Positions 1 to 64,000 of a stretch of 64,000 nt of DNA are shown piece by piece. How positions within the stretch are numbered: position 1 is the stretch's first letter; each line of letters begins with the position of its first letter. The position numbers and the translations under genes were made by a program. The stretch is from Haliotis rufescens (taxonomy: Eukaryota), in assembly GCF_023055435.1 (NCBI RefSeq), contig NW_025964001.1, positions 12,710,001-12,774,000 of the forward strand, given 5' to 3'. The notes beneath the pieces are model-generated. The model saw only the letters and a list, made by a program, of their open reading frames with translations. It did not search any database and was not told the origin of the DNA.

Positions 1-202
1 CCCAAAAGTTTAAAGTTCATGGTCTTTGGGTTTTCCCCCTTTTTGTTGTTGCTGACAAGTTTATTTACATACTATAGCCCATCTTCGCATTCCGAGGAAA
101 AACGTTGTTGTCTCTGCTATTAAATTACCTCTTTTGCAGCAACTCATAAATGTACAATACAGTGATGTCTAAAATGCACTCGAAAACCAAAAAGGGCGTA
201 TA

Positions 203-207
<5 letters not shown>

Positions 208-290
<83 letters not shown>
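208..290. repeat. (CA)n microsatellite
   Basis: About 41 perfect CA units; source of the VCVCVC ORFs. Confidence 0.98.
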
Positions 291-294
<4 letters not shown>

Positions 295-436
295 GTTGTA
301 CAGACACGAGAGGCACCGTGCGAAATATCCAGTTGATACTTGGATCTGTGGAAAAACATGTTAAAATAATCCACCCTTGGTTAAAAACAAAGGTGCACGC
401 GGGGGTTGAAAATGACACTGGTGAGTGGGCATGATG

Positions 437-600
437 GATCGGGTTGTCAGACTCGGTGACTTGGTTGATGTGCCATCGTGCCCCGAGCGTGGGTCGTTGT
501 TCATAATGTTCATCACTGGATTGTTTAGTCTGGACTTGATTATTTGCAGGCCGCCGTAATACAGCTGGAATATTGCTGAGAGCGCTGTTAAACAACAAAC
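437..600 (+). mobile_element. 5'-truncated SINE
   Basis: atcactggattgtttagtctggacttgattatttgcag...gctggaatattgctgagagcgctgttaaacaacaaac. Same family as 17140-17292, 37945-38092 and 47165-47315; 3' tail shared with 2632-2678. Confidence 0.75.
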
Positions 601-988
601 GCACAGACACAGATACACAGACACACAGGCACACACACCAGAAGAAAACATGCATCTGTTGGTACATATTTGTATAAATCGGCTTAGACATGGGTACTTT
701 TGTGATGTTACATGAAGGTAATATAACCAGATTACTATTATCTGCCAACAACACAAACGTTGTACATGTAGTGTCCCATAGGAATTATGCTGTTTCTATG
801 CTTGAAGATCTGTCCTCTTTGCTATTCTAGCATGTTAGCATATGGTGTATCGCAAAGTAAGAACATCTTGATTTACTGCAACTAAGTTTTTACATTTTTT
901 AGAATAGGGAAGGCATAATAGTGAGTGTATAACCTACATAATATCGCAACAAAAAGAATATTATAAAATATGTCCATGATATATTCAC

Positions 989-1003
989 CTTGTTCCTGAT
1001 CAT
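989..1003 (-). other. 3' part of exon 1 (upstream ATG ATC AGG AAC AAG|GT) of an inverted paralog of the KHFxGG secreted-protein gene; coding exons would lie left of the window
   Basis: Reverse complement equals 57975-57989 plus GTGAAT donor; homologous to 42060-42074. Confidence 0.6.
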
Positions 1004-1789
1004 ACGCTGGTCAACAATGATGTATAAGGGCGACGCTCTCACCAGCGGTAAATGTATGGCCCAGATCATCGATGGACAATATAAAGCACCAGATAACTCA
1101 CTCCTTAACAACACAGGAATAAAGGTAATATTATTACTGTGCCTTGTCTCTGTGGGGGGCAACTTTACGCCCCTATCAGTCTAGTTGTGTAAACTTAAAC
1201 CTCCTACGATGCACGCTTCATGTCTTTCAGAATTATAAACTCACTTCAGCCGATACTCAGTGACAGTCCTACTTCCAAAATTGTGGCAATACTTGGTACA
1301 ATAGAAATGTAAAGAAAGATCCGATTGAACTTATTAAAGACGAAGTCATCACAGTGACAGACATCTAAAGACTTTGATAATAAATTACATCCAACGAACA
1401 ACGATCGATCAGGTGTTTGCAAACATAATCGCCTCGTCACAAAGTTATTGCACGTATAGGAGGGACTACAGTAGACATGATAGCAACTGAGCCACGTGTT
1501 AAAACATCTTTATGGCTAGATATATACATATCTTCGACAGTATTCACAGTTGACTTTGAATGCGTACTACTGTTTTTATTTCCTTTAATGTGTACAACCG
1601 ACCAAAACCCGGAAACTGGTGAAATGAGAGTGAAAGGGTAATAACGATAAATGTCTTAAAATAATGTCGGAGATCTGGTGTGTCCACCATACTGGGCGAC
1701 ACAAGCACGACACATTAATGGCATACTGTTGATAAACTTGTGCATGGTTATCCTTAATATCCTTAATATTGCACGCCATTCAGCCTGAA

Positions 1790-2165
1790 GAGACACCCAA
1801 GCTGGGCATTGTTGGCGGGTGCTGGGTCTTTGGCGTACACTCTCCGCCCGAGAACATCCCACAGATGCTCTATTAGGGACATGTAAGGGGACTTAGCGGG
1901 CCCGTCCAATGTCCGTATGCCTCCTCGTCAGGAATAATCGATGACGACACGAGTACGATGTGGTTTGACATTGTCATCCTGCAGTTCAAAATATCTGCCG
2001 ATAATTCTAGCGAATGGCGCAAGGACAAGACGCACAATTTCGTCGACATATCGTTGGCCGTTCCAATGTCCATTACCAATAACCAAATCAGTTCGCGTGT
2101 CATGTCTGATACCGCCCCATATCATTACACTACCGCCCCCATACCGATGAATGTGGCAGGTATCC
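1790..2165 (-). mobile_element. Tc1/mariner transposase remnant
   Basis: GGGSVMIWGGI...ELQDDNVKPHRTRVV, followed by a frameshifted WPA-SP-MSPIEHLWD-like segment. Confidence 0.85.
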
Positions 2166-3212
2166 ACTTCATACTATTTATTATGTAAAATGCGTTAAAT
2201 ATTGGCTTCAGAAAATACAAATGAGTCCAAACAGATACACATATCTGTGTTATTAAATGTTATTATCCAATACTGATAGAAAACGTCCTAACTGGGCATC
2301 GCATATCAGACTAATGGTTTTGGGGATGTATGGGTTGCACAAAGCGTTGGCAATACAGAATAATTTGTACATGTCTGTCGCAGTCTGCCTGCCTGCTGCC
2401 TGTCTGTCTGTCTGTCTGTCCATACCGATCATGGTCAAGAATTGTTGCCCTGGCATACCACTCGCCGCTACGTCGCCAACAGCGTTTTATACTATCATTC
2501 AAATTGAAGGACAAACCTTGATTCGTCTGCAAACGGGGTGTAACGCCATTACCGTATCTGATGTTGCCTAGCCCACCCCAGTCCTTGCCGCCTGTGGCAC
2601 AATGTAAGGTGTTAGGTTCACACCCTTCACAGGCCGTCATATAGCTGGAATATTGCTGAGTGCGGCGTTAAACAACATATAAACTCTTCACAGGACCCCT
2701 TGCTTTCAAACGTAACGGAGCTGAATCTATTGCGTATTGCAATTAATGTCGATTTAGAGACGTGTTTGTGTTGGTATTACTTATTTTAGGCCTGCTACGC
2801 CCAGGTCTCATTGCACACCCACTCGTTTGAGGGTACTTGTCCAATAATGGAGAAATCTTTGATTTTCGGGCAACTGGGGAAATTGACGTCCCCCCTCCCT
2901 GTTACTCACAATAAGCCATATTGCCTGTTCATTGATATACTGTCTCGGAGGCATTTTTTAGCGTTTGGTTTTGTGTGTACGTGCTTCTCGTGCTGTTCAT
3001 GTATGATGTGAAATTTCATCGTGATTAAATGTTGCGTTCAGATGGAACGCCACGGTATTGTAAATGTACACCTCAACGATAACTACATTCAAATATTTGG
3101 TTCCCTTAACTTTTGTCGGTAGTACTTATCTGTAGAGCGTTAGAGACGCCACAGTAAAATCTCCAAATGATCGACGATAATCACTATAATCTGTCGCGAC
3201 GAGGATCAGTCG

Positions 3213-6200
3213 TGATATAAACATATTCATTTCCATAAAGTGGAGGGATTGGCAAACAAGCAAATTTTGCTTATCTGAATGCCTCTCCCAAACATAATAC
3301 ATATACAAATAGCAATGTATTGAAAGTGACATGAGAAATAGCATACATTGTATAATTGACTTTAAAGATAAGTATTGTTCTGTAAGTGTTTAATTACTGG
3401 ATTATCTTCCACAACATACAGTTACATTATTATTTACATTCAGCACAACAACATCGCAGTATCATATAGCAAAGCCAACATCTCAGACAAAATCTCTAAA
3501 TCGGCAAGAAGATAGAATAAAACTGTGGACCGATTTCAAAATTTCAAGATTTGTTACTGTCGTTAAATTTAAATTTATTTACCATTTAGAATTGAATTTA
3601 AATCGTAGCCTTTTACGAAATAATACATGTTTTGCTTTACTGTACTGTTAAAGGGACACGTAAGAAAGAAATGAAGTGCATCTTCCGTATGATAGCAACA
3701 ACAACATCTCGGGCTGTCGGATATAAATCTGGCACATTTGTCGGCGTTAAGATCACTGCAGCCAAGCCTGAGACGGGAGTGTATAACCTGACAAGAATCT
3801 TGATCCATAATTTGTATCAAAGTATATACCATTCCTATCGTTGCTTTTTATAAAACTTTTAAAACTTCCTAAGCTACTGGCATTGAATTGGTGTTTTCAA
3901 TAGGTAGTGAGTTCCAAATATTAACTGTATCTGGAATAAATGATTTGGCATAAGTATTTGATTTACACTTTGTGGTTTGCAGCTGTGAGCAGTTTCTCAA
4001 ATTATAATCACTTGCATCCGACACTCTATTTGGCACTAAGGATGAGAGATAGTCCGGTACTAGATTGTTAACCATTTTATAAAAAACATTTAACTTTTGA
4101 AAATGCCTTCTTTCTTCTAATGACGTAAGATTTGTTTCTTTATAAAGTTTACCGTGACTTGTGCCACGAACAGCCCCCCCCCCCCCCCCCCCCCCCCCAA
4201 ATAGTTCTGAGTGCATCTAGATTTAGTTTTTCAAGTAGTAACGCCTGTTCTTTTGTGCAGTTGTCCCATATGTGGGAACAATAATCAAATATCGGTAATA
4301 TGAAAGATTTATACATAGTTTCCAGTGTTTTTTCTATTTAAACGATACTTGAAACTCCTAAGACAGTTAATCACTGGACTGACTTTCTTGACTAGGCTAT
4401 CGTATCTATGTGATCGTTCCACATACAATCTTCTTGAAGAGTATGTCCTAGATGTTTATGAGAATGAACTTCCTGAACAGTAGTGTTACTCATTTTCAAA
4501 ACTGGTTTTACATTTGGAAGAATCTTCCGGGAAAACTGGATAGATACTGTTTAATTAGGGTTGAAATCGACCTGCCAGTTTTCTGCCCAAGAGCATATTC
4601 TACTTAGATCGTTAATCAGACAATGTGCTGCTGTATTCGGGTCATTTACCACGACATATAGGGATGTGTCACCGGCAAACAATCTTATATTACTATCAAT
4701 ATCGTCTATAATGTCGTTTATGAAGATTAGAAACAGTAGCGGTCCTAAAACTGACCCTTGTGGAACTCCGGCCGTAACTGGTCGTAAGTCTGAACTATAC
4801 CCATTGATAACAACCCGTTGGCATCTATGTTTTAGGTAGCTTCCAAACCATCTCAATAATTTCCCTTCAATATCATAGGATTTGAGTTTATGGATAATGC
4901 CTTTGTGCCAGACTTTATCAAAGGCCTTACTAATGTCGCAAAAGACTGCTCTAATTTCTTTTCCTTTATCCAATTCTCTAGCAATAAAATCATATAAGTA
5001 AGTCAGCTGGTTAGCGGTAGAATCTCCTGGCATGAAACCTGATTGAAGATTTGTAAGCAAATTATTATCTCTTAAGTAATTAAAAACATATTTGAAAACG
5101 CATTTTTCGAATATTTTAGCCACGCAACACGTGAGAGCTATAGGTATATAATTACTACATTCATTAATATTACCTTTCTTGTAAATAGGCACAACGGAAG
5201 CTTCTTTCCAACTTACCAGAAAAGTAGACTTATCCAGGGATACATTAAACAATTTAGGCAGTGGATATGATATCGCTGAAGCACTAAATTTCAATAATCT
5301 ATTGCCGATACCGTCGGGCCCTGTTGCTTTAGTTACATTAACAGATAGGAGAACATCTTGAACTTCCTTTGTTGTTAGAATGATAGTAGAGAGCGATTTT
5401 TCTGTTTTAAGCTTAATATAAGGGAGAGTTTTATCAGGATATGTAACAGATGCCTGGTCAGAGAAATAATTGTTCATCACATTTGCAACATCTCTTGTAT
5501 CATCATATAGTACATCCCGGTAATTAATGGGAGGAAATTTTGTATTACTGGTGCCCCTTAGATATTTTTTAACAAGCCGCCACCATACTTTTTCACCGTA
5601 CGCATCATTAATTTTACTATCAATCTTGAGTACATATTTTCTCTTTGCAGTGCGAACATAGGAGATAACACGGTTTCTTATTTGACGAAATTTAGTCCAG
5701 TCAGAATCTAAGTTACGCTTTTTAGCAACCTTATGAATTCTGTTACGTTTCCTGATCAGTCGACGTATCTCACTAGTGATCCATAGTGGATCATTAGGTC
5801 TAATTGTTACACATTTGTTAGGAATATGATTATTACATACGTCAGTAATTGTCCGGGTGAAACATTCTGCCATAACGTCAACATTTCTGGATGATAACAA
5901 ATGATCCCACTTTGTCTCAGTTAAGCTATCATTATTTCTTCATTATCAGCTATGTTGTAATTATAGATTTTTCTTTTAAAATTTGCATTGCCAGGTATGT
6001 TTGCCTTAATTGTTTCGAATATAGGACAATGATCACTACATATAGGATCGGATACACCCGAACTCATCACACTGTCTGCATTAGTTACGAACAGTAAATC
6101 AATCAGAGTTCTGGAGGTAGGTGTAATCCTGGTGGGCTCAGTTATAATTTGGGTCAACCCATATATTGCTTGTAAGTGATCTATTTTGCTCTTACTTTCT

Positions 6201-7100
6201 CTAAGAATATCTAGATTAAAGTCCCCAGCTATAATAGTTGGTATGTTCAAACTTGCATTAAATATTGACTGATCTATGATCAACTCCCAGTAAGCCTCGC
6301 TTTTATCTTCCCTATAGAATGTCCCTACTACGTATTTACTGGTCTTGCATCTTACCTGTACCCATAATGCCTCGAGTCCATTTACGCACAGATGATCCAT
6401 GTTTTAAACATATATATTGTTTTTACATATACCGCCTCGACTTGGTCGATCTTTTCTAATTGGCAAATGAAAACCTAGAATTGAAATATCAATAGTAGGT
6501 ATGCCGTCATGCAGCCAAGTTTCGGTTAAGCAAATAATATCGTATGAATGAAATTCAGTGCAGAGTAGATCTACCTTGTCCTTTAAACTTCTTACATTTA
6601 GATGAACAATCTGTAAATTACCATATTTTACTGGCCAAGGGTTTGGGTGAACATCCCCGCAACATAAGAGAAGTATCACTACTGTAATAGACGTTATTAG
6701 CTTATAGATACAACAGAAAGAGAGAAACAGCAAGTACTATGTTAATTTGCAAGATGCCTTGCTATAAAGACTAGAAGCATGTAATCCTACCGCCTGTCTA
6801 TAATGCGCAATATCCACCGGCATCTTTTTTTAACAGAATATATTTGTTTTCTATAGAGGCAGGCGGGGAGGTTACGCGCGAAGTATAAATTTGCAATGCT
6901 GAAGTGCACTATATATAACCAAAAACTGACAACTGAAAGCTGAATGAAAACTACAAAGAGAAAGAACGTCACAACACTCACAGACAAAACATGACCATCA
7001 CAAAATGAACTTTCGTAACATAAACAAAATCTATATACATCAACCCAAATCGAAACCGAGGATCACTCGTTACACATCATAAATGAGACGCAACGCTGAT
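3213..7100 (-). mobile_element. CR1/L2-group LINE, near full length, disrupted (APE endonuclease + reverse transcriptase)
   Basis: ORF pieces: 6404-6733 (HLNVRSL, CLTETWL); 5921-6400 (GDFNLD, TLIDLLF, SDHCPI); 4551-5900 (DISKAFDKVWH, GVPQGSVLGPLLFLIFINDI, LFAGDT); 3575-4216 C-terminus (HTEDALHFFLTCP). 3'UTR ends near 3213; likely start MPVDIAHYRQAVG at ~6823. Confidence 0.93.
4551..5900 (-). pseudogene. LINE ORF2 reverse transcriptase fragment (449 aa)
   Basis: RT motifs present, but the catalytic FADD reads FAGD; frameshifts on both sides. Confidence 0.9.
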
Positions 7101-7122
7101 ACAGCTGAGAACAAGTCCGCAA

Positions 7123-7605
7123 GTTTAGTTTAGACGACATGTATCAGACATATCAGACTGCACTTGTGGGTATCACTTTGAAGTCGCAATTCACTTTTTC
7201 TATACCTGTCAAAAATACCATAATATCAGAAACACTATGTACTTCTACACACATGGGTATGATTTAAAAACGGTATTACATGGCAATAGTTCAGTTAGCA
7301 GTTCTACAAACATGACTATTCTTAAATCAGTTCACGATTTCATTGTCAAAAGCAAAAGATTCGAGTAGCTTAGTTTTGTGCATGTAGTAATGGAAAACTG
7401 CTATATCTTATTTCACAGACGCCACTTGTATTGACTTCATATATTTCATTTGTGCATTTAGTATGTTTATGTTTAGCACTATTTTACATATAATCTGATA
7501 TATAACAAGCTGTTGTAAAGTTATTACCTGGAGAGGTATTTACATAAGCAAGTTTTGCTTGTTTACCGATCCAGATTTATTTTGAAATAAAAATATGTTT
7601 AAACC
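7123..7605 (+). mobile_element. 5'-truncated CR1-group LINE with 13-bp TSD
   Basis: Encodes CTCGYHFEVAIHFF (ORF2 C-terminus); ends AATAAAAATATGTTTAAAC; flanked by AACAAGTCCGCAA at 7110-7122 and 7606-7618. Confidence 0.85.
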
Positions 7606-7719
7606 AACAAGTCCGCAACGGAGGGTTGTATGCAGCATTTAGATATGAGGGACATTCATTTATTATTATTTTGTGCACTGTCGTAAGTTTTTTAATTTTT
7701 CGTCTCTCTTTTTAGTGGT

Positions 7720-8305
7720 AGCCAGCCGGTTTCGAAATATAAAACTTTCTCTCGAGGCAAATTTTATCAAACCTGTCACAATTCTGGCAGCGTCAAGTTG
7801 TATTAATTCAAGTTGTAAAACAGTTGTCCCATACTTCCAATGAGTATTCCAGAATAGGTCTTATAAATGTCAGATAGATTTTTGACAGACTATATCTATT
7901 TAATTTATATTTAAGTTTACGCATAGCTGAAACCATTTCCGCTGCTTAACTCGCAATAACTGAAACATGTGCAGTCCATTTCGTATCTTTTGATAACGTG
8001 TCCACAGATGTTTGTGGGTTTCTACATGTTCAATGGCTCTGTTAGCATAGCAAATAGTTGGATAATCCTGTACCTGTTTGTGACTAAAAAGCATGTATTT
8101 TGTCTTGGTTGTATTAACATTTACATGCCATGTGCTTGCCAAGTGGCGGAGAGAGAGAAGGTCTTGATTTAGTCTGTCTTCAATTACGACCATATCTGTA
8201 GATGAAGTTTCAATACATGTATCGTCGGCGAATAATCTGGTAATATTTTGAAGCTGATCAGTAATATCATTTATGTAAACTAGATGATTATGTGAACCTA
8301 AAACT
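7720..8305 (-). mobile_element. LINE RT fragment
   Basis: LVYINDITDQLQNITRLFADDTCI...ETHKHL inside chimeric ORF 7900-8541. Confidence 0.85.
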
Positions 8306-8320
8306 AAATCACACACACAC

Positions 8321-9012
8321 AGACCATGGAGCGTTGTGATTAGTGAGTGACTTTGGTTAAACACTGGTTTGAACAGTTTTACATTTACACCACGGAGTGT
8401 TGTGTGATTAGTGAGTGAGTGAGTTTGGTTTAAAACAGGTTTGAACGGTATTTCATTTATACCATGGAGCGTTGTGATTAGTGAGTGAGTTTGGTTAAAC
8501 ACTGGTTTGAACAGTTTTTCATTGCTACCACGGAGTGTCATGTGATTAGTCTATACCACTATTACTCTATACCACTTATACAATGGTGCGTTGTGTGATT
8601 AGTGAGTGAGTGAGTTTAGTTTAACACTGGTTTGAACAGTATTTCACTGATACAATGGAGCGTTGTGTGATTAGTGAGTGAGTGAGTTTGGTTTAACACT
8701 GGTTTGAAAAGAATTTCATTGATACCACGGAGTGTCATGTGATTAGTGAGTGAGTTTGGTTTACCACCGGTTTGAACAGTATTTCATTTATACCATGGAG
8801 CGTTGTGTGATTAGTGAGTGAGTTTGGTTAAACACTGGTTTGAACAGTATTTCATTTATACAATGGAGCGTTTTGTGATTAGTGAGTGAGTGAGTTTGGT
8901 TTAAAACTGGTTTGAAAAGTGTGTCACTTATACCACGGAGTGTCGTGTGATTAGTGAGTGGGTGTGTTGGACACAAAGTGTGTCACTTATATCACGGAGA
9001 GTCGTGTGATTA
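8321..9012 (-). repeat. ~70-bp minisatellite (~10 units)
   Basis: Unit gtgtgattagtgagtgagtgagtttggtttaacactggtttgaacagtatttcatttataccatggagcgtt; inverted copy at 54711-55325. Confidence 0.95.
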
Positions 9013-10295
9013 ACCCCCAGCTCGATGTGTAAGGACTAAAATCACCCAGCAGTGATAGCATATCTGGATAAGGGTGAAAGCAAGGCGCTGGAGGTGTATT
9101 ATGCGATTAATACCGCAATTACCTTCAAGGGGTGATATTGGGTACATACATGTGGGCTCTTTTGATTGAGAATTCTACTTATTAAAAGGCTGTTGGCCAG
9201 TCAATGTTTAAATCCTTGAAGCAATATCTCAGTTATTTAACGACGTGACGTTAACATATACCACATATTACATTATGGGTTAGTGCTGACAATCAATTAA
9301 CGATCATGGAACTTGGATACAAAGACGTAGCCCCCTCCCCCCCCCCCCCCCCCCCTTCTGAAATATAATTAATATGGTTCACTTGTGTTAGAATTAAGAT
9401 TACATTCGTCTGAAGTTACACTGGATTCACAAAGCAACAATAGGTCTATGTCAGCCTTAGCGATAAGGTTGAGATCGTAAGACTATATGACATCATTACG
9501 TTAAAAACATGACAGTTTAGGATTTCATTGCCCATTTCTGACACAATTTGTGAGTGCATTTAAACCTACCAAAGTACATTTGTTTCTTGTCTATGTGTAT
9601 GTGTTATATGATATACATGTATGATGAATAGTTGTTTCAGTTTACCATCATTCACTTCATGAAAGTCTTGATTTTCTTTGTATATGTAAACGTAGCAGAA
9701 ACACTGGTTGTAATCATGTGGCTTGCATTATAGTTTACAACTTACAACATATTTCGACCCAAGCCTTACTTGGGCACGCCTATATTTTATACTTCAATAA
9801 ATGTTTCTAATAATATTTTCGCAATTCATTCACTGACATTCGCACATGGGTGATCCTCAACCTAATCGTACGTTTATGAATGAATTTATACCATTTTCAT
9901 TAAAAAAAAGTGTTCCTGTGATTGCTTTTAAAACAATGAAAGAATGAATGAATGAATGTCTTTATTTCCTCCAGATACATCCGAAGATTCTCAAAACATA
10001 AAAATTACGTAATTAAATATTCAAAAAAACAAAATAATCAAACTTATATTTTATATCAATGTCCTGCATATATATAGGCTATAAACAGTGAGACCTATTA
10101 ACAATAGTAATATTACCACACGTTGTTAAGGATATTATTATGTTTTTCATTCTACAAAAATGAAATGCCACGTTATTTCATCAATGTCATTGTTATCTGC
10201 ACCGAGAAAGAATGCTAACATATCATGGTCTTCCATCATCTCTATTTTAACATACATTTCAACATCAAGATTATCAATAAAAGTGGACAAGAATA
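8321..10295 (-). repeat. Inner left arm of inverted duplication (partner ~53415-55325)
   Basis: 9010-9950 matches the reverse complement of 53780-54715; the LINE 3' end at 9945-10295 matches 53415-53780. Confidence 0.92.
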
Positions 10296-10300
10296 ATTTA

Positions 10301-10573
10301 GGCCATGGGCTAAATAGGTCCACCGTGCCTTAGTATGTCCTGAACATGAAATCATATGTTAACATTGAAAATATAGGGATGCACTTCCTGTTTTCATCAT
10401 ATTTGTGGTGGTACCCTCAAAATCGCGATTTTGCAATCCGCGTCGAGCGTCATTTTTGTACTGCAACAAAAAGGTCAATAAATGTCTTTACAATTGTCCA
10501 ATCTCTATGTGTAATATATCAAAATAAAGCTGAAGTTATTCCGGTGCACGGTGGACCTATGTACCCCATGGCC
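10301..10573. mobile_element. MITE, ~30-bp imperfect TIRs, TA flanks
   Basis: GGCCATGGGCTAAATAGGTCCACCGTGC ... GCACGGTGGACCTATGTACCCCATGGCC, with TA on both sides. Confidence 0.8.
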
Positions 10574-10579
10574 TAAATC

Positions 10580-12603
10580 AGTCTCGTTATTGTCCTTGTC
10601 AAGTAAACGTCTTGTGTTCGTACCTCTGTGTTGTATGTTATGTTGGCCCGAAGACCTTACATCGTCAATATCTTCTTTAAAAGCTGTCGCACCTGAGCAG
10701 CCTACATCACCACCTATGCACTATAATTTCGGTAAGAGATCTACAAACATATTGCACACTAGACTGAGAAAGTTGTTGGACACTAAATTCCGACCTGTTA
10801 CGTGTTAACTTATCTTATTTCCTGAAAATGCGGAACTCCTTGTGAAAATTCATTCCATTTATTCTTCGAATGTACCTTATATGATGATTTTAGGGAGACA
10901 TTTCTGACAGCTATCGATAATCTTGGAGGACAAAAAATTCTACATATACTCGACAACAAAAGTTCCTGTGACACCAATATTTCAGTGTATTTTTCAAACA
11001 AGTAAAGTTTGGTTTTCGATATTGTAGTACACGTATGGAATCAAATCACAAAACGCAACTGCTACAGAAAAGCATGCATTCGATGCAAAAGTTGACTTTT
11101 ATGCAAGCCCCATGCATTTCACTACCCAAGAATGGGTATAAAAACATGTGCGTTAACGGGATTCCATATGCATTTTTTAGCATCGTGCTGACAACAACCA
11201 CTCAGAAAAACAACAAAATTACGCAATTATTCAACAATACGAAATGCCACGCCTGTCCGAAAATGAGCGTCTGCGAGCCATTGGTATGCTTGAAGCAAGA
11301 TCGAGTCAACGTGATATTGCAAGACAATTTCATGTCCACAGAAACACCATTTGGTGTTTATGGCAACATTGGCAACAGACGAATGCAGTCAGAGACCATC
11401 GTCGGAGTGGCAGGCTACGCGTAACCAATAATCGTCAAGGCAACTGGATTTGAACAACATACCTACGAAATCGATTCCAGCCAGCAACAGTGACTGCAAG
11501 AAGCATCCCTGGCCTTCGACGAATATCTTCACAAACCGTACGTCGTCGCCTCAGATGTGCAGAGATTGTCGCCAGAAGACCCGCCAGACGTCCCATTTTG
11601 ACAGGAACCCACCGTCTAGCACGTCTACAGTGGTGCAGACAGCTTCTACGCTGGACGGCCATGCAGAGTTGACAAGTTCTATTCGCTGACGAGTCTCGTT
11701 TTTACCTCAGCCACAGCGACGGACGGATTCGAGTGTACCCACGTCGAGGTGAACGTTACGTCAATCATTGTGTCATGGAAGAAGATCGGTTAGGGGGCGG
11801 CAGCGTTATTGTATGGGGTGGGATTACAGCAAGACAGGGGACCCGTTTGATAGTGGTAGAGGGAAATCTCAATGGACAGCGCTACCGCGACGAGATCATC
11901 GGCCCTGTTGTTCTACCGGTTTGGCCTCGTCATGGCTCAGGGATTACCTTTCAACATGACAACGCCCGGCCTCATATTGCTCGACTTGTTCAGGATTCTC
12001 TTCAACAAAACAACGTGAATGTCATCCCCTGGCCGGCTCGCTCCCCTGATCTCTCACCAATCGAGCACCTTTGGGATGAGATGGATCGGCGCCTTCGACG
12101 TCAACCACGTGTTCCACAGACACTCCAGGAACTTCGAAACATGCTCCAGCAGATATAGACAGATATCCCACAGGACTTTGTGCGACGCCTGGTCCGTTCC
12201 ATGAGAACCAGAGGTTGTCACACACTCTATTGATTTGTAAATTGACATTTTGGCATGTTCATGGTCTTTTTGATGAAATCACGCATTTTCTGAAGTCAGT
12301 GTGGCAAATTAAACCATTTGAACACTTACAGGAGTCTTTTATCTGTTGCAAACCGAAATTGTTTCAGATTTAGTAAAAAACATAACTTTGCATTAAATCT
12401 TATTCAATGTCACAGGAACTTTTGTTGTTCAGTATATATTGCGCACTATGTTTCCACAATGTCAAGCTTCAATTGTAAATTGTTCATTTCTATTATGCAA
12501 TATTATGTTTAACTGTTTATAGGGAGAAGGCGGTTATAAGTGTTGCACTTGTGCCCAATCCCTTTGTCTTTTTGGACAATAAAATATGTTTAATAATAAT
12601 AAT
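10580..12603 (+). mobile_element. CR1-group LINE 3' remnant interrupted by Tc1
   Basis: FGKRSTNILHTRLR and CGTPCENSFHLFFECTLYDDFR before the Tc1; 3'UTR ending AATAAAATATGTTT(AAT)n after it. Confidence 0.7.
10947..12434 (+). mobile_element. Full-length Tc1 (DD34E) DNA transposon, transposase inactivated
   Basis: 27-bp TIRs TACT(CG/GA)ACAACAAAAGTTCCTGTGACA, TA TSD. ATG at 11244 MPRLSENERLRAIGML (paired HTH); DESRF / FQHDNARPH / SPDLSPIEHLW with 34 residues between D and E; stop at 11451 and frameshifts. Confidence 0.95.
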
Positions 12604-12614
12604 AGCAGTATAAC

Positions 12615-13068
12615 TGTAAATAAATTCAGGACCACATTGACTTGTTTTCGGCTCAGTTCTCACAATTTAGAAATTGAACGCGGGCGACATTTCACTATTC
12701 CTCGTAGTTTAGACAATGTAAAGTTCGTAACATAAACCATATCGAAAATGATTATCACTTTTTGTTAATTTTACCATGTTATAGCCATCTAAGGCAAACT
12801 TTTTACATCTTTCAAAATATTCTGAAGTTTAATACACCACTGTCATCGCAAGACCCTATTATCAATATGAATACAGAAATGTTCTTGTTTTACGCCAATG
12901 CTGTAAGAACACAAATACTCCAACTTTGATAATATGCAATTATGTTAAAACTGCTTTTTTTTAAAATTGCAAAGGAATGTGTTGTATTTTAAACTGTTTG
13001 CACCTAAATTGTATTTCGTTTGTACAAAAAAAAAGGCCCATGGCCTACAAGTACTGAATAAAGTGAAG
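12615..13068 (+). mobile_element. L2/Crack-like LINE 3' remnant
   Basis: LSSHNLEIERGRH...IENDYHFLL; tail GGCCCATGGCC..AATAAAG resembles the 3' end at 29385-29420. Confidence 0.65.
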
Positions 13069-13814
13069 ACTAATTATTCGTAATAGAATATATTCTTCCT
13101 TCAACTGTGCGCGTTTTCTAAGGAACAACAAAAAGTAGAGCCATGGAACTTGTGAACGTGCACTGCACCTTTCATATTCGAACAGCCTCTCAACAACGAC
13201 AACCTTGTCGTTATTTACAGGTTTTCTTTATGGGTCATAACTGACGATTTTGTTAAATCTTGGTACAAAGGTGTATCTGGGGACACTATACAATGACTTT
13301 ATTGACGTTACCACCTTGCTTCCATGGAAACGGAAAGAGCATCTGCGCATCTGATTAATCGATATTCAGAGATTTCGTTCAAAGTTGGTATTTAGATACA
13401 ACGCATTTCAGGTCTCAACCGAATAGGTTTTCTCACCATCATGGCAATATAACTGAGACAACTGATTGGTCGAAATTTAGTTGTTCGATTTCGTTAAAAG
13501 TGATATTTAGATATATTTTGGCACACAAAGCACATTTTAGTACAATACCAACGGAGTGGAGTCCTCTGATTGGTCGAAGTTTAGATAGTTAACCCTTTTC
13601 AAGACTATTTTACCATACTAATTAGTGCTCTTTATGAAACTAGTTGTGTAGATCAGCACAACATACAGTAATATAACCTCATTCAGTAGTCCAAGATGGT
13701 ATCACAGTCGCCATTTTGTAATTTCCATGTCTCAAACATCTAAATGAGTAAATATCTATTTATGAATTCCTTTTGAAAACCCTCGTAAATATCATTTCAT
13801 TAGATTATTGGTTC

Positions 13815-13990
13815 ATTGTACCCCCGCAACGAAGTTAGGGGGTATAATGGAATCAGCGTGTCAGCCCGTCTGTCGGTCTGTCCGCAGAAAACAACTTTCC
13901 GAACAATTCCTTCCAAATTAATTGACTGATTTCAATTAAACCTTGTACACGTGGCCACTCCAATATGTTGTTGGGCACATTGCAATTGTG
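13815..13990 (+). mobile_element. DINE-1/HINE-like (Helentron-associated) element fragment
   Basis: TGTACCCCCGC..GGGGGTATA hairpin followed by gtctgtcggtctgtccg simple repeat. Confidence 0.5.
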
Positions 13991-15012
13991 TTATTTTTAT
14001 TACTTCGTCATTTCAATTTGTCTGGACAACTTCTAAACTACTACATCGATCTTTCAGACATGTACGTACATGCAGGTGTAGCTACGGACACTGTACGACA
14101 TGCCTTCATTTATTCCCCATAGGACAGTTCTAGTAAGCTTAATTTTTATCCATACATGCAAGATGTCCGAAAGGCTTATGTGACGTATTGTCATCCGTCT
14201 TTGTACGGCGTGCGTCATCCGTCATGCGAAATCTATTCACAATCCAAAACGGTTTATTCATAAAACATGTCGAAGTTCCGTGGTGAGCTCATGTCAGCTC
14301 CCCCAGAAGATCGAATGGTCGGTTCCTAAATGACATGAAATACTCGACAGGCCGTATGCCTTATATTCTTTTCCGCTTTTTTCAATCAACAATGGTCTTA
14401 CTGCAGGATATGCTAAACTGCTATAGAAAATACTAAATATAAACTTTAAGTGCCTATATTTGACTCGGCACGGTACTTGGCCATGGGAAACCTTTGGTTT
14501 TTTTTTAAACAAAACATGATTGCATTGGAATTCCTGTCGTTTGTCTGGTGTATGCTTAACTGTCATATCCGTAATACTGCAACAAAATGTCCATTATTTC
14601 ATGCCTAAAACTCAGTTAATGGACCATTCTAACAACCTACCATCATCTACAAATTAGTCTGATCTGCTTGGGCTGAGTCCTCCTTTCCGTCGTTAAGGTA
14701 TTAGGATAGTAACGAGGTTACTTTGCAGAGTATCGAAAAATAACCTTTGTAAAACAGTAGGTTTGATAAAAAATCGGTTAAAAGAGTTGTGGGTCATAAA
14801 CCCTTTTATGAAGCCTGAATATAACAACCAGGTGGTCATTTGCACAACTAGACAAAGTAACGATCAATTAAATATGCGAAGCTTCATGAAAGTTCGAAAA
14901 GTAATATCTCAGAGCGATAACCCTTAATGTAAAAAAAATATTATCTGTCACTTCAACCCTTAATGTAAACATGTTTACATTAAGAGGTTTTTTTTACATT
15001 AAGGACTGGAAC

Positions 15013-15180
15013 AAGGCTGCAGTGTTGGGAAGACTTCACATTCTCCGAAAGGTTCTTTGTGGGTTCGACTAGGCATCACTTCCTGTGAGAAGTCAAGGGC
15101 CCTTAGCTGATGATTGGCCTAACCAGCCTGACTGTTTGCTGCATTGATTTATTCTAATTTGTAAAATATAATAAAAACAA
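15013..15180 (+). mobile_element. R4-like (RLE) retrotransposon 3' remnant, part of the duplicated unit
   Basis: KAAVLGRLHILRKVL; homologous to 35615-35810 and 44860-45050. Confidence 0.7.
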
Positions 15181-15504
15181 TTTCCATTTTGATAGCACTT
15201 CTTCTACACAATCCCTAGTTCAACCCCAGTAAATGGAACAGTGTGGACTATGTTTGCAATCTCAGGGCCTGATGAAATATACGCATTCGTGGTGTGTAAA
15301 CAGAAAACTATATTCATTATTCTTCACTGGTCTTCATGTCATGCGCATCTTGATTTAAATTGATTTCGAGGAAAATATATAGTCGCCAAGCTCTAAATTA
15401 ACAATATTTCGTTCCTAATGTGACTACGATGGACGTGATGTTATCAATATTCAGGCGCAACAACCACCTAAATCCGTCGAGGTGTGTATATATATATATA
15501 TCAC

Positions 15505-15650
15505 ACAAGCACGTGAACACCCTATATCATAATATTGTTATCCGAAGCACGTGTAAACCTGAATAACTCAAAGTAGTTCATCATGTGACCATTTTATTTG
15601 CATTTTCATCATCTGGAAACCAATGAAACCTCAGTGACTATTAAAAGGGA
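15505..15650 (+). promoter_or_regulatory. Putative promoter of claudin-like gene copy 1
   Basis: CACGTG at 15510 and 15548, TCATGTGAC at 15581, CCAAT at 15620, TATTAAAA at 15639; largely conserved upstream of copies 2 and 3. Confidence 0.45.
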
Positions 15651-15693
15651 TAGCTGAGTCGGATTTAGAATTATTCCCCAGAAAGCATCCGAG

Positions 15694-17687
15694 ATGACAC
15701 ACGCAGGTTGTTGTGGTACGACTTCGGTCTTCGTCAAGGTGTCAGCATTCTTGTTTCTCTTTGCATTTGGCCTTCTTCTTCTGGGGTTCGGGACGCCACT
15801 ATGGAGTTCAAGAGGAGGTCAGAACGAAGGACTCTGGGAGAGGTGCACCGGGAGCGTATGTGTCTCAACTCCATCTGATCCACTAGGAGGTATGTCTAAA
15901 ATGTGGAGTGTTCTAAATGTACGATTTAGATAACCCAAAAGATTAAGTGAAACGAAATATATCTGTCTTCACGTGGACGGATTCTGTTAAATAAACAGCT
16001 CCTCAACACAATAAAAAAAGTAATTAACGTCTTATTATAACCCTTAAAAAACCATCGGGATGCATATTCCAGTCTTATGTGAACAACAAGCAAATGACCC
16101 TTTTTTACAGTATGCTCTATATCAGTGCAGATAGGGAGCATCGATGTTAAATTCTTATTAAGTGAAACGGGGCACGGTTGGCCCAGTCGTCTTAGACGCC
16201 GTGATTCGCTGTGCAGAGTTGCGTCCCTTGGGCACGCCAGAAACCCATGATTGTGGGTTCGAATCCCAGTTCTCCCCGATTATGTTTCTAGGTTTGTCAG
16301 CACCATACCCGTGCTCGTTGGTTTCACCAAAGTGATAAACGTCTCAGATCTGCATCACTTCGGGCTTTCCTTCCACATAAAGCTGACACGCCGTGATGTA
16401 CTTGGAATACTGTTAAAGGCGGCGTTAAATCCAACTCACTCACTATACAGTGAAATGGCGGTTGCTTGAACTTCATGTATGTTTGATACATATAAGGTAC
16501 ACGCCATGTTACAGTACACTATACACTTATCATGCAGATCAACAGCTGTTTTATATATTAGAGAAGGTACGCGCCATGTTAACTAATGTATCACTATGCA
16601 CTGTATCTTACAGGACAAATCTTGCAGATCAAGACTGGTTTACATAGGTCTATTGGGGAAGGGACACACCATGTTACTGTACTTTATTCACTGCTTCTTG
16701 CAGATGAAGACTCGTTTACATAGGTCTATTGGGGAAGGAACACACCATGTTACAGTACTTTATTCACTGCATCTTGCAGATTAAGACTGGTTTACCTATG
16801 TCTATTTGGGGAAGGTCCACACCATATTATTGGATCATTGTTCCCTCTATCTTGCAGATGAAGACTGGTTTATTACCGTGCAAGTGGTTGTGACGATTGG
16901 CTTGATCCTTGGTTTTGTCGGCGTCATACTTTCTTTCATCATCCTGTGTGATGTCGCATGTGTAAACAAAATGGCAATCCGGATTGCAGCGATCATACAC
17001 GCCTTTATACCAGGTAGGAGTAGTTACAGTTCCTGTTTCCAAATGTAAGAATTCAACTGGACCATTCACATCTTTGTACCGGTTTAAAGAGGTTATTGTT
17101 TCCAAATGTAAGAATTCTACTCGGCCATTCACAACTTATTGTCTGGATTCCGGGTAAGCAAAGCTATGCTTGTCGTAAGAGGCGACGACATAGATGCATA
17201 TGTTGTCAATCACTGGATTGTCTGACCAGACTCGATGATTTACAGACAACCGTCATATAGCTGGGATATTGCTGAGTGTCGTTGAACAAAAAACAGTCGA
17301 TCAATAATACCAATCTCTAAATAAGGATATTCAAAACAGAAATAAGTAGAAAGTGTCCGCCCTCGATCAATGGGTACCCTTATGATTACAAACTCAAACA
17401 AATACAAATATAAATATGACAAAGGCCTTCTAAACATAGCATGTGCTGATTCATATATAAATATTTTTAAAGCTGGCTTGCTCTTGTGCGGTTTGTTTGT
17501 CTACTGGAGCAGAGGCGAGATATATTTCGCCGTCTTCTATCTGGGGTTTTCCTGGGGGATCACTCTTATTGCCGCCATCGTCTTCATCGTCGCTGGCATA
17601 CTCCTCTCCATCGACATTGACCGCTTCCCCAACAAGCCTGTAGAATGTGATGAAGCTACAGCAACATGCTGCACATGCCTCGACTAA
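15694..17687 (+). CDS. PMP22/EMP/MP20/claudin-superfamily tetraspan membrane protein, copy 1 (188 aa, 3 exons)
   Basis: join(15694..15889,16858..17013,17473..17687), GT-AG phase-1 introns, 567 nt open. W-x8-GLW-x2-C-x4-C signature in loop 1, four hydrophobic helices, GFSW before TM4. Confidence 0.92.
16168..16445 (+). mobile_element. tRNA-derived SINE (Meta/MESC-like core)
   Basis: A box TGGCCCAGTCGTCT, B box GGTTCGAATCCC, tail GGCGTTAAATCCAACTCACTCAC, flanked by AGTGAAA(C/T)GG. Also present in intron 1 of copies 2 and 3. Confidence 0.88.
16560..16875 (+). repeat. ~76-bp tandem repeat of the intron1/exon2 junction
   Basis: CTTGCAG|AT(C/G/T)AAGACT units with AG ending at 16627, 16703, 16779 and 16857. 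Confidence 0.85.
17030..17135 (+). repeat. 63-bp tandem repeat in intron 2
   Basis: gtttccaaatgtaagaattc... x2 here, x3 in copy 2 (37776-37935), x2 in copy 3. Confidence 0.85.
17140..17292 (+). mobile_element. SINE fragment
   Basis: atgcttgtcgtaagaggcgac...cactggattgtctgaccagactcgat...gctgggatattgctgagtgtcgttgaacaa. Confidence 0.75.
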
Positions 17688-17951
17688 ATAGTGTCAAGGT
17701 CGCGATGTGTTTCAATATGTCAAAGGAATGAAGGCATGTCATAATGTATCATGCATAATGTATACTATCCGTCAATAAAGCAAATTTTGTATATACCTTG
17801 GTTTTTTTATCATTACGATATACGAAATTAGTTAGGTTGAGATCCAACCATAGTGAACATCATTCAAACAGTCAGTCACAGATAGCCGTTTTTCTTTACG
17901 CTTCAAGCAACTTGTAGCCATTGAAAGACGTAAACCCTTGCGGGAATAATA

Positions 17952-19274
17952 TACTGAACACCAAAAGTTCCTGTGACATTGAATAAGATGTAATGCAAAG
18001 TTATGTTTTTTACCAAATCTGAAACAATTTCGGTTTGCAACAGATAAAAGACTCCTGTAAGTGTTCAAATTGTTTAATTTGCCATACTGACTTCAGAAAA
18101 TGCGTGATTTCATCAAAAAGATGAACATGCCAAAATGTCAATTTACAAATCAATAGCTATGTAACTATGGACCAGGCGTCGCACAAAGTCCAGTGGGATA
18201 TCTGTCCATATCTGCTTGAGCATGTTTCGAAGTTCCTGGAGTGTCTGTGGAACACGTGGTTGACGTCGAAGGCGCCGATCCATCTCATCCCAAAGGTGCT
18301 CGATTGGTGAGAGATCAGGGGGGCGAGCCGGCCAGGGGACGAAATTCACGTTGTTTTGTTGAAGAGAATCCTGAACAAGTCGAGCAATATGAGGCCGGGC
18401 GTTGTCATGTTGAAAGGTAATCCCTGAGCCATGACGAGGCAAAAACGGTAGAAACAGGGCCGATGATCTCGTCGCGGTAGCGCTGTCCATTGAGATTTCC
18501 CTCTACCACTATCAAACGGGTCCTCTGTCTTGCCTTGTCCTTGTCCTTGTCCTTGTAATCCCACCCCATACAATAACGCAGCCGCCCCCGAACCGATCTT
18601 ATTCCATGACACAATGATTGACGTAACGTTCACCTCGACGTGGGTACACTCGAATCCGTCCATCGCTGTGGCTGAGGTAAAACGAGACTCGTCAGTGAAT
18701 AGAACTTGTCCACACTGCATGGCCGTCCAGCGTAGAAGCTCTCTGTCAAAATGGAATGTCTGGCGGGTCTTCTGGCGACAATCCCTGCACATCTGAGGCG
18801 ACGACGTACGGTTTGTGAAGATATTCGTCGAAGGCCAGGGATGCTTCTTGTAGTCACGATTTCGTAGGTATGTTGTTCGAATCAAGTTGTCTTGTCGATT
18901 ATTGGTTACGCGTGGCCTGCCACTCCGACGATGGTCTCTGACTGCATTCGTCTGTTGCCAGTGTTGCCATAAACACCAAATGGTGTTTCTGTGGACGTTA
19001 AATTGTCTTGCAACATGACGTTGACTCGATCCTGCTTCAAGCATACCAATGGCTCGCAGACGCTCATTTTCGGACAGGCGTGGCATTTCGTAATGTTGAA
19101 TAATTGCGTAATTTTGTTGTTGAGTGGTTGTCGTCAGCACGATGCTTAACAATGCATATGGAATCCCGTTAACGCACATGTTTTTATACCCATTCTTTGG
19201 TAGTGAAATGCATAAAAGTCAACTTTTGCATCGAATGTCACGCTTTTCTGTAGCGGATGCGTTTTTGTGATTTG
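17952..19274 (-). mobile_element. Tc1 copy 2 (5' TIR lost, internal deletions)
   Basis: TA|TACTGAACACCAAAAGTTCCTGTGACA end; ORFs 18143-19179 match the copy-1 transposase. Confidence 0.93.
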
Positions 19275-19559
19275 TACAACTGCTGGGGTTCATGACGGTA
19301 AGCAATTTATTATTAACGGATTTTAAATTTTGGGAGAATCTTTCTCGAAATCAGTCATGTGTCTCGCTTCATTCGGATTAACAGGGGGTCGTCTATAAAG
19401 CCAAGGCAAAATAATTCAGGGTTCGCCATATTAGATGATTTAGCATATAGCCTAAATGAGCGTAAACATTGACATATATGACAGTTAATTTTCATTATTT
19501 TTCATTGCAATATCCATATACATATACACAGTCACATTATTCAGACATGTTCCTTTAGA

Positions 19560-20468
19560 CATTCAGATTTTAAGCAGGTAGGAAGCTTGGTAGCCAGGAA
19601 CCAGGAAGCCACAAAGCCAGGAAGTTGTCTCAAAGGAATAAGTGTCAACACGGAAAAAATCTCTAGATCTCAGGATTGGCACTGTAGTAAAACGGGAGTC
19701 TGCACAGTTGCTTTCTATTCCATACACATTTGGGTGAACTGGCAGAAACAACCTAATTTCTAATTGGCATCTGGGAAGACTTCCTTGTGCGCTAATCTGG
19801 AATAACAGGTAGTCCAGTGAGGGGTTTCTGTCTAGCTCGGCAGGGGAAGTCTTTCTGGGCATGGACAGTGGCCATGGCAGCAACTAGCTAGGTATCTAGT
19901 CCCCACAATCGCCCAAAATGTTTTGGTAAGACACTTCTAGATCGTCAATTCAGCTTGTTTCAACAATTGAACTTCGTGATCAACACCTTCTGACAGTAGG
20001 AATATAATGTGAAAGTGAAAGTGCATGTAGATTTACACCCATCTGAACTCCATTCATCAATGAATCAGTTCGTGTCTCGGATCCAGAAGAAGAAAGATAT
20101 ATTGCTGGTCCCAGCAAATGTACCACCAAATGGTATCTAAAAACTTAACCACAATCCTTAATGCAATCAAGGAAGGACTTTTTTTACATCTAAAGAAAGT
20201 ATTTGAGACACGGATTTTAAAAACCTCAAAGGATTTGTTTTTTGTTATCTCAGAAACCTACGAAGTTCTATTATGTCAAAACACTTGACTTTTCAACTGT
20301 GTTCACCACACGACAAACACTTCATAAGGGAGAACTTCGTTCCTTGGTCACTAGGGCAGTTGTCACTGAACGAGGTGACCACAGACATAGTTAATCTCTG
20401 GTTCAAAGGTTCTTGAAAATTTGCAAAATTGAAAGCCAATGTCGTCTGAAGTATATGAGAAAACAATA
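19560..20468 (+). mobile_element. Penelope-like RT remnant (left duplicate)
   Basis: RYIAGPSKCTTK, AIKEGL, ILK-SKDL, KTLDFSTVFTT-like motifs. Confidence 0.65.
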
Positions 20469-22439
20469 GATAGATAGATAGATTGTCTTTATTTCCTCAG
20501 GTACTGAAGATACATTTTATAAGATACATTGTAGATACATGAATTAGATTATAACTAAACAAAGTAGTTACGTGTCATAGTGGAGGGGGTATGAACAAGT
20601 GTTACCACTTGTTAACGTAATGAGAGACTATTAACATAGTTTCGCCCCATATCTCAAGCTCAAGGTCTTTCATGCATTCAGTTAGTCCGCCTAAGAGGAA
20701 AGACATGATAACATCATCATCATTTGACCAAAGGTCAACAAAGGAATTCGCATCTGTGATATCAAAGATATTTTCGAACATTTCATTTCTTTCTTGCATA
20801 TTAATAGTACATGACATAAAAATGTGTTTGACTATGTCATGGACTACAGTTCCGCAATGGCATTCTCGCGATTCTATCCTAGAGCATCCTATTTTGACCA
20901 TGTTAGACAGAACATAAAACAGCTGCAATTGGGTTCAACCCACCGAAATACAAACCATTGTTATGGTTGACAATAATAAGTCTTTTCAGCTTTTCACATG
21001 CAATAGGCGAGCGTTCGAGTGTTGAGATACTGCCACTAAGGCAAGCCCCAGCATACATTACAAAATTTGTGTGTAGCAATTCTATGTTTCCACGGGAAAC
21101 ATGAGGGTCGGATACATTATATTTACAGTGCGGAAATACTATGACTGCACTTTTATTCACATTATAAACCAGACGCCATCTACACGCATAATTGTGAGCA
21201 ATATCTAGCAGGTTTTGCAGTGCTGATGGAGAGCTAATGACAATGGTTGTATCGTCTGCTAGCAGTTGACCCTGATAGTGACCCCAAGGTAGGCGGAGGC
21301 CGTAGCCAGAGCAATCAAGCTTGCAAATGAGATCATTGATATATAATGTGAAAAGCCAGGGAGATAATACACGTCCTTGACCAACACCTTGATAGATAGA
21401 AAATACATCTGAGCTGTAGCCTGCATATGTAACATATGATTGCATGGACGAGTAGGCATTACGCAAGAGACGCCATGTTTTACCAGTTATACCCATGTCA
21501 TGTAGCTTAAGGAATAAGCCATCAAGCCATTTCTTTCCGTATAGTATGCAATGTTTTCGAAGAGGCTGAAGTAGGCTGGTATATATTCATATTTGATTAT
21601 AGCATTGAACAGTGTAGTTAAATTGCCAAATAATGATCTACCTGCACGTTTAAGGTGTTTATTAGTTAGGCAGTCTGGACCAGGGAATTTTCCCATTTCA
21701 ATGACTTGACAGTACACCAAACCTCTTGGGAGGTAAAAGGATCGGATATCGGTGAATCAAGCTTTTCCACATCAGGATATTTATCGATCTTTTCAAATTA
21801 CATCAGAAGCAAAAGAGTTATCAAAACAAACAGACATTACAGGTGTAGCCCTAATCAGCAAAATACATGCCAAACGCTGAGCATATGTCCTCTGGCGTCG
21901 TTGAAGAAATCCCATTAACAGTTAATTTTGACATTTGTCCATTCTGTCTCGATAAGCGTTTAGTCACTTTCACATTTTCGTTAATGTCGACTTCAGCAGC
22001 TTTCGATATTTCACAGAGTTTATCGTCAAGACTGCGTTGTTTTGATCTGCGATGGCGTTTTCGAAATTCATGTTTAGCGTCTTTGTACTTTCTATAGTGT
22101 TCATCGTCGGCATTGCCTAAAAGTCGGGCCGGGCCTGACCAAGACGGGCCAAAGTGTTATTGGCTAATTACTTCATTATTGGCCACCATACCTACATATA
22201 ATTGATGCAACATACACACATGACATTAATGAACAATCACCAAACAAAAAAGTGCACAATAATTAAGTAATTCGGAGTAAATCACTTGAAAACCAGAAAG
22301 TGGAGCTGTGTGTAAGCGTCGCTGATCGAGGTAACATGTAAAAGAGCAATCGTTAAACGAAATAAGATTTTAAACGTATCAAATACTTCTAGCTGTCGTG
22401 ATACAAATTTCCATCTGTCGGCATAGCGTTTCTATTTAT

Positions 22440-23612
22440 AGGAACGTACTATATCTAAGTAAATACCACTTTATAATGTCACTGTTCATCGTATTTAAAG
22501 CAGACACGTTGGTTAAAGCAGACCTCTTCTCCCTATACTCTCAACAGTCACATGGCCCGGGCTGTCAAACCAACTTTAAACTCACATATGTATCTTCAAA
22601 TGGATTCACATCTATAAACTAGTATAATATCTACCTAAATACCACTTTATAGTGTCTCAGATCGCGGTATTTAAAGAAAACAAGGGGCTCAAAGTGAAGC
22701 CCTTTTCCCTCTACATTCTCAACATAGTCTCTATCAGAAGTGTTTGGCTTGTGTTGGGTTCGACTTGGCCCGGGCGGTCAAAATCTACTTTAAACACACA
22801 GATGTATCTTCAAATGTGTTTACATCTATAGATTAGTATTAAATCTACCTATATACCACTTTATAGTGTCTCAGATGGCTGTACTTAAAGAAAACAAGGG
22901 GCTCAAAGTGAAACATTTTTACTGTATTTTCTTAAGAAAATCTCTGTCTGCAGTGTTCGGTCCGACTTGGCCCGGGCGGTCAAAATCAACTTAAACCTCA
23001 CAGATATATCTTCAAATGTGTTTACATCTATCAACTAGTATAATATCTACCTAAATACCACTTTATAGTGTCTCAGATGGCTGTACTTAAAGAAAACAAG
23101 GGGCTCAAAGTGAAATATTTTTACTGTATTTTCTTAAGAAAATCTCTGTCTGAAGTGTTTGGCTTGTGTTGGGTCCGACTTGGCCCGGGCGGTCAAAATC
23201 TACTTTAAACGCACAGATGTATCTTAAAATGTGTTTACATCTATAGATTAGTATTAAATCTACCTATATACCACTTTATAGTGTCTCAGATGGCTGTACT
23301 TAAAGAAAACAAGGGGCTCAAAGTGAAACATTTTTACTGTATTTTCTTAAGAAAATCTCTGTCTGAAGTGTTCGGTCCGACTAGGCCCGGGCTGTCAAAA
23401 TCAACTTAAACCTCACAGATGTATCTTCAAATGTGTTTACATCTATAGACTATTGTTATATCTACCTAAATACCATTTTATAGTGTCTCAGATGGCGGTA
23501 TATGAAGAAAACAAGGTGCTCAAAGTGAAGCCCTTTTCCCTCTACATTCTCAACATAGTCTCTATCAGAAGTGTTTGGCTTGTGCTGGGTCCGACTAGGC
23601 CTGGGCTGTCAT
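22440..23612 (+). repeat. ~203-213-bp satellite array
   Basis: Recurrent ataccactttatagtgtctcagat / aagaaaacaaggggctcaaagtgaa / gacttggcccgggc, 5-6 units. Confidence 0.93.
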
Positions 23613-24307
23613 CAAACGTATTTACATGTATACAAAGTGAAGCACCTTTTCGCATACTCTGAACATCCACTCTCAAAGTAGTGGTTGTTTCGCCTTAGCC
23701 AAAATTCACCATAACCTTATAGATATAAACGTTGTATTTGTCATTTTAACTGTAACCTTTTGATCGAAATCCTATTCTTTTGTAAAAGAAACTAACTTAC
23801 ACGTTTAGAGGCCTCCCAATCTTAAATGCTTGGTAGAAAACGAATGACAAGGTAGACACAATTGTATGGATAACTTTATCTGTCTGCCTTGTCATCCGTC
23901 AACTTCTAAGTAATGCCTCTCAAACAAAGAGAAAACGAATGCGTTGATGTACAAATGTTTCAACTGTTAGATGAATAGTAGACGTCACACATCGTTCGAT
24001 CAGTGTAGTGGTCAGTTTACTGACCAGGTGTATTGACATTTGTCATCAGTAGGTTGTCAGTTACTGACCAGACCAGACCACACCACGTGTGTTTGTGTCT
24101 ACGTAAACATACTAATGGTGTTTTAAGATCACAGACCCCCCTCGTATGAAATTAGTCCTTTTTAATTGAAAGAAACGCGGGAAAGGATTTTTCCAAATAA
24201 TTGGATACTGACAGGTTGCGTAGACGGGGACGAAACATACAAGTTATTGGCTTCTAATTGTGTCACTATTAGTACGATGTATTTACTACAGGCCATTCCA
24301 CTTAAGA

Positions 24308-26035
24308 TTTAATACTAATCTATAGATGTAAACACATTTGAAGATAGATCTGTGTGTTTTAAGTAGATATTGACCGCCCGGGCCAAGTCGGACCCAACAC
24401 AAGCCAAACACTTCTGATAGAGACTATGTTGAGAATGTAGAGGGAAAAGGGCTTCACTTTGAGCCCCTTGTTTTCTTTACATACTGCGATCTGTGACATT
24501 ATAAAGTGGTGTATAGGTAGATATAACACTAATCTATAGATGTAAACACATTTGATGATACATCTGTGTGTTTAAAGTAGATTTTGACCGCCCGGGCAAA
24601 GTCCGTCCCAACACAAGCCAAACACTTCTGATAGAGACTATGTTGAGAATGTAGAGGGAAAAGGGCTTCACTTTGAGCCCCTTGTTTTCTTTAAATTCGA
24701 TGTACCGTGACATTATAAAGTGGTATATAGGTAGATTTAATACTAATCTATAGATGTAAACACATTTGAAGATAGATTTGTGTGTTTATAGAAGATTTTG
24801 ACAGCCCGGACCAAATCGGACCTAACACAAGCCAAAGACTTCTGATAGAGACTATGTCTAGGATGTAGAGGGAAAAGGGCTTAACTTTGAGCCCCTTGTT
24901 TTCTTTAAAGACGATGTACTGAGACATTATAAAGTGGTATATAGGTAAATATAACACTGATCTATAGATGTAAACACATTTGATGATACTTCTATGTGTT
25001 TAAAGTTGATTTTGACAGCCCGGGCCAAGTCGGACCCAACACAAGCCAAACACTTTTTATAGAGACTATGTTGAGAATCTAGAGGGGAAAGGGCTTCACT
25101 TTGAGCACCTTGTTGTCTTTAAATACAGCAGCTGAGACACTATAAAGTTGTATATAGGTAGATATAATGCTAATCTATAGATGTAAACACATTTGATGAT
25201 ACATCTGTGTGTTTAAAGTAGATTTTGACCGCCCGGGCAAAGTCCGTCCCAACACAAGCCAAACACTTCTGATAGAGACTATGTTGAGAATGTAGAGGGA
25301 AAAGGGCTTCACTTTGAGCCCCTTGTTTTCTTTAAATTCGATGTACCGTGACATTATAAAGTGGTATATAGGTAGATTTAATACTAATCTATAGATGTAA
25401 ACACATTTGAAGATAGATTTGTGTGTTTATAGAAGATTTTGACAGCCCGGACCAAATCGGACCTAACACAAGCCAAAGACTTCTGATAGAGACTATGTCT
25501 AGGATGTAGAGGGAAAAGGGCTTAACTTTGAGCCCCTTGTTTTCTTTAAAGACGATGTACTGAGACATTATAAAGTGGTATATAGGTAAATATAACACTG
25601 ATCTATAGATGTAAACACATTTGATGATACTTCTATGTGTTTAAAGTTGATTTTGACAGCCCGGGCCAAGTCGGACCCAACACAAGCCAAACACTTTTTA
25701 TAGAGACTATGTTGAGAATCTAGAGGGGAAAGGGCTTCACTTTGAGCACCTTGTTGTCTTTAAATACAGCAGCTGAGACACTATAAAGTTGTATATAGGT
25801 AGATATAATGCTAATCTATAGATTTAAAGACATTTGATGATACATTTGTGTGTTTAAAGTGCATTTTGACAGGCCGGGCCAAGTCGGACCCAACACAAGC
25901 CAAACACTTCTGATAGAGACTATGTTGAGAATGTAGAGTGAAAAAGGCTTCACTTTGAGCTCTGTGTTTTCTTTAACTACTGAAATATGAGACAATAAAG
26001 TGGTATTTAATTAGATATAATACTAGTCTTTAGAT
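24308..26035 (-). repeat. ~213-bp satellite array, inverted relative to 22440-23612 (~8 units)
   Basis: Reverse complement of the same unit; includes a 641-bp three-unit duplication (identical ORFs at 24748 and 25389). Confidence 0.93.
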
Positions 26036-27299
26036 ATAAAGAATGTTAGGAACTTTAGAAGTGCTTGGACAGTTATTAACACGTGTCGTGTCAGTCCTTT
26101 GACATTCGCGAATATCCACTTCCAGAAAACATCCTGTGTTGGTTAAACAAGAATTAGTAAAGGTTAATTAGGGATGCCCAACACATTAATTAATGAAAGA
26201 AGAGTAGTCAAAACACTGTCGTTTTCTGCCCAGGACATCACACCCCTACACGCTAAGGTCGGTGAGAAGCATTCTAATCAAAGAATACACACAGTCAAGA
26301 CACTGACTTTTCTACGAGACTCACAGTATGTAGGCATAATCATCAGTTTATTACATTGTTGAAGGTGCATTTTTATTCAAACACAATTAAATGAGCAAAA
26401 CTATACGTTTGTGGACATTTGAGATCTGCCTAGATATGGGCGTTTCGTTTTATTATTCTGCAATCCATTTTTAGTATTACCCGTTGGCCCGACCCGGCCC
26501 GACTTTTCTTGGCCCGACTTTTAGGCAATCCCTTCATCGTCTGTATTATGAGATTTTCCCGAGTCACGCCAGAGTCCGCGACATCCTCTCATTTCATTAT
26601 GGAGAGGTTTCAAGCCACCTCTTTTCCAATATGGTTTCAGGTACGAGCGATATCTGGAGCATGGTATACTGTTGTTTGATGAATCTCTGAGTGCCTGTAC
26701 GATAAAGTCGTTGTAGGAGTTGATATATTCTGCAGGAGTTAAGTAGCATGACAAATCAACGCACGTCTCTCGGAGATGGTTCTCAGTCTCATACCGGTAG
26801 AGCATCAAGTCAACTTCACTTGCTTTTTTCCGGTCAATCTTGTCACCACCATAGTGTTTACTGGAACTGATGACATTAAGATCCACAATTATAGGCAAGT
26901 GATCAGACACACTAGTGTCAATCATATGTCCAGTTACACAAGGGAGGTATTCTTTATGTACAAAAAACATAGTCAATGAGAGTTCTCGAAGATTTGTTCT
27001 TTGTTGAAAATGTATATTGAGACTGATTATCCAGAGGAATAATAGAAATGAAATTTCTTTCAGTGAGTGCTCTCTGTATATATGACGCACGTTTTCTTGT
27101 GGGTTGAAGATATTTGCGCAGATCTAAATTAAAATCCCCCAGGAGAATAGTGTCACCTTCGTGTGAATATTGATCATACATCGCCATGGTAAAGTCAAGA
27201 GCGTCTATATTTACACTATCCAAAACATTGGAAGATGGCAGATGTGTTCCAATGACATAGATCAGTTCTTCATTCGTTCTTCATTTTAGACCTAATATA

Positions 27300-29426
27300 T
27301 TTGATCTGAAGGCAAGATGGCGGACTGGGTAGTCGACTCACTCATGTGTCTGAAGTGAAAGTGTATTTCAAAGAGAATTTGAAGTCAGTGATATATAAAC
27401 TATTGAAATACAACGATCGGAATGTGTCTGGAACAATATCGGGTGGCTGTAGGAGGATTTGCTACAGTCATCATCAAGATATTGACGAGCAAAGCAAATA
27501 AGGCCAGACGTGGACGCATCCCTCGTTTATACGCGCTGGTTGGTATACATACCCGCTTGGTTGTGCTGAACCTCATTCTCATGCTGTTACTGATGGGAGG
27601 TGTCGAACCCAACCCAGGTCCGGATTCTAATGATGGCGTACAAACTAGATCTACTGCTGGAGGTAAAGGTGGAGAGAAGCAACTTACATTATCCTCAAAG
27701 GCAAGTGAAAAAACTTTACAAACTGTGTTGGATGAACTGAGAGAAGTGTCATGTAAGATAGACAAAATTCAGCGTTCTAATGATGATATGAATCTGAAAC
27801 TTCAGACTGTTGAGAGTACACTGAAGGTGGTTTTAGTGATTTTACTGTTTATTTGTTGATTTTAGAAAAGCCTTTGATTGTGTAAATAGAAAATTGTTGT
27901 GGTATGTCATGTTAAATAAGGGTATACATGGAAAGTTATTTTATGTCATTAAAGATATGTATTTAAAAGTGAAATCGGCTGTAAAGTTATCAAATAGCAC
28001 AACAACTTGCTACTTTGAAACGCTAAGTGGTGTACGCCAAGGCTGCACCCTTAGCCCTATATTGTTCTCTTTGCTTATTGTTGAATTAGAATCAATGTTG
28101 CACTCCTCCGGCGAGAGGGGAATATTTGTGAGTCAAGAATCTCTAGACATTTTGTTGTTATTATATGCCGATGATTTGTGCATAATTGATGATACTGTAG
28201 TTGGTCTCCAACGAAAACTTAATATCCTTAAATCTTTCTGTACTAAATGGGGTTTAAGACTAGTAAGACTGAAATTTTAGTTTTCAGAAATGGTGGAAAA
28301 CTTAGGAGTACTGAGAAATGGAGGTTGGGGGATGTTAATGTTAATGTATCTACCTATTATAATTATCTAGGTTTGTTATTTTCAAATCGGCTGTGTTGGA
28401 CGACTGGTATCAACTCTCTTGTTCAGAAGGCAAATAAGGCTCTGTTCGTCGTTAAGAAATTACAGCATTGTTTGAAGAACATACCTGTACATATACTTTT
28501 TAAAATATTTGACATTCAAATTAAGCCTGTATTATTATACACTTCAGAAATATGGGGCTATTCAAAAATTGCAGCAATTGAAAAATTTCAGATTAAATTC
28601 TGTAAATTTACTATTGGAATTGGAAGTCATGTTACAAATGTTGCTGCCCTTGGCGAATGTGGTAGATATGGCTTATTTATTGATTATCACAAGAGATGTA
28701 TTAAATATTGGTTGAAATTGTTATCTTTACCCAGTTATAGATACCCTAAGCAATGTTATTTAATGCTGAAATCTTTAGATGAAGTTAATCGCACTACATG
28801 GGTAACTTGTGTCAAAAGACTATTATTCAGTTATGGATTTGGCCACGTGTGGATTTCGCAGGAAGTTGGTAATGAGACCCTCTTTATTAATGCATTTATT
28901 CAAAGGTTAAAAGACTGTAACCAACAGACAGGACTGGTATTGTAAAGTTTGTGAAATACGTAAATTATCAATTTATAAGGAATATAAGTCATTGCTAACA
29001 CTTGGCACTCTGTGTGTCATTTTTGACGTATGTTTTGTTTGTTAAGAATTGGCGAGTTGCCATTGATGGTAAATTTAGGTAGAAGATGCGGTACAGAGTA
29101 CTGTAATAGGCAGTGCAGATATTGTAATTTACAGGAAATTGAAGATGAGTTTCATTTTATGCTTGTCTGCCCATGTTACAGCTATTTAAGAAATAAGTAT
29201 TTACCTATTTATTACTCTTCCAATCCTACCTTATTTAAATATAATACTCTATTATCTTGTAACCGCACTAGTATTGTAACTAATTGTGTTAAGTATATAC
29301 TGGAAGCACTTGCAATCCGAAATACTGTCACTTAATACCCTCTGTCATCTGCCTCATACTGTATTTTTCAATGAGTATTTGTACGTGGGCCTATGGCCTT
29401 TATAGTGAAATAAAGAATTGAATATC
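27300..29426 (+). mobile_element. Internally deleted L2/Crack-like LINE nested in the APE region of the host LINE
   Basis: 5' CAAGATGGCG; ORF1 start 27422 with LLMGGVEPNPGP; jumps at ~27830 to RT (FVDFRKAFDCV, GVRQGCTLSP, LYADDL); C-terminal CNLQEIEDEFHFMLVCPCY; tail AATAAAGAATTGAAT; possible TSD AATATA (27294, 29427). Confidence 0.87.
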
Positions 29427-30493
29427 AATATACGGTCCCGGCTATTGGTATCCAGAAGTGTGACCTTGCAGTGTTTTGATTTTATGACGAATATCGCCAC
29501 TCCCCCAAAGCCTCTGTGACCCTGGGGATAACCCACAGAACATTTAGTAAACACTGCAAATTTGTCGTTAATATGATACAGGGTGTCTTCATTCTGTCCA
29601 TCAAGCCATGTTTCACACACAAACATTAGATCACAGTGGTCTAATCTGGAGGATAGTTCACGCTCGCTTTTAACAATGCCTCGTATATTCCATGTTGCAA
29701 GTCTGCTTATGAGCATTATTAGAAGTAATGGTAGCATCACTTTAAGTTTAATACATTTCACCATAATTATTTATTGCTATGGAATGTGCGTGAACTATCC
29801 TCGTCCTGACCATACTAGTATTTCCTTGGCACCCACTCGCGGCAGTTTACATTTTCTGGCCAAAGCGTATCATGATCAAGAATGATTTTTCCACACTGAG
29901 GAGACACACTGATAGATATTGTGTAAGTCGGATTATATCCCTGCCAGTGTTTCAGTAGGGAGATCTTGTGGATTATTACACCCCTCTCCTTGGCATAGGT
30001 AGTAATGGCATCTTGGACAATATTAAACGACTGTTTCGCACAAACATGTGACAATACAAATCGTTTAGTTCTGGTACGTGATGCCCCCGAGAATGCACGT
30101 TTCCATTCTTGAGAGAAGTTAACTGTGCGCTGTTCATTGGTGTCAATGTGTTCCTCAATGGACTGGTTATCCTTTGTTATCTGCAGGGTGTCGGCGTGCC
30201 TGGTCTGTGGGGGTTGAGTAACACGCTTGGCTGGAGCTGAGGCCTGGATCAGGGGACACTGGCTTTGGGCTGGTGCGTGGGGTGATGGAGACAGGCGCTC
30301 AGCTGGGGCGTGGATGTCAACAGTTATCTCCCTTTCATGGCGGGATATTCGAGCTTCTGGTGGACTCTTGACTGTTTCTGAGTAGAGTAGTTTATCCCTC
30401 GTATTCATGCATTCTATTTTACCATCGATTGCGCTTGGTCGCTTGTTGATTGATGACATTGTCTCGCACAGTTTGTCTTTCAATAAGATATTT

Positions 30494-32698
30494 TTACGAT
30501 ATACGAATGGCCATGAGATTAGGTAGGTTGAGATCAAACCATAGTGAACATAATTCAAACAGTCAGTCACAGATAGCCGTTTTTCTTTACGCCTCAAGCA
30601 ACTTATAGCCATTGAAAGACGTAACACCTTGCGGAAATAATATACTGGACAACAAAGGTTCCTTTGACATTGAATAAGATTTAATGCAAAGTTATGTTTT
30701 TTACCAAATCTGAAACAATTTCGGTTTGCAACAAATAAAAGACTCCTGTAAGTGTTCAAATGGTTTAATTTGCCATACTGACTTCAGAAAATGCGTGATT
30801 TCATAAAATAAACCCATGAACATGCCAAAATGTCAATTTACAAATCAATAGCGTGTGTGTCCACCTCTGGTTGCGATGCAAGCAACACATCTACGTCTCA
30901 TGGAATGGACCAGGCGTCGCACAAAGTCCTGTGGGATATCTGTCCATATCTGCTGGAGCATGTTTCGAAGTTCCTGGAGTGTCTGTAGAACACGTTGTTG
31001 ACGTCGAAGGCGCCGATCCATCTCCACCCACATGTGCTCGATTGGTGAGAGATCGGGGAGCGAGCCGGCCAGGGGATGACATTCACGTTGTTTTGTTGAA
31101 GAGAATCCTGAACAAGTCGAGCAATATGAGGCCGGGCGTTGTCATGTTGAAAGATAATGCCTGGGCCATGACGAAGCAAAAAGGGTAGAACAACAGGGCC
31201 GATGATCTCGTCGCGGTAGCGCTGTCCATTGAGATTTCCCTCTACCACTATCAAACGGGTCCTCTGTCTTGCTGTAATCCCACCCCATACCATAACGCTG
31301 CCGCCCCCGAACCGATTTTCTTCCTTGACACAATGATTGACGTAACGTTCACCTCGACGTCGGTACACTCGAATCCGTCCATTGCTGTGTCTGAGGTGAA
31401 ATCGAGACTCGTCAGTGAATAGAACTTGTCCACACTGCATGGCCGTCCAGCGTAGAAGCTGTCTGCACCACTGTAGACGTGCTTGACGGTGGTTCCTGTC
31501 AAAATGGGACGTCTGGCGGGTCTTCTGGCGACAATCCCTGCACATCTGAGGCGATGACGTACGGTTTGTGAAGATATTCGTCGAAGGCCAGGGATGCTTC
31601 TTGCAGTCACTGTTGCTAGCTAGAATCGATTTCGTAGGTGTGTTGTTCGAATCCAGTTGTCTTGTCGATTATTGGTTACGCGTGGCCTGCCACTCCGAGG
31701 ATGGTCTCTGACTGCATTCGTCTGTTGCCAATGTTGCCATAAACACCAATCGTCTACAAAGCAAAGAGAAAATAATTCAGGGTTTGCCATATCAGATGAT
31801 TTATTACATTGCCTACTTGAGCGTAAATATTGATGTACATGACAGTTAATTTTTATTATTTTTCATTGCAATATCCATATACATATACACAGTCACATTA
31901 TTCAGACGTGTTCCTTTAGACATTAAGATTTTAAGCAGGTAGGAAGCTGGTAGCCAGGAAACCACGAAGCCAGGAATTTGTCTCAAAGGAATGTGTCAAT
32001 ACAGTACAACATAGAAAAAATTTCTAGATCTCAGGATTGGCACTAGAAGAACGGGAGTCAGCACATTTGCGTTCTACTCCATACACACTGGGTGAAATGG
32101 CAGAAACAACCTTTCTAATCGGCATATCTAGTCCCCGCAATCGCCCAAACTGTTTTGGTAAGACACTTCTAGATCGTCAATTCTGCTTGTTTCAACAATT
32201 GAACTTCGTGTTCAACACCTTCTGACAGTAGGAATATAATGTGAAAGTGAAAGTACATGTAGAACTACACCAATCTGAACTCCATTCACCAATGAATCTG
32301 TTCGTGTTTTCGGATCCGGACGAAGAAAGGTATATTGCTGGTCCCAGCAAATGTACCACCAAATGGTATCTAAAAACTTAAGCATAATCCTTCATGCAAT
32401 CAAGGAAGGACTTTCTTTACATTCACAGAAAGTGTTTGAGACAAGGATTCTAAAGAACTCAGAGGATTTGTTTGATCTCAGAAACCTACCAAGTTCTATT
32501 ATGTCAAAACACGTGACTTTTCAACTGTATTCACCACTCGACAAACACTTCATAAGGGAGAACTTCATTCCTTGATTCGCAGGGCAGTTGTCCCTGAACG
32601 AAGTGATCACAGACATAGTTAATTACTATCTTCAAAGGTTCGTGAAAATTTGTCAAAATTGAAAGCCAGTGTCGTCTAAAGTATATGAGAAAACAATA
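30494..32698 (+). repeat. Right copy of long direct duplication (partner 17813-20468)
   Basis: Same start and end sequences; lacks the segment equivalent to ~18980-19388. Confidence 0.92.
30643..31749 (-). mobile_element. Tc1 copy 3 (duplicate of copy 2, 5' deleted)
   Basis: ORF 30898-31545 VLFTDESRF, FQHDNARPH; same insertion site as copy 2. Confidence 0.93.
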
Positions 32699-33270
32699 CG
32701 TGAAATGCTGGTATCTATCCACAAAATCTATCTACGAAGACTTCAATGAGCGTCATACTACACTTGCTCAAAGGTTGTTGTGTGATCAGGGGTACAACCT
32801 TCAAAAGCTAAGTAACGCTTTCAAGATGTTTTATCAGACCAAAAAACGATGGCTGATGCTATGTCCTATTTTGATTCGTACCATACCATATGGTCACTTG
32901 TTTCTTCAGGTGAATGAGGGGGCACGGGTGGCCCAGTCGTCTAAGGCGCCGCGATTCGCTGTGCAGAGTTGTGTCCCTTGGGCACGCCAGAGACCTATGA
33001 TTGTTGGTTCGAATCCCGGTTCGCCCCAATTATGTTTCTAGGTTTGTCAGCACCATACCCGTGCTCGTGGGTTTCACCGAATTTGTAAACGTCTGAGACC
33101 TGCATCACTTCGGGCTTTCCTCTCACATTAAGCTGACACGCCGCGATATAACTGTAATACTGTTAAAAGCGGCGTTAAACCCAACTCACTCACTCACTCA
33201 GGTGAATGAATTAACTTGTCTTTGCAGGTATTTGACACGGGTGTCACTGGGTGAGGATACGCTCACCTTG
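31920..33270 (+). mobile_element. Penelope-like element remnant
   Basis: RYIAGPSKCTTK, LSIILHAIKEGL, ILKNSEDL, YEDFNERHTTLAQRLLCDQGY; ends with acgggtgtcactggg..gctcacc. Confidence 0.65.
32918..33199 (+). mobile_element. tRNA-derived SINE (Meta-like), full length with TSD
   Basis: A/B boxes, (CTCA)n tail, flanked by CAGGTGAATGA on both sides. Confidence 0.9.
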
Positions 33271-33782
33271 TGTCATAATGTTTTGATAAACATATACTAA
33301 TGATATAGTCGGAATCATACAAGGATTATAGAAAGGATTTTGTAGCTTTTATTATCATAAAAAATTTCAAAGCTCTGAATATTTATGCGTAGATCTACAG
33401 GTACATATGAAACTGCTGAGGTGGGTTCACCTGATTCTTTTATTTCTTGTTCAGGTGGGTAAATCAATAGAAGGGAATTTGATACTTGACCATTATTGAG
33501 CTATATCAGATCATGGATATACGAGAAGCATTAGTTAAACTTCTTGACGAAATACCTGTGTTTCGGTTTTGCCAATCCGAGCGGAAATCCCAAATCACAT
33601 GCATAAAGAGACACCGGAAACTCAATCGGGTATATGGCCAATTCATGGTCGTCGGGAACTTATATATACAGAAATTAAATTAAGATTTACAGGGAAATGT
33701 TTATAAATTGCATTGTAGGTAGATTTATAATTTCAGAATTTTAAGTGTTTCATCAATTTTCAAGCTTTGATCATTGTTCCAG

Positions 33783-34845
33783 ACATTTTTGGTCTGTGTC
33801 TTGCATCTGGCCACCGAAATTGGCTCAGCAAAAGCACTTCATTGGAGGATCGCTGACATTCAAGTTTACTTATACGTCCGATCCAAATGCGTATAAGGTG
33901 ATATTTACTTCCATAGGACATATATGTATTAATTGCAAAGAAGTGTATGTACGTGCATTCCCACTGAAATATTTTTTCACGCTGTACTTTTTATATTATA
34001 GCCCATGCTAAACCTTTATTTTTTCCATTCAGTGCTGTGCTGTGCACGGCACAATATGTACAACTGAGTTAGGAGACAAACACTATTATATTTACAGATG
34101 CTATATATAAGTCCTGTCTACTACAATTTTATCAACAATTTAGACAACTTAAGATAAATATCGAATGCCACCATGAAGAAGTGTCATTGCGTTTTTCAAG
34201 AGAAATTCATCACATTCAGTGTGGTATTGTTTCGGGAATGTGGTAACTTCTTAGAATATACACATACCGTGTTCCATGTGATTGTTGACTTATGTCTTGT
34301 AAATGTACTTACTACTGTTTACAGTGATTATATTTATAAAGGCAGGAATTCTGAGTGCATATAAAACTCCTCTCCGAAGTTGGTACCATTGACTCCATAA
34401 CAATACGGAGGTAAGCATTTTACTTATGTTGGTCCAGGAAGACTAATGGTGAATCGGGTAAATCCATGTAATAATGATTGAAATTGTTGTTTAAACGATA
34501 CTAACAGTCACGAACATCCCAATTTCCGTTGCTAACTTGCAAGTACATCGATAATGTATAATAATAATAACAGTTCATATCAAACGATATTAACTGAAGG
34601 TACGTGTACCACAAAATGGGTACACTGTTTCTGTCATTTTTCTATGTCAAGTTAACTGCTCTTACTGTGAGTGTTGGATCACTGTTTGAGAAAACGGTCT
34701 GATCTAAGACCTCGGAAAGAGCACAGTTATAACTCGAAAGTAAACGAATGAAAGGACTATTTTGGAAAAGGGACTTCAGAGACCACCTACTCTCACTCGC
34801 ATCTTAATGTTACAGTCAGATCACTGACAAAGTAGCAAAGCAAAA
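33783..34845 (+). pseudogene. Decayed paralog of the KHFxGG secreted-protein gene
   Basis: Exon 33783-33897 AQQKHFIGGSLTFKFTYTSDPNAYK|GT aligns with QSKHFTGGSVSFKFVDTSKPTEYK|GT. 34645-34845 keeps AGCACAGTTATAACTCGAAA, TATTTTGGAAA and GATCACTGACAAAGTAGC of the next exon, with frameshifts. Confidence 0.8.
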
Positions 34846-34849
34846 TGAG

Positions 34850-35810
34850 TTTCAACAAAGCGAAGACTTCGCCAAGTGAAATCGGCAAAAATTCGGGTTT
34901 TCAAATTGCATCTACATCGAGTTTATACGCAGTATGTTGAAAAGGGCAGCTACTCTGAATGGTCGTTCGCTTGGTCTGCTGGTCTGAAAAGTGAAACAGA
35001 AAAATATATAAATGTTTGCCGCTCAGGACCAGTCACTTCCCACTCGAAACACAAAGAGTGACGTTGCATCAAAATGTAAAATGTAGATTATGTAATGAAC
35101 ATTCCTGCACATTGTCAGTGGATGTCCAGCTTTGGCACAGAGACAATATCATAAGCGACATGATGGCATGCCTCAATCCTTTTATTACCGTCTTCGCCAT
35201 GCTTGTGGCTTTGACTCAAGAGGCCCATCCACGGCACGGCCGGGAATTTATGAAGAGCATCATGGAAAATGATAATTATAATATACTTCTTTGTAATAGC
35301 TCCATATACAGCCTTCGACGTATCGAAGCCAAAAAAAACGATCTTGTCCTTTTTAATAAATCCAAAGAAATCATTTATATCATGGAATTCTCTGAATTCT
35401 GACAGTAATATGATTGGTAATATTCTGGATGACCATGGCAAATATGCGTACCTTGCTTACGGAATGACACGCCTGCATCCCAAGTAACAATTTGTCCTAC
35501 TCTCCATTGTTCTCGATGTATTAGATTTGGTGCCTCCCAAATCCGTTGACTGACATTGGTAGTGTACCCGGGTTTGCTGCCAGGACAGCCCTTCTGTCAA
35601 TCTGGGCTATGCAGAAGGCTGCAGTGTTTGGAAGACTTCCCATTCCCAGAAAGGTTCTTTGTGAGTTTGACCAGGCAGCACTTCCCGAGAGAAAGTCTAA
35701 TTTGCTGACTGGACTGCGTGTAGAGGAGGCAAGGAGCCTGGGCTGATGATGGGCCCAACCAGTCTGACTGTTTGTTGCATTCATTTATTTTAATTTGTCA
35801 AATATGATAA
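34850..35810 (+). mobile_element. R4/Dong-like non-LTR retrotransposon 3' remnant (CCHC + RLE endonuclease)
   Basis: AAQDQSLPTR, KCRLC..CPALA..RHD, EAKKNDLVLFNK..IYIMEFS, KYAYLA, MQKAAVFG..RKVL. Confidence 0.8.
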
Positions 35811-36320
35811 TTATAATAATGTCCATTTTGATAGCACTTCTTCTACACAATGCCTAGTTCAACCCCAGTAAATGGAACAGTGTACATCATGATTGCAGTC
35901 CCTGGTCCTGATGAAATATACGCATTCGTGGTCAGTAAACAGAAAACTATATGCATTATTCTTCACGGGTCTTCATTCATGTCATAAGCTCCTTGATGTA
36001 AACTGATTTCGAGGAAAATAAATAGTCGCCAAGCTCTAAATTAACAATATTTCGTTCCTAATGTGACTACGATGGACGAGATGTTATCAATATTCAGGCG
36101 GCGCATCAACCACCTAAATCTGTCGAGGTGCGTGTATATATATATATATACACCACACAATCACGTGACCCTATATAATGTAAACCTGAATAACTCAAAG
36201 TAGTTCATCATGTGACCATTTTATTTGCATTTTCATTATCTGGAAACCAATGAAACCTCAGTGACTATTTAAAGGGATAGCTGAGTCGGATTTGGAATTA
36301 TTCCCCAGAAAGCGTCCGAG

Positions 36321-38494
36321 ATGACACACGCAGGTTGTTGTGGTACGACTTCGGTCTTGGTCAAGGTGTCAGCATTCTTGTTTCTCTTTGCATTTGGCCT
36401 TCTTCTTCTGGGGTTCGGGACGCCACTATGGAGTGCAAGAGGAGGTCAGAACGAAGGACTCTGGGAGAGGTGCACCGGGAGCGTATGTGTCTCAACTCCA
36501 TCTGATCCACTAGGAGGTATGTCTAAAATGTGGAGTGTTCTAAATGTACGATTTAGATAACCCAAAAGATAAAGTGAAACGAAATATATCTGTCTTCACG
36601 TGGATGGATTCTATTAAATAAACAGCTCCTTAACACAATAACAAGTAATATTTATGGATGACAACGCCTTTATTGGGATGTAGAAAGCAATTAACGTCTT
36701 ATTATAACCTTTAAACAAACCATCGGGATGCATATTTCAGTTTTATGTGAACAACAAGCTAATGAAACTGTTATTACAGTATGCTCTATGTCAGTGCAGA
36801 TAGAGAGCATCGATGTTAAATTCTTATCCAGTGAAACGGGGGCTCGGATGGCCCAGTCGTCTAAGGCGCCGTGATTCGCTGTGCAGAGTTGCGTCCCTTG
36901 GGCACGTCAGAAACCTTTGATTGTGGGTTCGAATCCCGGTTCGCCCCGATTATGTTTCTAGGTTTGTCAGCACCATGCCCGTGCTCGTGGGTTTCACCAA
37001 AGTGATAAACGTCTCAGATCTGCATCACTGCGGGCTTTCCTCCCACATAAAGCTGACACGCCATGGTGTAACTAGAATACTGTTAATAGTGGCGTTAAAT
37101 CCAACTCACTCACTATACAGTGAAACGGCGGTTGCTCGAACTTCATGAATTTTTGGTTGCAACTTTAAGGCACAAATGTACTAGCATATTCTGATCGTCA
37201 CAATAGTAGAATGGTGGTACTTCGTTGGTCTCGAATTACAGAAAAATCGATTATTTTCAGGATCGGAGAGATTGTGAGTAAACGAGGTTTTACATTATCT
37301 AATAAATATAAGGTACACGCCATGTTACAGTACATTATACACTTATCATGCAGATCAACAGCTGTTTTATATATTAGAGAAGGTACGCGCCATGTTAACT
37401 AATGTATCATTATGCACTGTATCTTACAGGACAAATCTTGCAGATCAAGACTGGTTTACATAGGTCTATTGGGGAAGGAACACACCATGTTACAGTACTT
37501 TATTCACTGCATCTTGCAGATTAAGACTGGTTTACCTATGTCTATTTGGGGAAGGGCCACACCATATTATTGTATCATTGTTCCCTCTGTCTTGCAGATG
37601 AAGGCTGGTTTATTGCCGTGCAAGTGGTTGTGACGATTGGCTTGATCCTTGGTTTTGTCGGCGTCATACTTTCTTTCATCCTCCTGTGTGATGTCGCATG
37701 TATAAACAAAATTGTAATCCGGATTGCAGCGATCATACACGCCTTTATACCAGGTAGGGAGTAGTTACAGTTCCTGTTTCCAAATGTAAGAATTCAACTG
37801 GACCATTCACATCTGTGTACCGGTTTAGAGAGGTTATTGTTTCCAAATGTAAGAATTCAACTGGACCATTCACATATTTGTACCGGTTTAGAGAGGTTAT
37901 TGTTTCCAAATGTAAGAATTCTACTCGACCATTCACAACTTATTGTCTGGATTCCGGGTAAGCAAAGCTATGCTTGTCGTAAGAGGCGACGACATAGATG
38001 CATATGTTGTCAATCACTGGATTGTCTGACCAGACTCGATGATTTACAGACCGCCGTCATATAGCTGGGATATTGCTGAGTGTCGTTGAACAATATTCAG
38101 TCGATCAATAATACCATTCCTAAATAAGAATATTCAAAACAGAAATAAGTAGAAAGTGTACGCCCTCGATCAATGGTTACCCTTATGATACCAAACTCAA
38201 ACATACAAATACAAATATATATGTAACTAAGGCCTTCTAATCATAGCATGTGCTGATTCATATATATATCTTTTTAAAGCTGCCTTGCTCTTGTGCGGTT
38301 TGTTTGTCTACTGGATCAGAGGCGAGATATATTTCGCCGTCTTCTATCTGGGGTTTTCCTGGGGGATCACTCTTATTGCCGCCATCGTCTTCATCGTCGC
38401 TGGCATACTCCTCTCCATCGACATTGACCGCTTCTGCAACAAGCCTGTAGAATGTGATGAAGCTACAGCAACATGCTGCACACGCCTTGACTAA
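36321..38494 (+). CDS. PMP22/EMP/claudin-superfamily tetraspan protein, copy 2 (188 aa)
   Basis: join(36321..36516,37598..37753,38280..38494); open frame, canonical splice sites. Confidence 0.92.
36838..37113 (+). mobile_element. tRNA-derived SINE in intron 1 (shared insertion with 16168)
   Basis: Same sequence, CAGTGAAACGG flanks. Confidence 0.88.
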
Positions 38495-38821
38495 ACAGTG
38501 TCCAGGTCGCGATGTGGTCAATAGGTCAAAGGAATGAAGGCATGTCATAATGTATTATGTATAATGTATACTATCTGTCAATGTATAATGTATACTATCT
38601 GTCAATAAAGCAAATTTCGTATATGCCTTGGTGTTCTATCATTACGATATACGAAATAGCCATGAGATTAGCTAGGCAGCGATCCAATCATAGTGAACAC
38701 CATTCAAATAGTCAGTCACAGATAGCCGTTTTTGTCTACGCCTCAAGCAACTTATAGCCATTGAAAGACGGGAGTAATATATGTAACCACTGTCGCACTG
38801 TGAGTCGTACTGTTGGAATAC

Positions 38822-39005
38822 TGTGTGCGTGCGTGTGTGTGTCTGTCTGCTTGTACTAGTCCGAACTAATGTCAATTTAATAGTGCTAGCCCAATGAGAT
38901 GCCATGCCGCAGTTTAACATGAATAGCCAACTCAGACACAGTATACAGACTCCAAGCCGACCAGTCCTTGTTTTAGCCTCAACCTTCTGCTCGCCGGGCA
39001 GATGC
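38822..39005 (-). mobile_element. Nin/Deu-like SINE fragment
   Basis: Reverse complement of 51040-51185 (gactggtcggc..gagtc..tatactgtgtctgagt..gggctagcacta). Confidence 0.75.
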
Positions 39006-39421
39006 TCTAGGCGGTCTTATAAACCGAGGACAATTAATTCGTTTAACCAAATTAATCGCCTAGGTTTTCCCATGGACTCGCACTTGTAGGCTCAGCAGCA
39101 TGCTTATGATTTTAGATACATATATTAAGAAGGTCATATAACGTGTTATCTTTAATTCATGTCCAGGGTAACCAAATTCCCAAATGTTTTTTCATCACGA
39201 TGAAGGTCTATGATCGATTCCCCACATGGGTGTCTGCACCAAGATGTCCCCGGCTGTAATGTTGCTGGAACATTGCTGAATGTGCCGTACTATCGTACGT
39301 TTGGAATTACGATAACACCGTGGATGTATTGTCTCTACTTTATTCCACGTACCAAGCCGAACGACCGGAGCCGTTAGATATCCCTCCCCGCAGACCTTGT
39401 CGGATCATCCTGATCATTTCT

Positions 39422-39530
39422 GGGCCGACTTGCACAAAGCGATCTTAGCGCTAAGACAATCGTAAGCCTATGTTAAAGTATGGGAGTTACCATCATCTTA
39501 GCGCTAAGATCACTTTGTGCAAATGGGCCC
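39422..39530. mobile_element. ~110-bp hairpin MITE (Harbinger-like ends), specific to copy 2
   Basis: GGGCCGACTTGCACAAAGCGATCTTAGCGCTAAGA ... TCTTAGCGCTAAGATCACTTTGTGCAAATGGGCCC; absent at the equivalent site (~48280). Confidence 0.85.
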
Positions 39531-40590
39531 AGGACTCCAGCTAGCTCCATAGCAATTACATACATTAATACATAAAGTCTATTCTACCCATGCACATGCA
39601 CTGTTAGTGATTCTACGTTCCCTACTTTGTTACACAATATAATATTTATCTTCATTTACAGTTTTTCAACACAATTTATAAAAAGCACAGTTATATCGAT
39701 GAACAACAATTAATTCATATTTCTAACATATTTATTACTACGATAGTACTATAAAACCATACTCACTCTTTGACACGGGGACAAGGATTACTATGTTGCC
39801 ACAACTCCGTATAGATCCGCTGATCGTGTTATGGTCCTTGTTTTGCTCGATGGTTTCACAAAAATGGCAAATGTTTATGGCAGGTGACACTTTGTATATT
39901 ACATCCATTTGGCTGCCACATATGTAATGCAGTTAAAAACGCCCCTAAACCTGAGACACTAACGTTCTATTTCACTCACTCACTCCGATAAATGCACATC
40001 TAAATAACTTCATATATACACATTTACTTCATAATAAAGATAGATATGTTGCGTTCCTATTTAGACAGGGAAAGAAGCATTATTACCTTGATCAAAGGAC
40101 GTGGCATAATTGTTCAATGGTCTAGGATATTGCATAACTGAAGTTACAGTAAACAGAAAACCAAAATACAGCTTCGTTCAATTCCCTCTCTTTTGTTTCA
40201 GTAACAACGCTGGCAAAGTGCTGATACCTCACTAATATAGCCAAGAAGTTGAAATTGTCATTGCTATATATTGTCATTGCTTACCCTGATAATAGATATT
40301 GTCTGTAAGATTATGTGTCAATGCAAATCTCCTGACAGTCACGAACGCAATTAGGGAATAAAACGTTTTCTGCAGAAATAAACTAAGTGCGAATCGTAAA
40401 AAGCCGAAATAAAGCAAGCTAATACCACATTCTCTGTAATTCAGCGTTGTCAATAAGTTACACATGTTCGTTCCTACATTGCACATCTTATCAACCAGCA
40501 AATAATTGGACAAGCAGGGAAAAACATTTCGCCAATAAGATTACATCTCCCGTGTAAGTACTCGGTGTTTCTAAGTTTTCAAGTATTTAA

Positions 40591-41242
40591 AGGGCAAGTT
40601 CACACGGAAATGAACCTATTTTTCTTGTACTTTTTCCACATTAAAAGTGTTAACATAGAAGTGTCATAGACAAAAATATAAAAATATCACAATTAATTAA
40701 CATATTTTTCGCATTAAAACGATTTATATTTTTCACATTTACCAAGTGTTCTTTTTCCACAACAAAAACACCATGGCTTATGCCCCTTGCAATATGACGT
40801 CATTGGTGCCAATTGATAAACATTATGACGTCATCATGCTTTGTTAGAGCCGCTTCACGTGGTGTAGGTCCAGGTGTGTGATTCTAGCGTCTCAGATGCC
40901 AGCCAGCATAGTGTTATGCTGAGTCACCACTGCGCCGGAGTGTGTCGTAGGCCATGTTGTTTTACCGAAAACTGGTACTTGATATCTTTTGCGTTGAGAA
41001 TAGACAGGGACCCATTTGAATTGGCACCAATTACGTCATAATCTAAGGGGGATAACTCAGGCCTGTTTAGCTCGAAAAACGAAGGCCTCATAACGGCATA
41101 TCATTTTCACACTATTGTGAGCTTCCTACGTTCACTGTGAAAAAAATGAGTGTATATTTTCAAACACAGATACTAATTAATTCTAAAATTGCGTTTTGTT
41201 TAGAAAAAGAAAGAAAGTGATTTTTGCGTGTACACTTCCCCT
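40591..41242. mobile_element. Non-autonomous Kolobok-like element (TTAA TSD)
   Basis: TTAA|AGGGCAAGTTCACACG ... CGTGTACACTTCCCCT|TTAA; internal inverted TGACGT.ATTGGTGCCAATT. Confidence 0.8.
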
Positions 41243-41348
41243 TTAACAGACTTTGCGCTATTAACCGCAAGTTATCATGTTATCATTTATTATCATAGAA
41301 AGTTTTCTGGTTTTTTTAGCTGTTTGTGGACCTGTTTCTGAAACAAGT

Positions 41349-41515
41349 GGGGCGGTCGGGTAGCCAAGTGGTTAAAGCGTTCGCTCATCACGCCGAAAGC
41401 CCGGGTTCAATTCCCGACATGGGTACAATGTGTGAAGCCCATTTCTGGTGTCCCCAAACGTGATATGGCTTGAATATTGCTAAAAGCGGCGTAAAAACCA
41501 TCCTCACTCACTCAC
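41349..41515 (+). mobile_element. Short tRNA-derived SINE with 12-bp TSD
   Basis: GTAGCCAAGTGGTTAAAGCG A box, GGTTCAATTCCC B box, (CTCA)n tail, TSD TCTGAAACAAGT. Confidence 0.9.
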
Positions 41516-42059
41516 TCTGAAACAAGTTATAACAATATTTAACATTTGAAACCTCACGCTGCGCGTTCGGTGCCAAATTCAATTTAGCACGACTACATTT
41601 ACAAGTTCTTGTTCTACATTGAAAACACAGAATGTTTATCTCCTAATTAAACAATAAAGATCACAGATAAAATCTTATTCTCAATATTTATTTAGTCAGA
41701 ATTAAAGCTCTATAAATAGTCTACATTTGGAGTCGATGCGATTACAGTTGTACACCTGAGGGATATATGGGTCAATTTATTATGGAAACATTCTTATTTC
41801 GGCCACCCCGATGAAATATTTAGTTCACTCGGATCTTTATCTCCGCGACACCATATATCTGTTATATCAAGTAGTGATACATCACTGGGCGTCCCTGGGC
41901 CACATGAGAGAGTGTCAGTCAAGCAGAAACGAGAGGGGTGTACATTAAATTATTCCTGTGTTGTTAAGGAGAGAGATAGTGACAGTCATTGCTCTGGGCC
42001 ACACATTCGATTTCACAGCTAGTGTTTGTGTTACAGTTCGACTTCATTGGGACAAGCAT

Positions 42060-43970
42060 ATGGTAGGGAACAAGGTAAATATACCATGCCGTAGTAAACA
42101 TATATAAATAATTTTAAATAAACCGTTTATTTGTGTGTTACACGTTATTGTTAGATGATGCAAGTAATATATTTTCTGTTATAGTTTCTGTTGAATCATG
42201 TTTAAACACAAATGTATGAAGAACTAACACACAAATAGGTTTGTTTCATTCAGGCGTTCTGGTACACGAAACGTTTGGCTTGTAATACAGTGCCATCAAC
42301 ATGCAGTGTTCACCAGCTATCTTGAGAGGAGCCATGGCGGAATATTTGGTGTCTCTCCTCCTGATTCTGATGCCTCTGTTGGGTGTGGATGCTCAGTCTT
42401 AACACTTCATGGGAGGATCAATGAGTTTTACGTTTATCGACACATCTAACCCAACTGAGTACACGGTATGGAAAAGAAAATATCGACGTCGTGAAATTAT
42501 TTCCAGCTAAGTAACGGTCATCTCTGATAGTTGTCTCCCCTTGGAAAACGTGTGCGTGGTCTTTCTCTGAGCAGGCCAGTTTGACAGTAGAGAGTTATCA
42601 ACCTTAAAGTTATTCTCCGATGAATATAGTACTTAATTCCCATAGCGGCACCATTAATACGACCGGAGCCTGCTCTGTGGTGGTTGCAAGACGTCTAACG
42701 GTGCCTCAAATTGCACTGTTGTCGGTATTTAACACTTTCAATGCACGTAGTTGATCTCGCTGCAAAAAAACACTTCTGCATGGTGTTGTTAGGGTAGCAT
42801 TATCCGGGCGCTTCTTACACGTTTGTCCAATGAACGTTTCTTTCACTTTGGGGTTTTCAGGTACATATTTTTCAGTTTGTTGTTATTTCTTCTTGTGAGG
42901 AGTATAACTATAACTGTACGGATAAAATCCACATACTCATAAATGCATTTAACTATACCTGCTGTTAAATTGTAAAGTTCAAAATGCTCCTCAGGAAATA
43001 ACAATGAATATCAGTTATTTTATTCCCATAACATAAAACGATGCAACAGAAACTATATAACTATATAAGTCATCTGGAATGAGTGTGTGTGAACTCCTGT
43101 CTTGAACAGTATCAAGTCATAAGGAAGACCATTCGACGTTTCACACAAAAAGTATAGCTACAAAAGCTTTGTCGTTTTACGTCAGGTGGCTGAAATGTTT
43201 ATGCATAAGTTTACGTCTATTGCTTCAGCTGTTTTAACACTGATTTCAGTACAATGTGACCGCATTATGTGACCTCATTTCACCATCATGGTGTATTTCA
43301 ACGTCACTGAGCGTTGCTGGATTTTTTACTTCCCACGCAAAATTCCATTCCTTTTCTTACAATGTAGAACGCTGCCATATAAAGAATGTGGACTAATACA
43401 AGTTGCATACCATTATTATACTTATATTTATCTATAGAAATACAGAAAATTGATTTACCATGGAAAGTGCAGATGTATACCTACAATGTTTAATTCATTT
43501 GAACAGTAGTTATGTAGGAGTAAATAAAACAAAACAATCACGGCCTTACAATTCTTCTTTTACAAAGTGACTAAAACGCAGTCGGATATGCTATAAATTT
43601 CTTTGTTTCAAGTTAAGAATTGCATGCGGTACATGCATTATTTTTTCAGGCCCTGTTAACTATCGTTACCGGATTGGTGTTGGGTGAAGGTCCTTGTGGA
43701 GAAAGATGTTCCATTTCAGACGTCGGAAGGAGCACAGTAACATCTCGAAATCATATGTTGGACATGAATGGGGATGTATATTTTGGAAACTGGACTTTTA
43801 AGGGCTACTACACACCAAGGAATACCACTTACAGTGTGATCACTGACGAAGTATCCAAGCGACTCCTTGGCGAAGTTGCAGCCGTAAATGTGCCTCTCAA
43901 GTGGGAACAGGAAATAGCGGAGGTCGTTCTTGACGTTGCTCCATATCCAACTTCTATGAGAGTTGAGTAG
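42060..43970 (+). pseudogene. KHFxGG secreted-protein paralog with premature stop
   Basis: Exon 1 ends 42074; exon 42254-42465 (ATG 42334 MAEYLVSLLLILMPLLGVDAQS*HFMGGS, TAA at 42400 where the paralog has AAA); exon 43650-43966/43970 (TGLVLGEGPCGERC..YFGNWT). Confidence 0.82.
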
Positions 43971-45368
43971 GTATATCTAATGTGATGTTTATTTTGATTT
44001 CAAACTTTTGCATATTAGTTGTTTCAAAAGCTGGTGTGTCCCTGTGTTCATTTTGTTGTTCGACCAACCTGGCACAGAACCATGACATAAAATATTGAAT
44101 TAAAAACGTCCACGCCAGAGAAAAATCCATCTTGAATAGCTGCCGAAACAGATTCCATATGGCGAAATAGTGATGAAACTTGTATCAATGGATCACTGAA
44201 AATCATTGATGACACCCGGTGTTCGCGAAAAGGATAAGCAATTTTCATTTTCATTGAAATAGTAAGTGTCCGACAGTAAGGAGGCGTGAAAACTCCGTGT
44301 GAAGATTATAGCATGTGATAGCATCATGTTGACATGCGACGTGTCATATTAAATAAATTCGTATGAATGTCTACCTTAAAACTTCTGATGGTCCAACCTT
44401 GATTGAAGAGCGTAGTTGTAAGCAAAATATAAAATTTCTTATTTATTTCAATTTGTAATCTAACCTCGCGATCCAGTTGCAGATTATTAAAACGTTATAT
44501 ACACCAAACACTGCTTACCCAAAAAGATATTATCACTGATCTGACGATTACTGTGTTACACAAAAACTAAACGAAGGGACAACACTCTTATTTAGGATCC
44601 ATTCGTCCTCGAATGACTAACTGAAATGCTTTCAAGGCGGCGCTTTCACTCTGGATTCTGACACTAATATGATTGGTAATATTCTGGATGACCATGGCAA
44701 ATATGCGTACCTTGCTTACGGAATGACACGCCTGAACTTGTCCTACTCTCCATTGTTCTCGGTGTATTAGATTTGGTGCCTCCCAATCCGTTGACTGACA
44801 TTGGTAGTGTACCCGGATTTGCTGCCAGGACAGCCCTTCTGTCAATCTGGGCAATGCAGAAGGCTGCAGTGTTTGGAAGACTTCCCATTCTCTGAATGGT
44901 TCTTTGTGAGTTTGACCAGGCAGCACTTCCCGAGAGAAGTCTAATTTGCTGACTGGACTGCGTGTAGAGGAGGCAAGGAGCCTGGGCTGATGATGGGCCC
45001 AACCAGTCTGACTGTTTGTTGCATTCATTTATTTTAATTTGTCAAATATGATAATTACAATAATGTCCATTTTGATAGCACTTCTACACAATGCCTAGTT
45101 CAACCCCAGTAAATGGAACAGTGTACATCATGATTGCAGTCCCTGGTCCTGATGAAATATACGCATTCGTGGTCAGTAAACAGAAAACTATATGCATTAT
45201 TCTTCACGGGTCTTCATGTCATATGCTTCTTGATTTAAATTGATTTCGAGGAAAATATATAGTCGCCAAGCTCTAAATTAACAATATTTCGTTCCTAATG
45301 GGACTACGATGGACGTGATGTTATCAATATTCAGGCGGCGCATCAACCACCTAAATCCGTCGAGGTGG

Positions 45369-45371
<3 letters not shown>

Positions 45372-45429
<58 letters not shown>
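45372..45429. repeat. (TA)n microsatellite in the copy-3 promoter
   Basis: About 29 units versus about 7-8 in copies 1 and 2. Confidence 0.95.
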
Positions 45430-45434
<5 letters not shown>

Positions 45435-45626
45435 CACACAATCATGTGACCACCCTACATCATAATATTGTTATCCAAAGCACGTGTAAACCTGAATAAC
45501 TCAAAGTAGTTCATCATGTGACCATTTTATTTGCATTTTCATTATCTGGAAACCAATGAAACCTCAGTGACTATTTAAAGGGATAGCTGAGTCGGATTTG
45601 GAATTATTCCCCAGGAAGCGTCCGAG

Positions 45627-47716
45627 ATGACACACGCAGGTTGTTGTGGTACGACTTCGATCTTCGTCAAGGTGTCAGCATTCTTGTTTCTCTTTGCATT
45701 TGGCCTTCTTCTTCTGGGGTTCGGGACGCCACTATGGAGTGCAAGAGGAGGTCAGAACGAAGGACTCTGGGAGAGGTGCACCGGGAGCGTATGTGTCTCA
45801 ACTCCATCTGATCCACTAGGAGGTATGTCTAAAATGTGGAGTGTTCTAAATGTACGATTTAGATAACCCAAAAGATGAAGTGAAACGAAATATATCTGTC
45901 TTCACGTGGATGGATTCTATTAAATAAACAGCTCCTTAACACAATAACCAGTAATATGTAATAATGACAACGCCTTTATTTAGATGTAGAAAGCAATTAA
46001 CGTCTTATTATAACCTTTAAACAAACCATCGGGATGCATATTTCAGTCTTATGTGAACAACACGCAAATGAAACTGTTTTTACAGTATACTCTATGTCAG
46101 TGCAGATAGAGAGCATCGATGTTAAATTCTTATCCAGTGAAACGGGGGCACGGGTGGTCCAGTCGTCTAAGGAGCCGGGATTCGCTGTGCAGAGTCGCGT
46201 CCCCTATGATTGTGTGTTCGAATCCCGGTTCGCCCCGATTATGTTTCTAGGTTTGTCAGCACCATACCCGTGCTCCTGGGTTTCACCAAAGTGGTAAACG
46301 TCTCAGATCTGCATCACTGCGGGCTTTCCTCCAACATAAAGCTGACACGCCGTGGTGTAACTAGAATACTGTTAAAAGCGGCGTTAAATCAAACTCACTC
46401 ACTATACAGTGAAACGGCGGTTGCTCGAACTTCATGAATTTTTGGTTGCAACTTTAAGGCACAAATGTACTAGCATATTCTGATCGTCACAATAGTAGAA
46501 TGTTGGTACTTCGTTGGTCTCGAATTACAGAAAACTCGATTATTTTCAGGATCGGAGAGATTGTGAGTAAACGAGGTTTTATATTATCTAATAAATATAA
46601 GGTACACGCCATGTTACAGTACATAATACACTTATCATGCAGATCAACAGCTGTTTTATATATTAGAGAAGGTACACGCCATGTTAACTAATGTATCATT
46701 ATGCACTGTATCTTACAGGACAAATCTTGCAGATCTATGGTTTACATAGATCTATTGGGGAAGGAACACACCATGTTACAGTACTTTATTCACTGCATCT
46801 TGCAGATTAAGACTGGTTTACCTATGTCTATTTGGGGAAGGGCCACACCATATCATTGTATCATTGTTTCCTCTATCTTGCAGATGAAGGCTGGTTTATT
46901 GCCGTGCAAGTGGTTGTGACGATTGGCTTGATCCTTGGTTTTGTCGGCGTCATTCTTTCTTTCATCCTCCTGTGTGATGTCGCATGTGTAAACAAAATTG
47001 TAATCCGGATTGCAGCGATCATACACGCCTTTATACCAGGTAGGAGTAGTTACAGTTCCTGTTTCCAAATGTAAGAATTCAACTGGACCATTCACATCTT
47101 TGTACCGGTTTAGAGAGGTTATTGTTTCCAAATGTAAGAATTCTACTCGACCATTCACAACTTATTGTCTTGATTCCGGGTAAGCAAAGGTATGCTTGTC
47201 GTAAGAGGCGACGACATAGATGCGTACGTTGTCAATCACTGGATTGTCTGACCAGACTCGATGATTTACAGACCGCCGTCATATAGCTGGGATATTGCTG
47301 AGTGTCGTTGAACAAAAATCAGTCGATCAATAATACCATTCCTAAATAAGAATATTCAAAACAGAAATAAGTAGAAAGTGTCCCCCCTCGATCAATGGTT
47401 ACCCGTATGATACCAAACTCAAACATACAAATACAAATATAAATGTAACTAAGGCCTTCTAATCATAGCATGTGCTGATTCATATATAAATCTTTTTAAA
47501 GCTGCCTTGCTCTTGTGCGGTTTGTTTGTCTACTGGATCAGAGGCGAGATATATTTCGCCGTCTTCTATCTGGGTTTTTCCTGGGGGATCACTCTTATTG
47601 CCGCCATCGTCTTCATCGTTGCTGGCATACTCCTCTCCATCGACATTGACCGCTTCTGCAACAAACCTGTAGAATGTGATGAAGCTACAGCAACATGCTG
47701 CACACGCCTTGACTAA
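45627..47716 (+). CDS. PMP22/EMP/claudin-superfamily tetraspan protein, copy 3 (188 aa)
   Basis: join(45627..45822,46884..47039,47502..47716); open frame, canonical splice sites. Confidence 0.92.
46144..46402 (+). mobile_element. tRNA-derived SINE in intron 1 (shared insertion)
   Basis: As 16168 and 36838. Confidence 0.88.
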
Positions 47717-50700
47717 ATAGTGTCAAGGTCGCGATGTGGTCAATAAGTCAAAGGAATGAAGGCATGTCATAATGTATTATGTATAATGTATACTATCTGT
47801 CAATAAAGCAATTTTTGTATATGCCTTGGTGTTTTATCATTACGATATACGAAATAGCCATGAGATTAGGTAGGCTGCGATCCAATCATAGTGAACACCA
47901 TTCAAATAGTCAGTCACAGATAGCCGTTTTTGTCTACGCCTCCAGCAACTTATAGCCATTGAAAGACGGGAGTAATATATGTAACCACTGTCGCACTGTG
48001 AGTCGTACTGTTGGAATACTGTGTGCATCACGATGAAGGTCTATGATCGATTCCCCACATGGGTACAGTGTCTGCACCAAGATGTCCCCGGCTGTAATGT
48101 TGCTGGAACATTGCTAAATGTGCTGTACTATCGTACGGTTGGAATAACGATAACACCGGGGATGTATTTTCTCTACTTTATTCCACGTACCAAGCTGAAC
48201 TCCGCGGAACTGGCGAACCTCGCCCGGAGCTGGCTAGATATCCCTGGCCGCTGACCTTGTCGGGTCATCCTGGTCATTCCTAGATTCCAGCTTGCTCCAT
48301 AGCAATTACATACATTAATACATAAAGTCTATTCTACCCATGCACATGCACTGTTCTTGATTCTACGTTCCCTACTTTGTTACACAATACAATATTTATT
48401 TTCATTTACGGTTTCTCAACACCATTTATATAAAGCACAGTTATATCGATGAACAACAATTAATTCATATTTCTAACATATTTTTCACTACAATAGTACT
48501 ATAAAACCATACTCACTCGTTGACACGGGGACAAGGATTACTATGTAGCCACAACTCCGTATAGATCCGCTGATCGTGTTATGGTCCTTGTTTTGCTCGA
48601 TGGTTTCACAAAAACGGCATATGTTTATGGCAGGTGACACTTTGTATATTACATCCATTTGGCTGCCACATATGTAATGCAGTTAAAAACGCGCCCAAAC
48701 CTGAGACACTAACGCTCTATTTCACTCATTCACTCCGATAAATGCACATCTAAATAACTTCATATATACACATTTACTTCATAATAAAGATAGATATGTT
48801 GCGTTCCTGTTTGGACAGGGAAAGAAGTATTATTACCTTGACCAAAGGACGTGGCATATTTGTTCAGTGGTCTAGGATATTGCATAACTGAAGTAACAGT
48901 AAACAGAGAACTAACCATAATTTGTGGTGATAAAAACAGAGAGGGTTAAAACTGTAACGTCGCCTTGACATTCCCGCCCAATAGAAATGCTTTCCTCTAA
49001 TCTTAGGGCGTTGGTGAAATATGTCTCAAGATTACAGTTGAATGTTTCTCGACCTTATTTAAAGTACAAGTTTAGATAAATGTTCCACCGAGCTCACACC
49101 TCGCTTTCAAAATGTCCAAACATTCATATTGTTCATCATCCATCTGTTCAGTGTGTATGAAATCTAACTGGTCAAATGAAACACATGTGAAAAATATAAA
49201 ACCGTGTCTTCATGGACATGATTAAAAAGGAATAACCTTTATTCTACAAATCCCCAAGATAAACTTAAAACAAAAACTATCATTAGTTTAACTCATATCC
49301 TTAAGATATTCTTATCTTTGCATATTTTACCTTTTGATGTCTGTACTGTGTCACCCACATCAACTACATTATCTTTCATCACCTATGCATAGGAATCTTT
49401 TTGACATGCCAAATGTTATTAATTCATCTGTGTCCCTCGCAAGCTCCAACGCTCATACAGATTGGTCAATTGGTCATAATTCTTTGAAGGTAAAAAACCC
49501 AGTGAATTTGAACAAAGTGAAAATCGATTCAAAATTGAATAAATGATACTGTTGAATGTAAGTAATATTTCCCTTTTTGTAGAGTCTCTATCTGAAAAGT
49601 GAAAAGCCATCAGTGTCAACACCAGTTGTATCCACGGTAAAAGTGTCTCCTTATCGCAGAGTGAATACCCTGGTGGTGGAAGAACGTCATGACCAACCCG
49701 ACTGAAGATTGTAATGTTCATTAAAACTATCGCATCTCTAAAATTATGTCTGTTTGTCGTTTCTGCTTCATGAGTACATATCTTCTGTATATCAGACACG
49801 GCATGACCTAGATTTCCACAGTTCAACACTGAACTGCTCACGGAACTTGAGGTTACTTACGCCAGCGCATTCAAGTACAGACAATACGACATGTGACTGC
49901 GCAACGTGAACTTTTTTGTATCTGCTCCTGCAAAACGCCGCACCCCACAATGTGACGGCGGCCTGTACATATTTGAGTCTGGACAATCCAGTGATTAATA
50001 TTGTGTGGGTACGATGTCACACCAAGAACTAAGTCAGCGAACCTGCCAACCCATCTATTAATACGACCGGCATAGGTTGCTGTTGAGCAATTTAAACCCG
50101 GCATCCCCACGGGGTTCGATACAAGGAAATTCGTCTCAATAATGTTGCAATATTTCGTAATATAATATGCGACATGTTACTAATTGCCAAAGGAAAACCT
50201 TTAATAGTTGTTTGCTTCTTAAGTAGATGTTATATTTCAAGAGGAGGAAACTATCCAAGACATTCAACAGTGCCACGGGGAAACGTCCCAGCACCACCGA
50301 CATGACCCATTTGGAACCGTTTACGTACACCACATTGTGGGGAAATCATGCACAGGAGAAACTTCGAGAACATTCGACATACGCACCAAAGAACACATTC
50401 AAGTGTTCAGAATCCAAACAAGATACCAATTTGCGGTATCAGACCAAACCCAAAAATATCCCAATCACGAGATTGACTGCATAGTGACGACCGTTCTCTG
50501 ATCTAAATGTAGCATTAAAACAATATGGTCTTACCTTACGAATGCGTTTATGCATTTACGAATGCGATCACTGCTACGGAAAGCCTTAATTTTGAAATGA
50601 GTAAGAAAGTAGTATTACCATCCCAATCAATTACCGAATACCACCAATTCAGAGCTAATTAACTTTGAGCTAATAAGAACTGCTGTGAAACGTTGGGTGC

Positions 50701-50898
50701 ATTATTTATGTCAACTCCTAGATTTGTGCTTTGTCAGAGGGATCCCATACTCATCAGTTTCAAAATGCAGAAATCTTCTACGAAAGGGGATCGTTTTAGA
50801 TTGTCCTCACACATTAAGCTAGCGCGACTTTATATAACTGAAATACTGTTCACAGCGGCATCCAACTAAATGCATTCACTCACCCGGTTTACCTATCA

Positions 50899-51242
50899 GA
50901 AGACCGCCTCCGTGGTTTAGTGGTAGAGCGTCCGCCCGGAGAGCGGAAGGTCCGGGGTTCGATCCCCGGCCGCGTCATACCAAAATACGTTAAAAGATGG
51001 TACTTGTTCCTTACCATGTCAGGCGCTCGGCATTAAGGGTCTAAAACAAGGACTGGTCGGCTCGGAGTCAGTATACTGTGTCTGAGTGGAGTATTCATGT
51101 TAAACCTCGGCATGGTATCTCAGTGGGCTAGCACTATATATCGGCAGTCCTGACTAGTACAAGCAGCCACACACACACATGCATGCACGTCGCTATATAA
51201 GTGCAGTAATCTTGGACGCGACGTTTAACCCCATTTCACCTC
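50899..51242 (+). mobile_element. Full-length tRNA-derived SINE with Nin/Deu-like core
   Basis: GTGGTTTAGTGGTAGAGCG A box, GGTTCGATCCCC B box, core GGACTGGTCGGCTCGGAGTCAG..TCAGTGGGCTAGCACTA, flanking ACCTATCA. Confidence 0.85.
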
Positions 51243-51924
51243 ACCTATCACAACCGGTTAGTGCATCCACTTGTATGCGTATGAATACAGGATACACATG
51301 ATCTAAAGGTCTCAATGACTTCATATGTTTCATTTATACATTTATATTCACATATGCACCTCAAACATGATGAGATCACCTCAGTACTTAACTTCACTTT
51401 GGTGCATGACGACGGATTTGTTATTGTGCGAAGAAACTGAAAGAAGCTTGCGTAAACAACCTGTGTTCCGTGCTTGCACGATACAGCCCAGTGAATTCCT
51501 TTCCCGTTAGCGTATGCTCAGACATGCTGTCTTTTCCCTCAACGATATATTCTTGATCATCACACCCAGTGTTCTCACCCATTCCGAGTCGATACACAGA
51601 CTTTGAGAGTACTGGGGAAACTACTTTCCTTGTCACTGAATATAATTAATCGTTTCATATCCCTTTTTCACTTTCGCCGAGCATATTTGATATACTTGGT
51701 ATTTTACTTTGACAAAAACCTAAACCAAAATATTTTGTGTGTGAAAGTAAGCATGATTTTTGAAAATTATAATCACTTATACATCGATTTTATATTTCTA
51801 GATAAATACAGTATTTTATCACTCAATACATAACTAAAAGCTTTTTCTCAACCTCAGTTGCAATTCAGTGCACAATTTTGTAAATGATTATGCAGTAAAT
51901 ATATCTTCTATCACACGACTACTC

Positions 51925-52200
51925 CTCTGCACGGTTGACCCAGTCGTCTAAGGCGCACCAATTCTCTGCGCAAAGTTGCGTCCCTTCGGCACGTCAGACA
52001 CCTATGATCGTGGGTTCCAATCCTGGTTCGAATTATGTTACTAGGTTTGTCAGCACCATACCCGTGGTAGAGAGTTTTACCAAAATGGTAAACCACAGAG
52101 ACCTGAATCACTTTGGGCTCTCTCCTCACATTAAGCTGACACGCCGGGGTAAAACTAGAATACTGTTGAAAGCGGCATGAAACCCAACTCATTCACTCAC
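51925..52200 (+). mobile_element. tRNA-derived SINE (Meta-like) with TSD
   Basis: Same family as 32918; TCACACGACT at 51911 and 52201. Confidence 0.88.
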
Positions 52201-52353
52201 TCACACGACTTAACAAGACCCTCAAAAGAAGCCAAATAACGACATCCTTTGTTTTAAAAACGATCACGGGAAGTTTTTTTTCTTATGAAAAATGGTATCA
52301 ATTAATTCATAAACGTACGAATAGATTGAGGATCACACTTGTGCGAATGTCAG

Positions 52354-53780
52354 AAAACTGTGTTACTATGCATATGTCAGCTTTGAGGTAGGTACTATGC
52401 GGATCTAGCGAAACCATATGACTCTGACCAGTTCGACCAAGACTTTTAACATGGTATTGACAATGAAATTGCGAAATTAGCCTTTATTAATGAAACAATG
52501 AAACTAATACATGTGTTTGTGCTGAAATATCCGTGGTCACTCGATATGTACAGAAACTAAAGCAGATCAAATCACCTGGCCCTAATAATATTTAAAATGA
52601 ACATGTGATGTTTGGTGATGAGCTTCTCGTGCGGAAGTTAGCACTATTATTTAATGCTATTTTCAGACTTCGGTACACACCTGCAGCCTGTAGACACGGG
52701 GTAACTAGATCTATATATAAGGGTAAAAAAGATAAATCACAGATTAGAAACGAGCATGCCGAAATGCCTTTAATTTTCCGGATATGTTGCGGTTGGCTTT
52801 GGGAAAGAGCACGGTGCGGTCATGTCGCTATTTACCCCCATTGAATGTGTACAAAGTTATGTTAACAGGTATCATGTACACACAGCATTTCTAGATAACG
52901 AGAAAAGGTTTTGATCGAATATGGCACTCGGGTCTCTTCGTAAAACTCTATCATATTGGTATTAGAGGTAAAATGTGGTCTCTGTTAGATCACTGTTATA
53001 CCTCCATGTTTGCGTGTGTTCAGTATAAGGGCGAGCGATCTGAATTATTTGCTGTTGGACAATGTATAGGTCAGGGTAGAGTTATCTCAGCTTGGCTTTT
53101 TCTTGTGATATAAATGACCTCATAACTGTGTTTCTGGCGATTAACTTATAATGCATAGTATAATTGTTGTGATTCATAAAAAGTAGCAATTATTGTGTTC
53201 ACATGCTTATCAATTTGGAGATTATGACATACCTTTGTTTGCTAATGTGAAATATGCGGGTGTTGTTCCACAAGGTAATCTTTCTTTCAAATTATATATT
53301 GAAGAGAGCGGTACAAAAGCAATTCGCACTCTTAATTCTCTTTACTACAGCATTTTCATTTTCAGCATGTCATCTTAAACTGTGAATGTATACTTTCAGA
53401 GAGAGAAGTATTCTTTTCCGCTCTTATTGATAATCTTGATGTTGAAATGTATGTTAGAATAGAGATGATCGAAGACCGTGATATGTTAGCATTCTTTCTT
53501 GGTGCAGATAACAATGACATTTATGAAATAACGTGGCATTTCTTTTGTATAGAATTCTCAAAGTATTTATATCAATTTAAAAACATTAAAATATCCGAAA
53601 CAACGTATGGTAATATAACCAAAAGTTCTCACTGTTTATAGCTTATATAAATATGCGAGACATTGATATAAAATATATGCTTGATTTTTTTGTTATTTAA
53701 TTATTTAATTACATAATTTCGATGTTTTGAGAATCTTCGGATGTATCTGGAGGAAATAAAGACATTCATTCATTCTTTCA
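52354..53780 (+). mobile_element. Decayed, 5'-truncated RTEX/Proto2-like LINE
   Basis: LALLFNAIF..YTP, FDRIWHSGLFVKLY, GQGRVISAWLFL; tail GGAGGAAATAAAGA(CATT)n. Confidence 0.8.
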
Positions 53781-55325
53781 TTGTTTTTAAAGCGATCATA
53801 GGAACACCATTTTATTATGAAAATGGTATCAATTTATTCATAAACGTACGATTAGGTTGAGGATCACCCATGTGCGAATGTCAGTGAATGAATTGCGAAA
53901 ATATTATTAGAAATATGTATTGAAGTATAAAACATCGGCGTGACCAAGTAAGGCTTGGGTCGAAATATGCTGTAACTTGTAAACTATAATGCAAGCCACA
54001 TGACTACAACCAGTGTTTCTGCTACGTTTACATATACAAAGAAAATCAACACTTTCACGAAGTGAATGATGCTAAACTGAAACAACTATTTATCATACAT
54101 ATATATCATATAACACATACACATAGACAAGAAACAAAAATGTACTTTGGAAGGTTATAATGCATTCACAAATCGTGTCAGAAATAGGGCAATGAAATCC
54201 TTAACTGTCATGTTTTTAACGGAGTGACGGGTGATGCAGATGATGTCATTTTGTCTTACGATCTCAACCTTATCGCTCAGGCTGACAAAGACCTATTTTT
54301 GCTTTGTGAAACCAGTGTAACTTCAGACGAATGTAATCTTAATTCTAACACAAGTGAACCACATTAATTATATTTCGGAGGGGGGCCTACTTGCGCCTTT
54401 GTATCCAAGTTCCATGATTGTTAATTGGATTGTCAGCACTAACCCATAATGTAATATGTGGTAAATGTTAACGTCACGTCGTTAAATAACTGAGATATTG
54501 CTTCAAGGATTTAAACATTGACTGGCCAACAGTTTTTTAATATGTAGAATTCTCAATCAAAAGAGCCTACATGTATGTACCAAATATCACCCCTTGAAGG
54601 GGATTGCGGTATTGATCGCATAATACACCTCCAGCGCCTCGCTTTCACCCTTATCCAGATATGCTATCACTGCTGGGTGATTTTAGTCCTTAGACATCGA
54701 GCTGAGGGTTAATCACACGACTCTCCGTGATATAAGTGACACACTTTGTGTCCAACACACCCACTCACTAATCACACAGCACTCCGTGGTATAAATAAAA
54801 TTCTATTCAAACCAGTATTAAACCAAAACTCACCCACTCCCTAATCACACAACGCTCCATGGTATAAGTGAAATACTGTTCAAACCAGTGTTAAACCAAA
54901 CTCACTCACTCACTAATCACACAACGCTCCATGGTATAAATGAAATAATTTTCAAGCCAGTGTTACAACCAAACTCACTCATTCACACGACGCTCCATGG
55001 TATAAACGAAATACTGTTCAAACCAGTGTTACAACCAAACTCACTCACTCACTAATCACACAACGCTCCATGGTATAAATGAAATCCCTCACTAATCACA
55101 GCACACTCCATGGTATAAGTGAAATACTGTTCAAACCAGTGTTAACCCAAACACACCGGTACCCACTCACTAATCACACAACGCTCCATGGTATAAGTGA
55201 AATACTGTTCAAACCAGTGTTAATCCAAACTCACTAACTCACTAATCACACAACGCTCTGTGGTATGAGTGAAATACTGTTCAAACCAGTGTTAAACCAA
55301 ACTTACCCACTCACAAATCAAACAA
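53415..55325 (+). repeat. Inner right arm of inverted duplication, including the minisatellite at 54711-55325
   Basis: Reverse complement of 8321-10295. Confidence 0.92.
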
Positions 55326-55734
55326 CCACTTACCAACTATCAATTATGCTTTTGATACAACTAATGAAGAAATTCACCTTTGTATTTTCAGTGCTTCTGA
55401 TAGCTGTATAGACAGTGTGTGTATCAAACGGTGGAAATGATACATGGAGGTAATGTGTTCATGATCCTGCTGAATTCTTCGTTTACTGTCGTGAAAGAAA
55501 CGTAATACATTTTAATCTCCATTTCAATTCAAGTTTAACACTCACCAATGATGACACTTAAAGCATTTGACTTGACTGCATGATTGACTGTATATTCATA
55601 AAAAGGTATTAAATATCAATTTAAAAGATCTGTATTGTGTCAGCTGTATAACTCAACTAACGTTTCTTCTAAGAAATGCCTTATCGCAGGCAAAGGTTTG
55701 CAGACTAAAACAAACACCACTTATAGTCTTTAGG

Positions 55735-55866
55735 NNNNNNNNNNNNNNNNNNNNNNNNNNNNNNNNNNNNNNNNNNNNNNNNNNNNNNNNNNNNNNNNNN
55801 NNNNNNNNNNNNNNNNNNNNNNNNNNNNNNNNNNNNNNNNNNNNNNNNNNNNNNNNNNNNNNNNNN
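55735..55866. other. Assembly gap (132 N)
   Basis: Run of N. Confidence 1.
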
Positions 55867-55884
55867 ATAATCATCGCGTGTAAC

Positions 55885-58845
55885 GACTGATCCTTGTCGC
55901 GATCGATTATGGTGATCATCGCCGATCATTTGGAGATTTTACTCTGGCGTCTCTAACGCTCTACAGATAAGTACTACCTACAAAAGATAATGGAACCAAA
56001 TATTTGAATGTAGTTATCGTTGAGGTGTACATTTACAATACCGTGGCGTTCCATCTGAACGCAACATTTAATCACGATGAAATTTCACATCATACATGAA
56101 CAGCACGAGAAGCACGTACACACAAAAGCCAAACGCTAAATAATGCCTCCGAGACAGTATATCAATGAACAGGCATTATGGCGAATTGTGAGTAACAGGG
56201 AGGGGGACGTCAATTTCCCCAGTTGCCAGAAAATCAAAGATTTCTCCATTATTGGACAAGTACCCTCAAACGAGTGGGTGTGCAATGAGACCTGGGCGTA
56301 GCAGGCCTAAAATAAGTAATACCAACACAAACACGTCTCTTAATCGACATTAATTGCAATACGCAATAGATTCAGCTCCGTTACGTTTGAAAGCAAGGGG
56401 TCCTGTGAAGGGTTTATATGTTGTTTAACGCCGCTCTCAGCAATATTCCAGCTTTATGACGGCCTGTGAAGGGTGTGAACCTAACACCTTACATTGTGCC
56501 ACAGGCGGCAAGGATTGGGGTGGGCTAGGCAACATCAGATACGGTAATGGCGTTACACCCCGTTTGCAGACGAATCAAGGTTTGTCCTTCAATTTGAATG
56601 ATAGTATAAAACGTTGTTGGCGACGTAGCGGCGAGTGGTATGACAGGGCAACAATTCTTGACCATGATCGGTATGGACAGACAGACAGACAACAGATAAT
56701 ATATTTTTACCTAAGAGTTACCTAATTGATACTTTCTTTTGTTGAAACACAAACATTAGACATTTTGCAAAATTTATCATTGTATCATTGTTGGGGTCTT
56801 TCTAAACAAAAATAATGATGATTAACTGCCTTTGGGATACACATTTCCCGCCGACTTATTGTATATAACATGACGTTGATCCTCAATTACACGACAGTGT
56901 TTACATAAGACGGCATCATCCTCAATATTGGCAACACCCCTACAAACAAGTTGAATACCAAGCGTATTTTGTCCACATCTAAATATGGCTATTAGCCTTA
57001 TATATTCACAATGCTTAATATTTGATCGCCAACGATATAAGATTTATGCAGTTTATAGAATGAGAGGGTCTTGCTGCCTAGAGATGCAGACCCAGTACCC
57101 GCCAACAATGCCCCGCTTGGGGTGTCTCTTCAGGCTGAATGGCGTGCAATATTAAGGATAACCATGCACAAGTTTATCAACAGTATGCCATAAATGTGTC
57201 CTGCATGTATCGCCCAACATGGTGGACACACCAGGTCTACACGCCCGAAATTATTTAAAAGACATTAATCGTTATTACACTTTCACTATCATTTCACCAG
57301 TTTCCTTATTTTGTGTCGGTTGTATACATTAAAGGAAATAAAAACAGTAGTACGCATTCAAAGTCATTTAATTACGTGTGAATACTGTTGAATATATGTT
57401 TATATCTTGCCATAAAGATTCTTTAACACCTGGTTCAGTTGCTATCTTGTCCACAGTAGGCCCTCCTATGACGTGCAATAACGATTTCCATTATGTGTCA
57501 GTGTTTATCCTCTACTACGATCTGACAACTGTTTACTTTGTGACGAGGCGATTATGTTTGCAAACATCTGATCGATCGTTGTTTGTTGGATGTAATTTAT
57601 TGTCAAAGTCTTAAGATATCTGTCACTGTGATGACTTCGTCAGTATTTAGTTCAATCGGATTTTTCTTTACATATCTATTGTACCAAGTATTGATACATT
57701 ATTGGAAGCAGGACTGTCACTGATTATCGGCTAAAGTGAGATTATAAGTCTGAAAGACATGATGCATGCCTTGCGAGAGGTATAAATTTACACAAATAGA
57801 CTGATAGGGGCGTATAGTTGCCCCCTATAGAGACAAGGCACAGTAATCATATTACCTTTATTCCTGTGTTGTTAAGGAGTGAGTTATCCGTGGCTTTATA
57901 TTGTCCATCGATGATCTGGGCCATACATTTACCGCTGGTGAGTTTCGCTCTTATACATCATTGTTGACCAGCGTATGATCAGGAACAAGGTGAATATATA
58001 ATGGAAATATTTTATAATATTCATTTGTTGCGATATTATGTAGTTTATACACTTACTATTATGCCTACTCTATTCTTAAAAATGTAGAAATTTAGTACGA
58101 GTAAATTAAGATTAATATGTTCTTACTTTGCGATACACAATATGCGAACATGCTTGAATTACAAAGACATATATTGAAGCATAGAAACAGCATAACTCCT
58201 ATGTCAAACTATATGTACAGCGTTAGATTGATATTTATCTGGTTATATTACCTTCATTTAACATCACAAAATTATCCATGTCTTTACAGGTTTGTACAAA
58301 TATGTATGTTCAAATGCATGTTTTCTTCTTGCGTGTGTGCCTGTGTGCCTGTGTGCCTGTGTGTCTGTGTATCTGTGTTTGCACGTTTCTTCTTTGATAA
58401 AGCTCTCAGCAATATTCCAGCTAAATAATCTTGTCCAGACTAAACAATCCAGTGATGAATATTATGAACAACGACCCACGATCGGGGCACGGTGGCACAT
58501 CAACCAGGTCACCGAGTCTGACTACCCCCTTCATTAGGCCAAAAGAAGTATAGTCCCCACCAGTGTCATTTTCAACCCCCGCGCACGATGCCTCTCTTGT
58601 CTGTACAGCTCTGTGTGTGTTTGTGTGTGTTTGTGTGTCTGTGTGTCTGTGTGTTTGTGTGTGTGTGATATTATATGTATTTTTTGGTTTTCGAGTGCAT
58701 TTTAGACATCACTGTACTGAAAATATATGAATTGCTGCAAAAGAGACAAAATGCCGGAGACAACAACGTTTTTTTTCCTCAGAATGCGAAGATGGGCTAT
58801 ATTATGTAAATAAACTTGTCAGCAACAACAAAAAGGGGGAAAACC
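55885..58845 (+). repeat. Outer right arm of inverted duplication
   Basis: Reverse complement of 30-3212, except ~56695-57085. Confidence 0.92.
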
Positions 58846-59055
58846 ATGTCTCGCGTCATTTTAGGCCAAGCCCCCCAAACCAGGACCTTAATTCGTTTTT
58901 TGGGGGGCCTCAACTCGCTGTTTACTACAAGTATTGGTTGCGGAGACAAAAAAATTTACTCCAATGTTCTTTCAGGTGGTCTGATACTTTGACAGTTAGG
59001 AATGTGATACACTGCAGTCTACGCACGGTGTTCACCAACTATCATGAGAGAAGTC

Positions 59056-60009
59056 ATGGCGGAATATTTGTTGTCTCTCCTCCTGATTCTGATGCCTCTG
59101 TTCGGTGTGGATGCTCAGTCTAAACACTTCACAGGAGGATCAGTGAGCTTCAAGTTCGTCGATACATCGAAACCAACAGAGTATAAGGTATAGGCTTTAT
59201 AATCATGTTTGTGTTGTTATAATTGAGATACACGTCTCGATGCCGCATACACATATTTGCACGAAAGTATTCTTGTTGGTCTGTTTTTATTATCACTACC
59301 GCAAAATATTGCACAAACTAACGACATATTTCCGATAATGAAGCCGATATTCAGGTGACATTTAGCGATTAAACGTATCAATGCCATGTGAAGAAATACA
59401 TTAGTTTCGTATACAAAAGCATTGCAGAAATAATATTGGCCGCTATTTCGAACGAGGTATGTCATTATACAGTAACGGACATGAATACCTTATTTGCATG
59501 TTTAAACTTACATACTTGAAAGAGAATGTAAGAGACTGATATTTGAATTAATTTTCATTTGTACAAACTTTCTACGTCAATGGTTAAAGAAACAGTTAGC
59601 CATAACATGCACGGTGACCGACCGTTTTGTTCAAACTGAAAAATATGATGAAACAATCAGGTTTCTAAACATATCCCTTTTCCAGATCCAATTAACGATT
59701 GTTACCGGATGGACGTTGGGTCAAGGACCCTGTGGCGAACACTGTTCGATCAATGACGTGGGAAGAAGCACAGTTATAACTCGAAATCATATGTTAAACA
59801 TGAATGGCGATGTATATTTTGGAAACTGGACTTCGGAGGCTGGATCCGGAAGTAGCGTCACTTACAGTGTGATCACTGACAAAGTAGCCAAGAGACTCAC
59901 TGGCGAAGTAGCAGCCGTAAATGTGCCCCTCGGGTGGGAACAGGAAATAGCGGAGGTCATTCTTGAAGTCGATCCATTACGAAAATATACAGATATTGAG
60001 TACGTGTAA
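59056..60009 (+). CDS. Uncharacterised secreted protein with N-terminal KHFTGGS motif (possibly the 5' exons of a longer gene)
   Basis: join(59056..59187,59686..59999/60009): signal peptide MAEYLLSLLLILMPLFGVDA, then QSKHFTGGSVSFKFVDTSKPTEYK|IQLTIVTGWTLGQGPCGEHC..YFGNWT..WEQEIAEV. Phase-0 GT-AG intron; upstream exon ends 57989, acceptor 58975; donor GA|GTACGT at 60000. Confidence 0.78.
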
Positions 60010-61863
60010 TCAGCTTGTTATTTTCTGTCAAATTATTACATATTATACTACGTTTGTCTTGTAGTTCAGAAGGTGAACGTACGACTGTATTATAAGATGG
60101 CATGCACCAGTGCTCAATCTATTGTTCTACCAAAGTCGCCACGATGAAAAATTCTTTCTGCATCTTTTTTTGGCCAATATTGCATGCATGCATATGTAAT
60201 CGAATGATGATGTTCCCCGTGATTTGAAGTTTTACTTCTTTCGACTAAATAAATAAGGCGAAGCACTTGGTTTGATTCCCAACATTGGTACACGCACTTG
60301 TACGCAGGCCTCTTACAATGATTTGTCGCCTTTTGGTTTAATATTTGTTTGGTTCAAATCACGATAATGCGGCAACGCGACAGCGCGAAAATGCGAAAAA
60401 TGGCCAACATGTCGCATTGTCGAGGTTTGGTTATTTTTTACACTCTTTGCTTGTTTTTGTAAGGGATTCCATAGTAAGGGGATACAAGTGCTGATTTGAT
60501 CTACTTACGTCCATATAATGTATCACAGGAAATAATAATTTACTAAACACCATGGGTAACTGTCATTTAAATGATTGTAACTTGATATAGAGAGGATATG
60601 AGTAGTATAGAACGGGTCCGCAGGAACCTTTTTTGGTTGAGGGAGGTTGAGTGAAAATAGGGAAGGTGATTGGTTGATCCAAGTCACGTGATCGGATAGG
60701 ATGACTCATGCATCAACAGCACGTCACAGGTGAGGGGGAATGAAAGGTGTGTGTTTATAAAGACAGAAAAGAATTCATAAGAAAACAAAAGTAAAAGGTT
60801 ATGAATAGGGCTAAATGTATAGCGTGCTGCCTTGAATAGACAGACCGTACCCGTCAGCCCAGTTTGAATTGAGCGCGCTTGACAACTGACGTGGCCTCGT
60901 CGTTTAACCCGCGCTCGCGAGAGCGTGCGATCTGGTTTGATGAATGCAGGGTGTGTCTTGAAAGTACGACCATACCCCAATAGAGACGGGTTATGTCAAC
61001 ACGATATACACCGTGCAATGTAGGGAAAAAAATGTACGGATCAAATTCATCTTGTACGGTCTACACGTTGTACACCATGAACGTTAGACAACCTGTATGG
61101 AAAAAAATACATAGAGATAAAATAGATAAGACTACACAATCAGCAAGCTAGCAGTGTCGTTTAATTACATTTAGCGCGCAAGAACGAGGTAGTCACGTCA
61201 CCCTGCATTGACTATAACGCTGAAGGCAGCCGGATTTCGAATCACCCCGCGCTGCGTACTATTGTGAACCATTTGTATAGAGGGCGTTCACTTATTCAAC
61301 CCTGTCCCGACTTGCATAGTTGATGTTTCAACGCTAGCGTTTCCATTTAACGCCATGACAAATAAACCGTACGGTTTGAGTTTTAACCGTGTAACATGAT
61401 GTGCACAGTTTTTACTTCAGAACGTGCTATTTTGACAATAGATAGTTAGAACCATGTCTATGTTCAATAGAAAACTGATGAGTACACGTAGCAGTGTCAC
61501 GGCACGAAGCTAGGTTTGTTGGGAAAGTGATGGAAGCAATCAATAAGACATTTCATGTTTACAATACTCACCCTTAATCGGATAGGATGACTTTACTATG
61601 TCTATACTAGCCTAGACTATACTACTAAAATTGAGGTCAGGCACCGAGATAGCCAACGCGCAGGTGTGTACATAATAATAATATCTGAATTGCTCAATGT
61701 TCAACATCGTTTCCCGTGTGACCGTTCAGACAGATACACAGGTGCATCTATATGGGTATATGGGTGGTCCGTATCCCAAGCTGTCAGTCATGCTGACAGT
61801 GAGCTATACAGGTGCGTTGAATGGCCAGTTACTATATGGCAATCATTCATCATAGAAACATCC

Positions 61864-61903
61864 TATATAAACACCACCCCGAATATCAGAGCGTCATTTC
61901 AGT
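61864..61903 (+). promoter_or_regulatory. TATA box + initiator of the zinc-finger/PolB gene
   Basis: TATATAAA at 61864-61871; TCATTTCAGTT ~30 nt downstream; ATG at 61926 in AACATGG context. Confidence 0.7.
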
Positions 61904-61925
61904 TTCAACAGTCAGCAAGGAAAAC

Positions 61926-64000
61926 ATGGATTCATCAAACGCGTAAGTGTATTTCTTAATGACTTATTTCGTTTATATTAAATGAGAATACTACACAGCT
62001 TACACATGTTTCAGGCTGAGTGAAAAGGTATGTGTTAGTAAAAGTGATTATGAGTAACTCTCATTACCAACTTTATGAAGAAAACAATGTTGTATCTCTA
62101 GCGAGAATTAAAAGGAATGTTTTGTCTTTCAGACCATTCACCTGTCCACAGTGCGGGAAAGGTTTTAATAGAAAAGATAACCTTTCCCGTCATATGCGAT
62201 CTGTTCACCAGGGTGAACGTTACGCGTGCGAGAAATGCTCTAAAAGTTTTTCTTCCAAACAAAAACTAAACCAGCACAAGTGCGCTGCCTGCTCGCAACA
62301 ACGCCTATCGGAATACCGTTGTAGCGTAAGTTTATTTTCGTGAATGTAATCATCATTAGATTTAAGGGAATATGTGTGGGACTTTTATTTATCTTCCTAT
62401 GCTTTTTAAAAGGTAATTTTCATTTAAACACATGTGGTTCATTCTATGTTGAAAACAAGGACATCATGCTATGTTAGTACGAGTATCGTTACTAAACTCG
62501 TACAGTCCCTTTAAGAACACTGCTTTATTTCTACATACAGAAATGCCCCGAGGTGTTCCCCTCTCCCCGTGACTTGGCCGTGCATTTTCGACGGTGTCAT
62601 TCTAGCGGTAAGTTGAATGTTCATAATGCCATCTGAAGTAAAAGTGTGAAAGACATGGGTTATTAACTGTATTGAAAATATCACATTCGTGACTTCGAGC
62701 TTATCATTTCACTCGAATAAAATATGCTCAGATGCTATAGATTGAACATATCTTTTCTCCACAGGCGCAACACAGACGTCGCGTGATGACGCACGGCCGT
62801 CTACCTCCAGTGCAGTACCGATTAGTGGGGGTGAGTTCTATTTTGTATCTATCTATCTAATATCTATCACTTCATTCATCCATGTACGAGTGTTAGTATT
62901 AACGAGGTTCATACCACATAGGGTTTCCATATATGTGTGTCGTGTGTTTGTATATAGATAGCATTGACTGGGATGTTTTCAGTTAACTGTTTTGTATTTC
63001 AGGGACAACCTCTACAAACCAGCCTACACCGTCCACCTCCTCGGGGCAGGTTGCAAGGGCGGGAAACTGTCGTGCTAGTGGAGGTAGATATTGAATAGTA
63101 TTTTATAAGCTATGGATTTTAGGTAGCCCTGAATTATATGTATTAGTTCAATCCGTCATGGTGTTCATATGTATTCGCTTTGGAAGTATTATATAGCACG
63201 TGTAAGTCATGATATTTATTTGAAGCATAAGAGCTCGTAGTGATTGAGTGAGTGAACGATGCTGTTATAGGCGAGCACAGTATTCATACATTGAATTTTA
63301 TTCTATCACCAGCTCCCTCGTGTTCCCGCATCGCAGCATCGGATGGTTGTACTACCTGCCGGACGTGTCATAGGCGTTTCGAGGATCGGTTGTCTCTCTA
63401 CCGTCATCAGATGATAGAGGGACACCGTGTCCTACCATCGCAGTCCGGCGGGAGTATGGATACCGATGCTGTTGGTAGTGAGCTCCAACCACGCCCATGG
63501 GGAGAAGGTCCCGCCCCGTGGGTAGAGGAGAGCACTGGCAAGGTGACGGAGCCCGGACTCCAGGAAGCCTATGACCTGGACGCTCCCTACATCCTCGCGC
63601 GGGACCAACCCGGGGAGGTGTTTTCGACATTCAACCTCCCCGTCAGCAACAACTTTTCGATAGGTGAGTTGATGGAACGCGCTAGGGGTATCTATCAATC
63701 ATTAAGTTATAGTTTTAGGTTCAATCTAGCGTTCGGTGTCATCCTGCGTCACGTGGAGACGGGACGCTATCGCTATTTCCATCCTTACGCTGTCGATCCG
63801 CTCTTTACTAGTCCTCTCTATATCACCGAGCTGAGGGATCTCGAACGGTTGCGTCAGAGACTGGAAAGCTTAGATGTGATGTCTTATCTATTGAAACAAC
63901 GCCCCGATACCAAATGGAAACCCGTTTTGATCACGAATATACAGTTTTACGCGTACAGAATGAATTTTCCTTTAGGCCATCCCCCTGTTGCTCTCCCCGA
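61926..64000 (+). CDS. Multi-exon C2H2 zinc-finger protein fused to probable Polinton protein-primed DNA polymerase B N-terminal region (partial, >370 aa)
   Basis: join(61926..61942,62133..62325,62541..62607,62765..62830,63003..63083,63313..>64000); all introns GT-AG and phase-consistent. Fingers: CPQC..H..H, CEKC..H.C, CS|KC..H..H, CRTC..H..H. Last exon FRFNLAFGVILRHVETGRYRYF..RPDTKWKPVLITNIQFY..FPLG..LP is open to the window end. Confidence 0.85.

Follow-up and report, generated by a model that had tools for sequence, protein, structure and literature searches.

A spliced zinc-finger leader of an abalone Polinton DNA polymerase that likely recognises a motif in the ends of its own element

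Analysis of a 64,000-nucleotide stretch of abalone DNA reveals a Polinton whose protein-primed DNA polymerase (pPolB) is expressed from spliced transcripts with a leader of C2H2 zinc fingers, and the fingers of this leader vary together with a short motif in the terminal inverted repeats (TIRs) of the element. On the evidence of these sequences, the fingers are likely a self-encoded, swappable end-recognition module, which would let the polymerase find the place where copying starts. We know of no demonstration so far of how Polintons recognise their ends for the start of protein-primed replication, and the match between fingers and motif would provide a concrete answer to this question. It is this match that is new here; the element itself is of a known kind, a Polinton. 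The stretch, called the window hereafter, comprises positions 12710001-12774000 of contig C223, and coordinates beyond 64000 continue its numbering.

The element that hosts pPolB is a complete Polinton of 17,192 bp (60601-77792), and its left TIR (Table 1) differs from the right one by 10 mismatches and 3 gap events. Exact 6-bp duplications flank three of the four full-length copies examined, the fourth (C357) being blurred at the boundary used. The original prediction had placed a probable Polinton pPolB at the window edge, and the DNA to the right agrees with it. A protein-primed family B polymerase is found there (DNA_pol_B_2, E 8.4e-7, above cut-off), and the opposite arm encodes, on the minus strand, PC4, integrase, probable minor capsid, major capsid, protease and ATPase proteins. 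The integrase matches rve (E 1.5e-9) and Chromo, a chromodomain (E 4.1e-8), and the adenain-like cysteine protease matches the structure of the pS273R protease (E 7.6e-9). The frame of the double jelly-roll major capsid gave no match in a Pfam search; its Atlas score is 0.98 to clusters in which 15-30% of the members have PF21738. Walker motifs are seen in the A32-like ATPase, which is homologous to the ATPase of related elements and whose match to Pox_A32 (E 0.028) lies below cut-off. The probable minor capsid is a 145-codon ORF between integrase and major capsid, without a match in the family search and with a homolog in locus L114. Among the Polinton genes that had been named as a check to be sought rightward, rve, protease and capsid were matched, with Pox_A32 sub-threshold, and the picture of an intact-looking virus-like element is supported by the TIRs, the target duplication and the integrase, protease, ATPase and capsid genes. 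Apart from pPolB, the core genes are single open frames. One copy on another contig is 99.8% identical to the window element, which indicates a young family, although the frames of some copies are broken. The element belongs to Polinton/Maverick and is known here from integrated copies and transcript-like contigs. Among named proteins, those of Haliotis rufescens (96% and 68%) and of H. cracherodii come closest, and a scan of viral contigs returned no relative. Two PC4 (single-stranded DNA-binding) domains are present in one protein of the element (75971-76486, minus strand).

The pPolB gene consists of five small exons and a long one (Table 1), at the positions and with the phase-compatible introns that had been proposed from the window. 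The introns measure 190, 215, 157, 172 and 229 nt, all of them begin with GT and end with AG, and their phases are 2, 0, 1, 1 and 1. The spliced frame has no stop and the whole protein is about 1644 aa in length. The TATA box and the Inr-like element of the original prediction are both present, the promoter itself remaining a predicted one, and one transcript-like contig extends upstream of the TATA box.

Table 1. Features of the pPolB gene and of the left end of the Polinton, in window coordinates
Feature	Position	Strand	Basis or remark
Left target-site duplication, 6 bp	60595..60600	.	repeated past the right end of the element
Left TIR, tip AGTAGT	60601..61578, 978 bp	.	partner 76800-77792, 993 bp
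Tandem motif GTTGAG x2 inside TIR	60636..60651	+	predicted site of fingers 2 and 1
TATA box TATATAA; Inr-like TCATTT	61864-61870; 61894-61899	+	predicted promoter; hardly any variation between copies
Coding exon 1 (start codon)	61926..61942, 17 nt	+	open spliced frame; junction in contigs
Exon 2: fingers 1, 2 and first Cys of finger 3	62133..62325, 193 nt	+	zf-C2H2 E 2.9e-12
Exon 3: remainder of finger 3	62541..62607, 67 nt	+	junction 2 in 4/4 runs
Exon 4: Ser/Thr-rich linker	62765..62830, 66 nt	+	spliced frame, contigs
Exon 5: Ser/Thr-rich linker	63003..63083, 81 nt	+	spliced frame, contigs
Long exon 6	63313..67823 (window part to 64000)	+	1502 codons
Finger 4, inside long exon	63357..63425	+	
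Terminal-protein domain, model residues 101-216	63615..63962	+	fold match

Splicing was examined with assembled contigs from four public runs (presumed RNA) of four studies, mapped on 61600-68200. All five GT-AG introns are skipped in public contigs of these presumed-RNA runs, which answers the earlier call for reads across the five junctions. Junction 2 is skipped in every run; junctions 3 and 5 are exact in three of the four runs and junction 4 in two, and for each of these three junctions one further run has a shifted variant. Junction 1 is skipped in run X3, and matching loose ends are present in run X1. A contig of 1839 nt links exons 3-5 to the long exon and reaches 64890, and no single contig in the four runs spans from exon 1 to the polymerase. 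Intron-retaining contigs are also present in the presumed-RNA runs. Comparison of 11 full-leader copies reveals that the splice dinucleotides are unchanged at 110 of 110 positions (four partial or degraded copies being left out of the count) and that 25 of 33 changes in intron length would shift a reading frame, not being divisible by three, whereas only 3 of the 11 copies have a leader exon with a change that breaks the frame. As a weak control, none of 20,000 random GT-AG chains stayed open. The open frame, the kept splice dinucleotides, the non-triplet intron changes and the junctions in contigs together place the exon chain above chance, and the removal of five introns from pPolB transcripts is real. 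Database gene models of two sister copies contain the same five introns, or four of them (the first three and the last, at the same position and phase). Introners occur in dinoflagellate elements; the introns here are unrelated to each other, and an introner origin was rejected as no intron pair scored above the maximum of its shuffles. Exons 4 and 5 were also considered as tandem duplicates and this was dismissed, their similarity not exceeding that of shuffles.

The order of domains in pPolB is three fingers, a Ser/Thr-rich linker, finger 4, terminal protein, vOTU, a C2HC finger, exonuclease and polymerase. Long exon 6 encodes finger 4 and everything after it, including, after the exonuclease, a VSR-like insert inside the polymerase, and the motifs of exonuclease, polymerase and VSR-like insert could be located in the sequence. 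The original prediction of four C2H2 fingers and a linker holds for the number of fingers, but the linker precedes finger 4, which sits in the long exon. The fifth finger, an invariant C2HC, follows the vOTU domain past the window edge. A structure model built from 51 aligned rows reached a pLDDT of 82.5, whereas the single-sequence fold was poor (pLDDT 39). In this model, residues 226-361 match OTU domains (Z 9.7, rmsd 3.3, 122 aligned) and residues 101-216 match the little-finger domains of Y-family polymerases with a middling score (Z 5.1, rmsd 3.0, 85 aligned), the latter match supporting the terminal-protein domain suspected earlier. The top viral fold match is a protein of Drosophila-associated adintovirus 2 (UniProt A0A7D4VFN9), named C2H2-type. 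The catalytic Cys of the vOTU is present in 51/51 rows and the His in 50/51. The predicted priming Thr (63909-63911) lies in the loop before the last strand, a position occupied by Ser or Thr in 51/51 and 31/31 rows. The same folds, OTU and Y-family little finger, have been reported for the vOTU and terminal-protein domains of Polinton/adintovirus pPolB (bioRxiv 10.1101/2024.03.18.585575), and section 6 of that work places the priming residue at this loop position. The two proteins have in common the little-finger-like terminal protein, the OTU domain with its Cys and His, and a linking residue, Thr here, placed after helix 2 and before strand 4. However, the text of that preprint mentions zinc or intron 0 times, while a finger leader and introns are present in the abalone protein.

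Fingers 2 and 1 are predicted to recognise a six-base motif which occurs twice, 36-51 nt from the TIR end. In 17 of 17 scorable copies, which are kin and represent two independent switches of finger 1 here in addition to one in a distant clade, residue -1 of finger 1 tracks the base at the 3' end of the motif. These copies, which carry the block in the left TIR, come from a set of 20 leader-bearing loci, two of which are without the block within 2.6 kb. Arg at -1 is found with GAG in seven copies of both leader types (one of them typed by DNA identity), Ser with GAT in nine and Asp with GAC in one, and Asn3 and Arg6 of finger 1 are constant alongside the constant GA. The pairings Arg/GAG, Ser/GAT and Asp/GAC are those of the C2H2 recognition code. 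Finger 2, whose triplet lies 5' of that of finger 1, has Ser at -1 with GTT and Arg with GTG, the latter having been predicted beforehand; in copy C605 its Thr goes with GTA, which is off the textbook code. Both the 3'-to-5' reading of C2H2 fingers with Arg for G and the exceptions to one-to-one codes are described in the part of PMC4330361 consulted. The right TIRs carry the same motif in all four copies checked.

Agreement of fingers and motif is also found in the distant locus L112, where the six bases that its two helices are predicted to read occur four times in tandem, 36-75 nt from the end. The motif matches the prediction at 6/6 bases, and at least two tandem predicted copies occurred in 0 of 20,000 shuffles. 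For L123 five of the six bases fit, and for L121 finger 1 fits and finger 2 misfits; in both, a change of residue 6 from Arg to Thr goes with a change of base from G to T. The tandem block is absent from L116, L066, L100, L114 and L117 have no clear tandem finger-motif match, and the remaining relative loci are without a recognisable element end.

Comparison of the copies reveals that one right arm is common to all of them (96-100% identity) and that the polymerase is of two types, about 66-89% identical in the long exon and with leaders that cannot be aligned. Two chimeric copies, L133 (C445:5.10M) and L135 (C588), combine the window-type spliced leader with the second polymerase type, and the switch point lies between 63415 and 63425, which is the end of finger 4. 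Finger 1 has two forms among the copies, with synonymous differences at about 11 of 17.5 sites and 2-7% divergence in the flanking intron. Positive selection was considered as the source of these forms and rejected, because near-saturated synonymous sites beside so little-diverged an intron point to recombination. Short non-autonomous elements of 3-7 kb (L146-L153, on contigs C512, C589, C605, C614, C57, C445, C201 and C334) carry Polinton TIRs of the GAG or GAT form, but their gene is a different one, in which another A32-like ATPase is fused to a C2H2 finger and a proline-rich stretch. These elements seem to be satellites of the helper Polinton. An RRDVMLR finger near the TIRs of short derivatives was tried as a polymerase leader and discarded, since it belongs to this different ATPase gene.

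Fingers are widespread among the relatives of this polymerase. At least one finger precedes the terminal protein in 25 of 30 homologs, and at least two are present in 56 of the 63 representatives with room for a leader, out of 115 scorable among the best 150 taken. A profile search with pPolB retrieved 3154 clusters at E 1e-10, and at least two fingers lie in the open frame of the terminal protein in 25 of the 27 scorable metagenome loci (of 80). Loci L051 and L114, which are genomic elements with capsid and integrase genes, have fingers and polymerase in one unbroken frame. The finger array is probably old in this pPolB clade. In a quick midpoint-rooted tree the abalone polymerases nest among finger-bearing lineages with such intron-free frames, which favours intron gain, and the internal introns were probably acquired in the abalone lineage. 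When 27 related loci were scanned for splice acceptors ahead of finger 1, the result was non-discriminating (7 sense versus 6 reverse); in 12 of the 27 no Met precedes this finger.

Several related groups deserve mention for the region before the terminal protein. A freshwater sub-clade (L068-L070, L075-L083, L089, L096 and L104) is fingerless before this domain and has the integrase directly downstream, which indicates that some relatives do without the leader. Two unrelated lineages (L105:950-1415 and L107:1220-1550) have intron-like GT..AG pieces upstream of the terminal protein, and in L105 two phase-1 pieces, recognised by eye, leave an open linker; these pieces are a hint of possible independent intron gains in the same region. 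In the clade of L112, L113, L116, L121-L123, L125 and L129, the finger frame lacks a Met and starts right after a conserved AG, so that an upstream exon would be needed, and the finger helices vary widely between near-identical polymerases.

A scheme which joins these observations may be proposed as follows. The promoter just inside the left TIR would give rise to a host-spliced mRNA, and fingers 2 and 1 of the resulting protein are predicted to bind the six-base motif, twice near each end. The bound fingers would place the conserved Thr of the terminal protein at the end, and synthesis would be primed from it. The vOTU would cut behind the terminal protein, so that the 5'-bound fragment would retain the finger leader and the genome ends would keep their fingers. 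Recombination between copies would swap single fingers, the leader as a whole and the body of the polymerase, matched finger-motif pairs being those that persist. Taken as a whole, this combination of spliced leader, finger-motif recognition, Thr priming and modular exchange is the best explanation and a probable one in our judgement. We lean slightly towards a wider version of it, in which a large clade of animal Polintons would encode a programmable reader of their own origins, namely a spliced C2H2 array attached to the terminal protein and directed at the tandem motif of the TIR; lock-and-key swaps would split a family into replication-specificity groups within one genome, and satellites would choose their helper by TIR type.

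It could be argued that the fingers bind the TIR motif for another step, such as guiding the integrase or the packaging ATPase or repressing the TIR promoter. The covariation is silent on which step uses the binding, the motif is present at both ends, and a shared end specificity or adapter for pPolB and integrase is suggested in the portion of preprint 10.64898/2026.10.13.758929 considered here. However, the fingers form one protein with the priming domain and move together with it, and copies with different motifs have integrase, ATPase and capsids that are 96-100% identical, which argues that these proteins carry no end specificity themselves; we consider a role in another step unlikely. 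Hitchhiking, where the left arm would descend as one unit from a small number of ancestral haplotypes and the fingers would bind DNA or chromatin without sequence choice, is quite unlikely in our view. It is favoured by the distance of merely 1.5 kb between motif and exon 2, by the few independent haplotypes and by the several metagenome loci without a clear finger-motif match. However, the TIR tip and exon 2 are the only places where identity between the two main types drops to 82-88%; the intervening DNA is mostly 92-100% identical and has been homogenised to 95-99% near the gene, with both ends still divergent, and in non-autonomous relatives the TIR tip and motif block recombine freely. 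Linkage this loose is a poor explanation, and it would leave unexplained that each base is the one predicted by the code, for all three states and again in a distant clade.

The leader could also be a recent capture, with the spliced 5' end of a host zinc-finger gene placed before the polymerase. The introns and promoter are of host type and one copy has a database model with the name zinc finger protein 567-like, but the fingers are clade-wide and often intron-free, and no close host donor was found for exon 2, the best non-element match having 54% amino acid identity. Recent capture is therefore very improbable, and the host-derived DNA-binding leader of the original prediction is not upheld; an ancient host origin of the fingers may be envisaged. 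We retain end recognition by the polymerase's own fingers as the preferred reading.

In adenovirus, protein priming takes place at the ITR ends and is aided by the host proteins NFI and Oct-1, which bind specific sequences some tens of bases inward. The adenovirus E2B mRNAs also have short upstream exons spliced to the terminal-protein and polymerase frames. The predicted reader of the abalone Polinton would have a role similar to that of NFI and Oct-1 and would differ in being element-encoded, fused to the terminal protein and exchangeable. Intact vertebrate and nematode Mavericks, as described in the parts of PMC8097293 and bioRxiv 10.1101/2022.07.12.499685 considered, have TIRs, 6-bp duplications, two modules and core genes in common with this element; in contrast, their core genes are reported to be intronless, with introns only in cargo, whereas pPolB has five here. 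The transcript-like evidence corrects this picture of intronless Polinton core genes, and the splicing supports nuclear, host-spliced expression. Mollusc pPolB, including an aligned Haliotis one, is covered by bioRxiv 10.1101/2023.08.22.554363, and the VSR insert and the swap of polymerases on one backbone are shared with it. However, finger leader and splicing are absent from the portion of its main text consulted, and the exchange seen here also reaches the level of leader and single finger.

Automatic Haliotis models (XP_048238897.1, XP_046346617.2 and XP_071085581.1) already join finger exons to the polymerase, but they are labelled uncharacterized or zinc finger protein, without a link to the TIR. 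The adintovirus 'Oncoid' and 'Ziftr' ORFs, in the accessible parts of PMC8502044, bioRxiv 10.1101/697771 and bioRxiv 10.1101/2024.03.25.586562, are paired-CXXC or zinc-finger frames, Oncoids typically lying upstream of PolB, and are described as separate genes, unlike the spliced leader found here. It is possible that some of them are unrecognised 5' exons of PolB. The finger leader and its TIR match are unmentioned in the sections of PMC11131425, PMC12721341, PMC8363768, PMC8502044, PMC5803895 and PMC6431247 that were covered. The openly accessible main texts searched contained no finger leader, spliced animal pPolB or finger-TIR covariation.

These findings imply that ORF-based annotation truncates such polymerases, and their 5' exons may pass as separate or host zinc-finger genes. 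If the match proves general, the specificity of C2H2 fingers could be learned from a natural training set, the finger/TIR motif pairs of many elements, and, if the proposed reading is true, a natural experiment on the zinc-finger code would be recorded in thousands of elements. The window also holds other mobile-element remains, namely two reverse-transcriptase frames, one DDE_3 transposase frame and one HTH frame (4551-5939, 20903-21586, 30898-31668 and 18346-19218), and a tandem array is present near 22550-26500.
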